Shown here piece after piece: positions 1-58,511 of a stretch of 58,511 nucleotides of DNA. Source of the stretch: Phycisphaerae bacterium (GTDB taxonomy: Bacteria; Planctomycetota; Phycisphaerae; UBA1845; Fen-1342). Location of the stretch: contig JASFQK010000042.1 of NCBI GenBank assembly GCA_050115495.1, positions 1 through 58,511 on the forward strand. Reading direction: 5' to 3'. The translations under genes were made by a program, and so were the position numbers. The notes below the pieces were generated by a model. It ran no database searches. It was not told where the DNA came from and worked only from the letters and a program-made list of their open reading frames with translations. Positions within the stretch are counted from its first letter, which is position 1; each line of letters opens with the position of its first letter.

Positions 1-79
1 GTTCGGGGTGTGGCTGGAGATCGGAGAGCAACGCCGTCAGGGCGAAGGCGTGCGGTTGGTGCGTGGTCGGTGTGGTCAT
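1..79 (-). CDS. 5' end of module gene B, copy 1 (HEPN/Abi-like protein); runs off the window edge
   Basis: The minus strand from ATG at 79 reads MTTPTTHQPHAFALTALLSDLQPHPE, matching FTLTALLHDLQPHPE of 42468..43166. The RBS context cgcagcagaggacgaacaccATG matches cgcagcaaaggacaaatacgATG in copy 2. Not in the ORF track because it is truncated. Confidence 0.85.
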   Translation of the reverse strand, partial: MTTPTTHQPHAFALTALLSDLQPHPE

Positions 80-160
80 GGTGTTCGTCCTCTGCTGCGA
101 TGAGCTTCTCCGGTTCGGCGACGGATTGGGCGGGCACGGCACGCCCTACTTGGGCTCGTC

Positions 161-706
161 CTAATCGTTCATGCGTGCCCACCACTTCTGCCACCACATC
201 GCCCGCGGGGCATCGTCGATCTCGGCCAGCTCGGCCTCGACAATCAGCTCGTCCAGGCATGCGCCGACCAGGCTCAACAACCCGTGTTTGACTGCCGCGT
301 GCCGCTCGACGTACGCGACCCACTTGTCCGGCAGTTCCTCCGGCGTGTGGTTCTCCCCGCCCGGCACTCGCTTCATGAAGCCGGCGGCTCCCAACCGCCG
401 CAGGCACTCGGCCAGCACGTCGAGGACGGTCTTGCGGTTCGCGTTCTTGACCCAGAAATACGGGTGGTCTTCATGATCGAGCCCGTCGGGGCCGGCGACG
501 TCGTAGATGATGGTTCGATAGCGAGGACCGCCGGGGACCTGCTGGAAGAGAGTGGCGGCCCGGAAGTAGACGCCCAGACGCAGCAGATCGCGTGCCACGT
601 GTGCCACCCAGAACTGCACCATGCTGGGCAGGTCCTCGGCATCCAAGACACGGGCGAAGCGCTGCTCGTTCATGCCGTTCATCGTGAACTCGTGGGAACG
701 AAACAT
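161..706 (-). CDS. Module gene A, copy 1: hypothetical protein (~181 aa), paralog of 41875..42471
   Basis: ATG at 706 preceded by AAAGGGG. Shares YF.A....Q(V/I)PG, L(D/N)VLA..L.RL, VPGG and GLL..V..CLD.L.V blocks with 41875..42471. The frame stays open upstream to 1021. Confidence 0.8.
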   Translation of the reverse strand: MFRSHEFTMNGMNEQRFARVLDAEDLPSMVQFWVAHVARDLLRLGVYFRAATLFQQVPGGPRYRTIIYDVAGPDGLDHEDHPYFWVKNANRKTVLDVLAECLRRLGAAGFMKRVPGGENHTPEELPDKWVAYVERHAAVKHGLLSLVGACLDELIVEAELAEIDDAPRAMWWQKWWARMND

Positions 707-841
707 GGGATTGCCCCTTTGCGTAGGAAACCTGCGGCCGCGATCCCGCGGCCGCGCCGACGTCATGCGTCCGGCGAGCCATGTGGGGCGGATCGTGCCC
801 GCCGCGGGTGTTCGGACGGATTCGCGATTGGCGGGCACGGC

Positions 842-1116
842 CCGCCCTGCATTGGCGCGCAGGGGTGGCGACGCCGTTGGGGACGGCGAAACGTCGAAGG
901 CTGATGGCACCAAAAGGAAACGGGCGCCACCCGATGCGCTAAAGGTCACGGGCAAACCGTCACGTCCGCTCCCGCAACCCCGCGCACCGGGTAGCGCCCG
1001 CATGATAAGCGCGGACACCAACCCGGGCGAGGCGGCCTTGGTCAGACTGGCACAACGATTAAGGTTGACGGCATGTCAACCAGCAACGTTGTGTTGACGG
1101 TTCGTACGCCAAGACA
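842..1116 (-). ncRNA. Conserved structured leader RNA, copy 1 (antisense-like domain 1116-1035; long hairpin 1000-921; U-tract 920-912)
   Basis: 842-1018 aligns without gaps to 41644-41820 (25 differences in 177 nt by hand count). Stems are kept by compensatory and G·U changes, and G·U pairs form only on this strand. Confidence 0.75.
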
Positions 1117-1149
1117 TCGCATTTATGCGCATATTTGCGACATTGTCAA
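1117..1149 (-). promoter_or_regulatory. Sigma70-like promoter (TTGACA at 1149-1144, -10 region ~1127-1121) overlapped by a 24-bp palindrome, a probable XRE operator
   Basis: Perfect -35 hexamer. TCGCA-tt-TATGCGCATA-tt-TGCGA at 1117-1140 lies across the spacer and -10. The predicted start falls at the 5' end of the leader RNA. Confidence 0.6.
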
Positions 1150-1221
1150 GGCAAATCCGCCCGTGTACTTTCACTTTGGCGCGATCGACGTCCTTGGGCC
1201 GCAACCGCGTGAGTAGATGAC

Positions 1222-1500
1222 GTGCCTATCGATTGGTGGTCGAGATACGAAACGAGAATGCGTCGTGGCGAGTTTCGTCTCCTCAAGAAGGACGTGGCGG
1301 AAGCTGCCGGCGTCTCCTATTCGCAACTGAACCGCTGGATGAACGGGCACGGGGAACCCAGCATTTCACAGGCGGCCGCGATGGTACTGCTGGTCGACGC
1401 CAGCCTGGACGAGATCTTCCTTCCCGATGCGCGTGCGAAGCGACTCGCGCAGAGACGGGCTACCGACCGACGACGCACTGCCACTCGCCGGGATTCATAG
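1222..1500 (+). CDS. XRE-family helix-turn-helix transcriptional regulator
   Basis: KKDVAEAAGVSYSQLNRWMNGHGEPS is a typical HTH_3 motif; transcribed divergently from the leader/gene A unit. Confidence 0.85.
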   Translation: MPIDWWSRYETRMRRGEFRLLKKDVAEAAGVSYSQLNRWMNGHGEPSISQAAAMVLLVDASLDEIFLPDARAKRLAQRRATDRRRTATRRDS

Positions 1501-1511
1501 GGCAGGAGGAA

Positions 1512-1690
1512 GCAGGGCGGGCCGTGCCCGCCGGTGGGAGTGTGCCGGGGGAATTGGCGTGCACGGCCCGCCGTACGCTTGCTTCGGTGCGCGCGCCGTT
1601 CGGCGATCGACGTCGGCCACGGGGGGCCGACGCTACGTTCCCGGTCGTGCGTTCGCCAGTGTTCCACGTCCGACGCGGAGGTCGGACGCC
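1512..1690. repeat. Mosaic REP-like cluster (inverted pair of G(T/C)AGGGCGGGCCGTGCCCGCC-type units plus GTAGCGTCGG-type palindromes)
   Basis: Units at 1512-1532 and 1556-1576 are inverted. 1600-1654 is identical to 2993-3047, and 1670-1689 recurs at 3244-3263. Confidence 0.8.
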
Positions 1691-1870
1691 ATGGACGGCA
1701 GTGGGCCAAATGGCCTTGATCGGCACGTCCGGCCAGCGTAAGCTTAAGGCAGCGAATGGGCCGTGCGGTACGGAACCATCCGCAGACTGGTGTGGGAACA
1801 CCACCCGCGGGGCGGGTATGACAACGCGCGAGACGCTTCCTGTCCGCGCCGCGCCACTGGGGAGGTTGCC

Positions 1871-2908
1871 ATGAATACGAATCGTGCGATGAGAGGGGTT
1901 GCCGCTGTTGAACTTCTGGTCGTGGCGGCGGCCGGGGCGCTTCTGCTGACCATGACCATTACCGGAGCACGTGGGATTCGCGCCCGGGGGCGGCAGGCCT
2001 CCTGCCTGGAGAACCTACACCGCATCGGTGCGGCGACGCTGGCCTACTCCATCGACGACCCGCGCAACCAAGCCGTGCCCTTGCACCGGATGCACGTATC
2101 GATACACATGGGCGATGGCTTCCCCCCCGAATACGCTTGGCGCACCGCACTCCCGTTCTCCTTCGGCGGTCGCACGGCGACTGTGCCGATGCCCACGGCC
2201 CAGGGCAACGTGACGGTCATGACCGACCCGGCCGGCTACTGGGGAGCAAAAACCAAGCCGCTGAACAGCTACCTGGCCGGGCCCGCTTCCGTCGGGCTGG
2301 AGACCTTCCACTGCCCGGCAGACACTGGATTCGTGGAGGACTGGGGCTGGGAGGCTCCCGCCGAAGCCGCCGGAATCCCCTGCTTCGACATCCTCGGCAA
2401 CAGCTACCGCAGCACCCGGCTCGGCATCGTCTGGGCCAGTGGCTCGGCGGCCCACGGGTTCGTCACGTCCGCGCCTCACGGGCATACGGCGGCCTCGCTC
2501 GAGGGCCCGCTGGCTGAGACGGTGCTGTACTGCGATCCCTTCTTCTACGACTACTCACATTCGCTCTCCAATGACCCGGACCTCCCGCCGCTTCCCGGCT
2601 GGCACGGTGAGCTGATGGCCGACAACGTCGCCTACTGCGACGGCTCGGCCCGCCAAACGCAACTGGGTGAGTTGTACGACTTCACGGATGAGGAGCTCGA
2701 CGAGATGGGGGTCACGGCAGACTTCCCCTCGCGCTACTTCCTCAGGCGCGGGCCGAACTGGCGGATGGACGTGTACCCCACGCCGGGGGCCGTGATCCAG
2801 GTGTACCAAGACAACGGCTGGCTGGCCTTCGACGTTGTGAGCTCCCTACAGGCGGCAGGCTACCGCGGTTGGCCTTTCGCTGATTTCCAGGTCAACGAAG
2901 CGCCCTGA
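1871..2908 (+). CDS. Prepilin-type N-terminal / DUF1559-like (H-X9-DG) secreted protein
   Basis: RG|VAAVELLVV pilin-like N-terminus, C..NL..IG, FHCPAD and WH....NVAYCDGSA motifs; GGAGG RBS before ATG 1871. Confidence 0.8.
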   Translation: MNTNRAMRGVAAVELLVVAAAGALLLTMTITGARGIRARGRQASCLENLHRIGAATLAYSIDDPRNQAVPLHRMHVSIHMGDGFPPEYAWRTALPFSFGGRTATVPMPTAQGNVTVMTDPAGYWGAKTKPLNSYLAGPASVGLETFHCPADTGFVEDWGWEAPAEAAGIPCFDILGNSYRSTRLGIVWASGSAAHGFVTSAPHGHTAASLEGPLAETVLYCDPFFYDYSHSLSNDPDLPPLPGWHGELMADNVAYCDGSARQTQLGELYDFTDEELDEMGVTADFPSRYFLRRGPNWRMDVYPTPGAVIQVYQDNGWLAFDVVSSLQAAGYRGWPFADFQVNEAP

Positions 2909-2953
2909 CGTTCCCGCAGAGCGCGCGTAACCTTCGGCGCGCGGTGCGACACC

Positions 2954-3266
2954 CGGTGCCACTGGTGGCTTGTCCACCAGTGCCGTCATCGCTCGGCGAT
3001 CGACGTCGGCCACGGGGGGCCGACGCTACGTTCCCGGTCGTGCGTTCCCCAGCGTTCCGCGTCCGACATCCCAGCGCGCTGGGAGACGCTACGGTGTGTG
3101 GCATGCGGAAGCGCAGCGCCGGCATGTTCTTCCTGACGCGGAGGAAAGACATGCCGGCGCCCAAGGCTTCAGCATGCCACACTGCCCGGCTCAAGGCTTG
3201 TCTCAAGGCTGAGGGCTGACGGCTGATGGCTCCCCCAAGACATCCGACGCGGAGGTCGGACGCTAC
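2954..3266. repeat. Mosaic REP/BIME-like cluster of several palindrome classes
   Basis: Contains GGTGCCACTGGTGGCTTGTCCACCAGTG (also at 9281-9309, inverted), CGTCGGCCACGGGGGGCCGACGCTAC, an 87-bp hairpin at 3096-3182 (also at 58416-58502) and GGCTGAN 7-mers at 3207-3231. Confidence 0.8.
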
Positions 3267-3838
3267 GCGCGCGGGAGGGCTTGCGCCCACTCATGCCAGG
3301 CGTCGAGGAGCGGGCGGCGCTTGGGGCGGTCGACTTCGAAACCGTAGGCAGTCATCTCGGCCAGGGCCTGCTCCACCGACCACTGACACAGCCGCACGCG
3401 GTACGCCGCACACAGCACGCCCGTGCGGTGAAACCCCTGCTCGCAATGCACCAGCACCGGCCGGCTGGCCTCGTCGGCGACGATGGCCAGGAAGCGGTCG
3501 AAGACCTCCGCCGGCGGGACGGCCTTGTCGGAGAAGGGCATGTGCACCAGCCGCACGCCCGTGCGTTCGCACCAGGCCCGCTGCTTGCGGAACCAGCGGC
3601 CTCGCAAGGGGTGCCGCGTCCCGCCACGAGCACAGACGATCGTGCCCAAGCCGTGGGTGGCGTGGATGATTTCGAGGTCGCGCACGTGCGGTTGACCGCA
3701 GCGCAGCAGCACACCCGGCGTCACCACGTGGAAATGGGTCAACCCGTCGTAACGGCTGCCGAACAGCCCGCTCAGCCAGAGACGCCACTGGTGCAGGTCG
3801 CCGGCCCCGCTGCGCAGTGTGGGAGGATCGGCGGGCAT
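3263..3838 (-). CDS. Cys-based protein-tyrosine/dual-specificity phosphatase family protein (Siw14/PFA-DSP-like P-loop)
   Basis: PVLVHCEQGFHRTG (CX5R) motif; its start overlaps the pyrH stop. Confidence 0.85.
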   Translation of the reverse strand: MPADPPTLRSGAGDLHQWRLWLSGLFGSRYDGLTHFHVVTPGVLLRCGQPHVRDLEIIHATHGLGTIVCARGGTRHPLRGRWFRKQRAWCERTGVRLVHMPFSDKAVPPAEVFDRFLAIVADEASRPVLVHCEQGFHRTGVLCAAYRVRLCQWSVEQALAEMTAYGFEVDRPKRRPLLDAWHEWAQALPRA

Positions 3839-4566
3839 CAGCTCTCGTCGACGCGCGTGCCGAGTGCCTCACCCAGGACGACGCGGCGCATCGTGCCCGG
3901 CTGCAGCATGTTGAAGACGATGATCGGGACGTGGTGCTGCTGGCAGATGTCCACGGCGGAGACGTCCATGACCCGCAGCCGCCCATCGATGACCTGGTTG
4001 TACGTCAGGTGCTCGTAGAGTGTGGCGTCCGGGTTCAACTTGGGATCGTCGTTGTACACGCCGTCGACCTTGGTCGCCTTGAGCAGGGCGTCGGCGCCGA
4101 GCTCCGCCGCCCGCAGGGCCGCGCAGGAGTCGGTCGTCACGTGCGGGTTGCCCGTGCCGCCGGCGAGGATGACCACGCGCCCCTTCTCCAGGTGACGGAC
4201 GGCCCGCCGGCGAATGAAGGGCTCGCAGACGCGGGCGACGCTTAGGGCGCTCTGCACGCGGGTGTCGTGGCCCAGCCGTTCGAGCCCCTCCTGCAACGCC
4301 AGGGCGTTCAGCACGGTGGCCAGCATGCCCATGTAGTCGGCCGTGGCCACGGCGATACCCAGCTCATCGCTGAAACGGGCCCCGCGCAGGAAGTTCCCGC
4401 CACCGACCACCACGGCGAGCTGCACGCCCGTCTGGAGCACGGTATCGATCTCGCCGGAGATGCGGTCCAGCTCGGCCCGGTTCACGCCGAAGCCGCCCGG
4501 CGGGCAGAAGCCTTCGCCGGAGATCTTGAGAAGAACACGCGAATACTGCGGGGTCGGTGTCGTCAT
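3838..4566 (-). CDS. pyrH: UMP kinase
   Basis: RVLLKISGE, VVGGGNFLRG, DYMGMLATVLN, GTGNPHVTTDS and KATKVDGVY motifs. Confidence 0.97.
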   Translation of the reverse strand: MTTPTPQYSRVLLKISGEGFCPPGGFGVNRAELDRISGEIDTVLQTGVQLAVVVGGGNFLRGARFSDELGIAVATADYMGMLATVLNALALQEGLERLGHDTRVQSALSVARVCEPFIRRRAVRHLEKGRVVILAGGTGNPHVTTDSCAALRAAELGADALLKATKVDGVYNDDPKLNPDATLYEHLTYNQVIDGRLRVMDVSAVDICQQHHVPIIVFNMLQPGTMRRVVLGEALGTRVDES

Positions 4567-4705
4567 AGCGGTCCTGCTCGCCAGCGGTTACCTCCAGTTC
4601 GGCGGCGATGATAGTCGGCCCCGGCGGGCATGACCAGCCGCCGGCCCGAGCCACCCGCCGGCAAGACGCTGGAGAACGACCGGCACTTGCGGTTAGACTC
4701 TCGGC

Positions 4706-5791
4706 GTGAAAGACCCAGCAAAGAAAGCACGGCCCCCCCGCCGAACGTACCAGGCCGCCGGCGTCAGCCTCGACGCCGCCGACGAGTTCGAGGACCTGAT
4801 CGGCCCGCTCGTTCGGCGGACGTACAGCCCGCGCGTCCTGGACAGCCACGGAGCATTCGCCGGCCTGTTCCGGCTCGACTACGACGAGCGGCTGTTCGCC
4901 CGGAATTACCGCGAGCCGGTACTCGTGTCCTGCACCGACGGCGTCGGCAGCAAGGTCATCGTGGCCCATCAGGCCCGCCGGTACGACACGGTCGGCATCG
5001 ACCTCGTGGCGATGAGCGTCAACGACCTGCTGTGCTGCGGGGCGGAGCCGCTGTTCTTCCTGGACTACGTGGCCGTGCACACGCTCGACCCGAAGGATGT
5101 CGCCGCCATCGTCCGCGGCGTCGTCGAGGGCTGTGCGCAAGCCGGCTGTGCCCTGCTCGGCGGGGAGACGGCCGAAATGCCCGACCTGTACCGCCGCGGC
5201 CATTTCGACCTGGCCGGCTTCGCTGTCGGCGTGGTGGAGCGGCGGCGGATGCTGGGACGAAAACGCGTGCAGGCCGGCGACGAGGTCGTAGGCGTCCTCT
5301 CCAGCGGACTGCACTCCAATGGCTACGCCCTGGCCCGCAAGCTTCTGCTCGAAGACGTCGGCCTCGACCTGCACACGCCGGTGCACAGCATCGGCGAATC
5401 GCTGGCGGACGCCCTGCTGCGGCCCACGCGCATCTACGTCCGCCCGGTGCTGAAGGTCCTGCGGCGCTACCGGCGGAAGTTCATGGTCTCGGCCATGGCG
5501 CACATCACGGGTGGCGGGCTGCCGGGGAACCTGCCGCGGGTGCTGCCGGACGATTGCGATATGGTGATCCGCCGCGGCTCGTGGCCGGTGCCGCCGATCT
5601 TCGGGCTGCTGGAGCACCACGGCGTGGCGGAAGACGAGATGTACCGGGTGTTCAACATGGGCATCGGCTTCGTGCTGACGGTGCGGCCGACGGCGGTGCA
5701 GACGGTGATGGACACGTTGCGGCGAGAGGGCGAGCAGGCCTTTGTCATCGGGCGCGTGCGGCGGGGGCGCGGCCGGGTGGAGTTGCGCTGA
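4706..5791 (+). CDS. purM: Phosphoribosylformylglycinamidine cyclo-ligase (AIR synthetase)
   Basis: TYQAAGV, TDGVGSK, GIDLVAMSVND, GGETAEMP, SSGLHSNGY, HITGGG and FNMGIG motifs. Confidence 0.97.
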   Translation: MKDPAKKARPPRRTYQAAGVSLDAADEFEDLIGPLVRRTYSPRVLDSHGAFAGLFRLDYDERLFARNYREPVLVSCTDGVGSKVIVAHQARRYDTVGIDLVAMSVNDLLCCGAEPLFFLDYVAVHTLDPKDVAAIVRGVVEGCAQAGCALLGGETAEMPDLYRRGHFDLAGFAVGVVERRRMLGRKRVQAGDEVVGVLSSGLHSNGYALARKLLLEDVGLDLHTPVHSIGESLADALLRPTRIYVRPVLKVLRRYRRKFMVSAMAHITGGGLPGNLPRVLPDDCDMVIRRGSWPVPPIFGLLEHHGVAEDEMYRVFNMGIGFVLTVRPTAVQTVMDTLRREGEQAFVIGRVRRGRGRVELR

Positions 5792-5792
5792 T

Positions 5793-6767
5793 ATGGCAAG
5801 CGTGGTAACGCGAGGGACGCTGGGGGCGGCGCTGGCCGTGCTGCTCGGTATCGCGACCGGTTGCGGCCCGTCGAGACCGCAGCGTGTCCCGGTGTCGTAC
5901 GAAGTCACCGGCTGGGAGTTCGGCGGGGCTCCCGGGCAGAAGCTGACGACGCCGCACTACGACGTCTACACAACAGTGACGGACCCGGTGCTGGTGAAGG
6001 CGTTTCCGGAACTGCTGGAGCGGGCGTTCGCCTTCTATCAGGAACTGGTGCCGCTGGACCGCGAGCCGGAGCAGCGGATGCAGGTCTACCTGTTCGCCAC
6101 GCGCGAGCAGTGGGCGTACTTCACGCGGCGGCTGACCGGGCCGCGGGCCGAGGTCTTCCTGCGCATCCGCAACGGCGGCTATTCGGAAGGCGGCATCTCG
6201 GTCATCCAGTACGTCGCCCACCAGGTCACGTTCCCGCTGCTGGCCCACGAGGGCCTGCACCAATACTTGCATCACTGCGTACGGACGGACGTGCCGGCGT
6301 GGCTGAATGAGGGGCTGGCCGTTACGTGCGAGGGGCAGCGCTGGACGGGCGATGGGCTGGACGCGTTCGATCGCTGGTACAACCCCGCCCGCAAGAACCA
6401 GCTCGCCGAGGCCCTGCTGCGCAAGCGCCTGTTCCCGCTTCAGGAGCTGCTGGCCACGCACGCCGGCAAGGTCGTTCACGAAACGAGCAGCCGCGTGGCG
6501 ACCTACTATGCCCAGGTCTGGGCGCTGACACTGTTCCTCACCGAAGGCGAAGACGGCAAGTACGCCGAGCGCTTCGACCAGTTGCGCCACGCCCTGTCCT
6601 CGCCGGAGCTCGACCAGCGCCTGGCCACGGAGCAGGTCTTCGTCGAGGGCGGCCGGCGGCTCAGCCGCGGCGAAGCGCTGTTCCGCAGCTACATCTCGGA
6701 CGACGTGGCGGCGGTCGAGCGCGAGTACCTGGCCTTCATGCGCGAGCGAATTCTCGGGTCGGACTAG
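5793..6767 (+). CDS. DUF1570-like lipoprotein (HExxH metallopeptidase-like)
   Basis: Lipobox-like IATGC; AHEGLHQ and PAWLNEGLA motifs; YAQVWAL. Confidence 0.75.
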   Translation: MASVVTRGTLGAALAVLLGIATGCGPSRPQRVPVSYEVTGWEFGGAPGQKLTTPHYDVYTTVTDPVLVKAFPELLERAFAFYQELVPLDREPEQRMQVYLFATREQWAYFTRRLTGPRAEVFLRIRNGGYSEGGISVIQYVAHQVTFPLLAHEGLHQYLHHCVRTDVPAWLNEGLAVTCEGQRWTGDGLDAFDRWYNPARKNQLAEALLRKRLFPLQELLATHAGKVVHETSSRVATYYAQVWALTLFLTEGEDGKYAERFDQLRHALSSPELDQRLATEQVFVEGGRRLSRGEALFRSYISDDVAAVEREYLAFMRERILGSD

Positions 6768-6791
6768 ACGGCTCGGCAGGAGACGAACCCC

Positions 6792-7127
6792 ATGGCGGAA
6801 ACCATCCAATTCGACGATTTTCAGAAGGTCGAACTGCGGGTCGGCACGGTGCTGAAAGCCGAGGCCCACCCGAACGCGGACAAGCTGCTCGTGCTGCAAG
6901 TCGATCTCGGCACGGAGCAGCGGCAGGTCATCGCCGGCATGCGGGCCTATTACACGCCGGAGGAAATCGTCGGCAAACAGATCATCGTGGTGACGAACCT
7001 GGCCCCGCGGCAGATGCGCGGACTCGAAAGCCAGGGCATGCTGCTGGCGGCCTCCAGCGACGATCGCAGCCAGGTTGTCCTGCTGACCGTTGACCGGCCG
7101 CTCCCGGCCGGAGCCACGATCTCTTGA
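6792..7127 (+). CDS. Stand-alone tRNA-binding OB-fold protein (MetRS C-terminal/beta subunit, CsaA-like)
   Basis: IQFDDFQKVELRVGTV, HPNADKLL and NLAPRQMRGLESQGMLLAA. Confidence 0.9.
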   Translation: MAETIQFDDFQKVELRVGTVLKAEAHPNADKLLVLQVDLGTEQRQVIAGMRAYYTPEEIVGKQIIVVTNLAPRQMRGLESQGMLLAASSDDRSQVVLLTVDRPLPAGATIS

Positions 7128-8389
7128 GCGACGCCATGGTCTCGCCGGGCGCCACCAAGTCGGAGCTGTTGCTCACCGATATCCGCACCCTGGTCGCCGT
7201 GCGGCCGGGTCCGCTGGCCGGCGCGGCGGCGGGCCAAGTGGAAGTCGTCCGCGACGCGGCACTGCTCGTGCGCGGCGGGGTCATCGCTTGGTTCGGGTCG
7301 GCGGCGCAGGCGCCGCGCGCGGCTCACACGCTCTCCGCCGAGGGCGGCTGCGTTATCCCCGGCCTGATCGACCCGCACACGCACATTCCCTTCATCGGCG
7401 ACCGCAGTGGCGAGTTCTGCCGGCGGCTGGCCGGCGAGTCGTACCTGTCCATCATGCAGCAGGGCGGGGGCATCCGCGTCACGACCGCAGCGGTACGCCA
7501 GGCGAGCCAGGAAGACCTGGTCACCGAGAACCTGCCGCGGCTGGCCCGCATGCTGGGTTACGGCGTAACCACGGTCGAGTGCAAGAGCGGCTACGGCCTG
7601 TCGCCCGAGCACGAGCTGAAGCAGCTCCGGGCAATCCGCGACCTGGCCGGGCGGCAGCCGATCGAACTCGTGGCCACGTACCTCGGCGCGCATGCCCTGC
7701 CCGCCGAATACGAGGGCCGGCCCGACGCGTTCATCGACGCCCTGAGCGATCCGGAGCTGCTGCGGACGATCGTCGAAGAGAAGCTGGCCGCCTTCTGCGA
7801 CGTGTTCTGCGACCACGGGGCGTTCACGGTCGAACAGGCCCGGCGGGTGCTGACGCGAGCTCGGGTGGCCGGTCTGCGGCCCAAGCTGCACGCCGACGAG
7901 TTGGCCCAGATCGGCGCCACGGCCCTGGCGGGCGAGGTACAGGCCGTCTCCGCCGACCATCTCGAACACATCGACGATGCCGGCCTGGCCGCGATGCGGG
8001 CCGGCGGATCGGTTGCGGTCGTCCTGCCGGGTACGTCGTTCTTCCTGGGCATTCCGCACTGCGACGCCCGGCGGCTGATCGAGGCCGAGTTGCCCGTCGC
8101 TCTGGCGACCGACTTCAACCCCGGCTCGTGCATGATCGAGTCACTGCCGCTGATCATGAACATCGCCGCCTGCCAGTTGCGCATGAGCCCGCACGAGGTG
8201 CTCGTCGCCTGCACAGCCAACGCAGCGGCGGCGATCGGGCAGGCACACCGCATCGGGGCGATAGAAGTGGGCCACCAGGCCGACCTCGCCGTGCTGGCCG
8301 CGCCGACACTCGAAGACTGGTTCTACACCCCCGGCCGCACCCGCGTGCGCCACGTGCTCAAGCGCGGCGACGTGGTGCACTCAGCGTAG
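7124..8389 (+). CDS. hutI: Imidazolonepropionase
   Basis: PGLIDPHTH, GGGIRVT, ECKSGYGL, LGAHA, DVFCD, KLHADE, SADHLE and ALATDFNPGS. The start may be ATG 7136. Confidence 0.95.
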   Translation: MSDAMVSPGATKSELLLTDIRTLVAVRPGPLAGAAAGQVEVVRDAALLVRGGVIAWFGSAAQAPRAAHTLSAEGGCVIPGLIDPHTHIPFIGDRSGEFCRRLAGESYLSIMQQGGGIRVTTAAVRQASQEDLVTENLPRLARMLGYGVTTVECKSGYGLSPEHELKQLRAIRDLAGRQPIELVATYLGAHALPAEYEGRPDAFIDALSDPELLRTIVEEKLAAFCDVFCDHGAFTVEQARRVLTRARVAGLRPKLHADELAQIGATALAGEVQAVSADHLEHIDDAGLAAMRAGGSVAVVLPGTSFFLGIPHCDARRLIEAELPVALATDFNPGSCMIESLPLIMNIAACQLRMSPHEVLVACTANAAAAIGQAHRIGAIEVGHQADLAVLAAPTLEDWFYTPGRTRVRHVLKRGDVVHSA

Positions 8390-8474
8390 CTGAAAAAGGG
8401 GACTGGCTCCGCCCCGTCGAAGGGTCGCCGGTCGCAATGCTGCACAAGGCGCGGTGCCTGTCCCCTCTTTCAGC
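8389..8474. repeat. REP/MITE-like inverted-repeat element (TGAAAAAGGGGACTGGCTCC...GGTGCCTGTCCCCTCTTTCA)
   Basis: The same ends with a different interior occur at 28351-28437; both copies lie between convergent genes. Confidence 0.75.
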
Positions 8475-8493
8475 GGCCCGGCCCGTCAGCGGT

Positions 8494-9177
8494 CTACCGC
8501 CCAACTTCCCCCGCCGGATCGCCGTTCAATCGCCCGAAATTCGGCCGCTCCAGTCGGCGGCGCTCGCCGTCGCCGAGGACAGGCCGCGGTGGTGTGCGGC
8601 GAACACGGCGTCGCTGCGCGTCCAGGATGCGCGGCGTCGGGTGGCCAACGAGTTCGGCGGTGACGGTCCGAGCCTCGAACGTCAGGGCAAACACCGCGGC
8701 CATCGACATCTCGAAGCGGTCGGGCGTGTCCAGTTCGAGCAGGTCGACGCGCCCGGGGTGGTGCCAACGGGCGTGCGGCACGTACAGGGCCGCGCGGATG
8801 ATGGCCAGCAACGGCGAGGCGTGCCCGACGACAACCGCGCAACGCTCGTCACTCGCCAGCCAGCGGCTCAGCCAGTGCGCGTTGCGCACGTTCCCGTCGT
8901 ACAGGCATTCGGTGCGGTGCCACTCACGCAGGTCGTTCTGCTCGACCACGGGCACGCCGAGCGAACGGCGGATCCACTCGGCGGTCTGACGGGCCCGGGC
9001 CATGGGCGAGGTGTAGATGGTCGTCGCCGCAAACCGCGTCAGCGTGCGGGCCGCCTGCTGCGCCTGGAGGGTCCCCAACGCAGACAGCGGCGGTCCCGGC
9101 ACCTCGTCGCCGGCCTTGCCCATGCGATAATCCGGCAAACCGTGGCGAACCAGCAGCAATCGACGAACATCACTCAT
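8494..9177 (-). CDS. Histidine phosphatase (phosphoglycerate mutase family) protein
   Basis: LLLVRHG, IYTSPMARARQTA, DLRE and VVVGH. The upstream extension in the ORF track is REP sequence. Confidence 0.85.
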   Translation of the reverse strand: MSDVRRLLLVRHGLPDYRMGKAGDEVPGPPLSALGTLQAQQAARTLTRFAATTIYTSPMARARQTAEWIRRSLGVPVVEQNDLREWHRTECLYDGNVRNAHWLSRWLASDERCAVVVGHASPLLAIIRAALYVPHARWHHPGRVDLLELDTPDRFEMSMAAVFALTFEARTVTAELVGHPTPRILDAQRRRVRRTPPRPVLGDGERRRLERPNFGRLNGDPAGEVGR

Positions 9178-9240
9178 CAGCAACGACTCTCTGTCACGCC
9201 ATCGGCGCCCGTAGCTGCCGGGCTCCGCACCGAACGTCCC

Positions 9241-9346
9241 GTAGCGGCCGACGTCCGTGTCGGCCGTCACGTTCCAACATGCACTGGTGGGCAAGCCACC
9301 AGTGGCACCGCCACGGGTAGCGTCGGCCCCCCGTGGCCGACGTCGA
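9241..9346. repeat. Cluster of GTAG-type REP palindromes
   Basis: GTAGCGGCCGACGTCCGTGTCGGCCG (9241), GCACTGGTGGGCAAGCCACCAGTGGCACCG (9281) and GTAGCGTCGGCCCCCCGTGGCCGACG (9317). The last two recur, inverted, near 2954 and 1611/3004. Confidence 0.8.
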
Positions 9347-9384
9347 ACACCAGGCCGCGCCCGATCCGCGCAGCACAGCGCCAT

Positions 9385-9567
9385 GTGTGCCACTGCTCTT
9401 GAGCAGTGCGGCTGAACACTTCGAAGCACATTCGATTCTCGCGGACATCGCGGCTTCCAATGCACCGAAACGCCAGCTGTCACTGATCAGCAAGCGCTCC
9501 GACCATCGACTGACGCGCGCGACGGCTATCGCGCTTCGGAAGACACTGCTCAAGAGCAGTGGCACAC
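9385..9567. repeat. MITE/REPIN-like element with perfect 24-bp terminal inverted repeats
   Basis: GTGTGCCACTGCTCTTGAGCAGTG (9385-9408) and its exact reverse complement (9544-9567) flank a 135-bp interior. Confidence 0.75.
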
Positions 9568-9614
9568 CGTGGCATTACTCCCGTGACGGCGGCGCGGCCC
9601 ACTCGCAACGCCGC

Positions 9615-10340
9615 TTACGGCGCCGCGGGCTGCGTTTCCGCCGGAGCGCTGGTCGGCATTGCCGGCAGGCTCTTGATGCCGGGCAGCAGGCGCAGGCGCA
9701 CCTCGCGTTCGAGCAATTCCGGGTGCTCGCGCAGCTCCGCCGACGACAGGCGGTCTTCCTCGATCTCCGTCACGACATGTCGCAAGCCGCGGGCCATCTG
9801 GCGGAAGCCCTCCGCAAGCTGCCGGTAGTCGCCGGGCCCGGGATCGTAGCACCAACGGCCCTCCACCAACCGCAAGTCGGCGTGCACCGCCGGCAGCCGG
9901 CCGTCGACCGTGAAGGAGACGATCGCGGTCGAGCCGGTGGCCTGCTCGTCCAGGACCTCGACGTACTTGCTGAAGATGTCGAGGTAGTAGGCCCGGAAGC
10001 TCTGGTCGATGTGCTTGGCAAGTCCCTCTCCCACCTCGTCGCGGATCACCCGGCACAGCTCATCGTTCGCCGACAGAAACTCCTGCACGGCTACCAGCGT
10101 GACGACGACGTCCGCCGCCCGCTCCGGGACGATCAGCGGCTGCATGTCCTGGTAGTTCCCGGCGGCCCGCAGCTCGATGAGCCGCTCGACCGTCTGCCGG
10201 GGCGAGCCCTGCGCCGGAGTCGTCGTCGTGTTCGGCGAACGCGTGCAGCCGACCCAGCCCGACAACAGCAGCAGCGCCGCCGCCCACCACGTCAGACGGC
10301 GCGAGACCGGCGGCAGCAATGTTCGCAACCAGCGCGGCAT
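9615..10340 (-). CDS. Hypothetical lipoprotein
   Basis: Signal peptide ending LLLLSGWVGC; directly downstream of tssA; GC3-rich coding pattern. Confidence 0.7.
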   Translation of the reverse strand: MPRWLRTLLPPVSRRLTWWAAALLLLSGWVGCTRSPNTTTTPAQGSPRQTVERLIELRAAGNYQDMQPLIVPERAADVVVTLVAVQEFLSANDELCRVIRDEVGEGLAKHIDQSFRAYYLDIFSKYVEVLDEQATGSTAIVSFTVDGRLPAVHADLRLVEGRWCYDPGPGDYRQLAEGFRQMARGLRHVVTEIEEDRLSSAELREHPELLEREVRLRLLPGIKSLPAMPTSAPAETQPAAP

Positions 10341-10346
10341 GACGGT

Positions 10347-11942
10347 TCAGGACTTGGCTGCCGTGTCGAGCTTCAACGCGGCGCAGGGGTTCACACGGGC
10401 CAGCCGCCCGAATACCTGAGACTGACGCTGCAAATCCTCGGGCGTCGGCTTCGGCTTGAGCCGGCGGAGGCAATCGAAGAGGTACTGCCAGATCTCGCCG
10501 GCCAGCTCCGGCTCCCAGCGTTCGAGTGACGCTTCCTCGCTCTGCCGTTCGAGCTGCTCCAGCAATGGCATGGCCAGCGTCAGACGGTTCATGTCCATCA
10601 GCAGCCGGGCCAGGGCGACCTGCGCCCGTAACCGGTCACGGCCGGCCGCCGCCGTATCCGCGGCCTGCGATAGCCGGGCCACCGCCTCCGCCGACTTGGC
10701 CTCGCTCATGAGCTTGCGGGCGTCGGCGACGGCGGCGGATAGCGCGTCACCGCCACCCCCTCCGCCACCTCCGCCGGAACCCCCGCCGAATTCGGCGGCC
10801 AGCTCGGCGACCCAGGCCTTGGTGGCTCCGTCGGCGAACGGCGTGTGATCGCGGAAGGTCAGGTCGAACAGCTCCGGCAGCCGGGCCCGCAGCGCCGCCA
10901 CCTCGAGGGCCACAGCCTGCTGAGCCGCGGCGCAAGCCGGGCCGAGGTTCTTCAGGGCCGTACCGATGTAGCGCTGCAAGTCGAGCCACAGCGGCGAGAT
11001 GATGAACTGCCCCTCACCTTGCGACACCAATTCCGCCCAGTTGCCCTCGGTCGCCAGCTTTTCGAGGAACTGCCGGCGTTGTGGCGGCGGGCCGGGCAGC
11101 AGGCCGTCCTTCGGGGCGGCGGCCAGACCGCCGAAATGCACGGCCCGGGCCAGACGGAAGGCGCGGGCGTCCTGCTTGTTCTGGTTGAAGAGGTACTTGG
11201 CCACCTTGAGCACGGATTCGGTGGCCTGGGCGGGCGTGGCGAACGACTCGGGCATGGCCACCGGAGCTGCCGCCGGTGCCGCCGCGGACGCCGCCCCCGG
11301 TGCCGCACCAGCCGCCGCCGGAGCGGCGGGCTGCTCCGCGGGAGGGGGACCGCCCAGCGGACCGACCTTGTCCCGCAGGGCGCGCATGGCCCGCACCAGC
11401 AGCATCAGGTTCGGTGTCTCACCCAGCGGGGCGAACAGATCGGCGACCGTCTTGTCCAGTTGCTCGGTCAACTCGGCGCACTTGTGGACGGCCTCCTTGT
11501 CGTCGGCACCGGGCTCCTTGCGGCACTGCCCGGCCTTCAGCTCGACCAGCGGCAGAATGCGGTCGGCGAGGTATTGCACGGCGTTGTAGCGGCCGTGCGG
11601 CGGCTTGACCTTCGGATAGCAGCCCTCCCAGAAATTCTTGAGGAACTCGCCGTACGCTTCGAGACCGGCCGCCAGACCCTGGTAGCCGCGATGCTCGAAC
11701 AGCCCCAGCGTCAGGTAGGTGATGACCAACAGGTCTTTGGATTTGGTCCGGAGCAGCTCCGTCGCCAGGTCGACGACGACGCCCCACTCGACCTCCTCGC
11801 CGGTGAGCGAACCGATGCGGTCGAGTTGTCCCTGTAATTCCTCGAACGACGTCTCGTAGCGACACGGATCGCCCACGGGGCTGTCGCCGGCGATCGGCGC
11901 GCGACCGAGAGCTACGATTTCATCATGCTGCGGAAGTGCCAT
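10347..11942 (-). CDS. tssA: Type VI secretion protein TssA (ImpA N-terminal plus VasJ-like domains)
   Basis: PI.GDSPVG...RYE..FEEL, V.WGVV.....LL..KSKDL, FWEGCYP, PLWLDLQ, L.FRD.TPFAD and LERWEPELA. Confidence 0.88.
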   Translation of the reverse strand: MALPQHDEIVALGRAPIAGDSPVGDPCRYETSFEELQGQLDRIGSLTGEEVEWGVVVDLATELLRTKSKDLLVITYLTLGLFEHRGYQGLAAGLEAYGEFLKNFWEGCYPKVKPPHGRYNAVQYLADRILPLVELKAGQCRKEPGADDKEAVHKCAELTEQLDKTVADLFAPLGETPNLMLLVRAMRALRDKVGPLGGPPPAEQPAAPAAAGAAPGAASAAAPAAAPVAMPESFATPAQATESVLKVAKYLFNQNKQDARAFRLARAVHFGGLAAAPKDGLLPGPPPQRRQFLEKLATEGNWAELVSQGEGQFIISPLWLDLQRYIGTALKNLGPACAAAQQAVALEVAALRARLPELFDLTFRDHTPFADGATKAWVAELAAEFGGGSGGGGGGGGGDALSAAVADARKLMSEAKSAEAVARLSQAADTAAAGRDRLRAQVALARLLMDMNRLTLAMPLLEQLERQSEEASLERWEPELAGEIWQYLFDCLRRLKPKPTPEDLQRQSQVFGRLARVNPCAALKLDTAAKS

Positions 11943-12026
11943 TCGAATACCCTCGCCCAATCCACTGGGCAACACGATAGGGCAAGTCATCGGTAGCGGC
12001 AACCGGCGGCGCCGGCCGCCGGACCG

Positions 12027-13043
12027 TTACACGAAGCAGAGCAATACGAAGTGAATGGCGGCCGCCACCAGGGCCGCCGCCGGTAGCGTCAACACCCAGG
12101 CGACGACGATCTCCGAGCCGACACTCCAGCGCACGGCCGACAGGCGTCGCACCGAGCCGACGCCGAAGATCGCGCCGGTGATCGTGTGCGTCGTGCTGAC
12201 CGGAATGCCGAGAAAGGACAGGGCCAGAATGGTGGCGCCGCCGCCGGTCTCGGCACAGAAGCCGTCGATCGGCTTGAGCTTGGTGACGCGGTTGCCGAGC
12301 GTGTGGACGACCTTCCAGCCTCCGAGGTACGTGCCCAGCCCGATGGCCGCGTGACAGCTCAGGATGATCCACCAGGCCAGATGTTTGGATTCCGGGTTGC
12401 CGTCGTGGGTGGCCCAGCCCTGGAGGGCCGGCACGCTCACCAGCAAGGCGAAGATGATGCCCATGGTTTTCTGGGCGTCGTTCAGACCGTGGCTCAGGCT
12501 GTAGACCGCCGCCGACGCCAGTTGCAGCACGCGGAACAGCCGGTCGGCGCCCCGCGGCGTCTGTCGCCGGCACAGCCACAGTGTGAGCACCATGATCGAG
12601 CCGCCGAGCACCAGCCCGATCAGCGGCGAGAGCACGATGAACATGGCGACCTTCCCGAAGCTCTGCCACAGCACAGCGCCGGTCCCGGCCTTGACCATCG
12701 CCGCCCCGGCCAGAGCGCCGATCAGGGCGTGCGACACACTGATCGGCAGGCCCTTTCTGGTGCAGATGATCGTCCAGCACACCGCCGCCAGCAGCGTGGC
12801 CAGGATCAGGTGCGGATCGATGACCTGCGGGTCGACCAGGCCCTTGCCGATCGTCTTGGCGACGTGCGTCTCGAAGCCGAACGCGGCGATGAAATTGAAG
12901 GAAGCCGCCCAGATCACCGCCTTCCGCGGCGAGAGCACGCGCGTGCTGACGATGGTGGCGATCGAGTTGGCCGCGTCGTTGAGGCCGTTGCTGAAGTCGA
13001 ACAGCAGGGCAATGACGATGATGAAGATGACGTAGGTGACCAT
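12027..13043 (-). CDS. pit: Inorganic phosphate transporter, PiT family
   Basis: FDFSNGLNDAANSIAT, GLPISVSHALIG, HGLNDAQKTMG and GIPVSTTH. Confidence 0.95.
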   Translation of the reverse strand: MVTYVIFIIVIALLFDFSNGLNDAANSIATIVSTRVLSPRKAVIWAASFNFIAAFGFETHVAKTIGKGLVDPQVIDPHLILATLLAAVCWTIICTRKGLPISVSHALIGALAGAAMVKAGTGAVLWQSFGKVAMFIVLSPLIGLVLGGSIMVLTLWLCRRQTPRGADRLFRVLQLASAAVYSLSHGLNDAQKTMGIIFALLVSVPALQGWATHDGNPESKHLAWWIILSCHAAIGLGTYLGGWKVVHTLGNRVTKLKPIDGFCAETGGGATILALSFLGIPVSTTHTITGAIFGVGSVRRLSAVRWSVGSEIVVAWVLTLPAAALVAAAIHFVLLCFV

Positions 13044-13056
13044 ACGCGCAGGTGTG

Positions 13057-13680
13057 TCAGGCGTTCTTGAGCATGATGGCCCGGATCGCGTTGGCGATAT
13101 CCTCACAGCGGTCGATGGCCCGCTCCGTCAGCTCGTAGATCTCCTTCCACTTCATCACCAGCAGCGGGTCCTTCTGGGTCTCGAACAGCTCGGCCAGGGC
13201 TGCGTGGTTGTTGTCGTCCCCGACGTTTTCCAGGTGGTGAATCTCCACGAGGTGCTGGTGCAGCCCGTTCGGCTTCTTCAGGTTGCGCAGCCGGTTCACC
13301 GCATTGGCCGCCAACTGGCAGGCCTGCAGCAGCACCTCGGTCTGCTTGATCAGGGCCGCCGTCGGCGCGGGGATCTTGTACAGCGTCAGCCGTTTGGCGG
13401 CGGCGTCGATCTCGTCGACGACGTCGTCCATGCGGATCATCAGAGTCTCGATATCCTCTCGGTCGAACGGGGTGATGAATGTCTGGTCCAGACGATCGAA
13501 CGTACGGTGGGCGATCTCGTCGCCGACGTGCTCGATTCGCCGAATGCGGGCCACGTGCTCCTCGCGCCGCTCGTAGTCCCGGGCGAGCTCCACGTAGGCC
13601 TCGGCCGCCTGGACGAGAACCGCCGCCGCTTCCTCGAAGAGGTCGAAAAACACCGTATTCCTGGGAATAATACTGAACAC
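13057..13680 (-). CDS. DUF47 (PhoU-like) phosphate transport regulator
   Basis: IEHVGD, TFITPFDREDI, LENVGD and KWKEIYE...AIDRCED; adjacent to pit. Confidence 0.92.
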   Translation of the reverse strand: MFSIIPRNTVFFDLFEEAAAVLVQAAEAYVELARDYERREEHVARIRRIEHVGDEIAHRTFDRLDQTFITPFDREDIETLMIRMDDVVDEIDAAAKRLTLYKIPAPTAALIKQTEVLLQACQLAANAVNRLRNLKKPNGLHQHLVEIHHLENVGDDNNHAALAELFETQKDPLLVMKWKEIYELTERAIDRCEDIANAIRAIMLKNA

Positions 13681-13807
13681 GGCACCTTCTCCAAACCATA
13701 CCCCCTAACGCGCCCCACAACGGAAGTGCATGGAATCTTAACAATCCCCCGCGACCCGCCAAGGCGGTCCGGGCCGGTCTCTCCACAGGAAGTTCCGCCC
13801 GAGGGGC

Positions 13808-14476
13808 CTAGTCCTCGGTCTCCTGCTGGCGGTGGCGCACGATCGCCCCGGTGATCAGGTAGACGACGTCCTCGGCGATATTGGTGGCGTGGTCGGCGAT
13901 CCGCTCGAGGTTCTTGGCCACCGAGAGCAGGTCGATGTGGGCGGCGATGTGCTCCGGGGTCTTGGGCGCTGTGGCCACCACGTGCCGCACGATCTGGGCA
14001 TACAGGGCGTCGATGGCCACGTCCCGCTCGATGACCTCGCGGGCCGCGTCGGCGTTCTCCGACGAGTAGGCCTGCACCGCGTTGCGCAGCGCCCGCCGCA
14101 CCAGCGGTGCCAGCCGCTTGAGGTACTCGTTCTCCCGGGCCAGCTCCTGCACCTCCAGGTGCTGGGCTCGCTCGGCGATGTTGACGGTGCAGTCGGCGAC
14201 GCGCTCCAGGTCGTTGGTCACCTTCAGGATGGTGGTCAGCAGCCGCAGGTCGCTGCCCACCGGCTGGTACAGGGCCAGCAGCCGGATCACCTCGGCCTCG
14301 ACGGCGACCTCCTCCTCGTCGATCTCCTGGTCGCGGGCCATGACCCGCCGGGCGATCGCCTCGTCGGCCGAGAAGAGCACCTCGCTGGATTCGTGCAGCA
14401 TGTCCTCGACCTGGCTCGCCATGCGCAGCGAGCGGCGACGAAGTTGATCCAGCAGGCTGACGAAATGCACGGTCAT
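13808..14476 (-). CDS. phoU: Phosphate signalling complex protein PhoU
   Basis: LALYQPVGSDLR, DLERVAD and NLERIADHATNIAEDV. Alternative start GTG 14503. Confidence 0.95.
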   Translation of the reverse strand: MTVHFVSLLDQLRRRSLRMASQVEDMLHESSEVLFSADEAIARRVMARDQEIDEEEVAVEAEVIRLLALYQPVGSDLRLLTTILKVTNDLERVADCTVNIAERAQHLEVQELARENEYLKRLAPLVRRALRNAVQAYSSENADAAREVIERDVAIDALYAQIVRHVVATAPKTPEHIAAHIDLLSVAKNLERIADHATNIAEDVVYLITGAIVRHRQQETED

Positions 14477-14537
14477 GATGATCGCCAGTATAGAAAAGTC
14501 CACCGCTTACGCCAAGATGCGCAGCGGCGGCGCGTGA

Positions 14538-15371
14538 TCAACCGAACCGTCCGGTGATGTAGTCCTGCGTACGCTTGTTATTCGGCTTGGTGAAAATGAT
14601 GTTGGTCTTGTCGAATTCGATGAGCTCGCCCACGTACATGAACGCCGTCTGATCGGAAACGCGGGCCGCCTGCTGCATGTTGTGCGTCACGATGATGATG
14701 GTATACCGGCCGCGCAGCTCGGCGATGAGGTTCTCGATGCGGTCGGTCGCCGCCGGGTCCAGGGCGGAGGTAGGCTCGTCCATCAGCAGGAGCTCGGGCT
14801 CAACGGCCAGGGCCCGGGCGATGCACAGGCGCTGCTGCTGCCCGCCGGACAGACCCAGGGCGCTTTCGGTGAGCCGGTCGCGCACCTCGTCCCACAGGGC
14901 CGCCTGTGTCAGGCTGCGCTCGACCACCTCCGCCAGGCTACTCCGTCGGCGGACGCCGTGAATGCGCGGCCCGTAGGCGACGTTGTCGAAGATGGACTTG
15001 GGGAACGGGTTGGGCTTCTGGAAGACCATACCGACCCGCCGGCGTAGGGCCGTCACGTCGATCTGCGGACCGTAGATGTCCTCGCCGTGCAGCAGCAGCT
15101 TGCCCTTCGTGTGGCAGACGGGGATCAGGTCGTTCATGCGGTTGATGGCCCGCAGGAACGTGCTCTTGCCGCAGCCGCTCGGACCGATGATGGCCGTCAC
15201 CTCGCCGTAGGGGATGTCCAGCGTGACCTCTTTCACGGCCGCCGTATCCCGGTAATACACCGAGAAGTGCTGGGCGCGCACGTGCCAGCGCGGCTCGACG
15301 GCCGCCGTTTCGTCTTCCACCGCCGAGCGTGGCGGCGGACTCACTTCCGGTGCCCGCAGTTGCATCTGCAT
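14538..15371 (-). CDS. pstB: Phosphate ABC transporter ATP-binding protein
   Basis: [46 protein letters not shown] and YITGRFG. Confidence 0.97.
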
Positions 15372-15376
15372 TCCGC

Positions 15377-16723
15377 TTATCCCGTCAGCTTGCGGGCGAT
15401 GCGCGCCCGCAGGATGATCGCCGCTCCGTTCAGCAACAGCACCAGCATGATCAGCGTCAGCACCATTCCGTACTGCACGTGGCGGATTTCGTCCACCGCC
15501 TCATGCTCGCTACACAGGTTATAGATGTTCCACGGCAGCGCCGGCGTCGGCTGCGACAGCGTGTCGAGCAGGCCCAGCGGTTTGCCCACGCTCACCGCCG
15601 CCGTGAAGATGATCGGCGCCGTTTCACCCGCCGCACGGCCCATACTGATCACGATCCCGGTCAGCACACCCGGCAGTGCCGCCGGCAGGATCACCGTCAG
15701 CACGGTGTGCCACTTGCCCGACCCGAGGCTGAGGGCCGCCTCCTTGTACGTCTGCGGGACGGCCCGAATGGCCTCCTCCGAAGCCCGGATCACCGTCGGC
15801 AGAATCAGCAGCGCCAGCGTCAGCGAGCCGGCCAGTACGCTCTTCGACGGCGAAACGTGCAGCGTGTTGATGAAAAAGGCCAGCCCGAACATGCCAAACA
15901 CGATGCTCGGCACGCCGGCCAGCGTGCTGATGCAACTGCGCAGCAGCCCGATCATCGGGGTCGGCCGGGCATACTCCACCAGGTAGACCGCCGAAATCAC
16001 CCCCATCGGCACCGCGAACAGCACCGCCCCCAGCGTCAGGTACAGCGTGCCCAGCATCTCCGGCCAGATCCCGCCAAAGAAGTGAGCGTCGAGCGAGCCG
16101 TCGAACAGGAACTGCCAGTAGACGGTCCAGCGCGGCCGCAGCATGGGCTCGGCCTTCTCGCCGATATAAGCGAACAGCGGCTCGAGTGACGTGCCCTTGA
16201 ACTCCCCGACGCGCGGCACCTCGGCCCGCTGGAGCGACGACGACGGTGTGGGCCCCGGCACCCACTCTTCCATGTAGAGCACCTGGCGAAGCTTGATCTG
16301 CGCGCGGTCCCAGCGGGGTTGCCCATACCGGTTGCGCAGCAGCGCCGGCGGCGCGTCGCCGGGAAACGGCCCCAGCAGCACGCGCAGGCTGTCCTTGAGC
16401 TGCCGCAGGGAGTCTGGATAGGCGTAGGAACTCTCCCTCGGCAGCTTGTGCTCGGTCTCGTACCGGCTGATCTCGCGGTAGACGTGGGCGCGCACGGCGG
16501 CGGCCGCCGCCACATCCGCCTCCACCGTGGCCCGGTCCCCGTGGCCGAACTGCTCGAGCATGAGGCGGCGATGCTCGACCGTGCCGCGAAAGATGAAAGC
16601 CCTCGTCCCACGGATGACGATCGGCGCCAGCAGCACGATCAGGGCCAGCGCCACCAGGGTGATCGAGAACACACCCATCCCGGTGAACGAGCGGTCCAGG
16701 ATCTTGCGCGTCGCCAGTCGCAT
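15377..16723 (-). CDS. pstA: Phosphate ABC transporter permease PstA with a large extracytoplasmic insertion
   Basis: [28 protein letters not shown] and GRAAGETAP. Confidence 0.93.
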
Positions 16724-16727
16724 CGGT

Positions 16728-17900
16728 CTATCGTCCGTGTTTGCGCGTTGAGCGGCGGATGACCTGTTCGCTGACCAGGTTACAAGCGAACGAGATGGCC
16801 AGCAGGACCAGGGCCATCGCCCAGAGCACGTGGTAGCGGGCCGAGCCGGTCACGTGGTCGGCTTCGCCCATGTCGCCGGCGATCGTCGCCGTCAGCGTTC
16901 GCACCGGTTCCAGCAGGTTGTACCAGGGCTTGGGAATCTGGCCGGCGTTGCCGGAGGCCATCCACACTACCATCGTCTCGCCCACGGCCCGCATCAGGCC
17001 GAGGATGATCGCGGCGCAGATCCCGCTGGCGGACGCCGGCAGCACCACCCGCAGGAGCGTCTCCGCTCGGGTCGAGCCCAGGGCGTAGGCCCCTTCGCGC
17101 AGCTCGCGGCCGGTGGCCTGCAAGGCATCCTCGGAGACGCTGATCACCGTCGGCAGGGCCATGAAGCCCAGAATGATCGACACGTTCAGGGCGTTCGTAC
17201 CGCTGGCGATGTGGAGGTGACCCAGCTTGAGCGCCACTCCGATCACCAGGCACGCCCCGACCGCCGCCAGCACGAGCCCCAGCGCCAGCCGTCCCGCCCC
17301 GCCCGACCGCTCCGGCAACACGTACCGCCCCAGCAGGTCGCCGAGCACGAGCGCCACCATGGCCACCAGCGGCGTGGCCACCAGGCACCAGGCCAGACAC
17401 AGGACCGGCCCGCCGCGCTCCTGGAGAAGCGGCGTGAAGACCACGAGCGCGAAGAACCCGTACGCCACGGACGGGATCGCCGCCAGAACCTCGGTCACCG
17501 GCTTGACCATCTGCCGCACCGCAAACGGCAGGATGTCGCTCATGCACACCGCCGCCGCCACGCCCAGCGGCACGGCGACCAGCGCCGCCCCGAGCGTGAC
17601 CAGTCCCGTGCCCACGAAGATGGGCAGCGCCCCGAACGAAGGTGGGTCGTGGGATGGATACCACTCTGTCCCGGTGAAGAACTCGCTGAACCCCCGCAAC
17701 TGGAAGAACGGAATGGCATCCCGGGCGATGAAGATGAAGATGAACACAACGGCCAGCGCTGAGCTCGCTGTGATCAACAGCAGGACCGCGTGTCCGATCC
17801 ACCCACCGATCCGCCGAAGCCGGCTGGCCCGCCTGCTGAGCAGGAGGCTCTGACCGTCCCGCGGCCGGTGGTCTCTCGTCGACGCGTCCGCCCAAGCCAT
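16728..17900 (-). CDS. pstC: Phosphate ABC transporter permease PstC
   Basis: FFTGTEWYP, LAAIPSVAYG, REGAYALGST and RAVGETMVV. Confidence 0.93.
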   Translation of the reverse strand: MAWADASTRDHRPRDGQSLLLSRRASRLRRIGGWIGHAVLLLITASSALAVVFIFIFIARDAIPFFQLRGFSEFFTGTEWYPSHDPPSFGALPIFVGTGLVTLGAALVAVPLGVAAAVCMSDILPFAVRQMVKPVTEVLAAIPSVAYGFFALVVFTPLLQERGGPVLCLAWCLVATPLVAMVALVLGDLLGRYVLPERSGGAGRLALGLVLAAVGACLVIGVALKLGHLHIASGTNALNVSIILGFMALPTVISVSEDALQATGRELREGAYALGSTRAETLLRVVLPASASGICAAIILGLMRAVGETMVVWMASGNAGQIPKPWYNLLEPVRTLTATIAGDMGEADHVTGSARYHVLWAMALVLLAISFACNLVSEQVIRRSTRKHGR

Positions 17901-18018
17901 GATCGTCCTCGGCTGCTCCCTGCTGCGCGCCGTCGCCCGCCGGTATCCCGTCCAGTTCCGCCTGCATGGCCGCGAGCCGGCCGGCCGGCCCGAGACCCTT
18001 CACTCTTACCCCGGGCGG

Positions 18019-18034
18019 GTTAAGACTTCGTTAA
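18019..18034 (-). promoter_or_regulatory. Putative Pho box upstream of pstC
   Basis: TTAAC-N6-TTAAC direct repeat with 11-bp period on the coding strand. Confidence 0.6.
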
Positions 18035-18061
18035 CAATCCGGCCCCCGAAAAACCCGGCCG

Positions 18062-19942
18062 TCAGGCGCCGGACGACTCACGTCCGGTATCCTCCGCCGG
18101 CGTGGCCGGCTGCGGAACCCGCACCGTCACCCGCGTCCCCACGCCCGGCTCGCTCTCCAGTGTGACGGTCCCGCGCATGGCGGACACCGCGTGCCGCACG
18201 ATGGCGAGGCCCAGCCCGGTGCCCCGCGCCGGTCCCGAGCGAGCCCGCTCAACCTGGTAGAAACGCTCGAACACCCGGTCCCGATCCGCCTCCGGAATCC
18301 CACACCCCGTATCCGCCACCTCGAAGCTCACCTGCTCCGCCTCCCGCCGGGCCGTCAGCGACACGGTCCCGCCGGTCTCGGTGAACTTGATGGCGTTGTC
18401 CACGAGGTTGTCGAGCACGAGCTGCAACAGGTGGACGTTGACCATGATCGATCCCCCGTCGCCCATCTCCTCGGTGTACTGCCAGTTCAGGCCCTTGTCG
18501 GACATCACCTGGGAGAACCGCTCGGCCAGCGCCCGGGCCACGCGCACCACGTGCACCCGCTCCGGCTCGAACGTCGCCGTCCCCGATTCCAGCCGCGAGA
18601 GGTTGAGCAGGTCCGAGACCATCGCGCTGAGCCGGTCACTCTGGCGATCCACCACTTCGAGGAAGCCGGTGGCCGCCGGCGCCTCTTCGGCCAGGTCCAT
18701 GTGCAGCAGCGTCTCGATGGCCGCCCGAATCGTCGAGATCGGCGTACGCAGCTCGTGCGAGGCGTTGGCGACGAAATCCGTCTGCATGTCCATCGCCCGG
18801 CTCAGATCCGTAATGTCGGTCACCACCAGCAGCCAGCCAACAGCGTCGGCGATGACCGTCGGATCCGGCAGGGCCAGCTCGGTCACGCGGGCGAGCAGGT
18901 GTGAAGGGCCGCTGGCCAACTCGACCTTCAACCGCGCCTCGCGCGGACCGCTGCCAACCGTCCTCCGGTCCGGGGTCCGCTCGTGGGCCTCGCGGGCCTC
19001 CTGCAACATCCGCTGGAGGTCGTGCTGCGGGATGACTTCCTCAACGGCCCGCCCGCACAGGGCTTCGACCGACGCTTCGGGATCCCGGGTGAGGTCGAGC
19101 AGAGCCGCTGCCGCCGGGTTGATGAGCACGATCCGCCCGTCGCCGCCCACCACGACCACGCCCTCGCCGATCTGGTGCACGAGCGATTGCAGCATCCGGC
19201 GTTGGCGCTCGATGGTCTCGGTTTCCGCCAGGAGCCGCTGCCGCGTGTCGTTCAGGGCCCGGGCGACGCGGGCCCAGTCGTCCGTGCCGAGCACGTCGGC
19301 CCGGATGGTCAGATCTCCGGTGGCCATGCTCCGCGCCGCCCGCGTCACCCGGCGGAGCAGGGCCGTCCAGCGGTAGCGCATGGCGAAGGCGAGCGCGATC
19401 AGCACCACCACGCCCACCAGGACGAAGGCCGTCGCCACCCGCCCGAAGGGCTGTCGCTCGTTGTGAAACCGCCATACGGGCCGGGCCAGCCAGATCAGGA
19501 GCGGCGGCCCACTGTCGGTATCGACCCGCAGGGCCAGTACCCGGCTGGCCGAGGCCCGCTGGACGCCCGCCCGGGTGTCGATGCCCTCACCAGTTGCCAG
19601 CGCCGAACGAATCTCAGGATAGTGAAGGAGCGTGAGCGGTCCCGCCGGTACGCCGCCGCTGTCGACGAGGATCGTGCCGTCGGTCCGGGCGATGAACACC
19701 TTCGTGTCCGTCGCCGCCAACGTCTCGATCGTCGCTTCGAGCTGTTCGGCGTCCTGCTGCTCCCACCCGGGTCGCAAGGCGCGCGCCAGTACCCCGGCCT
19801 CCGCCCGCAGCTCGCGCTCGAGCGCGGCGTTGTACAGGTCGTCAATCTCGCCGGCAACGAACCAGAAGGTGAGCAGGAGTGCGATCAGGATCAGGAGGCC
19901 GCATCCCAGGAACACCTTCCAGGATAGACCGCCTGGCCTCAT
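18062..19942 (-). CDS. phoR: PhoR-like sensor histidine kinase (HAMP-PAS-HisKA-HATPase)
   Basis: DFVANASHELRTP, NLVDNAIKFT, DTGCGIP, FERFYQV and GTGLGLAIV; pst context. Confidence 0.9.
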   Translation of the reverse strand: MRPGGLSWKVFLGCGLLILIALLLTFWFVAGEIDDLYNAALERELRAEAGVLARALRPGWEQQDAEQLEATIETLAATDTKVFIARTDGTILVDSGGVPAGPLTLLHYPEIRSALATGEGIDTRAGVQRASASRVLALRVDTDSGPPLLIWLARPVWRFHNERQPFGRVATAFVLVGVVVLIALAFAMRYRWTALLRRVTRAARSMATGDLTIRADVLGTDDWARVARALNDTRQRLLAETETIERQRRMLQSLVHQIGEGVVVVGGDGRIVLINPAAAALLDLTRDPEASVEALCGRAVEEVIPQHDLQRMLQEAREAHERTPDRRTVGSGPREARLKVELASGPSHLLARVTELALPDPTVIADAVGWLLVVTDITDLSRAMDMQTDFVANASHELRTPISTIRAAIETLLHMDLAEEAPAATGFLEVVDRQSDRLSAMVSDLLNLSRLESGTATFEPERVHVVRVARALAERFSQVMSDKGLNWQYTEEMGDGGSIMVNVHLLQLVLDNLVDNAIKFTETGGTVSLTARREAEQVSFEVADTGCGIPEADRDRVFERFYQVERARSGPARGTGLGLAIVRHAVSAMRGTVTLESEPGVGTRVTVRVPQPATPAEDTGRESSGA

Positions 19943-19949
19943 GTCGGCG

Positions 19950-20660
19950 CTAGTCCTCGGTCAGCTCTGCAGTCGGTGCGCGGAAGGCGTAACCCACGCC
20001 ACGCACCGTCTGGATCCAGCCCGCCCCCGCGGCGAGCTTCTTGCGCAGGGCCGCCACATGCACGTCGATCGTTCGGTGGGTCACCGCCACGCCGAAGCCC
20101 AGCACCGAGTCGATGAGCTGCTCGCGGCTCAGCACGCGGCCCCGGGCGGACATCAACGCGCCCAGCAGGCGGAACTCCGTCGCCGTCAGCGCCACCGACT
20201 CGCCGTCCACTGTCACGTCGTGCCGGCCCCGATCCAGCGTGATCGGCCCGCCCGTGAGCACCTCGGACGGCTCGTTGGTCGCCTCCCGCCGGCGGAGCAC
20301 GGCGGCGATCCGCGCCAGCAGGAGCTTAATCGAAAAGGGCTTGCGGATGTAGTCATCGGCCCCGAGGGCGAAACCGACCAGCTCGTCGGTCTCTTCCGCC
20401 TTCGCCGTGAGCATGATGATCGGCACGCTCGCGCTGCGCGGGTCGCTCTTGAGCCGCATGGCGACGTCGTCGCCCGAAACCTTCGGCAGCATGCGGTCCA
20501 GCACGACGACGTCGGGCAGCCGGCGCTGTGTTTCGGTCAGCGCCTCCTGTCCGTCACCCGCCAGCCGGCAGTCGTAACCCTCGCGTTTCAGATGATACGT
20601 GAGGACGTTGGCCAGATCGGCCTCGTCCTCGACGACCAGGATCGACTTGCTCGTAGACAT
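19950..20660 (-). CDS. phoB: OmpR/PhoB-family response regulator
   Basis: ILVVEDE, LDRMLP, IIMLTAK, GADDYIRKPF, RTIDVHVAALRKKL and TVRGVGY; upstream of phoR-pst. Confidence 0.9.
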   Translation of the reverse strand: MSTSKSILVVEDEADLANVLTYHLKREGYDCRLAGDGQEALTETQRRLPDVVVLDRMLPKVSGDDVAMRLKSDPRSASVPIIMLTAKAEETDELVGFALGADDYIRKPFSIKLLLARIAAVLRRREATNEPSEVLTGGPITLDRGRHDVTVDGESVALTATEFRLLGALMSARGRVLSREQLIDSVLGFGVAVTHRTIDVHVAALRKKLAAGAGWIQTVRGVGYAFRAPTAELTED

Positions 20661-20804
20661 AGGGATGACTCGCGCTGGAACCAGGACCGCCACGCTGCAC
20701 CTCGCGCACCGCCGGCGCCTGTCTCGTGGCACGCTCGGGGGTCGACAAGGTGGTTGGCCCGTACCGCGGCCAACACAACGTCCAGCGTATCTGAACACAA
20801 CCAT

Positions 20805-20842
20805 GTTAAACCCGATTCACTGCAACGTTAAGGAATAGTCAA
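20805..20842 (-). promoter_or_regulatory. Putative Pho box array upstream of phoB
   Basis: Coding strand reads TTGAC-N6-TTAAC-N6-GTGAA-N6-TTAAC, an exact 11-bp phasing. Confidence 0.65.
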
Positions 20843-20950
20843 GTTCCGACACCCCGGCCCGGGTTGCCCCTCCGCCCCCTGCCCCCGATAATCCGCGTTC
20901 GAACACCTGGGGATTCGGCTCCCCGCACCCTCTCATCCGCCGAGGACGAC

Positions 20951-22528
20951 ATGTCAGACGTCAACGTCGGGGTCGTCTCCATCGCCTTCGCCCTGTACAC
21001 ACTAGCGATTGTCGCTGTCGGCATTTATTCCGCCCGTTACGCCCGCCGCAGCGACGAGGACTACTTCCTCGCCGGGCGGTCGCTCGGGGCTTGGACGGCG
21101 GCCCTGTCCGCCTCGGCCTCCAGCGAATCGGGCTGGGTCACGCTGGGGTTGGTCGGCTGGGCCTATGGTTCCGGCGTGTCGGCCTACTGGATCATCCCCG
21201 GCTGCCTGTTTGGGTTCCTGTTTAACTGGTTCATCGTCGCCCGGCGCCTGCGCGACCGGGCCGAGCAATTGCAGGCCCTTACCCTGCCCGACCTGTTCGC
21301 CTTCCACTATGGCGAGCGCCTCCCACTGCTCCGCGGCCTGAGCGTCATCGTGATCCTGGCGTCGATGCTGCTCTACGTCGCCGCCCAGTTCGCCGCCGCC
21401 GGCAAGGCCTTCGCCGCCACGTTCGGCGGCTACTTCGAGAGCATCGCCCAGCAGGCGTTTCACGTCAGCTACGCCGGCCTCGACTACCACGTCGGCGTGC
21501 TCGCCGGTGCAGCGATCGTCCTGCTCTACACCGTCACCGGCGGCTTCCGCGCCGTCTGCTGGACCGACTTCCTGCAAGCACTGCTCATGGTCGGCACACT
21601 CGTCATCTTCCCCTTCTATGTCCTCTTCACCTGCGACGGCGGCTACGCCTTCATCATTCGCGAGTTTCAGTCCGATCCGGCGGGGCAGGGCCTCCTCTCC
21701 TTCATCCCCCCCTTCAACACGCAGGCCCAGACCGCCGCCTTCATCGGCTTCCTCTTCGGCAGCGGCGCCCTCGGCATCAACTTCGGCTACCCCGGCCAGC
21801 CCCACGTCCTCGTCCGTTTCATGGCCCTCCGCAGCCGCAAGGAGGCCGTCATCGGCGGCTTCGTGTCGGCGACGTGGGCCATCCTCGTCTACTGGGGCGC
21901 CGTCACCATCGGCCTGCTGGCCCGGGCCATGTCCATGAAGGGCGTCGAGTGGACCGCCCCGCTCGCGACGTCAGACGCAGCCCAGGAACTCGGCCTGGTC
22001 CTCTCCGCCATGCACATGCTGCCGGCGGTGCTCTCCGGGCTCGTGCTGGCCGCGGTGCTGGCGGCCATCTGCTCCACCGCTGACAGCCAGCTCGTCGTCG
22101 CGGCCAGTGCCGCCGCCAACGACCTCTACGCCCGCCTGTTCTCTCGCTCGGGCCGCACGTCGCACCTGATCGTCAACCGCCTCACCGTTCTGGTCCTGGG
22201 TGTGCTGGCGGTGCTGGTGGTGATCAACCGTCAGGTGACCGTCTACCAGATGGTGCTGACGTACGGCTGGGCGATGCTCGGGGCGGCGTTCGGCCCGCAG
22301 ATCATCCTGATGCTCTTCTGGCGGCGGAGCAGCTACGCCGGCTGCCTCGCCGGCATGATCGTCGGCTTCGACGTAGCCCTGCTCTGGCAGTTGATATACG
22401 CGGCCAAAATCGAGGACCAGACCGGCATCCACATCTACAACCTGCCCCTGGCCTTCATCTCTGCGTTGCTGGCACACATCGCAGTAAGCTACATCGTCCC
22501 CACCCGCCCCCCGCGCGCCACAACCTAA
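20951..22528 (+). CDS. putP: Sodium/proline symporter (SSS family)
   Basis: DYFLAGRSLG, ALSASASSESGW, GGFRAVCWTD, GYPGQPHVLVRFMA and STADSQL; GAGGA RBS. Confidence 0.88.
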   Translation: MSDVNVGVVSIAFALYTLAIVAVGIYSARYARRSDEDYFLAGRSLGAWTAALSASASSESGWVTLGLVGWAYGSGVSAYWIIPGCLFGFLFNWFIVARRLRDRAEQLQALTLPDLFAFHYGERLPLLRGLSVIVILASMLLYVAAQFAAAGKAFAATFGGYFESIAQQAFHVSYAGLDYHVGVLAGAAIVLLYTVTGGFRAVCWTDFLQALLMVGTLVIFPFYVLFTCDGGYAFIIREFQSDPAGQGLLSFIPPFNTQAQTAAFIGFLFGSGALGINFGYPGQPHVLVRFMALRSRKEAVIGGFVSATWAILVYWGAVTIGLLARAMSMKGVEWTAPLATSDAAQELGLVLSAMHMLPAVLSGLVLAAVLAAICSTADSQLVVAASAAANDLYARLFSRSGRTSHLIVNRLTVLVLGVLAVLVVINRQVTVYQMVLTYGWAMLGAAFGPQIILMLFWRRSSYAGCLAGMIVGFDVALLWQLIYAAKIEDQTGIHIYNLPLAFISALLAHIAVSYIVPTRPPRATT

Positions 22529-22547
22529 CCCCCGCGCAATCTTTTCC

Positions 22548-22585
22548 TTGCCTAGTTGCCTCGTTGCCTGGTTGCCTCGTTGCCT
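22548..22585. repeat. 8-bp tandem repeat (TTGCCTNG, ~4.7 copies)
   Basis: Visible directly; the reverse-complement form AGGCAACN occurs at 51571-51592. Both lie between convergent genes. Confidence 0.7.
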
Positions 22586-22597
22586 TCTTCCTCCCCC

Positions 22598-24070
22598 TCA
22601 CCCATTCGCATACCGCGTCTCCACGAGCATGCGTCGCAAATGCAGGAACCACAGCAGCAGCGCCGCCGCTGGCGGCACGACCGGGATCGCGGCCAGCAGC
22701 AGGCCGCGCTCCACCGATCCGAGCAGTGGCAAGGACACTTCGCGCGTCATCCCCGGCAACCCGTAGATCCACTTCACGGCGTACGCCGCCCCGATCCCCA
22801 GCACGACGGGCACCAGCAGCCACGCCGCCGAATAGCACAGCACCACGCTCCGCCGCGTCGCCTCGCGAAAGCCAAAGCCCGTCACCAGCAGTCCCACCGC
22901 CAGCAGCAAGCCGAGGAAGCCCAGCCCGCCTATCAGACCCATTCGCAGCAGCACCAGCCAGATGTGCATCCTCCACATCTCGGCGTCCGCCGGCGAGAAC
23001 TCGTAGAACATCGCCAGTGCATCATCGTAGCTCTCGCGGCTCGTCAGCACCCACGGCGCGATCGCCGCGGCCGTCAGCAATCCGACCAGGACGGCGGTGA
23101 TGACGGCGAAACGCCGAGCCGCCCGCTGCCCCTGACACACGCACGTGGTCCGCGCGAACCGCGTCCCAAACAGCGCCGCCCACAACGTCTGGGAATACCC
23201 CACCGAAACCCCCAGCAACCCTCGCTCCCGGGCGAACGTCGGCAGGGCCCGCCGCTCCGGCAGCGATTCAGCTACCGGCCGTCCGCACTCCGGACAGCGC
23301 CCGGTGACCGGCAACATCGTCAGTTCGTACGCACAGCCCTCGCAGCGCAGGGCCCGCGGCAGCCATCCCGGTCCCGCCGCCGGCCCTCCGTACCGGTCGC
23401 CCAGCCGCAGCAGGACACTGAGCCACCAGGCGAACCCGGCCAGGACGAGCGTATAGGTGATCAGACTCATGTCCGGGTAGGGGATGTCCAGCAGCTCCGT
23501 GTTTCGAACCAGATACGCCACCCCCGTCGCCAGCGGCACGAAGCACGCCGTGCTCCACAACACCAGCTTGACGCTGCGCAAGTACAGCCGCGCTCGCGAC
23601 TCGCCGGCGGCGAACATCGGTACGAACACCACCGCGCTCAGCCACACCACGGCTTCGATGACGAGCACGACCAGCAGGAACCGGAGCACGTCCTCCCACG
23701 AATCCAGCATCGTGTGGCAATACAGCACGAAGCCCGCCAACGGCCGCCGCAGAAACTCGCTGAACGTGAGCACCGCCGCATAGCCCCCGGCCGGCGACAC
23801 GATCTGCGCCGACTCCCACAAGTAGGCGAACTGCGACCCCACGGCCACGATAATCGCCATGAAATGCACAAGGTAGGCCGCCACCCAGCTCGACGCGGCC
23901 ACATGCGGACCCAGCCGCCGCGGCGCGATGATCGCGAGCACCGCCGCCGGCAGCGCCAGCGGCCAGGAAATCCGCCAGGCCCGCACGACCGGCGTGGCCG
24001 GCAGCGCTGGGTAACTGCCGGCAACCAGCTCCGGAGCGGCGTCAGTGACAGGCGGCACGGGTACAGACAT
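22598..24070 (-). CDS. Multi-pass membrane protein with a central zinc ribbon
   Basis: Many hydrophobic segments; CEGCAYELTMLPVTGRCPECG. Confidence 0.75.
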   Translation of the reverse strand: MSVPVPPVTDAAPELVAGSYPALPATPVVRAWRISWPLALPAAVLAIIAPRRLGPHVAASSWVAAYLVHFMAIIVAVGSQFAYLWESAQIVSPAGGYAAVLTFSEFLRRPLAGFVLYCHTMLDSWEDVLRFLLVVLVIEAVVWLSAVVFVPMFAAGESRARLYLRSVKLVLWSTACFVPLATGVAYLVRNTELLDIPYPDMSLITYTLVLAGFAWWLSVLLRLGDRYGGPAAGPGWLPRALRCEGCAYELTMLPVTGRCPECGRPVAESLPERRALPTFARERGLLGVSVGYSQTLWAALFGTRFARTTCVCQGQRAARRFAVITAVLVGLLTAAAIAPWVLTSRESYDDALAMFYEFSPADAEMWRMHIWLVLLRMGLIGGLGFLGLLLAVGLLVTGFGFREATRRSVVLCYSAAWLLVPVVLGIGAAYAVKWIYGLPGMTREVSLPLLGSVERGLLLAAIPVVPPAAALLLWFLHLRRMLVETRYANG

Positions 24071-24073
24071 CCG

Positions 24074-25498
24074 TCACTCTTCCAGGTCCGGACGCGGCAC
24101 GGAGTAGGCGTTCACCTGGGCATGGCGGCCCAGACCATACATGAGCACGATCGCGTGCTCGGTCTTGATCGGCCGCGCCGACCGTAACGTGTACCCGCTG
24201 GCGTCGTGGCGCTCGTACACGAACGGCTTGTTCGCCAGCAGATCCGTCGGCACCGCGGACAGGTAGCGCGGCACCAGTTCCGCCAGCGTCTCCGGGTACG
24301 TGCCCTGGTCGTGCTTGTACGCGGACAGGGCCAGCATCACCACGACGGCCCGTCGCCACATGACGTCCAGCATCACGGGCTCCAACCCGGAGAGGTCGAT
24401 GGTGTTCAGCATGCTGCCCACCGGCCCGTCCAGCACGTTCACTTTCACATGCTGTAACCCCCACACCCGTAGCGATGCCAGGGCCGTGCCGTAGTCCTGC
24501 TCGTCCAGTCGCGTGAGCGTCTTCTCGAGCCCGGTGAGCTTCCCCGCCACCGTCCGCCGGTCGTTGAAGATGGGCGAGAGCAGGTTCCAGGCCCCGCTCC
24601 GCGGCGTGGTCATCGCCGACCCCACCATGAACGGATGCTGGTCCATCGACGACAGCACCAGCCAACCGTTACCCGTGCCATCATCCGTGTAGTGCCGGTC
24701 GAGGAACGCGTCGACGCCTCCCGAACCCAGGCTCAGCCGAGCCACGGCATCGCTGAACCGAAACGGCAGCTCGTCCGTCAGCAGCGTGATCGTATCCGCG
24801 GCGACCCTCGGCGGCAGATCATGCTCCTGAGCGAGGAAAACCAGCTCCGCCATGTCGGGACTGGACCCGCGCGCTGCGTAGCCCAGCGGCAGACAGACTT
24901 GCCGGAACAACGCCAGGTACGTCGCCGCCCGCAGATCACGCAAAGCCCCGGCCAGATCGCCCTGGCTCGCGTGGCGCTGTCGAGCACGCACAGCCAAAGC
25001 CGCCACGGCCACGTCAGCCTCGTACGTGTGCCACGTGGCCGGCCCGCCGAGGCGACGCAGCGCCTTCGACTCCTCCGTCGCTATCCGCTCCCGCAGCGTC
25101 TCACATTGCTCCACGATCTGATTGAGCACGCCGACCGTCGCCGGCCGCGCCAGGTACGCTTCGATCTCTTGCAGATCCTCCCGCGACGCCGGATCCCACG
25201 GACCGCACAGCGTCGTGCCGAACCGCTCCCAGAAGTTCCAGGTCCAGGGATAAGAGGGACCGGAACCGGGTGTCGGCGGCGGTGGCAGCCGGCCGGTCAG
25301 CTCCAGCAGCTCTTCCGCCGCATCGCCCGCGGTTTGCCCTGCCATGGTCTGCGTGGCCGCGGCCGGCAACGCTGTCCAACGCACATAGCTGAACCAGCCA
25401 AACCACAGCGCAACAATCCCCACCACCCCCAGCCGCACCCACACCCACGGCCCCAAACGCCGGCGGGGTGCACGGACTGGCGTGCTGCTCTCGGTCAC
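24074..25498 (-). CDS. Hypothetical membrane-anchored protein with a GspG-like C-terminal motif
   Basis: N-terminal TM segment; C-terminus ALSAYKHDQGTYPETLAELVPRYL..VPTD...KPFVY. Start chosen at GTG 25498 to avoid overlapping the upstream gene. Confidence 0.7.
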   Translation of the reverse strand: MTESSTPVRAPRRRLGPWVWVRLGVVGIVALWFGWFSYVRWTALPAAATQTMAGQTAGDAAEELLELTGRLPPPPTPGSGPSYPWTWNFWERFGTTLCGPWDPASREDLQEIEAYLARPATVGVLNQIVEQCETLRERIATEESKALRRLGGPATWHTYEADVAVAALAVRARQRHASQGDLAGALRDLRAATYLALFRQVCLPLGYAARGSSPDMAELVFLAQEHDLPPRVAADTITLLTDELPFRFSDAVARLSLGSGGVDAFLDRHYTDDGTGNGWLVLSSMDQHPFMVGSAMTTPRSGAWNLLSPIFNDRRTVAGKLTGLEKTLTRLDEQDYGTALASLRVWGLQHVKVNVLDGPVGSMLNTIDLSGLEPVMLDVMWRRAVVVMLALSAYKHDQGTYPETLAELVPRYLSAVPTDLLANKPFVYERHDASGYTLRSARPIKTEHAIVLMYGLGRHAQVNAYSVPRPDLEE

Positions 25499-25539
25499 CC
25501 TGCCCGGACTCCTCCCGTCAGCCGGCCCGGTGCCGCCCG

Positions 25540-26580
25540 CTACCACTGCTTCATGAGGGCCACACCGGTCGTGCCGGTTGCCGGATCGGCGTACGGAATC
25601 ACCTTCATCCCGAACAGCTCGGGAAACTCCGCCTTGTTGTCGCGGGCGATCGACGTACCCACCACGTACCCCAGCACCGCGCCGAACACCACGTCGGAGA
25701 AATCGTGCACGCGCGAGTCCAGCCGCTGGTAACCCACCAGCCCGGCCATCGCCAGCGACGGCACGCCCACCCACGGGCCATAGTACTCATTCAGCACCGC
25801 CGCCACCGTAAACGCGCTCGACGTGTGCCCGCTCGGCCAGCCGTGCCGCTCTCCGTCCGGCGTGCGCGTGTTGGCCGCCCCCTTCAGCAGCAGCGTGGAC
25901 ACGCCGTTCACGGCCAGCGCCTGAGCCAGCGACTTGGCGACCTCGTGCTCTCTCTCATCCTCGAGCAGCGTGCTCGTCAGCCATAGGACACCCGTGGCCG
26001 CGAAGTGCGTGCCGGGGTGCCCGAGAAGCTGGATCGGTTCGTCGAAGTCGCCCAACTGGCGATGGCCGAGCGTCCGCCGGCGAACCGCGTCGTCCACGCC
26101 GGTCTCACGGATGGCGACGCTGGCTCCCATCGTCGCCGTCAGCACGAGGGCATTCTCCAGATCCCAGTACGTCGTCTTGAAGCCCCGCCAGAAATCATGC
26201 CCGCCCAGCGCCTTCGCCTCGTGGCCCATCTGGTGCCACACGTCCTTCCGCCAGTATCCCTCCGGCACGAGCGCACGCGGCGCATCCGGCTGGCTCGTCG
26301 GCGGTTCATCGTCCCACGCCAGCGTCCCCAGCAGCATGGGCGAATCCGCCGGCACGTTCACCGCCGGCAACAGCGCCGCCACCGGGTACGCCACCGGCCT
26401 CCGGGCCTGCTCCGCGGCGGCGGTCAGCTCCGCCACGTGCTCTACCCGATAGTGCTCGATCGCATCGCGGACGGTGAGCTCCTGCGTCACAGGCGTGCGC
26501 GCTGCGCCGCAGCCGGCGACAGCAGCCACCAGCAACCCCGCCAGTCCACCACCGCACCACAACCGCATCCTGCCGTGCAT
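25540..26580 (-). CDS. PAP2-family phosphatase lipoprotein
   Basis: K..A..RTP, WPSGHTS and R..SRVHDFSDV motifs; lipobox-like VAGC. Confidence 0.85.
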   Translation of the reverse strand: MHGRMRLWCGGGLAGLLVAAVAGCGAARTPVTQELTVRDAIEHYRVEHVAELTAAAEQARRPVAYPVAALLPAVNVPADSPMLLGTLAWDDEPPTSQPDAPRALVPEGYWRKDVWHQMGHEAKALGGHDFWRGFKTTYWDLENALVLTATMGASVAIRETGVDDAVRRRTLGHRQLGDFDEPIQLLGHPGTHFAATGVLWLTSTLLEDEREHEVAKSLAQALAVNGVSTLLLKGAANTRTPDGERHGWPSGHTSSAFTVAAVLNEYYGPWVGVPSLAMAGLVGYQRLDSRVHDFSDVVFGAVLGYVVGTSIARDNKAEFPELFGMKVIPYADPATGTTGVALMKQW

Positions 26581-26820
26581 AACTGGTCCTCCCTGGCCCC
26601 GCCGGTGCTTCCCAAGCCTGCCTGCCGGCGGATCGCCGCAGATTCTACTTCCCCGCCCCAGCCCCCGCGACCACCGCCGCCGTAGACACGCCCTTTCAGA
26701 ACCTGACCCTTGGCACGCCCACCCGTTTGTGCTATTATTATGTTTGGTGTTTGTTAGCTATTCAGCCCACCGCTGGAATGCACGGGAACGGATGCCGACG
26801 GGGACGAGGATGCCCAGACC

Positions 26821-28344
26821 GTGGCCGACGTCAGGCGGCTTTGCCTGTACATGCCGCTGCTGCCGGCGGACCGGGTGCTGCGCGATGGCGATTGGGGCCT
26901 GGAGCAGCGCCCGGCGCCGCTGGCGCTCACCCGCCGATCCGGCTCTTCGCTGCTGATCGCCCACGTCGACGTCGAGGCGGCCCAGCTCGGCCTGCGGCCC
27001 GGTCTGACCGTCGGACAGGCCCACGCCCTCGTGCCGGAACTGACGCTGCGGCCGCACGATCCCGCCGCCGACCGCGCCGCCCTGTACCGCCTCAGCGCGT
27101 GGGCGATCCGCTTCAGCCCGCTCGTCGAGCCCGTCGAGCCCGACACGCTGCTGATCGACGTCACCGGCTGCCAGCGGCTCTTTCACGGCGAGGAGAACCT
27201 CGCCCAGCAGGCGGCGGAGGGACTGCGGCGACAGGGTTTCCACGCCCGGGCGGCCATTGCCGACACGGTCGGGGCCGCCTGTGCTCTGGCCGTCGCCGGT
27301 CCGGAAGCAGTCACGATCGCCCCGCCGGGACAAACCGCCGCGTACCTGGCGCCGCTGCCATCGAGCGCGCTACGTATCGCCCCGGACGTGGCCGCCCGCC
27401 TCGACACGCTGGGGCTGCGGACGATCGGCGACCTGTTGAAGCTGCCGCGGGCGTCGCTGCCGGCGCGGTTCGGCTCGGCATTGGTGCTCCGCTTGCAGCA
27501 GGCCCTCGGCGAGGTGTTCGAGGGGCTCGCCGCGGTCGAGCCCCAGCCACACCCGCATACCCGCCTCCGCTTCGACGAGCCCCTGCACGAATGGCCGCAC
27601 CTACGACCGGCGGCGGAGCAGCTACTCGACGAGCTGTTTACGCAACTCGCTGCGCGAGACCGCGCCATTCGCCGACTCGACGTCACACTCTGCTTCGAGC
27701 GCACCCCGCCCCTGTCGCTCTCTGTCGGCCTGTCGCGGGCCTCACGCTCGGCGGAGCACGTCGGCACATTGCTCGACCAACGCCTCGAACGAGTGGATCT
27801 GTCACCGGGTGTCAGCGGATTGATGCTCGTCGCCCGCGAGACATCGCCCTGGCGAGCACCTCAGGCCGACTTGTTCACCCCGCAAACCGCTGGAGATGAG
27901 GAGCGGCTCGGCTGCCTGGTCGATCGCCTCGTCGCCCGGCTGGGACCGGCGGCCGTCGTCCGCCCCGAGCTGCTGGACGACCACCAGCCCGAGTGCGCCT
28001 TCCGCTACGTATCCGTGGCCGATGTAGGTTGCGCCCCCAGCAAACCAGCCCAGCGACCGGCGACCCTGACCACACTGCCGCGACCGCTGCAACTATTGAG
28101 CCGCCCCGTGCCGATCCGCGTCATCGCCCTGGTTCCCGACGGGCCACCCACCTGGCTCGCCTGGCAGGGCCGCGAATACGTCGTGGCCGCTGCCGCCGGC
28201 CCCGAGCGTCTGGAGACCGCCTGGTGGCGCGGCCCCGACGTCCGCCGCGACTACTTCCGCGTCACCGCCGAAACCGGCGAGCAGTTCTGGATCTTCCACG
28301 CGGGCGACGACCGGCGATGGTACCTGCACGGCATTTTCGCCTGA
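26821..28344 (+). CDS. imuB: ImuB-like Y-family DNA polymerase homolog
   Basis: GLRPGLTVGQAHAL, FSPLV, LLIDVTGCQRLFHGE, LVDRL.ARLG, GPERLETAWW, RDYFRV and WYLHGIFA. Confidence 0.9.
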   Translation: MADVRRLCLYMPLLPADRVLRDGDWGLEQRPAPLALTRRSGSSLLIAHVDVEAAQLGLRPGLTVGQAHALVPELTLRPHDPAADRAALYRLSAWAIRFSPLVEPVEPDTLLIDVTGCQRLFHGEENLAQQAAEGLRRQGFHARAAIADTVGAACALAVAGPEAVTIAPPGQTAAYLAPLPSSALRIAPDVAARLDTLGLRTIGDLLKLPRASLPARFGSALVLRLQQALGEVFEGLAAVEPQPHPHTRLRFDEPLHEWPHLRPAAEQLLDELFTQLAARDRAIRRLDVTLCFERTPPLSLSVGLSRASRSAEHVGTLLDQRLERVDLSPGVSGLMLVARETSPWRAPQADLFTPQTAGDEERLGCLVDRLVARLGPAAVVRPELLDDHQPECAFRYVSVADVGCAPSKPAQRPATLTTLPRPLQLLSRPVPIRVIALVPDGPPTWLAWQGREYVVAAAAGPERLETAWWRGPDVRRDYFRVTAETGEQFWIFHAGDDRRWYLHGIFA

Positions 28345-28350
28345 CCCCCA

Positions 28351-28437
28351 GTTGAAAAAGGGGACTGGCTCCGAGCCCTGTGAACCGGACGAACGCCGGT
28401 ATCCGCTCGAGGCTCGGTGCCTATCCCCTTTTTCAAC
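28351..28437. repeat. REP/MITE-like inverted-repeat element, second copy
   Basis: GTTGAAAAAGGGGA...TCCCCTTTTTCAAC; ends match 8389-8474. Confidence 0.75.
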
Positions 28438-28460
28438 GCCAGCGCCGCAACCACCTGCGG

Positions 28461-29648
28461 CTACTTCGTCTCCCGGATCGCCGCCTCAAACCCCGGCAGC
28501 GCCCGTTCGATCGTCTTCCGCTCGACGCAGAACGCGATCCGCATGTACCCCGGTCGCCCGAAGCCCTTGCCCGGCACGACCAAAATTTTGTGCCGCAACA
28601 GCACCTCTGCGAAAGCCGCATCGTCCGCCAGCGGCGTCCGCGGAAACGCATACAACGCTCCGCCGGGCACGTGCAGGTCGTAGCCATACTCCCGCAGCGC
28701 CCCGCACAGCAGGTCGCGGTTCTGGCGGTAGAAATCGACGTCGCACAGCGCATCGGCGCAGCGGGCCACGATCCGCTGCATCAGCGCCGCCGCGTTCACG
28801 AAGCCCAGCGTCCGGTTCAGCATGGTCATCGCCGCCAGCACCACCTCGCGCTGCGGCACGGTGTGCGGCACGGCGATGTACCCGGCCCGCTCGCCGGCGA
28901 CGCTCAGGTCCTTCGAATAGCTCGACGTGATGATCGTCCGCGGGTAGTGCGCCACCAACGTCGGACACCAGTCGACATCGTAGATGATCCGCCGGTACGG
29001 ATCGTCCAGGGCCACGTAGATCGGATGCTCGGGGCTGTCGTGACGCGCCAGCACTGCGGCCAGCGCCCGGCAGCGCTCGTCGCTGTAGACCGCGCCGGTG
29101 GGGTTGTTCGGCGAGTTGATGATGATGGCCCGCGTCCGCGGCGTGATCGCCGCCTCGACCGCGGCCGGATCCGGCTGAAACTCGCCGTCCGTCTGGACCA
29201 GGACCATCTTCGCCCCGGCCTGCTCGATGTAGAACCGGTACTCCGGGAAGAACGGCGCCAGCACGATGATCTCGTCGCCGGGATTGCAGATCGCCCGCAG
29301 GATGACGTTCATCCCACCGGCGGCACCGCTGGTGATGATGATGTCGGGGGCCGCCAGATCCATCCGGTACTCGCGGCTGAGGAACCGGGCCACCGCCGCC
29401 CGCGTCTCCTCGAAGCCGATGTTCGGCATGTAACGGTGCAGCGCCGGCTCCCGCTCCTTCGCCACCGCTTCGAGCGCGGCGAAGAACGCCTCCGGCGGCC
29501 GGCCGTTCGGGTTACCCAGCGAGAAGTCGAAGACGTTCTCCGCCCCGAACTCAGCCTTCAGCCGCAAGCCCTTCTCGAACATCTCCCGGATAAACGAAGC
29601 CCCCTTCATGTCGGCGGCGACCTTCTCGGCGATGACTTGGACAGGCAT
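28461..29648 (-). CDS. PLP-dependent class I/II aminotransferase (aspartate aminotransferase-like)
   Basis: FDFSLGNP, INSPNNPTG, DDPY, SYSKDLSVAGERAGY and VVPGKGFG. Confidence 0.92.
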   Translation of the reverse strand: MPVQVIAEKVAADMKGASFIREMFEKGLRLKAEFGAENVFDFSLGNPNGRPPEAFFAALEAVAKEREPALHRYMPNIGFEETRAAVARFLSREYRMDLAAPDIIITSGAAGGMNVILRAICNPGDEIIVLAPFFPEYRFYIEQAGAKMVLVQTDGEFQPDPAAVEAAITPRTRAIIINSPNNPTGAVYSDERCRALAAVLARHDSPEHPIYVALDDPYRRIIYDVDWCPTLVAHYPRTIITSSYSKDLSVAGERAGYIAVPHTVPQREVVLAAMTMLNRTLGFVNAAALMQRIVARCADALCDVDFYRQNRDLLCGALREYGYDLHVPGGALYAFPRTPLADDAAFAEVLLRHKILVVPGKGFGRPGYMRIAFCVERKTIERALPGFEAAIRETK

Positions 29649-29882
29649 GGCGTTCCTCGCGAAGGTTCCGCGTGCCACCCGCCCGCGTCACCGCGGCGCC
29701 GCCGCACGCTACGTGTCACCCAGCAAGCGGCGCGCCACCGACCACCCGGCGGTCCCGCCCCGGGGCAGCAGCCAGCTTAGCGCGCCCAACCCAACCACGC
29801 CACCCGCCATCCAGCGCCCCGCAACCGCTCAAAATAACGATATTAATCATCGAAAATCAGACTTCACCGCGTACGACCAAAA

Positions 29883-29988
29883 GTGAAATTCTCTGCGCAT
29901 AACTTCATTGTCGACAAAAAGAGTGAAATTGACGAACGATTATTTCACTGTACACTCTTAGAGTGAAATCAATGACTATAAATTTCAA
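29883..29988 (+). promoter_or_regulatory. Three tandem inverted-repeat operators (GTGAAAT-N12-A(T/C)TTCA, 40-bp period) with an embedded sigma70-like promoter
   Basis: GTGAAAT at 29883, 29923 and 29963; right arms at 29902, 29942 and 29982; TTGACG(29929)-N16-TACACT(29951). Confidence 0.65.
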
Positions 29989-30025
29989 TGTGGTAGTCCC
30001 AGATTGAAGAGCGGCTTCTGTTTGG

Positions 30026-31183
30026 GTGACAACATCGATGCAACCTGAGCGAATCAGCGAGTTTAAGACGGGGCGCCTGCTGCCGATCCAATCCTGGCGG
30101 GGTAACGACTGGGCGTTTGTTCCCGATAACTTGCCGTCCGACTGGGCCATGCCCGAGCGGTTGTGGCCCCTCGTAGTAGAGGCGCGCGCCGTACTCGGTC
30201 GGTTCGACGGCATCGCTGCCACGCTCCCCAGCCCCCGCCTGCTGCTTCGCCCCCTGCAGCGGCGCGAAGCTCTCCGTTCGAGCAGCCTCGAAGGTACGTA
30301 CGTCAAACCCCAGGAGCTACTCTTATTCGAGGCCGAAGGCAAAAAAGACCCTGGGGGCTCGCCGCGTACTGCCGACTGGGTGGAGGTATTCAACTACGAT
30401 CGCGCGATGCGGCTAGGCGAGCGACGGATCAGAAACGGCGCTCCCTTGAACGGCGCCCTCATCCTCGCCCTTCATCGCGTACTGCTGGAAGACGTACGTG
30501 GCGAAGACAGAAGTCCGGGCCAGTTTCGCCAGAAGCAGGTCCATGTCGGTACCGACCGTCGCTACAACCCGCCACCGCCCGAGGAGATCCCCCGCTGTTT
30601 GGCCAACCTGGAGCAATACCTGCTCAGTGAGGACCAGCCAGATCCCCTCCTGAGAGCGTTCATTGCGCACTACCAATTCGAGGCAATCCACCCGTTTCTT
30701 GACGGCAATGGGCGCATCGGCCGCGTGGTCCTGTCACTGACGGTATACAAGTGGCTAGGCCTGTCCAGACCCTGGCTATACCTGAGCGAGTTCTTCGAGC
30801 GGCACCGCGACGACTACGTAACACGGCTGTTTCGCGTCAGCACGCACGGTGAGTGGGAGGAGTGGGTGGAGTTCTGTCTCAAAGGCACCATTGAGCAGAC
30901 GCTCACGTCCATCAAGCGGTGTAACGAATTGCGCGCCTTGCGCCGCAAGTATCTCGCCACGCCTGGCGCACAAGGTCCGCGCATGAGCCGAATCATCGAG
31001 CGGTTATTTTCCTCACCCTTGCTGCGGATCGTGGACGTCAAGAATGACTTCAGCGTCTCGTACGCCACGGCAAAGGCTGACGTGCGGAAGCTCGTTGAAG
31101 AAGGGATACTGGATGTACTGCCAGACACCTACCCCAAGGCCTTCATCGCTCCACGAATCGTGGAGATTGCCTATGTCGACTGA
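30026..31183 (+). CDS. Fic-family protein (Fic_N + Fic + C-terminal HTH)
   Basis: HPFLDGNGRIGR catalytic motif; N-terminal SSSLEG inhibitory motif; AT-rich upstream region. The start may be ATG 30038. Confidence 0.93.
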   Translation: MTTSMQPERISEFKTGRLLPIQSWRGNDWAFVPDNLPSDWAMPERLWPLVVEARAVLGRFDGIAATLPSPRLLLRPLQRREALRSSSLEGTYVKPQELLLFEAEGKKDPGGSPRTADWVEVFNYDRAMRLGERRIRNGAPLNGALILALHRVLLEDVRGEDRSPGQFRQKQVHVGTDRRYNPPPPEEIPRCLANLEQYLLSEDQPDPLLRAFIAHYQFEAIHPFLDGNGRIGRVVLSLTVYKWLGLSRPWLYLSEFFERHRDDYVTRLFRVSTHGEWEEWVEFCLKGTIEQTLTSIKRCNELRALRRKYLATPGAQGPRMSRIIERLFSSPLLRIVDVKNDFSVSYATAKADVRKLVEEGILDVLPDTYPKAFIAPRIVEIAYVD

Positions 31184-31206
31184 GCTGCGGCCCCGCCGGA
31201 TTCGGC

Positions 31207-31797
31207 CTATTCCGGCTCGGCGGCGCGGATGAGGGTGTAGTCGATGCGGAAGCCGCCGGGGGCGTCCGGATCCTGGACGAACGTGAAGATCAGCGTGTCG
31301 CCGCACTCATAGTCCACGCCGATGATCTTCTCGATCCCCAGCGCCGTGCCCGCCGTGGGCACCGCCGCCAGGTCCGAATCCACAGGCTGATCGGAGAAGT
31401 ACACATCGTCGTTGAAGGCGTCCGCGTCGAAGCCGGTGACGTTGTCCGCGTCGGTGTCGACGACGCGCTGCCGGAACTCCTCCGTTCCGACGGCCATGTT
31501 CCGGCGGCAGGTCAACGACGAAGCGCTGCTGGTGTCGTGGGCTTCCAGTCGCAGTTGCACGAGCTGGGCCGTGCCCGGCGGGTTACGGTCCAGGGCGTCG
31601 TACGTGCCGAACGAGAACACCGCCCGGTAGTCGGTGTCGTTCACAAAGATGACGCTGATCGTCCCCGAGCGGTCCTCGGTTAGGTAAAACCAAAGAGCCG
31701 AAGAGCATCCCGCCCCCAGCGTCAGCACGCAGGCCAAACTTACCAGCCAGCCGACCGCGACCGTTCTTCGCACCATCGGGAACCACCTCTTGGGCAC
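31207..31797 (-). CDS. Hypothetical lipoprotein
   Basis: Signal peptide ending LTLGAGC; acidic mature region ending in a DYECGD motif. Confidence 0.7.
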   Translation of the reverse strand: MPKRWFPMVRRTVAVGWLVSLACVLTLGAGCSSALWFYLTEDRSGTISVIFVNDTDYRAVFSFGTYDALDRNPPGTAQLVQLRLEAHDTSSASSLTCRRNMAVGTEEFRQRVVDTDADNVTGFDADAFNDDVYFSDQPVDSDLAAVPTAGTALGIEKIIGVDYECGDTLIFTFVQDPDAPGGFRIDYTLIRAAEPE

Positions 31798-32109
31798 AAA
31801 TCGCCCCCGAAACGCACGCCGCCGGCCAGGCCGGCACCCTTCTTATCGGCCTTATCGGCACCACAATCCGCCCGAATCTTAGCCATAGCCCGGTGACCTG
31901 CCAACCCACGGCCCCCCTCCAGGCCCGTCTGCCCACGGTTCCTACGTTGACGGACATGGCCGGCGGCGAATAATGCTGAGGGCGCTATGGCTGCCGGACT
32001 ACAGGACGCTCCCCGTCGCGGATACAGTGTCGCGCGGGCAAAGCCGATATTCTTATCGGCTGCTGTTGCGGGCGCCGCCCCCGGCGCCACCAACCGAGAG
32101 AGGTGAACC

Positions 32110-33627
32110 GTGATACGTTGCTGCCTGCTGGTCGCGATGACGCTGGGCTGGCTCGGACAAGGCATAACCTGCCTGCCCTCCTCACTTTCCGACAGCTCAT
32201 CAGCCATTCCCACCACGCTCGGCGTCGCCATCCAGACGCCCACGGCTGACGGCACCCTTGGCCAGGGCACCGTGTTCGAGATCCGCTGGTCCGCCTACAA
32301 CGGCACCAGCCAGACCGCCACGGCCCGCCTGTACGTCGAGTCGCGCACGGACCTCTCGCAGGTCATCCTGGCTGACGCCGTGCCCGTGAGCGGCTCCGCC
32401 ACCTTCTCCACGCCCTGGGACACCTCCGACACCCTCGGCGGCCCCTACGTCATCTACGCCGAGATCACCGCCGGCACCGACACCCGCTCGATCACCGCCG
32501 ACGGCCAAATCACCATCGACGTTCCGCCGACGCTCACCTTTGACGAGCCCACCGAGCGAACCGAGTTCGCCGAGGGCGATACGCTCACCATCTCCTGGAC
32601 CGGCTTCGATCTCGAAGGTGACGGCCGTGTCACGCTCGGCCTCGACCCCGACAACGACCACGAAAGCGGAAACGAGGTCTTCATCTACGAAGGCGCCCTG
32701 CCCGCCGAGGAGGAAGACGAGGGCACCACCGATTGGAACGGCACCGACCTCGGCAGCGCGGACGTCGCCCTCGGCACCTACAACCTCTTCGCGATGCTCA
32801 GCGATGCCACCAACGACGACAGCTTCGTCGACGCTGGCGTCCAGATCGTCATCAGCAAGGCGGAAGAAGAAGAGGAAGAGGAAACCATCGGCCTCGCCAT
32901 CGTCGAGCCCGAGGATGACACCACCCTCTTCACCGGCGGCGCCTCGCCCCAGGTCGAGATCGAGTTCACCGTCAACCAGTTCGACGACGTTCTCATCGAT
33001 CTCAAGATCGACACCGACGACAACCACAGCAACGGCAACGAGACGACCATCCTCACCCAGCGCCTCATCGCCGGCGGCACCGAACGCGACACCTACACCT
33101 GGGACGGCACTTACACCGACGGCATCGCTCCGCCGAGCGGCCCTAATCCGCCCGCCGCCGGCATCTACAGCCTCTTCATCGTCAAGTACACCGGCAGCGG
33201 CGCCACCCCGGCCTCCGCCGAGGGCCCCGGCCTGATCTTCCTCCGCCGCACTAGCGAGACCGAACCGCTCATGGCCATCCTCGAGCCGGACACCCAGCAG
33301 AACATCACTGCCGGCGGCTACGTCACCATTAGCTGGCGCGACGATGACCCGGACGAGACGGCGACTATCCGCCTCGCCATTGACGACGACGACACGCCCG
33401 GCGAGGGCGAGGCCGGCAGCCCTACCGACATGGCCGAGCTAATCATCCTCGACGGCCGCGATGCTTCCGCCGACGGCGACCTCCAGGACAGCTACGTCTG
33501 GCAGGTCCCGAGTTCCCTCAAGCCGGGGTCGTATTACGTCTTCGGCTACGTCCTCGTCGGCAGCACCGTCCAGCAAATGACCGTCGGCCCGGCCCGAATG
33601 ATCATGCCGGACCCCGAGAATCCCTGA
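32110..33627 (+). CDS. Secreted acidic protein with repeated Ig-like modules
   Basis: GAGG RBS and signal-like N-terminus; repeated I.W...D....LD.D....GNE...W....G.Y units. Confidence 0.75.
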   Translation: MIRCCLLVAMTLGWLGQGITCLPSSLSDSSSAIPTTLGVAIQTPTADGTLGQGTVFEIRWSAYNGTSQTATARLYVESRTDLSQVILADAVPVSGSATFSTPWDTSDTLGGPYVIYAEITAGTDTRSITADGQITIDVPPTLTFDEPTERTEFAEGDTLTISWTGFDLEGDGRVTLGLDPDNDHESGNEVFIYEGALPAEEEDEGTTDWNGTDLGSADVALGTYNLFAMLSDATNDDSFVDAGVQIVISKAEEEEEEETIGLAIVEPEDDTTLFTGGASPQVEIEFTVNQFDDVLIDLKIDTDDNHSNGNETTILTQRLIAGGTERDTYTWDGTYTDGIAPPSGPNPPAAGIYSLFIVKYTGSGATPASAEGPGLIFLRRTSETEPLMAILEPDTQQNITAGGYVTISWRDDDPDETATIRLAIDDDDTPGEGEAGSPTDMAELIILDGRDASADGDLQDSYVWQVPSSLKPGSYYVFGYVLVGSTVQQMTVGPARMIMPDPENP

Positions 33628-33667
33628 GTTATCGGTCTGTAGCGGCCCAGAATCTTGATCACACGCC

Positions 33668-33720
33668 TTGACACCTTAAACCAAACGCGTCACAATGCCG
33701 AATGTTGTATGGCATACTAA
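33668..33720 (+). promoter_or_regulatory. feoAB promoter with a downstream palindromic operator
   Basis: TTGACA(33668)-N17-CACAAT(33691), followed by GTTGTATG-G-CATACTAA (33704-33720). Confidence 0.6.
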
Positions 33721-33774
33721 TCAAACGGCAGCGTAACTGTCACAAACGCTCGAACCGGTACCCGTGAGGCTTGT

Positions 33775-33999
33775 ATGTCGCTCGCCAGTGCCCCGATGCG
33801 GCGGGTCTTTCTCGTCAAAGGCGTTCGTCCCGGCAACCCCCTCAGCCATCGCCTTATGGAGATGGGCCTCATTGAGGGCACCGAAGTCCAGGTCATCGGA
33901 CGCGCTCCCCTCGGCGACCCGCTGCAAATCCGCCTCGGCGACTACGAGCTTTCCCTGAGATCCAGCGAGGCCGACCTCGTCGAGGTCGACGCCCTCTAG
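33775..33999 (+). CDS. feoA: Ferrous iron transport protein A
   Basis: RLMEMGLIEGTEV...RAPLGDP..I....YELSLR..EA. Confidence 0.93.
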   Translation: MSLASAPMRRVFLVKGVRPGNPLSHRLMEMGLIEGTEVQVIGRAPLGDPLQIRLGDYELSLRSSEADLVEVDAL

Positions 34000-34001
34000 G
34001 A

Positions 34002-36281
34002 TTGTGCCGGTCGCGACCACGCGGCGCCGGCGTGCGCCCCGCTGAGCGCGGGGATCCGACCGCACGGCAACTACCTTCGGCGACTATTTTGTCTCGCGAC
34101 CCCTCTGCCTCTGCTGAGCGTTCCCCCGACAGAACGTCCGTGTCCGCAGGCGCTGACGCCCGCACCGCCGTCGTCGCCCTCGTCGGCAATCCCAACACCG
34201 GCAAGACCACGCTCTTCAATGCCCTCACCGGCTTTCGCCGACAGGTCGCCAACTACCCCGGCGTAACGGTCGACGTCGGCCGCGGGCCGATTCGCGGCAT
34301 GCGCCGCCCCGCCGAGCTGCTCGACCTGCCGGGCACGTACAGCCTCGCCGCCGTCTCGCCCGACGAGATGGTCGTCTGTCACGCCCTGTGCGGCCGCCAC
34401 ACTCAACGGGCGCGCCCTGACGTGATCCTCGCCATCGCCGATGCCTCCAATCTCCGCCGAAATCTCTACCTCGTCAGCCAACTGCTCGACATCGGCCTCC
34501 CGGTCGTGATCGCCCTGAACATGGTGGACGTCGCCCGCTGGCGCGGCATCGAAGTCGACGCCGAGCAGCTCTCCCGCCGCCTGGGCGTGCCGGTCATCCC
34601 CGTCGTCGCCACCGAGCGCAAGACGGTCACCCCGCTGCTAGACGCCCTCGATGCAGCGATCGGCGGGCCCGCGCCGACGCAGCGCGTGTCGCTGCCGCCA
34701 GCCCTGGCCGGCGAAGCCGAAGCGGTGGCGGCGGCCGTCGACCATCACTGCTACGCAGAAAGCCTGCGCGTTCTGCTCGACCGCGACGGCCTCGCCGAAC
34801 AGGAATACGTCGCTCACGGCGGCTCCACGGAAACGCTCGCTTCCGCTCGTCGCCGCCTGCTCGATGCGGGCATCGACGGACCCGGCACCGAGGTGCGCGA
34901 ACGCTACGCGTGGATCAGCCGCATGCTCGACGGCGTCATCCAGCGCCCCGCCGAGCCACCCGTCACCTGGTCCGATCGCATCGACCGTGTGCTGACGCAC
35001 CGGCTGGCCGGGCTGGCCGCCCTGCTGGTCGTGCTGCTGCTCACGTTCCAAGCTGTCTTCTCCTGGGCCGGACCGCTCATGGACGGCATCGACTGGACCT
35101 TCGGTCAGCTCGGCGAACTCACCGCCACGATCGTCCCGGCGGGCGTCGTGCGCAGCCTGCTCGTCGACGGCATCATCGCCGGCGTGGGCGGCGTCATCAT
35201 CTTCCTGCCGCAGATCATCATCCTGTTCATCGTGATCTCGGTGCTCGAAGACTGCGGCTACCTCGCTCGCGCCGCCTTCATGGTCGACCGCATCATGCGT
35301 CTCTTCGGCCTGAGCGGCCGCTCCTTCATCCCCCTTCTCTCTGGCTTCGCCTGCTCGGTGCCCGCGATCATGGGCACACGCACCATCGCCGATCGCCGCG
35401 AGCGCTTCGTCACCATCCTCCTCATCCCACTGATGAGCTGCTCCGCGCGACTGCCTGTCTACGTGCTGCTCATCGCCGCCCTCGTTCCCCGCAACACTGC
35501 CCTTGGCGATTGGCTGCCCGCGCTCGTCATGCTCGCCATGTACCTTCTGGGTGTGATCGTAGCCTTGCCGGCGGCCTGGATGTTGAGGCGCACCGTTTTC
35601 GCCGGCCCCACACCGGGCTTCCTGATGGAGCTGCCCGCCTACCGTCTGCCGCGCCTCTCCGCCATCTGGCAGCGGACGTACCTCGCCGGTCGTAGCTTCG
35701 TCATCCGCGCCGGCACAATCATCCTGATCGTGAACCTGATCGTCTGGGCCCTGGGCTACTTCCCGCGCAGCGAGGCGACGCGTGCCGCCGTCGCCGCTCG
35801 CGCCAGCGCCGAAAGCTGGGACGCCTCACAGGAGAATGTGGAACTCGCCGGGGCGTACCTGCGCGAGAGCTATCTCGGCCGACTCGGCCAGGGAATCGAA
35901 CCGGTCATTGCGCCTCTCGGCTGGGACTGGCGCGTGGGTGTCGCCGCGCTCGCCTCCTTCCCGGCCCGCGAGGTGGTGGTGGCCACGTTGGGCACGATCA
36001 CGAACCTCGGCAGCGAAGAGGAGGCCGACTCGGCCTCATTGCAGCAGGCTCTGCGCGACATGCGCTGGGAGGGCACCAACCGCCCGGTCATCACGCTACC
36101 GGTCGCGCTGTCGATCATGGTCTTTTTCTCGCTCTGCGCGCAGTGCTCGGCGACGCTGGTGACCATCGGCCGCGAGATGCGCTCATGGCGCTGGCCGGTC
36201 GCCGTTTTCATTTGCCTGACCGCACTGGCGTATCTGGCGGCGTGGGGCACTTCCGCTGGTGCCTCGGCGCTCGGACTGTAG
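34002..36281 (+). CDS. feoB: Ferrous iron transport protein B
   Basis: GNPNTGKTT, VANYPGVT, DLPGTYSL, NMVD, LEDCGYLARAA and CSARLPVY. The true start is probably later (e.g. GTG 34140). Confidence 0.95.
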   Translation: MCRSRPRGAGVRPAERGDPTARQLPSATILSRDPSASAERSPDRTSVSAGADARTAVVALVGNPNTGKTTLFNALTGFRRQVANYPGVTVDVGRGPIRGMRRPAELLDLPGTYSLAAVSPDEMVVCHALCGRHTQRARPDVILAIADASNLRRNLYLVSQLLDIGLPVVIALNMVDVARWRGIEVDAEQLSRRLGVPVIPVVATERKTVTPLLDALDAAIGGPAPTQRVSLPPALAGEAEAVAAAVDHHCYAESLRVLLDRDGLAEQEYVAHGGSTETLASARRRLLDAGIDGPGTEVRERYAWISRMLDGVIQRPAEPPVTWSDRIDRVLTHRLAGLAALLVVLLLTFQAVFSWAGPLMDGIDWTFGQLGELTATIVPAGVVRSLLVDGIIAGVGGVIIFLPQIIILFIVISVLEDCGYLARAAFMVDRIMRLFGLSGRSFIPLLSGFACSVPAIMGTRTIADRRERFVTILLIPLMSCSARLPVYVLLIAALVPRNTALGDWLPALVMLAMYLLGVIVALPAAWMLRRTVFAGPTPGFLMELPAYRLPRLSAIWQRTYLAGRSFVIRAGTIILIVNLIVWALGYFPRSEATRAAVAARASAESWDASQENVELAGAYLRESYLGRLGQGIEPVIAPLGWDWRVGVAALASFPAREVVVATLGTITNLGSEEEADSASLQQALRDMRWEGTNRPVITLPVALSIMVFFSLCAQCSATLVTIGREMRSWRWPVAVFICLTALAYLAAWGTSAGASALGL

Positions 36282-37564
36282 ACCGCGAGCGGGCCCTCTG
36301 CATTCACGACTTTCGCCGCCCGTTGCCGCACGTAGCTGCACGCCCGCGCGAACTGCCACACGTTGTTAACCGCCGCACTGACCAGCAACCCCGCCGCCAG
36401 CACTAGCGCCGCCCGTCGCCAGCGTGTCCGCACCGACCACGCCGCCAGCACGACCAGCAGCGGCCCATAGTGCGCCGCGTACGTGAACGTCTCCAACCCG
36501 TACAGAAGATGCAATACAAGCTGCCCACCCAGCACGATGCCCAGCGCCACCCTCAACCGCCGACATTCCCGCGTCGTCACCGCCCCCCAGATCCCCAATC
36601 CCAGCAGCACGACCCACAACGCGATCGCCACGGCCCCGAACGGCGTACCCGTCCCCGGCCACGAGTGTTGCACGCTGAGCACCGCCCGCGCCCCCTTTTC
36701 ATACCGCGGCACCGTCCCCAACGCCGGCATGACCATCGAATGACTGAGGAAAGCCACCAGCACGCGCCCAGGTCCGCCAGCATCCGCGTGCAGGACGTAT
36801 TCTGTCTCCTCCCACGAAAACGGCACAACCACCGTCGACGGAAACACCTGTTGCTGCCACGCCAGCAGCATCATGCCCATCCCGCCGGCGATGAGCACGA
36901 TGCCCACCGCCCGCCGCCACGGCCACCGGCACGCCGTCACCACCAGCCCCGCCAGCACATTCGTGATCGTGAACGCAAATGTCAGCAGCAAAGCGGCAAC
37001 ATCCCACACCGGCAAGCGCCATCGCGGCCCCTCGCGCGTCAGCAGCGCCAGCGCCAACAACATACTCAACAGCCCAAACGGATACGTCTCGGGCACCGCA
37101 AACCAGAACATCGCCCCCGCACTGCACGCCCCGAGCAGACTGAACAACGCCGCATCCAGCCGCCGCCAGCCCCCGCCCCGCAGCAACCCATACAACAGCG
37201 CCAGACACACCCCCGCGATCACCGCCCGCACCAGCCGCGCCGCCACCAGCGGCTCGCTCCCCGCCGCCCGCAGCGCCGCCACCGGCGGATACACCAACAA
37301 CGCCAGCAACGGATGCACCGCCGACCGGGCATGCACGCTGTGCGGATCGGTCAGATTGTCGAAGACCCGTGGGCAATCCCCCTCGAACCACACGTCGGCC
37401 ACGCCGGCATCCACCAGCAGACCGTCCACGCAGAGCGACCCGAACCAGCAGCCGACGAAGGCGCCGATAGCCAGCAGCAGGGCCACGCCCCAGTCGTACC
37501 ACGCCCCACGCCCCGCATCGGGCGGGGCCGGCGACGCGGGCTGCGGTGCCGCCGGCGATGCCAA
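35870..37564 (-). CDS. Multi-pass membrane protein (possibly GT-C-like); the open frame runs ~410 bp into the feoB 3' end
   Basis: Many TM segments, HPLL and VPETYPF motifs. The last ~137 codons are antisense to feoB. Confidence 0.65.
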   Translation of the reverse strand: MASPAAPQPASPAPPDAGRGAWYDWGVALLLAIGAFVGCWFGSLCVDGLLVDAGVADVWFEGDCPRVFDNLTDPHSVHARSAVHPLLALLVYPPVAALRAAGSEPLVAARLVRAVIAGVCLALLYGLLRGGGWRRLDAALFSLLGACSAGAMFWFAVPETYPFGLLSMLLALALLTREGPRWRLPVWDVAALLLTFAFTITNVLAGLVVTACRWPWRRAVGIVLIAGGMGMMLLAWQQQVFPSTVVVPFSWEETEYVLHADAGGPGRVLVAFLSHSMVMPALGTVPRYEKGARAVLSVQHSWPGTGTPFGAVAIALWVVLLGLGIWGAVTTRECRRLRVALGIVLGGQLVLHLLYGLETFTYAAHYGPLLVVLAAWSVRTRWRRAALVLAAGLLVSAAVNNVWQFARACSYVRQRAAKVVNAEGPLAVYSPSAEAPAEVPHAARYASAVRQMKTATGQRHERISRPMVTSVAEHCAQSEKKTMIDSATGSVMTGRLVPSQRMSRRACCNEAESASSSLPRFVIVPNVATTTSRAGKEASAATPTRQSQPRGAMTGSIPWPSRPR

Positions 37565-37570
37565 GGTAGC

Positions 37571-38578
37571 CTAGACCTCCACGACGATCTTGCCGAAATG
37601 CCCGCCGGCCTCCATCAGCCGCAGGGCCTCGGGGAAGGCCTCGAACGGGAACGTACGGTGAATCACGGGCCGCACCTGCTGGGCCTCGATGAAGCGGTTC
37701 ATCTCCTCGAACTTCGCCCGCGAGTCGACGAAGATGCCGGCGATGGTCAGCCGCTTCATGAGGATCAGGCCGGTCGTGATCTCGCCCTTGCGGCCGGTCA
37801 GCGCCCCGAGCAGAGCGATCGTCCCGCCGGCTCGCGTCGCCCGTAGCGTCTGGTTCAGCGTGCCCGGCCCGCCGTTCTCGACGGTCAGATCGACCCCGAC
37901 GCCGCCGGTCATGTCGAGCACGGCCTCGGCCCAGTCCGGCCGCGTGCGGTAGTTGATCGTCTCGTCGGCGCACAGATCGCGAGCCCAGGCCAGCTTCTCA
38001 TCGCTGCTGCTGGTAATGATGACCCGCGCCCCCATCTGCTTGGCCAGTTGCAGGGCGAAGATCGACACGCCGCCCGTGCCCAGCGTCAGCACCGTCTGTC
38101 CCGACCCGACGTGCGTCACGGTGCGCAGCGCACTCCACGCCGTCAGCGCCGCAATCGGCAGCGTCGCCGCCTGCGTAAATGTGTACCCCGCCGGCATCGG
38201 CACCACCGCCTCCGCCGGCAGAACGACCTGTTCCGCCGCCAGCCCCGCTCCCGGCGTGCCCAGCGTCGTCTGCACATACTCGCCGCGCACCGGCCCATCG
38301 AGCCAGTCGGCGATGAAGTGCGACGTCACGCGGTCGCCGATCTTCACCCGCTGCACGCCCGCGCCGACCGCGGCCACCACGCCCGCGGCGTCGCTGATCG
38401 GCGTCGCCGGCAGCGTCAGGTTCGGGTTATACAGTCCCTTGATGACCATCAGGTCGCGGTAGTTCAGGCTGAACGCCTTCACGTCGAGCAGCACTTCGCC
38501 CGGACCCGGCGGACCCGCGTCCCCCTCTTCCAGCCGCAGGTGATCCAGGCCGAACGTGTCGAAGCGGTAACGTCGCAC
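37571..38578 (-). CDS. NAD(P)-dependent MDR-family oxidoreductase (alcohol dehydrogenase-like)
   Basis: SLNYRDL, AATLPIAALTAW, LGTGGVS, TSSSDEKL and HFGKIVV. Confidence 0.9.
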   Translation of the reverse strand: MRRYRFDTFGLDHLRLEEGDAGPPGPGEVLLDVKAFSLNYRDLMVIKGLYNPNLTLPATPISDAAGVVAAVGAGVQRVKIGDRVTSHFIADWLDGPVRGEYVQTTLGTPGAGLAAEQVVLPAEAVVPMPAGYTFTQAATLPIAALTAWSALRTVTHVGSGQTVLTLGTGGVSIFALQLAKQMGARVIITSSSDEKLAWARDLCADETINYRTRPDWAEAVLDMTGGVGVDLTVENGGPGTLNQTLRATRAGGTIALLGALTGRKGEITTGLILMKRLTIAGIFVDSRAKFEEMNRFIEAQQVRPVIHRTFPFEAFPEALRLMEAGGHFGKIVVEV

Positions 38579-38658
38579 GGGCAGGCTCCTTCTCCGATGT
38601 GTTCACCGGGCGGCAACCCAGTTTCTCATGATCGGCGACCGATGATACTGTACCGTAA

Positions 38659-40503
38659 ATGTCCGCCGCATGTGCACCATCCGACTGGCCGCTGGCCCGC
38701 ATCCTCGACACCGTGCAGCGCACGTGGGGCTACAACACGCTGCGCCCGCTCCAGGAAGAGGCCATCCGTGCCGGCCTCGATCGCCGCGATTCACTCGTCG
38801 TACTCCCCACCGGCGGCGGAAAGTCGCTCTGCTACCAGGTGCCGCCGCTCATGACCGGCCGCACCGACGTCGTCGTCTCGCCGCTCATCTCGCTCATGCA
38901 CGACCAGGTCGCCGCCCTGCAGGCCTGCGACTATCCGGCGGCGGCCCTGCACAGCGGCCTGCCCATGCCGGCGGTGCGCGACATCGAGGCCCAGATCGCC
39001 GACGGCCGGTATCGCCTCATCTTCGTCGCGCCCGAGCGGCTGCTCCACCAGCACTTGCTCGACCTGCTCGAACGCGTGGACCTGCGGGCCGTCGTCATCG
39101 ACGAGGCCCACTGCATCAGCCACTGGGGCCACGACTTCCGCAAGGAATACCGCCAACTCGCCGTGCTGAAGCAGCGCTTCCCACAGGCCAGCGTCCACGC
39201 CTACACCGCCACGGCCACCGAGCGCGTCCGCGAGGACATCGTCGCCCAGCTTCGCCTCACCAACGCGGCGGTCCTCGTCGGGTACTTCGATCGGCCCAAC
39301 CTCGTCTACCGCGTGCTGCCACGGCTGGACCTCGACGCCCAGGTGCTCGAGGTCCTCAATCGCCACCGCAGCGAGGCGGCCATCGTCTATTGCATCAGTC
39401 GCCGCGACGCCGAGTCCATGGCCGCTCGTCTGCAAGCGGCGGGTCTGCGGGCCGCTTGCTACCACGCCGGCCTGCCCGCCGCCCAGCGTCACCTGACGCA
39501 GGACGCATTCGCCCGGGAGAAGGTCGACATCATCGCCGCCACGGTGGCCTTCGGCATGGGCATCGACCGTAGCGACGTGCGCTGCGTTATCCACGCCGGC
39601 ATGCCGAAGTCGGTCGAGCACTACCAGCAGGAGACCGGCCGCGCCGGACGCGACGGCCTGCCCGCCGAGTGCGTACTCTTCTACTCGGCGGCCGACAGCG
39701 ACAAGTGGACGCACCTCATCCAGCGCAGTGCCGCCGAGGCCGGCGCCCCGCCGGACGTCGCCTCCGCCGCCCTGGAACTGCTCGGGCAGATGCGGGCCTA
39801 TTGCACGGCGCCGATGTGCCGGCACCGCTTCCTCGTCGAGTACTTCGGGCAGACGTACGAGAAGGAGAACTGTGCGGCCTGCGAGCGCTGCCTGAACGAG
39901 GTCGAGACCGACCCGCAGGCGACCGAGCTCGCCCAGAAGATCCTCTCCTGCGTGGCCCGCGTGCAGCAGCGTTTCGGCGTCGGCCACGTCGTGAAGGTGC
40001 TCACCGGCGCCCGCGAGCGGTCGGTTCGCCAGTTCGGCCACGATCAACTGACCACGTACGGCCTGCTCGCCGACCTCGACCGCCAGGTGCTGACCAACCT
40101 CATCCACCAATTGGTCGATCAGGGCGTGCTCGACCGCACGCCCGGCGATCGGCCCATCCTGCGGCTCAACGATCTGTCGTGGCAGGTCCTTCGTGGCGAG
40201 CGCGACGTGCAGCTCGTCCGCCCGCGCGAACGCGCCGTCGTACCGACGCGCGTCGAGCGGCAGTCCTGGGCCGGCGTCAATCAAGCGCTTTTCGAGCGTT
40301 TGCGCGCTCTACGCCGCCAGATCGCGAGCGAACGCGGCCTGCCGGCGTACATGATCTTCAACGACGCCGCCCTCCGCGAAATGGCCCGCCGCCTCCCCCG
40401 CACGCCGGCCGAATTCCTCCTCGTCCCCGGCGTCGGCCAGGCCAAGCTCCGCGACTTCGGCGACCGCTTCCTGACCCACATCCGCGACCACGCGAAACCC
40501 TGA
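38659..40503 (+). CDS. recQ: ATP-dependent DNA helicase RecQ
   Basis: PTGGGKSLCYQ, DEAHCISHWGHDFR, ATVAFGMGID, YQQETGRAGRDG, Zn-binding Cys cluster, RQC and HRDC domains. Confidence 0.97.
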   Translation: MSAACAPSDWPLARILDTVQRTWGYNTLRPLQEEAIRAGLDRRDSLVVLPTGGGKSLCYQVPPLMTGRTDVVVSPLISLMHDQVAALQACDYPAAALHSGLPMPAVRDIEAQIADGRYRLIFVAPERLLHQHLLDLLERVDLRAVVIDEAHCISHWGHDFRKEYRQLAVLKQRFPQASVHAYTATATERVREDIVAQLRLTNAAVLVGYFDRPNLVYRVLPRLDLDAQVLEVLNRHRSEAAIVYCISRRDAESMAARLQAAGLRAACYHAGLPAAQRHLTQDAFAREKVDIIAATVAFGMGIDRSDVRCVIHAGMPKSVEHYQQETGRAGRDGLPAECVLFYSAADSDKWTHLIQRSAAEAGAPPDVASAALELLGQMRAYCTAPMCRHRFLVEYFGQTYEKENCAACERCLNEVETDPQATELAQKILSCVARVQQRFGVGHVVKVLTGARERSVRQFGHDQLTTYGLLADLDRQVLTNLIHQLVDQGVLDRTPGDRPILRLNDLSWQVLRGERDVQLVRPRERAVVPTRVERQSWAGVNQALFERLRALRRQIASERGLPAYMIFNDAALREMARRLPRTPAEFLLVPGVGQAKLRDFGDRFLTHIRDHAKP

Positions 40504-40627
40504 CCGTCCGCTCCGCATCTTGCAGAGTGGACTCCATCGGCGGCCACCAGCAGGCGCTCGTGGTTTGCCTTGCGTTCTGCGGGATTACCGGAGTGACGGT
40601 GCTCGGCGCGGTCGTGGGACGCGAGGA

Positions 40628-40957
40628 TCAAGTCAATTCGGAGAGAATACGAATCGCTTTGGCTCTGGTCTGCTCGTCGGCACCGTTCCAAAAATCAAGC
40701 AGGCGGGCATCGAGTTGGGAAACGCGTTCGCGTAACACCTTCGGATCAAAAATGAATAGTTCGACCGGGTCGCAGCCGAGGCCTTCGGCTAAGCGCCCGA
40801 TCGTATCGAGCGTCGGATTTCCCTCACCGCGTTCGATCTCGCCCACTCGTTGACCTACCATGCCACCGCCACAACGCTCGGCCAACGCGGTTTGCGACAG
40901 CCCGGCGCGCTTGCGCAGTTGTAAGAGTCGTTCGCCAAAGACTTTCGGGATGTTCAT
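40628..40957 (-). CDS. XRE-family HTH regulator (CI-like)
   Basis: FGERLLQLRKRAGLSQTALAE...IERGEGNPTLDTIGRLAEGLG. Confidence 0.88.
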   Translation of the reverse strand: MNIPKVFGERLLQLRKRAGLSQTALAERCGGGMVGQRVGEIERGEGNPTLDTIGRLAEGLGCDPVELFIFDPKVLRERVSQLDARLLDFWNGADEQTRAKAIRILSELT

Positions 40958-41023
40958 GTCATCACCGAGCGGATGCCCGCATTCGTTCGTGCGCGTCGAA
41001 GAAAGCATGGTAAACCGTGTGAA

Positions 41024-41095
41024 TGTTTCGCGATACACGCCTTGACGTGCTACCTAGGCCATGATACACTGCAAAGAGAGCAAATCGTGATACAT
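41024..41095 (+). promoter_or_regulatory. Strong sigma70-like promoter with three GATACA-containing operator-like sites
   Basis: TTGACG(41042)-N17-TACACT(41065) with a TGn extension; TGTTTCGCGATACA (41024), CCATGATACA and ATCGTGATACA. Confidence 0.55.
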
Positions 41096-41128
41096 GGCAC
41101 TGTCTGCCGTCTCGCCGCACGGCCCGCC

Positions 41129-41392
41129 CTACTTCCTCTGCGTGTGTTTCGCCTTCGACTTGGGCTTGGGCGATCCCTCGATTAGTTCAAGCAGGTCGCC
41201 GGGTGTAGTATCCAGGGCGATGCAGAGTTTCTCTATTAACTCCAGTGTCGCGTTGTAGTCATCACGGCTGCCGATCGTATGAAGCGTTTGCTTAGCGATG
41301 CCACTTCGCTGCGCGAGCTTCTCATATGTTAATCGTTCGCCGCTACGGCGACGGTACGCTTCCATTGCTTCTCGCAGCTTGATCGCGATCAT
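41129..41392 (-). CDS. Cro/C1-type HTH regulator (HTH_26-like)
   Basis: LTYEKLAQRSGIAKQTL...TLELIEKLCIALDTTPGDLLE; divergent from module copy 2. Confidence 0.88.
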   Translation of the reverse strand: MIAIKLREAMEAYRRRSGERLTYEKLAQRSGIAKQTLHTIGSRDDYNATLELIEKLCIALDTTPGDLLELIEGSPKPKSKAKHTQRK

Positions 41393-41440
41393 AACCTATA
41401 TTCGCGGAAGTAAAAAATGTCTACTTGATATACTTTTGTC

Positions 41441-41468
41441 TTGACAACGACGGAACGCAAGGTATTTT
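41441..41468 (+). promoter_or_regulatory. Sigma70-like promoter for module copy 2
   Basis: TTGACA(41441)-N16-TATTTT(41463) with an AT-rich upstream segment. Confidence 0.55.
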
Positions 41469-41543
41469 ATCCGATGAGGCACATAGCGCCCACCTGTCGA
41501 CACTTACCGGCGTCCCCGATGGACGCCAGTGAATAGAGTAGTC

Positions 41544-41820
41544 TGTCTTGGCAGTCAAACCGCCAAGCCAACGACGCGTTTAGTCAATCCTTGCAGCGTA
41601 CGTTGGCCCTTCAACCATGCCAAGGCACGCCTCGCCCGGGACAGTGTCCATGCTTATCATGCGGGCGCTGCCCGGTGCGCGGGGTCGTGTGGTTGGACCT
41701 GGCGGTTTGGCCGCGGCTCTTAGCGCATCGGGTGGCGCCCGTTTCCTTTTGGTGCCATCCGCTTTCGACGTTCCGCCGTCTCTAACGGCGTCGCCACCCG
41801 TGCGCGCGGATGTAGGGCGG
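41544..41820 (+). ncRNA. Conserved structured leader RNA, copy 2 (antisense-like domain 41544-41627; long hairpin 41662-41741; U-tract 41742-41750)
   Basis: Homologous to 842-1116 (minus). Closing stem TGTCTTGGCA/TGCCAAGGCA and apical stem GCCAACG/CGTTGGC (CACAACG/CGTTGTG in copy 1). Confidence 0.75.
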
Positions 41821-41874
41821 GTAGGCCACGCCCGTCGGACGGACTACAGCCTCTTTCCGACAACGGAGAGGACG

Positions 41875-42471
41875 ATGCTGCAGCCCATCATCACGCACGA
41901 GGACGATCGGACGGCGTACATCGGCGACCAGGTCCGCTTCACCGATCGACTCACCGACGTCTTCCGCTGCCGCATGCAGCAGCTCGAAGACATTCACCGC
42001 TGGCTCGCCGGCTACTTCCAGGCCGTCGGCATCCTGCTCCAAATCCCCGGCGCCGCCGACTACCACCACCAGGACTACGCCAGCGACGACGACCTCTGGG
42101 ATCTCATCTGGAACCCCGACCCCGACAGCACGCTCAACGTTCTCGCCGCCACGCTCGAACGCCTCGACGCTGACGAACTCCTGGCACAGGTTCCCGGCGG
42201 CGACGGCTTCAAACGCCGCCCGCTGCCGGTCGAGGCCCGCGTTCACCTCGCTGAACGCGACCGCCTGGGTCTGCTCAACGTCGTCGCCGATTGTCTGGAC
42301 CGCCTGTTGGTCGCGCCGCATATCCCCGGCGAAGCGGAAGCCCGCGGCCTGACGACCGAGGACGACCCGCAGCCCACAGACCGAACCAAGCCCGCCCAAT
42401 CCCGCGCACCACGCCGGACGCGTCCTGCTCGCCAAAGCGACGTCCGTCGCAGCAAAGGACAAATACGATGA
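41875..42471 (+). CDS. Module gene A, copy 2: hypothetical protein, paralog of 161..706
   Basis: GGAGAGGA RBS; shares motif blocks with copy 1; ATGA overlap with gene B. Confidence 0.8.
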   Translation: MLQPIITHEDDRTAYIGDQVRFTDRLTDVFRCRMQQLEDIHRWLAGYFQAVGILLQIPGAADYHHQDYASDDDLWDLIWNPDPDSTLNVLAATLERLDADELLAQVPGGDGFKRRPLPVEARVHLAERDRLGLLNVVADCLDRLLVAPHIPGEAEARGLTTEDDPQPTDRTKPAQSRAPRRTRPARQSDVRRSKGQIR

Positions 42472-43166
42472 CAACCAGTCGCAACGACGAAAACAACGTA
42501 GGGCGAGCCGTGCCCGCCAGTGGTAGCACGCCGGAAACGCCCCAAGCCGCGAGCATGGCCCGCCCTGCACAGACCGACACACGCCCCTTCACCCTGACGG
42601 CGTTGCTCCACGACCTCCAGCCGCACCCCGAACTCGACCTGCGAACGATGGCCTACCATCTCCACCAATCCGACGCCACCGCCGCCGACGGCTACGGACA
42701 CGCCGCCATCAACGAGGCCCGTTCCGCTCTCGAAGCCCTCATCGTCAGCATCGCCTGCACCGTCCGCCACGACGTGACCGATAGCACCAGTCTTAGCCTC
42801 CGCGAGCGCATCCAGAGCGGCAACACGTTTCGCACGCACCGCCGCTGCTTGATGGACGCTGGCTTCATCGACATCGACGAAAACGATCTCCTGCAATACG
42901 TCTACAGCATGGCCAGCGCCAGGGGCAGCCATTACGGCGTAACGGACGACGCCTGGACCCGCTTAGCTCGGCGAATCGTCTTCCTCGTCGGCCAGCACTT
43001 CACGCAGCGTTACACGATCTGGAAGCGAAACGGCCGCCAACCGCCACCACACCCCGCCAATCACCCCCAGCCAGCGCCACGCTCCTGGCTCCTGCGCCTC
43101 CTCGCCACCATCCTGCCCCGGCAAGGAGATACCCCGACTTCCCCCGCCTCTGCCAGGAAACCGTAG
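42468..43166 (+). CDS. Module gene B, copy 2: putative HEPN/Abi_C-like protein
   Basis: AAINEARSALEALIVSI helix and YSMASARGSHYG (degenerate Rx4H). The start is supported by the RBS context conserved with copy 1. Confidence 0.7.
   Translation: MTTSRNDENNVGRAVPASGSTPETPQAASMARPAQTDTRPFTLTALLHDLQPHPELDLRTMAYHLHQSDATAADGYGHAAINEARSALEALIVSIACTVRHDVTDSTSLSLRERIQSGNTFRTHRRCLMDAGFIDIDENDLLQYVYSMASARGSHYGVTDDAWTRLARRIVFLVGQHFTQRYTIWKRNGRQPPPHPANHPQPAPRSWLLRLLATILPRQGDTPTSPASARKP
42498..42568. repeat. Inverted REP doublet inside the 5' end of gene B
   Basis: GTAGGGCGAGCCGTGCCCGCC (42498) and inverted GCAGGGCGGGCCATGCTCGC (ending 42568). Same family as 129-149, 783-850, 1512-1576, 41812, 43182 and 51638. 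Confidence 0.7.
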
Positions 43167-43540
43167 TTCCCCCCCGAATGCGCAGGGCGGGCCGTATCCC
43201 CAACCCGCCAATGCCCGCCCCCATTTCATCCAACTTCCAACAGAACCCACCGGAACGCGCCAATTCCTGTCAATCATCCCCGCCCTTTACTCGCCGCCGA
43301 CGCCTCGTCGACTGTGGCGACAGTCCGATCATGATTTCCGCCACCCCGAGCGCCTCGGCCGCCCCTCAGCATTGTACGGCCGCCTTCGCCGGCAGCGTTC
43401 CCCGGTGGCCGACATTCATCCACGTTCTCCTTTCTCGCACAGCGCCGCTCTTGATCCTCTGACATGGTGCGCGAATCCACCCGCCGCGGCGGCGGCGGCC
43501 GTTGTCGGCCGCCGCCGCTCGCTCGCCTTCCCATGGTCGC

Positions 43541-46500
43541 CTACTTTTCTGCGTCCGCCCTCCGGCGCAGGACGCCCTCCGGCCCGAGCCCGGGCATGGG
43601 AGACTCGGGACGCTCGCCGTCGGCGAAGGCCTGCACATCCAGCGCGTCCACGACCCCGTCGTTCGTCAGGTCCGCCACCGCCAGGTGCGGCAGGCCCAGC
43701 GCTCGGAGCTCGGCGACTGTGATCGAGCAGCGCGGCTCCGCCGCCGGGGGCAGTTCGCAGCAGGCCGCATCGCCGACCATGAAGTAATTCGCATCAATGA
43801 AGGCGTAGTCCTCCAGATCCACGTATCCGCTGGCATCCATATCCGCGTGTGGGAACGAGACGCCGCACGGCGTGTCCGGGTCGCCAGACCAGTCCCACTC
43901 GGCGACGAACACGCCGAAGTCCAGAATGTCCACGATGTTGTCGTTGTACAGGTCCGCCTGGAAAAGCACGCTGGCCGGAGCGGTGAGTTCGACGGCGTAC
44001 TGCGTGCCCGCGATCGTCGGCTCCGCCTGGACCCTCAGCGTGTGCAGGTCATCCTCGCCGCTCACGCAATCGTAGCCGGTCGGCGAGCAGGGCAGGTCGG
44101 TGAGCAGTATGCTCGCCACACTGTTGCCAGCGGCGTTGGCCGGGAACGTCACGTTCGTCTCCAGTTCAGCCATCGGCCCATGCTGCACGCAGCCGTAGAA
44201 GCGGAACGTGAAGCAGCGCACCACCGTATTCTGGACCGGACCCTGCAACTCGATCGTGATGTTCACGTCGTTGTACGGCAGCACGGTGACGGACTGCTCG
44301 GCGAACGCGACGTTGTCGCACTCATCGATGGCCACCCACAAGATCATGGTCGTGCCCGCCGGATATGGATCGGTCAGCGCCAGGCCGTCGTTGCGCGAGC
44401 ACTCAATCTCGACCGGCCCGCCGCAGTTGTCGACGCCGGTCGCCGTGCCGGGGTCGATCATCGCGGAACACCCGCCGGCGTCGGCGTTCACCGTGATGCC
44501 CGGCGGAGGCGTGAGCACCGGCGGCGTGCTGTCCAGCGTGACCGTGGGCAGGTCCACGAGCTGATCGACGTAGTACGCCGTGCCGCTCGACGTGGTCAGG
44601 CGGGTCTCGAACGGCGGTAGCGGTCGGAAGCTCAGCAGGGCCTCTGCGTTGCAGATCTCGGCCGTCGCGGTAAAGTGCAGGACGGCCAATCGGTGAGAGC
44701 CCGTAGCGCTGTCGTTGAAATCCGACACACCCACGCTGTATTCGATCAACCCCTCTTCCGGCGTACACTGCGGGTTGGTCTGCTCCTGCGTGCTGCACTC
44801 GTGGACCTGACGCGTGAAGGGCTCATCACCCGGCGTAATCGCCGCCGCCCCCGCGTGCGCCGTGCTGCCCAGTACGAACTCCGCGTCGTATTGCAGCAGG
44901 AACTGCCCGCCGACGATGTCCTCCGGCACATCGCGCATCCACACCTCGATCGTGACCTCGTCGCCGATCTGATAGCAGGTTTGGTCCGGTTCGAGCGCAA
45001 GTTTCGATGGCGGCGGCGCTGCCGCCAGTGCCATACGGTAGACCCATCCGTTGTCCGACGCGTCGCGAAACGTGCCGATGTACAGCGTGTCGTCGTGGAC
45101 GTGAAACGCGCTGGCAACGGGATCTTCCAGCTCGACCACCCGCTCCCAAGTCACCCCGAGGTCGTTGGAGCGGTAGATGCCACGCGACGGGTCGCCCGCC
45201 TGCTGGCCGTAGGCATATATGTACCCGCCGTGCACCACAGGTTTCGGCGCATACCTACTGAGCGGATAAGACGCGACCGTCGTCCATTCCGCTATGGCAT
45301 CGTCCCAACGGTACACATATCGGTTGCTTGGGGGCTGGCACTCCTCCGTGAACGCAAGGAGGCTATCGCCCACAGCCAGAAGCCAGTTGGCGCCGTCGCA
45401 CGACGGTATGCCGACAGTCGGGGTGTAACTGACTCCGTCGTCAGAGACGTACACGGCCGTGGTCCCCTCACAGCCCCAACAGGGAATCAGTCCTAGACCC
45501 ACGAACAACCGCCCCTGATAGACCGTGAGGCAGTCAACGACCGTGCGGGGACGCGGAAAGCTGTGGATGTGCTCCCAGTCGTTTGGGCCACCCCCGCCAA
45601 GCCAACGGTAAATCTCGGCAGGGTGGGGGTCATAGCCGGTTCCTGCATACACGCTGCCCTGAAACTCTACGAACGAGAACGTAGAGTTTGGTGGATGGGT
45701 ACTATGCGTGGCGGGTCGCCAGGTCTCGCCGCCGTCAAAGGACACGTACGGCAGCTTCGCAAGGCACCAGCCGCCGCCGGTGAACAACGTGCCATCAGAA
45801 GCTTCGAAAACCGAAGCCCGTACACACTGAATAAGCGAAAGAGATTGCTTGAGCACCGCACTGATGGCCTTACCCGTCTCCGGGTCGAGCGTCACCTTCC
45901 ATGCCGACGCGGGCGTGCCCCCACCGCAGTGCGCCCCCACATTCTGCGTTACGAGGACGATCTCGTTCGGTTGCGCGTCACGCACCTGAAGGGCATCCAC
46001 GAAGTCGACCGTGACGCCGCCCGTCGGCGGGAGCTCGGCCAGCAGCTCAAGCTGAAACGGGACCGGCGCCTCTGTGAACCGGTCCGAAAAGTCCCACTTG
46101 CCGTAGTCCCACACCTTTATGTTGTCAATCACGAACGCCGGCGTGCCGTCGTCGAAACCTTCTCCTTTGCCGATCGTGTGCCGATTACCCACGTCCGGCG
46201 TGTCGCCCCACGCATTGCTTGTGTTGGCGCCACAGACAACGCCGTCGATATATACCCGTACACACTCGCCGGAGCCGCCGATGCCGACCTTGTCCCACAC
46301 GATAGCGAGATGATGCCACTCACCCGGGTGGAAGATGCCGTCCACATCCGGAATCTGAACCTGTACCAGCGAGCCGAAGTTCACCTCCGCGTACAGCGTG
46401 TAAAGCGTTCCCGTGGCGCCATCGCCGATCCAGTAGTGCACGTGTCCACCGAGCGTTGGGTCGTAGCCTTCTTAATACACACCATCCAGCATGCTGAAGA

Positions 46501-46852
46501 TGCCGTAATGGTAAGCCCACACGATCGGATCACGCGGATACATAATCCACGCCTCGACCGCGCCGGCCTGCGGGCTCAACTGCAGCCCATCCTCCGGAAT
46601 GAGGATACGATTGGAGACGTACGAGTGGCCGACTGGGGCGTAGGCGTCTCCGAAGTACCCGGGAACGAAATTCACGGCGCCGTCGATGATCGGCGGAGTA
46701 CCGACCGGGGGGTTGAGCACCTCATCCACGCTGCCCAGCTTGTTCCACCACAACAGGTGCTCAACTGTCTGCCCCATCAACGGCAGGCCCGCTCCCGAGA
46801 CGCCGAACAGCGCCACCAGCGCGAGACGGCGTTTAGCGAGGTGCGTCCACAT
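43541..46852 (-). pseudogene. Large secreted multidomain protein (LamG-like, beta-propeller, cohesin-like, HYR, dockerin-like) interrupted by an in-frame TAA at 46472-46474
   Basis: ORFs 46472..46852 and 43541..46441 are in the same frame (...LDGVY*EGYDPTLGGHVHYW...). Signal peptide after GGAG-ATG 46852; WHHLAIVWD, DSTPPVLT and three DxxxDxxVDxxD repeats. Confidence 0.75.
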
Positions 46853-47494
46853 GGCTGTCTCTCCAGGATGTGAGTATGCTGCGCGGAGGTGTGCCAACGC
46901 ACGGCACGACCCCCTGACCCAATCCAGGTCGTTTCGCCGCGTGAGAGAACAACGCGACACAATCACCAGTTCTGCCCGGCGCGGACCGTCACCTTTCAGC
47001 CGGGTCAGAAGGGCAAACAGCTACACCCAGAGCGCTCTCGCGGCGCCCACCGTTGCCCTCGCAACGGCCTATCGCGTTGCGCGCTGCCGTCTCCAGCAAC
47101 ACGCACGTCTTATGCTGCTAGTCCCGTGTAACAGACAACCATGTCCGGTGTGACAATAGCCCCACACGCTGGATGTCTAAGCAAATGAGCCCTGCATCAC
47201 CCTAAGTATAATAAGTAGCATCGATCGCCCGAATGTCAACGAGAATCATGGCTTCAGACTGACGAGCACGCGGATGGCAAGGCAACGCGCGCTCCTCCCG
47301 GCGCGCGAGGCGGCGCGAAGGAGAATGCCGAGCGCAGGGACGATGAGACACCAGCCACGAGGAGACCGGCGCAGCAGGAGGGCTACGTGCGATACGTGTG
47401 ATGCGTGCAATGAGCGTGACGGGACCTACGCGCGAAAGCGCGCGGCTGGCTCAGCCGACTGTCGGCTCTTTTGCTTGCTCTATGCGACCGACCG

Positions 47495-47779
47495 CTAGGC
47501 GGCGATCAGGTTCTTGGCGTCGGCGAGGATGGTGACCATCACACCCGCCGGGTCGCGCAGCTCGATCTTGACCCGCTCCTGCTTGCGGAGCTTGTCACGG
47601 AGCGACTCGTTGCCGATGTACACGACCTCGGCCTGGACGCGCCTGTCGCCCTTGAAGAACTGATCCTGGATGCGGCGCTTCACGTGGTTGCTCGTACGCT
47701 GGCAGGGATCCCATACGGACCACTCCGGGACCGGACCCGGGCTTTTCACTCGCACGCGCGTCCCCGCCGCCAGGCTCAC
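47495..47779 (-). CDS. Small basic hypothetical protein
   Basis: AGGAG RBS before GTG 47779; strongly GC3-biased coding pattern. Confidence 0.7.
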   Translation of the reverse strand: MSLAAGTRVRVKSPGPVPEWSVWDPCQRTSNHVKRRIQDQFFKGDRRVQAEVVYIGNESLRDKLRKQERVKIELRDPAGVMVTILADAKNLIAA

Positions 47780-48049
47780 CGTACTCCTGCCGCCACCGAG
47801 CATATTCGCCGTCCTCCATGGGCGCGGAACTGGCGCCCAGAGCTTAACCGTTGTTTGAAAATGGAATCGCGGCCGGCCGTTACGACCTGGCTGCCGCGTC
47901 GCGAAGGCGGGTGCTGACGAACCGCTCCGCAAGCTCTCGTACTACGCAGGAAGAATACAGGTTACCACAATCATCGACAAGTCCGCCGCCGGCGAGATTT
48001 CCGCCCGCGCCCGCTTTCCCGCAGTGCACGTGCCGTAGAAAATGTGTAG

Positions 48050-51000
48050 ATGAAACGCAAGCGGCGATCCTGGACACGGCGCATCGTCTGGGCCGCGACT
48101 GCCGGCCTCGTCGTGCTGACCGCGCTGTACTGGCACCTGACGAGCCCGGCCCGGCTGCGAGCCCGCGTGCTCCAGGCCTTCGCCTCATTCCCCGGCGCGG
48201 TCCGTATCGGCAGCGTCTCCTTCTCGCCCTGGCAGGGACTGGAGCTGGTCGAGCTCGAGCTCGTGCTCGCCAACGAGGACCAGCCGGAGGAAAAGCGCCA
48301 GCCGCGGCTGCGGGCGGCGCGAGCTGTGATCCACGTAGCACCGTGGGCCCTGATCGGCGGCGAGGTGCGACCGGAGAGCGTCACGCTCGACGGGCTTGAG
48401 GTCTCGCTCGTCGGCCGCGTCCACGGCACGGGGGCCGACGAGGACGTCTCGCTCGAAGACCGCGACGGTGGCTGGCGGCTGCCGTCGCTGAAGACGCTGG
48501 ACCTGCCCCGCCTGCGCTTCGACCAGGCGGACGTCCTGCTCTGGGCCGACACCGGCGGCAAGACACGCCTGCTGCGACGCTGGCTGCTCACCGCCCGCGG
48601 CAACCCCACGCTCGCCGGCTACGACCTGCGGCTCGATGCGGCGGGCGGCGGCGGCAACTCGCTCGCCCAGCTCTCCTGGGACCGCGCCTCGGGCCGAATC
48701 AGGGCCGAGCTGGACTGGCTCGACCTGGACATGGCCACCCTGTTCCTGCCGCAGAAGCTGACCGACCTCCGCCGAAAGCTGCACCTGCGCGGACGCGTGC
48801 GGGTGGAGCACGCCCTACTGCACGAAGCCGCGTCGCCGAAAGAAGGCTGGGTAGCGGACGAGCTGCGCCTGCGAATCGCCGACGGGCGGTGTGCAATGCC
48901 GATCGAGCAGCCGGACGACGCCTGGCCGGCGAGTCGGCGGTTCCTGCACCTGGGCGACGCCGACATCGCCGTCACGTACGATCGCGGCCCCGGGGCGTCG
49001 CCGGGAGCGGTTGTGGTAAGTGGTACCGGCCAACTGAACGGTGCGCCGGCGGAGTTCACGCTAAGCGCAACGAGCGCGGCCCTCACGGGTCAGCCGGGCG
49101 AAGCGAGCGGCATCCTCGCGGCGAAGCTGCGCGTGCAGGGCTTCCGCCTGCCCACCGTGGACGAACAGCCGGACTTCGTGGGCAGCCCGCGACTGCCGGA
49201 GCCGGTGCGGGCCTTCTTCGCCGAGTACCGGCCGCGCGGGCGCGTGGATCTCGCGATGACCGCCCGACGGGAGACGGATGGACGGCTCGTGGCGACGGGA
49301 GAGCTGGTCCCGCTCGGTGTGTCCTGCCGCTATTACCGATTCCCTTACGAGTTTCGGGACGCTCGCGGCCTCGTGCGCTTCACGGGAGAACAGGTGCTGT
49401 TCGAGGGGCTCAGCGCCCGGCATGGCTCATGTTGGATATACGGCGACGGCCATCTCGACAGTGCCCGGCGGAACACGGGCTTCGAGCTGACCTTCCGAGC
49501 CGCGGCCGTGCCGCTGGACGCGGACCTGTTCGCCGCCGTGCCCGAGCGGTACCAGCGGCTCTGGCAACAGGCCGGTCCGCTCGGCGTGTGCGATGCACGC
49601 GTGCACCTGGTGCGCCCGGGAGCTCCGCCAGTAGGAAACGCCGCCCCGACCGACGTGCGCGTCGACGCGCGGCTACTGGGAGGCAGCATGCTGATCGGGC
49701 AGGGCCGGCGCTTGCAGCAGGCGGACGGGCGGCTGACGATCGCGGCCGGGGCGATCGAAGTGGATGAGCTGCGCGGGCTGCTGGATGGTTCGCCGGTCTG
49801 CCTGAGCGGGGCGGTCGGGCTGGACAACGGGGCGTCGCGAACGCAGCTCGCCGTGACGGCGGCGAACGTCCCGGTGAGTTTCGACGAAGCCGCCGGCGGC
49901 GGAGAGGGTACCGACGCCTTCCGCCTGGTGGGGCGGGGTCGGGCGGACGTGTGGGGCGAGGTCTCCGGCACTGGAGACGAAAGTGACGAGGCAACCCGCT
50001 GGATCGTGCACGTGAAGGAGGGGACCGTGCGCGGCAGCGAGGCGGCGGAGGGCTGGCAGGATTGCACGGGATGGATCCGGCTGGTCGGTCCACGTCGCGA
50101 GGTGACGGCGTTCGAGGCTCGCCAGGGCGATGCGTCGCTCCAGGTGCAGGGCGAACTGCCACGGTCGGCGGCGACGGACGGACCGGTGTCGCTCGACGTA
50201 CGGGCGCAGGGCGTCGCTTGCGACGGATTGGCGGAGCAGCTCGGCTCGCGGCGCTGGGCACGCGTCGCCGAAGCGTTGGGCCTGTCCGGGCGAGGCACGA
50301 TTCAGGTATTGCTGCGGCCGGCGCCGTCAGAATCGGGGTCGGAGCGGCAAGCCGTGGAGGTTGAGCTGACCGCCGACGGGGCGAAACCGGCACCGCTCCC
50401 GCTCGACCTGAAAGAACCGGCGGTGCGAGCCCGCGTGACGGGGGAGGCGGTGGACATCCTGAGCGCGACGGCGACACACGGCGCGGACGGAAAGATCACC
50501 GGCAGCGGCCACCTGGTGTGGTCCGGCGATGAGCCACGCGGCGAATTCCGCATGAGTGCCGAGGGGCTCGACGTGACGCCGGAGCTGATCGACGTGCTGC
50601 CCGGGCGGGCAGCGGACCTGCTGCGACGGCTGGCTCCGCAAGGGCGGGTGCGGCTGGATCTCGATCGCGTACGGCTGGGTGAGCGGGACGGGGAGACGTG
50701 GGAGTTCGTCGGCACGCTGGACGTGGCCGCCGGCCGGCTGGATTTGGGTCTGCCGCTGACGGACTTCGACGGCCGGCTGCGCGGGACCTGTCGTGTGCTA
50801 GCCGATGGTGAAGTGGAGCTGGACGCCGACCTTGAGCTCGACCGCGGGCAGCTCTCCGGCCGACCGCTGGTGGGCTGGGCCGGGCACCTGCGGCGGGAGG
50901 CCGGGGCACGGTTCATAACGCTGGAGGACCTGCGCGGGGAGCTGTGCGGCGGGGACGCCCTCGCCGAGGTACGCATCGACCCCGAGCGATCGAGCTACGA

Positions 51001-51568
51001 GCTGTCACTGACGATCCAGCGTGTCGCCTTCGGCGACCTGCTGCCGACCAAGCCGGGCAGCGAGGGCCGCCGGCGCGGCGGGCAGACGGACGGGTCGCTG
51101 CATCTGCGCGGCCTGGCCGGCGACCCGGAGAGCCGCAACGGGGCAGGCAACCTGCGCATCCGCGGGGCGTCGTTTCTGCATACGCCGGTGCTGGCCGAGG
51201 TGGCAGAGGCCAGCCGCGAGGCGGCGCGACGGGTCGACGATGAGTATGACCTCGCGGAGTTGCGTTTCGTATGGCGGGGCTCGGTGCTGGAACTGACACG
51301 GGTCGAGCTGGAGAGCCGTAACCTGCGCCTCGTCGGCGAGGGTACGTGGAACATGGAAACGGACGCCCTCGACCTCACGCTGCTGGGGGCGCATCCGGAG
51401 CACTGGCCGCGGGTAGCGGTGCTGACCGACCTGCTCGAAGTCGCCGGTCAGGAGCTGGTTCAGTATCGCGTGCAGGGCACGGCCGCGGCGCCGCGCGTGA
51501 CGGTCGAGCCGCTACACGGATTGAACCGCACGTTGCAGTTGCTGCTGCTGGGGGAAAAGGCGAGGTAG
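48050..51568 (+). CDS. AsmA-like C-terminal region (beta-taco) protein
   Basis: N-terminal TM anchor, long beta-rich repeats and a C-terminal L.GEGT....LDL...Y.V.GT...P.V pattern. Confidence 0.75.
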   Translation: MKRKRRSWTRRIVWAATAGLVVLTALYWHLTSPARLRARVLQAFASFPGAVRIGSVSFSPWQGLELVELELVLANEDQPEEKRQPRLRAARAVIHVAPWALIGGEVRPESVTLDGLEVSLVGRVHGTGADEDVSLEDRDGGWRLPSLKTLDLPRLRFDQADVLLWADTGGKTRLLRRWLLTARGNPTLAGYDLRLDAAGGGGNSLAQLSWDRASGRIRAELDWLDLDMATLFLPQKLTDLRRKLHLRGRVRVEHALLHEAASPKEGWVADELRLRIADGRCAMPIEQPDDAWPASRRFLHLGDADIAVTYDRGPGASPGAVVVSGTGQLNGAPAEFTLSATSAALTGQPGEASGILAAKLRVQGFRLPTVDEQPDFVGSPRLPEPVRAFFAEYRPRGRVDLAMTARRETDGRLVATGELVPLGVSCRYYRFPYEFRDARGLVRFTGEQVLFEGLSARHGSCWIYGDGHLDSARRNTGFELTFRAAAVPLDADLFAAVPERYQRLWQQAGPLGVCDARVHLVRPGAPPVGNAAPTDVRVDARLLGGSMLIGQGRRLQQADGRLTIAAGAIEVDELRGLLDGSPVCLSGAVGLDNGASRTQLAVTAANVPVSFDEAAGGGEGTDAFRLVGRGRADVWGEVSGTGDESDEATRWIVHVKEGTVRGSEAAEGWQDCTGWIRLVGPRREVTAFEARQGDASLQVQGELPRSAATDGPVSLDVRAQGVACDGLAEQLGSRRWARVAEALGLSGRGTIQVLLRPAPSESGSERQAVEVELTADGAKPAPLPLDLKEPAVRARVTGEAVDILSATATHGADGKITGSGHLVWSGDEPRGEFRMSAEGLDVTPELIDVLPGRAADLLRRLAPQGRVRLDLDRVRLGERDGETWEFVGTLDVAAGRLDLGLPLTDFDGRLRGTCRVLADGEVELDADLELDRGQLSGRPLVGWAGHLRREAGARFITLEDLRGELCGGDALAEVRIDPERSSYELSLTIQRVAFGDLLPTKPGSEGRRRGGQTDGSLHLRGLAGDPESRNGAGNLRIRGASFLHTPVLAEVAEASREAARRVDDEYDLAELRFVWRGSVLELTRVELESRNLRLVGEGTWNMETDALDLTLLGAHPEHWPRVAVLTDLLEVAGQELVQYRVQGTAAAPRVTVEPLHGLNRTLQLLLLGEKAR

Positions 51569-51707
51569 GAAGGCAACGAGGCAACAAGGCAGTTCCAGGC
51601 GGGCGGTTCCTGCACATTGGCCGGTGCGCGGCAACACGTAGGGCGGATTTCGCCCGCTGTTCGTCATGGGGGACAAACCGGCCGACAGGTCGAACAGGTC
51701 AGCCGCG

Positions 51708-53396
51708 CTATTCGAGGTAGCCCAGGTCGCTGAGACGCTGCTGCAGCAGGCGGCGCTCCTCTTCGGAGTAAACCTCGCCCTGATCGTCGAAGGCCTTCTT
51801 CAGCGGCGGTTCGCGTTCGATGACCGGCTCGGCACTGAAGGCCTCGCGAATGACGCGACCCTCCATGTCCACCGGCACGCGCAGACCGAGCGCGGCCAGC
51901 GCCGTCGGGGCGATGTCCACGATGTTCGCTTCGGTGCGCTCGCCTTTGCGAATGCCGCGGCCGCCGATGGCCAGGATACCCTCGTCGCGGTGCGTACCCT
52001 CGATCCGGTTGACCGGGCACCAGCGGACCGACTGCCGCCCGCGGATCTTCCGCACGACGGCAAAGCCCGGATGCGGCGCCAGCAGTAGGTCGGGCAGGTT
52101 GGGGTGATCCTGCCGTTTGCAACGGTAGAGGTGCTCTGTCTTGTGCACGTGCGAGAAGATGTGCACCTCTTTGCCGTCGGGACCGCGGGCCGTCGCCTTG
52201 CGCAGGCGCTCGGCGAGCTCATCGCGCAACGACTCGTACTGGGCCGGCTCGACGATGCCGTGCGGGCCGCGGCCACGCAGGTTGATGTACAGATAGCCAT
52301 AGATACCGGCGTGCATGACGCAGGCCCGCGTCCGCGACCAGTCGACGGCCAGCTCCTGCTCGATGCCGCGGGCACCCTGCTCGAAGCGCGTCACCTTGCC
52401 CTTGGTCAGACGGTGCAGCAAGTGCGCGGCGCGGGTGGTGGCCTGCTCCCATGGGCTGCGCAGGGCCAGGTAGCCCCAGTCCTTCAGCAGGCGATTCGGC
52501 TGCGCCTTGCCGTCGAGACTGCCGTGCCCGTGGTCGGACATGATGAGCACGTGGGCCCCGTTGCGCTCGGCGTACTCGAACAGCTCGCCCAGCACGCGGT
52601 CGAGCTGGGTCAGCACTTCCGCCGACAGACGAGCCTCACGCGGGTAATCCGGGGCCGTTCGCGGGTCGAGGTACTTCCACGCCTTGTGCTGGAGGTTGTC
52701 GACCAGCTTGAAGACGACCATCAGCACGTCCCAGCCGAACTTGTCGCCGCAATAGGTGGTCAGCTTGGCGCCCTGGTCGAAGCTGTTGGCGATGTACTTC
52801 AGGTTTTCGGCGAAGATATCCTGTCCGCCGAGGGCGCGGCGCTGCCAGTTCGTGCGGTAGTTGTAGTTCGGGATGAGCTCGAAGATCTCCTGCTTGAGCT
52901 CCTTCGGAAACGTGAAGTCGGCGTGGATGCTGGGCGTCTCGAAGCCGCTGATCATGAAGCCGTTGACCGGCTTGGGCGGATAGGTCATAGGCACGTTGAT
53001 GCTGCCCACGCGCAGGCCCTTCTCGCTGAGCAGCTCCCAGAGCGTCTTCTCTTCGATCTGGTACGTGCTGTTGAAGGTGAGCTTGTGCTCGCCGGCGTCG
53101 TACTTCTCGAAGTCGAGGATGCCGTGCTGGCCCGGGCCCTTGCCGGTCATAAAGGTCGTCCAGGCGGCGGGCGTAATGGGCGGCTGGGTCGAGTGCAGGA
53201 CGCCCGCGACCCCGTTCTCGATGAAGCGGCGCAGGTTGGGCATATGCCCGGCCTGCATGAGCGGATCGAGGACGTAGAAGGTGGCTCCATCGAGCCCGAT
53301 AATCAGCAACCGGTCCACGATGGGCTTCAGCGGGCGGGCGGCGCGTTGCTGTGACGCCGGCACCTTGCATTCCGTGACGCCGGTTGTCCCATCCAT
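51708..53396 (-). CDS. Alkaline phosphatase superfamily (type I phosphodiesterase/nucleotide pyrophosphatase-like) protein
   Basis: LIIGLDGAT, ST.PPITPAAWTTFMTGK.PG.HGI.DF, SDHGHG, GTHR.EG, DIAPT and RLSDLGYLE. Confidence 0.88.
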   Translation of the reverse strand: MDGTTGVTECKVPASQQRAARPLKPIVDRLLIIGLDGATFYVLDPLMQAGHMPNLRRFIENGVAGVLHSTQPPITPAAWTTFMTGKGPGQHGILDFEKYDAGEHKLTFNSTYQIEEKTLWELLSEKGLRVGSINVPMTYPPKPVNGFMISGFETPSIHADFTFPKELKQEIFELIPNYNYRTNWQRRALGGQDIFAENLKYIANSFDQGAKLTTYCGDKFGWDVLMVVFKLVDNLQHKAWKYLDPRTAPDYPREARLSAEVLTQLDRVLGELFEYAERNGAHVLIMSDHGHGSLDGKAQPNRLLKDWGYLALRSPWEQATTRAAHLLHRLTKGKVTRFEQGARGIEQELAVDWSRTRACVMHAGIYGYLYINLRGRGPHGIVEPAQYESLRDELAERLRKATARGPDGKEVHIFSHVHKTEHLYRCKRQDHPNLPDLLLAPHPGFAVVRKIRGRQSVRWCPVNRIEGTHRDEGILAIGGRGIRKGERTEANIVDIAPTALAALGLRVPVDMEGRVIREAFSAEPVIEREPPLKKAFDDQGEVYSEEERRLLQQRLSDLGYLE

Positions 53397-53569
53397 CCCT
53401 TCACCACCTTTCACCGAATATCGTCCAGTCACGGCCAGTCTCTGGCCGTGGCCTGTCGCGGTCAGTTCGCTCGCACTGCGCCGTCGGGGACTGCGGCCCC
53501 TCGCCGGCCGCGGGGAACCAGCATACCCGCTTCCGGCCCGGCGCGACAGCCCCCCGGCTCGCCGTTTCC

Positions 53570-54997
53570 TCAGTGTTTCACGGGCAAACGCCGGCGCCGC
53601 GGCTGCACGACCAGATCATAGTCCGCGGCCTCGACGCAGCGCACGGGGACGAACTCGCCGACGGACGCAGCCTCCGCCGGCAGCAGGCACACCGCGTCCA
53701 CTTCCGGGGCCTGGCCGGCGTGACGGGCGACGAGCTGCCCCGCCTCATCGGCCCCGTCGACCAGCACGTCGAACTCCTGCCCGATCCGCGCCCGGGCCGC
53801 GGCCAACGCGACCTCATGCTGCGTGAGCATGAACCGCTCATGGCGTTCCTGCCGAATCTCGTCGGGAATCTGCCCCGGCAGGCGAATCGCCGGCGTCCCG
53901 GGCTCGGGCGAGTAGCGAAACGCCGCCGCCGCCTCGAAGCCGAAGTCGCGCACGAAGGCGAGCAATTCATCGAATTCAGCGTCGGTTTCACCGGGGAACC
54001 CGACGATCATCGTCGTGCGGATCGCCACGCCCGGGATCTGCCGCCGGAGCTTCTCCAGCAACGCCTCCGTCTGCTCCCGCGTGACCCGCCGGCCCATCCG
54101 GCGAAGGATGCGGTCGTTGATGTGCTGGAGCGGGAGATCAACGTATTTCACCACGCGGGCACACTCGGCGAGGGCGGCGATGGCCTCATCGTCGAACACC
54201 GACGGGTAGACGTACATCAGCCGCAGCCAGCGGGCGCCCGTGCAGGCGGCGTCGAGTTGGCGCAGCAGGCCCGGCAGGCCGGCGTCATCACCACGATCGC
54301 GACCGTAGCTGGTCGTGTCCTGCCCGATGAGGATGAGTTCCTGGGCACCGTCAGCGATCAGCTCCTGGCACTCGGTGATGATCTCCGCCGGCGTCTTGCT
54401 GTGCAGGGGCCCGCGGATCGACGGAATCGTGCAGAACGTGCACTTCTGGTTGCAGCCCTCGCTAAGCCGGATGTAAGCGTAGTGCGCGGGCGTCAGCCGC
54501 AGGCGGCCCTGATCGTTCCACGGCTGGGGGTGATAATCGCCGAGGTGTAGCTCGTGACCCTGCGTGCGTCGGGAGCGGCCGCGCGGCGCCGTGCCCCACA
54601 CGGCCCGGGCCACGTCATCCCGCCGGTGGACGCCGACGAGGGCGTCGATCTCCGGCACGGCTTCGAGCAGCATCTCACCGTCACGCTGCACCAGGCAGCC
54701 GACGACGACCAGCCGCCGCAGGCTGCCGTCCTTTTTGCGAGTGGCCAGGTCGGTGAGCACCTCGAGCGCTTCGGCGCGTGCGGCCTCCAGGAATCCGCAC
54801 GTGTTAACCACGATCGTGTCGGCCGCCGACTCGTCGGGGGTAATGATCGCCCCGGACTCGGCGATGCGGCCGAGCATGACCTCGGAATCGACGAGGTTCT
54901 TGGCGCAACCCAGCGAGACGAAGCCGACGACGGGGGGTTCGGCGGGTTGGGCCGGCCGGCGACGAGGTGCGGCCTTCGGTTTCCGGTTACTGCTCAT
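53570..54997 (-). CDS. rimO: Ribosomal protein S12 methylthiotransferase
   Basis: SLGCAKNLVDSE, NTCGFL, EGCNQKCTFCTIPSIRG, IVGFPGET and QAPEVD. Confidence 0.95.
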   Translation of the reverse strand: MSSNRKPKAAPRRRPAQPAEPPVVGFVSLGCAKNLVDSEVMLGRIAESGAIITPDESAADTIVVNTCGFLEAARAEALEVLTDLATRKKDGSLRRLVVVGCLVQRDGEMLLEAVPEIDALVGVHRRDDVARAVWGTAPRGRSRRTQGHELHLGDYHPQPWNDQGRLRLTPAHYAYIRLSEGCNQKCTFCTIPSIRGPLHSKTPAEIITECQELIADGAQELILIGQDTTSYGRDRGDDAGLPGLLRQLDAACTGARWLRLMYVYPSVFDDEAIAALAECARVVKYVDLPLQHINDRILRRMGRRVTREQTEALLEKLRRQIPGVAIRTTMIVGFPGETDAEFDELLAFVRDFGFEAAAAFRYSPEPGTPAIRLPGQIPDEIRQERHERFMLTQHEVALAAARARIGQEFDVLVDGADEAGQLVARHAGQAPEVDAVCLLPAEAASVGEFVPVRCVEAADYDLVVQPRRRRLPVKH

Positions 54998-55128
54998 GGC
55001 GATGACTCGGTGTCCGCTCGTGGCGGAAGCGGCTCGCGGACGACTTTCCGCCAGCGTAGCGGGCGAGTACCTTTGGGGCAAACACCGACACGTGTCGGCG
55101 TCGACAGGTCGCCAGCGCAAACGGACGA

Positions 55129-56634
55129 GTGGAAGTTCCGGTGCTCGACAGTCTGGTTCAGTTCGTGACCGCGCTTGGCCGGTACGCCTGGGAGCCGCTG
55201 CGCGCCGTGCCCTGGACCAACTGGTCGGAGTTCTGGGTTCGGAATGTGCTGTGCCCCTGGGACAACCGGCTGGCGGTGCTCTTCTTCCTGCCGCTGGTCC
55301 CGGTGCTGTTCGTGTGGCCGCGACGGCATCTGCGGCTCGGCATGATCGTGACCGGCTGCCTGTTCATGGGCTGGCTGTTCGGGGCGGCGTTTGTGCCGGT
55401 TTGGGTGCTGATGTGCTACGCCTTCTTCTGCCTCGGCCAGCGCTACGCCATCGACCTCGAACGCCAGAATCGCCTGTGGTGGAACCCGTCGGCGGTCGTG
55501 ATCCTGCTCGTGAGCCTCGGCTACCTGGTGTCGCTACGGCTGAAGACGGTCTCGATGCCCGGCGAGTGGGTCTACTGGCTGTATGGACACGCCGCCTGGC
55601 TGTTCCCCTTCGGCAGCCGGCCGTACGGGTTCGAGACGTTCTGCCAGCCATGGAGCGCCGAAACGGCGACGAAGCCACCCCAGCTCTTCGACGCCATCTT
55701 CATGCGGCCGCACACCTGCGGGCTGGTGATCTTCACGATCCGCATGCTCCACTATTTCTCGGAGATCAAGCGGCGGTCGATCCCGGCGGCGCAGCGGACA
55801 TTCCTGAACTTCCTGTCGTTTTGCAGCTTCGGCCCGTTGGTGATGCAGGGTCCCATCGAGCGCTTCGCGTACTTCAACGAGCAGGTCGAACGCTGCCGCG
55901 ATCAACGCCGACCGCGCGACCTGCTCATGGGCCTGCTGCGCATCTCGCAGGGAATGGGCAAAGCGTTGATCTACCGCTTGTACTTCCCCCTGCCGTGGCT
56001 GGTGGAGGCGTTCAGCGGTGACCGGACGGTCGACCAGATCCCCTATCTCACTCTGGTCATCAACATCCACATCCAGGTCTTCGCGCTGTACCTGCTCTTC
56101 AGCGCGTACTGCGACGTGGCCATCGGCCTGGCCCGGCTCGTCGGCTTCCGGGCGACGGAGAACTTCCGCCAATACTGGCTGGCCCGCAGCCTGACCGACG
56201 TGTGGCGCCGCTGGCATATCACCTTCTCATTCATCCTGCGCGATTACGTGTTCATGCCGCTCGTTCGACGACGCTGGTCGGCGGTGGCCGCCCTGGTGGT
56301 GACGTTCGTCGTCTGCGGCGTACTGCATAACCTGGACAACTACTACGTTCTCTGGGGCGTCGTGATGGGCCTGATGGCGGCGGTGAACCAACGCTGGGCG
56401 CGTTGGATGCGCGAGTTGGACCGCCATCCGCAACGCCGGCTGACCGCCATCCGCCGCGCGTGGCTGCGGCTGCAACCGCTGCCGAAGCTGTGCGCCTGGT
56501 TCGTGACGATCAACGCATTCATCCTGTCAGGGTACATCTGCCTGGGCAAAGCGGGCGGCCTGTGGATCCTGTGGGAACTGGTGCGACGGCCGGCGGCGGG
56601 GTTGTTGCAGCTTCTGGGCCTGTGGCCGGGTTGA
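55129..56634 (+). CDS. MBOAT-family O-acyltransferase (AlgI/DltB-like)
   Basis: QGPIERF, FSAYCDVAIG, ENF...WRRWHITFS and CGVLHN. Confidence 0.9.
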   Translation: MEVPVLDSLVQFVTALGRYAWEPLRAVPWTNWSEFWVRNVLCPWDNRLAVLFFLPLVPVLFVWPRRHLRLGMIVTGCLFMGWLFGAAFVPVWVLMCYAFFCLGQRYAIDLERQNRLWWNPSAVVILLVSLGYLVSLRLKTVSMPGEWVYWLYGHAAWLFPFGSRPYGFETFCQPWSAETATKPPQLFDAIFMRPHTCGLVIFTIRMLHYFSEIKRRSIPAAQRTFLNFLSFCSFGPLVMQGPIERFAYFNEQVERCRDQRRPRDLLMGLLRISQGMGKALIYRLYFPLPWLVEAFSGDRTVDQIPYLTLVINIHIQVFALYLLFSAYCDVAIGLARLVGFRATENFRQYWLARSLTDVWRRWHITFSFILRDYVFMPLVRRRWSAVAALVVTFVVCGVLHNLDNYYVLWGVVMGLMAAVNQRWARWMRELDRHPQRRLTAIRRAWLRLQPLPKLCAWFVTINAFILSGYICLGKAGGLWILWELVRRPAAGLLQLLGLWPG

Positions 56635-56672
56635 TGCCGGTCACATAGACCGCCGAAGGAAGGATTGAAATC

Positions 56673-58148
56673 GTGCCCTTGGTCGCAGCGCTGATGCCGA
56701 TGACCGTCGCCGGCACGTGGCTGGCTTCGCTCGTGGAGCCGCTGCGCGACATGCCGTGGACCGACTGGCACGGCCTGTGGCTGGGCACGATAACAAGCGG
56801 CCGCAACGCGGCGCTCTACTTCCTGCCGCTGCTGTTGATCCTGCTGGCCCTGCCGCGGCGCGCTCTGCGAACCGGCATCCTGCTGACCAGCCTCGTCTTC
56901 GTCGCCTACGTCTTCGGACTGTTGTACCTTGTGCTGTGGCTGCTCACGTGCGTTGTGTTCTACGCACTAGGGCAGCGCTTCGCGGCGGCGGAGGCCGGCG
57001 ACCGACGGTGGCCGGCGGCGGCGGTGATCGGCCTGATCGCCGGCTACTTCGTGCTCGTCCACGGCCTCGGGGCGATTCGCCTGCCGGAAGCGTGGGAAAC
57101 CTGGATGACACGCGACGCCGCCTGGCTCTTACCGCTCGGCGCGCGGCGCTGGGCGTGGGAGCCGGGATGGCTGGCCGGCTTGCCGCTGCTGAAGGGCCTG
57201 CTGGCGCGCACGCACGATATCGGCGTCGCCTACCTCGCCATGCGGCTGGTCAGCTACTTCTCCGAGCTGAAGCGCGGGACGATTCGCCCCGAGCAGCGCA
57301 GCTTGTCGCGCTTCCTCTGCTGGGTGTGCTACGCGCCAACGATGATCCAGGGGCCGATCGAGCGGTACCGCGAGTTTCACGCCCAGCTCGATACGTGTTA
57401 CGACCGCCGATCCTGGGCCGCCGTCGGCGTGGGACTGTGGCGAATCGTGCTCGGCCTCTTCAAGTGCCTCGTGTTCGTATCGGTGCTCGATCCGGCGATG
57501 AGCGAGTGGGGCATTCCGCTGTGGCGCCGGACGGTGCTGTACGAAACGCCGGAGAAGATCCAGAGCTACGCCCTGCTGTTTTTCGCCGTGCACATCCAGG
57601 TGCTGGCCGTGTACCTCACTTTCAGCGGCTACTGCGACATCGCGATCGGCATGTCGCGGCTGCTGGGCATCGAGGTCATCGAGAACTTCAAGCGACCGTG
57701 GATGGCCCGCAGCCTCACCGACATGTGGCGGCGCTGGCACATCAGCCTGTCCTTCATTCTGCGCGACTACATCTTCTTCCCGCTCACGCGCCGGCGGTGG
57801 AACCCGACGGCGAACCTGCTGCTGACGTTCTTCGTGTGCGGGATCTGGCACAACTTCAGCGCGCAGTACGCGGCGTGGGGGCTACTCATGGGCCTGCTCG
57901 TCGCGGTGAACCAGCGCTGGTCGCGATGGATGCGCAACCTGGACCGCCATCCGCAGCGTTTCTGCTCGCGCGTCCGCCGGGCGTGGCTGCGGCTGCAACC
58001 GCTGCCGAAGATCTGCGCGTGGCTGCTGACGATCAACGTCTTCGTCATGACCGGCTGGGTGTGCCTCGGCGGCAACGGGGCGGCGCGCGTGGCGTGGGAG
58101 CTGCTCCGCCGACCGCTGAGCTGGCTGCTCGGTGGCGGTGGCACGTAG
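56673..58148 (+). CDS. MBOAT-family O-acyltransferase, tandem paralog
   Basis: QGPIERY, FSGYCDIAIG, ENFKRP..WRRWHISLS and CGIWHN. Confidence 0.9.
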   Translation: MPLVAALMPMTVAGTWLASLVEPLRDMPWTDWHGLWLGTITSGRNAALYFLPLLLILLALPRRALRTGILLTSLVFVAYVFGLLYLVLWLLTCVVFYALGQRFAAAEAGDRRWPAAAVIGLIAGYFVLVHGLGAIRLPEAWETWMTRDAAWLLPLGARRWAWEPGWLAGLPLLKGLLARTHDIGVAYLAMRLVSYFSELKRGTIRPEQRSLSRFLCWVCYAPTMIQGPIERYREFHAQLDTCYDRRSWAAVGVGLWRIVLGLFKCLVFVSVLDPAMSEWGIPLWRRTVLYETPEKIQSYALLFFAVHIQVLAVYLTFSGYCDIAIGMSRLLGIEVIENFKRPWMARSLTDMWRRWHISLSFILRDYIFFPLTRRRWNPTANLLLTFFVCGIWHNFSAQYAAWGLLMGLLVAVNQRWSRWMRNLDRHPQRFCSRVRRAWLRLQPLPKICAWLLTINVFVMTGWVCLGGNGAARVAWELLRRPLSWLLGGGGT

Positions 58149-58306
58149 GGTCCAGGCGCCGCCGGCGAGGATTGCCCAGGGGTCAAGAGTCTCAAGAATC
58201 TCATGTTCGCGCGCGCCGCAAATGAGACTCTTGGCGGCGTGCGGGCGGCCGTCGCGTGCTGCGGGCAGGGCTGGGTTGGGCGAGCGCGTGTTGGGCATTT
58301 GGGGGA

Positions 58307-58502
58307 AGCCTTCAGCCATCAGCCATCAGCCGTCAGCAACAAGCCGTGAGCCGTAGTGGCCGGTCTCCGTGCCGGCCGTTTGTCGCGTCCGGGCTCCGTA
58401 CCGGACGTCTTGGGAGTGTGGCATGCTGAAGCCTCTGGCGCCGGCATGTCTTTGCCTGGCGTAGGGAAGAACATGCCGGCGCTGCGCTTCGGCATGCCAC
58501 AC
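58307..58502. repeat. Mosaic REP cluster, inverted relative to 3096-3266
   Basis: AGCCNTC 7-mers (58307-58337), GTAGTGGCCGGTCTCCGTGCCGGCC and an 87-bp hairpin at 58416-58502 closely similar to the reverse complement of 3096-3182. Confidence 0.8.
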
Positions 58503-58511
58503 AGGCGGGAG

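Follow-up and report, generated by a model that had tools for sequence, protein, structure and literature searches.

A dispersed two-gene cassette of Phycisphaerae whose leader RNA carries a copy-specific guide/target code reminiscent of phage RNA immunity

RNA-based immunity codes have been worked out singly in a few enterobacterial phages and plasmids, with a handful of specificities. In P4, the seqA site pairs in cis in naive cells. The P4 CI RNA is cut from the leader of an operon and pairs with complementary sites in that leader (seqA and seqC), which prematurely terminates the downstream genes (PMC4825925). The C4 RNA of P1 and P7 (RF01695) is ~77 nt long and has two single-stranded specificity elements, in which few changes lead to heteroimmunity; 21 dispersed copies of C4 are reported in Acinetobacter baumannii (PMC5320573, PMC12197685, PMC2864571). 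Here, we analysed a contig of 58,511 nucleotides from a Phycisphaerae bacterium (the window), which contains two copies of a cassette of ~2 kb that looks like phage-style immunity without a phage and in which almost all copies have a pairing code of their own. The cassette is not described in the literature searched, the coverage of which leaves out most subscription papers and bioRxiv supplements.

The cassette comprises, in this order, a divergent regulator, a sigma70 promoter, the leader, gene A and gene B. The initial annotation had described a duplicated module at 1-1500 (minus strand) and 41129-43166 (plus strand). Both copies are confirmed, but they are members of a dispersed family, with 15 leaders in this genome and 10 full-length ones in each of two further genomes. 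The N-terminal half of gene B matches 10 places in this genome and the C-terminal half 17, two of them weakly. Gene A is present in 16 of 279 genomes of the order, with 11-12 matches in three genomes and 1-2 in the others, and none of six congeners has the cassette; its distribution across the order is patchy, with bursts. The leader is not always kept. A-B pairs with a regulator and a promoter are leaderless in L016/L035, L018/L062 and L041, L049 has half a leader, and gene A is also found without gene B. The leader is therefore an optional control layer of the cassette. According to the initial annotation, homologues of A and B lacking the leader or the regulator would speak against its reading; the pairs found here partly fit that description, as they lack the leader and retain the regulator.

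In the plus-strand copy of the window (copy 2), the regulator is XRE-2 (87 aa; 41129-41392, minus strand; Pfam HTH_26, E 1.5e-10), the usual regulator of the cassette. It has 11 additional homologues in this genome, and a helix alignment shows that the recognition helix varies among copies. The leader-A-B transcript has a sigma70-like promoter at 41441-41468 (plus strand, 10/12 matches), with a variable operator-like region just upstream of the -35 element. A pattern search found a promoter-like site in 37 of 56 leaders. The regulator of copy 1 (1222-1500, plus strand; HTH_3 in Pfam) is unrelated to XRE-2, which agrees with the earlier statement that the divergent regulators are different HTH proteins, and a close homologue adjoins the cassette in L031/L121. 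The span first given to the module (40628-43166) also takes in 40628-40957, which is a second, separate XRE gene with its own sigma70-like promoter (41042-41070, plus strand, 9/12 matches). This protein, XRE-1 (109 aa, minus strand; Pfam HTH_31/HTH_3), lies outside the main regulator and is of the type found in leaderless cassettes; it shares 82% identity with the regulator that immediately precedes A in L018/L062. By eye, the promoter of its unit also resembles that of L018.

The leaders of the two window copies are 85.6% identical over 202 nt, compared with 34% over 114 aa for their gene A proteins, as the initial annotation had noted in outline. In copy 2, all parts of the leader lie on the plus strand. 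The guide unit (41544-41627; 62-87 nt in 35 copies) consists of a stem, P1 (41544-41553 with 41618-41627), which encloses a 12-nt guide segment X (41554-41565), a variable hairpin P2 (41567-41607) and an 8-nt guide segment Y (41610-41617). Regions 2 and 3 (41630-41684) form an antiterminator hairpin 2:3 with a mean energy of -37 kcal/mol, in which 97.7% of cells are paired, covariation is not beyond that of shuffles and the loop is conserved in sequence. The target loop (41690-41711) contains Y' (41690-41697) and X' (41700-41711), which are complementary to the Y and X of the same leader. Region 3 can also enter a terminator fold, 3:4 (41661-41750), made up of a 20-bp stem (41661-41680 with 41723-41742), an inner stem, the target loop and a U-tract (41742-41750). 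The 20-bp stem has 583 Watson-Crick, 136 G-U and one A-C among 720 cells, and in 52 of 56 leaders it is followed by 8 nt with at least five U. The promoter, this strand polarity (G-U versus A-C) and the U-tract all speak for a transcript. The 177-nt block previously marked as conserved leaves out the stretch that tells most about the leader, 41544-41627, which is located upstream of it, and the main feature, a copy-specific code combined with a two-state fold, had been missed.

No Rfam family matches the leader, phage and plasmid records contain no match to it, and no C4-type match was detected up to E 5 in 41000-43600 or up to E 1 in five further loci. Several other interpretations were discarded. 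As a coding extension of gene A, the leader does not keep its frame, being in frame with A in 4 of 15 cases. The junction nucleotides are, by eye, not conserved as in a metabolite riboswitch, and alignments A4 and A5 contain no inverted copy that would indicate DNA inversion between X and X'.

Pairing between guide and loop is specific to each copy. Cognate X+Y pairing has an energy of -33.7 kcal/mol, against -19.2 kcal/mol for non-cognate combinations (permutation z -17.8). The top-ranking loop was the leader's own in 32 of 36 cases (two of 38 leaders were excluded because an end was missing) and in 19 of 19 held-out leaders (one of 20 was excluded as incomplete). Compensatory changes occur at 10/12 pairs of X, 9/9 of Y and 7/9 of P1, and none of 500 shuffles scored equally high. 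Among 56 leaders there are 42 code types, some of them identical across records. In three genomes, the nearest loop was found in another genome for 12/15, 8/9 and 10/10 copies, counts that are biased towards outside neighbours by the larger number of sequences outside a genome than inside, and the nearest tail in the same genome for 12/14, 7/9 and 9/10 copies. Judged from these comparisons, codes appear to differ within a genome and to recur across genomes, with an adjacent tail that is genome-specific. No code is shared within a genome (0/187 pairs, versus 12/1353), a shortage that is non-significant by itself (permutation P 0.21; P 0.07-0.35 at other cut-offs). Copy 1 of the window, C32 and L042 have a guide that does not match the loop; because such copies and leaderless ones exist, the code is dispensable.

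In copy 1, the promoter and leader occupy 912-1149 on the minus strand (-35 element at 1149-1144, leader at 1116-912). Its own loop ranks 6/14 for its guide within the genome, and the loop best fits the guide of L122, from another genome; the leader is probably a recombinant. Gene A of this copy (181 aa; 161-706, minus strand) is followed by the start of gene B (1-79, minus strand). The copy is cut by the contig end, and gene B continues on contig C23, the start of which exactly overlaps window bases 1-127.

Folding calculations predict two mutually exclusive states of the leader, a guide-clamped antiterminator (ON) and the terminator (OFF), with identical mean energies (-102.6 versus -102.6 kcal/mol). 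A transcript ending at X' is predicted to form X:X' plus hairpin 2:3 in 49 of 54 cases, and a foreign guide shifts the computed difference ON minus OFF from +1.3 to +5.8. When guide or loop is masked, the terminator is predicted in 35 of 35 leaders, compared with 26 of 35 when unmasked. Since the full leader at computed equilibrium favours the terminator in those 26 of 35, read-through would need kinetic trapping in most copies. The leader of copy 2 folds in silico into ON when started at 41476 and into OFF when started at 41544. P1 opens in the computed ON fold, which is then nested; an obligate pseudoknot is unnecessary.

Gene A of copy 2 (41875-42471, plus strand; ribosome-binding site at 41865) encodes a helical protein of 198 aa with two internal repeats. 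It has no match in Pfam, PADLOC or PHROGs, no usable one in the ESM Atlas and no clear match by fold, the best rows of the fold search being cytokine-like bundles at an uninformative Z of 5.6; these rows list no nucleotidyltransferase, which does not exclude one (as the partner in a HEPN-MNT pair). Gene B (232 aa; 42468-43166, plus strand), the start of which overlaps the stop of A, also lacks matches in Pfam, PADLOC and PHROGs. Its core (42588-43043) adopts a HEPN fold according to structure search: HEPN proteins are the top VIA-align rows (2hsb, Z 9.7, rmsd 4.3, 117 aligned), with a Z that the tool places in the middling range for helical bundles, Foldseek puts HEPN first but at E 0.22, and Abi_C clusters are near (0.87-0.90). 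The annotation of gene B as HEPN/Abi-like and the matching N-termini of gene B in the two window copies are upheld, and the fold could be assigned for B but not for A. HEPN RNase toxins have an Rx4-6H catalytic motif. Gene B has a S-x-K/R-G-S-H motif with the His invariant in 58/58 sequences, S, A and V/I at positions -5 to -7, and K or R only at -3; it is thus without the usual catalytic Arg of these toxins. Both genes are under purifying selection (dN/dS 0.15-0.35 for A and 0.03-0.39 for B). The profiles of A and B are unrelated to each other, the predicted A+B complex (score 0.01) counts neither way, and none of 8000 candidates, a weak search, was a longer fused form of gene B.

Hairpins of the GTAG type mark several joints of copy 2. 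A REP remnant at 41120-41132 (minus strand) supplies, with its TAG, the stop codon of XRE-2, as in several other copies of this genome; a REP-like hairpin recognised by sequence lies between the leader and gene A (41812-41835, plus strand), a REP is found in the 5' part of gene B (42498-42518), and a degenerate one, also recognised by sequence, is located just after gene B (43182-43199, plus strand). Such hairpins flank and punctuate most copies of this genome (G000), and breakpoints between mosaic cassette parts fall at REPs. The genome has hundreds of GTAG repeats and six Y1 transposase matches, two of them RAYT-like by eye. Y1 transposase is present in 4 of 5 other hosts, and the family also matches 6 of 14 control genomes. 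At outside loci, 35 ends on the B side and 17 on the XRE side mostly lack GTAG hairpins, and we therefore rejected the idea that the cassette is generally moved by REP-bounded transposition.

No integrase, transposase or phage gene adjoins either window copy, as had been reported, and no integrase or phage genes were found beside the copies in the neighbourhoods of own and outside loci. Neighbours are mostly housekeeping genes. Own and outside loci and congeners yielded no mobility gene of the cassette, no common ends and no empty site; congeners are ~72% identical and rearranged after recQ, so that no junction was found, and a search in the genus of G661 gave none. Viral contigs contain no gene B relative, and four 20-mer matches there are due to chance. 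The earlier view of a dispersed two-gene unit, putatively controlled by a repressor and an RNA and belonging to no named family, stands, with no match in Rfam, Pfam, PADLOC or PHROGs; the toxin, abortive-infection, antirepressor or addiction role suggested along with it is at most a candidate function.

We hypothesize, with somewhat better than even confidence, that this is a mobile cassette in which autogenous RNA immunity similar to that of P4 CI and P1 C4 puts two private locks on A-B. The cassette, ~2 kb in size and without its own mobility gene, would have spread horizontally. One lock would be the divergent small repressor with an operator beside the sigma70 promoter, the other the two-state leader RNA. 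As the transcript grows, X and Y would bind the target loop of their leader, clamping hairpin 2:3, which in the computed folds prevents the terminator, so that A-B is read. Should the cell already contain RNA with an identical code, and should this occupy guide or loop, hairpin 3:4 would form before the U-tract and transcription would stop; this action in trans is what we infer, and candidates for the occupying RNA are the 62-87 nt guide unit and the terminated leader. After entry into a cell without its code, a copy would express A-B briefly and then silence itself, whereas in a cell that has the code beforehand it would be silent on arrival. Such an immunity or incompatibility code would account for the presence of several different codes in each genome. 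We tentatively suppose that A, as a partner, and B, as a HEPN protein of uncertain activity, probably serve establishment or persistence of the cassette. More speculatively, and with rather low confidence, the cassette may represent a new class of minimal mobile element, which spreads in bursts without transposase, integrase or phage genes and bears an RNA incompatibility code of at least 42 types with a matching repressor code. One copy per code would be active in a genome, new codes would escape silencing, A-B would establish or move the element, and the copies would amount to a natural collection of transcription switches that act in trans, are orthogonal and stand under sigma70 promoters.

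Covariation by itself is also compatible with a structure that acts in cis only, and all covariation and folding results are satisfied by an attenuator with the same folds, in which the choice is made by polymerase speed, by stress or by A, B or a host protein bound to the 2:3 loop, and in which neutral compensatory drift and recombination vary the code. The sequence conservation of this loop and the non-significant depletion of shared codes would suit this explanation, to which we give a real but minor chance. It accounts less well for codes that are old and common across genomes next to a tail that is homogenised within each genome, and for P1, which is kept by compensatory change even though it is open in the computed ON fold and which displays X and Y in a separate small RNA comparable to C4/CI in size. 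Trans action of the opposite sign, in which guide RNA, once accumulated, attaches to the loop of newly made transcripts, opens the apical hairpin and turns A-B on above a threshold, would be in keeping with the tendency of the target loop to self-pair (27/36 more stable than shuffles, mean z -0.7), and an RNA that activates the long transcript of its own locus is known from IsrK (PMC4825925). We consider it very unlikely, because a masked loop gives the terminator in all computed cases, as a trans guide does not clamp 2:3.

What the cassette does for its host is a separate matter, and a defence or stress function would be compatible with either RNA mechanism. In this view, the repressor and the attenuator would keep gene B, as an abortive-infection effector, in check until a phage infects or DNA is damaged, and copies would gather in defence-rich spots because the host benefits from them. 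The HEPN fold with its Abi_C-like neighbours and the purifying selection on A and B fit this possibility, as do AbiTii or DUF4062-TPR genes beside some own copies and defence-type neighbours at 8 of 30 outside loci (DarT, OLD/Gabija-like, Hma, CapP, SIR2, ThsB-like TIR, PD-T7-1 and PDC-M19A), the latter from a scan of 43 pre-picked proteins without a background control. However, the predominance of housekeeping neighbours, the missing PADLOC matches, the motif without Arg and the absence from all six congeners make a host-kept defence cassette improbable. Least probable is that the leader serves as a single-stranded DNA recognition structure, and not as a regulator, for REP-bounded cargo moved by a RAYT/IS200-type transposase. 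The hairpins at most own copies, the Y1/RAYT-like genes and the mosaic breakpoints at REPs are what this would predict, but the ends in other genomes, together with the features that point to a transcript, argue against it, and copy-specific guide pairing would be left unexplained.

With dozens of natural guide/target pairs on one constant scaffold, 10-15 of them coexisting per chromosome and with states predicted to be balanced, code diversification and any limit on the copy number of selfish elements become directly testable. The pairs could be a ready-made set of independent RNA switches, and as candidate orthogonal switches they can be tried in E. coli. With the cassette, Planctomycetota gain an RNA family that is so far unlisted and two protein families without a name, and the question arises of how 2 kb without a mobility gene reach 15 sites.

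The GTAG hairpins at ends and joints in this genome and the RAYT-like genes recall REPIN/RAYT systems; in contrast to these, the cassette ends are not conserved in other genomes and the cargo is protein-coding and 2 kb long. A HEPN-fold protein downstream of a conserved RNA is also a trait of HEPN Abi and type III toxin-antitoxin systems (AbiV, AbiF, AbiJ/Abi_C), as described in PMC13064643. The RNA antitoxin of AbiV and AbiF is always linked to the toxin, whereas here leaderless A-B pairs exist, gene A lies between the RNA and gene B, the RNA pairs with itself and can be missing, and gene B has neither the Arg in its motif nor a PADLOC or Pfam match. IsrK of prophage Gifsy-1 similarly combines short and long transcripts from one promoter, alternative folds and a short RNA that competes with its own sequence (PMC4825925), but it activates translation, while the computed effect in the cassette is termination and points to repression.

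The closest likenesses are to C4 and CI, and the cassette is a member of neither family. As in C4, there are two variable specificity elements (X and Y, which covary with their own loop), many copies per genome and a guide unit of similar length, C4 being processed by RNase P. C4 differs in having three stems (P1-P3) with two inner hairpins instead of P1 with one, and in blocking a ribosome-binding site, which in the cassette lies ~165 nt downstream of the target in the terminator loop; the leader has no match to the Rfam family of C4, and the cassette has no icd or antirepressor, A and B being without PHROGs matches. As in P4 CI, a leader RNA is predicted to pair within the same leader and, judging from the computed fold and the U-tract, transcription would terminate prematurely. 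Apart from the lack of sequence or Rfam similarity, of an integrase and of P4 genes, the cassette differs from P4, which has sites on both sides and a satellite phage context, in having a single bipartite guide and a single target, which is the loop of a long intrinsic-type terminator, and in the coexistence of 10-15 codes per genome.

The leader lies downstream of a near-consensus sigma70 promoter and has a variable 5' part, followed by a guide unit of 62–87 nt in which the stem P1 encloses guide segment X, a variable hairpin and guide segment Y. On its 3' side regions 2 and 3 come first; an inner stem capped by a loop of 21–24 nt separates them from region 4, which a U-tract follows. This loop consists of Y' and then X', complementary to Y and X of the same copy, and we call such a guide/loop pair a code. 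The own loop ranked first for 32 of 36 leaders (z -17.8) and for all 19 held-out leaders, which had not been used in model building. Guide:loop helices average 12.1 and 7.4 bp with the own loop, against 7.7 and 4.5 bp with foreign ones. In a sequence-only alignment of 35 leaders, compensatory changes occur at 10 of 12 pairs in X, 9 of 9 in Y and 7 of 9 in P1, more than in any slid control or any of 500 shuffles, which keep kinship in. Pairing of Y reaches only 65%, owing to shifts in its register. The leader was also considered as a coding extension of gene A, and this reading was rejected.

Region 3 can pair either with region 2 (-37 kcal/mol), forming the antiterminator (2:3) of the read-through (ON) state, or with region 4 (-64 kcal/mol), forming the terminator (3:4) of the OFF state, which is followed by at least five U in 52 of 56 leaders. 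The 3:4 stem accepts G-U (136 cases) but not A-C (one case), and therefore the plus strand is the structured one. Covariation is not visible in hairpin 2:3 (97.7% paired), because the sequence is too invariant. With P1 open, both guide:loop helices (X:X' and Y:Y') nest with the variable hairpin and 2:3 in the computed fold, without a pseudoknot; this ON fold is the minimum-energy fold of positions 41476–41750 (-131 kcal/mol, z -5.3) and precludes the terminator. In the energy models that define the two states, constrained ON and OFF folds both average -102.6 kcal/mol (54 of 55 leaders, copy 2 omitted), and the ON minus OFF difference rises from +1.3 to +5.8 when the guide is foreign. When the transcript is cut just after X', X:X' and 2:3 are present in 49 of 54 cases. 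At equilibrium the finished leader prefers the terminator in 26 of 35 cases, and in 35 of 35 with guide or loop masked; once the inner stem has formed, region 4 can oust region 2 stepwise downhill (four leaders). From the ON/OFF, truncation and masking folds, pairing in cis is predicted to favour read-through, and sequestration or removal of guide or loop to favour termination.

The window is the entire contig C42. Its two cassette copies (1–1500, minus strand; 41129–43166, plus strand) are present as described in the initial annotation: their leaders are 85.6% identical over 202 nt, their gene A proteins 34% over 114 aa, and their HTH regulators are of different kinds. They are not a duplicated module, however, but members of a dispersed family with 15 leaders in this genome (G000), in which gene B halves are matched at 10 and 17 places and 16 contig ends lie within 1.5 kb of a cassette gene. 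Copy 1 continues into contig C23 via an exact 127-nt overlap. Beside XRE-2, the usual divergent regulator (41129–41392, minus), copy 2 has an additional stacked regulator unit (40628–41070); its flanks are recQ (38659–40503, plus), after which congeners carry different genes, and a probably secreted 966-aa protein (43541–46441, minus). On contig C51 (119–2214) the regulator-promoter-leader unit is tandemly duplicated with a doublet of the GTAG-type hairpin repeat (REP) in between, and the outer leader is without the P1 3' strand and controls no gene. Contig C65 (14 kb) is dense in the cassette's REP type and encodes two XRE regulators, one of them XRE-2-like, as well as part of a DNA methylase and a HARE-HTH protein, but carries no leader.

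The leader has no BLAST match in 40 relatives; its RNA model gives hits in one of the 151 genomes searched in the phylum and in four of the 151 searched in the order, G000 being counted in both. Of 401 genomes from the class, 5 have gene B; gene A is present in 16 of the 279 genomes from the order (0 of 6 congeners), with at least 11–12 gene A matches in three genomes and 1–2 in the remainder. Two other genomes, G568 and G752, hold 10 full-length leaders each. Gene B led to 50 outside loci, and in 25 of these (two being one locus) a strong leader match precedes A. The leader is not always present: some remaining loci are cut short, one (L049) has half a leader, and L016/L035, L018/L062 and L041 are truly leaderless. 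Two outside loci sit in a record titled Dehalococcoidia, through either transfer or mis-binning. Between leader and A, outside loci accumulate host-specific heptamer repeats and short palindromic ones; REP doublets with only a degenerate 2:3 hairpin also occur there (L068:1480–1810, twice in tandem; L066:640–850; L060:200–388).

Genes adjoining the cassette are mostly housekeeping and unrelated between sites. No integrase was found near our own copies or 30 outside loci, and transposases lie near two of the 30. Defence-type genes adjoin eight, by a scan of pre-picked proteins with no background rate. An unnamed 220-aa family, possibly co-travelling cargo, adjoins the cassette on either side in five loci (L036:826–1491, L039:762–1490, L050:4490–5278, L053:1974–2657, L158:4416–5078; 74–88% identical among the first four). 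L048 and L050 share regulator, leader, B and flanks, and A is long in one and short in the other; this difference reads as a cassette swap between strains.

The 56 loops comprise 42 types, some identical between records. Within the three high-copy genomes, 12/15, 8/9 and 10/10 copies have their closest loop in a different genome. For the 40 nt that directly follow the terminator, by contrast, the closest match is from the same genome in 12/14, 7/9 and 9/10. Thus, the backbone is genome-specific and the code is not common to the copies; the shortage of shared codes, taken alone, is not significant (P 0.07–0.35). Three leaders have mismatched guide and loop. Because the copy 1 loop fits the guide of L122, and the guide on contig C32 fits two loops (L117 and L123), all of them in other genomes, the mismatches suggest recombination within the constant stretch that separates guide from loop. 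XRE-2 recognition helices also vary among copies; across 22 loci, copies with more similar helices tend to be more similar upstream of the -35 element too (Mantel r 0.26, P 0.0006, with shared ancestry left in). Other regulators, C-protein-like or by eye ribbon-helix-helix-like, substitute for XRE-2 or stack next to it. Among the latter kind, an unnamed family of 87–101 aa with no match in Pfam or NCBIfam replaces XRE-2 as divergent regulator (L095:758–1018, L088:2757–3059, L044:3241–3528, L042:3554–3829).

Both A and B are under purifying selection. The predicted fold of B is confident (pLDDT 84) and its top structural matches are HEPN proteins, which bears out its earlier description as HEPN-like. 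HEPN RNase toxins have the catalytic motif Rx4-6H; in B the His is invariant and the Arg is missing, likewise in distant, longer relatives. Protein A, whose predicted fold is also confident (pLDDT 90), has two internal repeats, occurs in long, short and cysteine-rich forms, and gave no clear match. A leaderless pair on contig C60 (L081:1090–2907) combines A with a 388-aa B that is without the His, has a cysteine-rich segment and ends in a stretch similar, by eye, to short A.

We somewhat favour the hypothesis that the cassette confers autogenous RNA immunity: in a cell without the code, A and B would be expressed briefly, after which code-specific termination would stop their transcription. 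An attenuator acting in cis only is a possible but less likely explanation. That hosts keep the cassette for defence, which is compatible with the other readings, seems improbable, and activation in trans considerably more so. Slightly less probable still is that the cassette moves as REP cargo at the DNA level: copies in G000 are bounded and punctuated by GTAG repeats, and RAYT-like genes occur there, but the repeats are mostly missing from cassette ends in other genomes. G000 has several GTAG repeat families with 20–115 exact copies; L073, L074 and L076 carry IS200-like Y1 transposases with GTAG hairpins on their flanks, and L077 and L078 appear RAYT-like.

The observation is real, and leader and cassette represent a new RNA family and a new cassette, of which literature searches found no description. 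Type III toxin-antitoxin pairs are described for AbiV and AbiF (PMC13064643); the cassette is not such a pair, because its RNA is optional. Nor does it belong to P4 CI/seqA or P1 C4, as it has no Rfam match, a different architecture and no phage. In its mode of working, as predicted from sequence and computed folds, the cassette is nevertheless comparable to P4 CI/seqA (PMC4825925) and P1 C4 (PMC5320573, PMC12197685, PMC2864571), and it is rather likely a new variety of antisense-controlled immunity.
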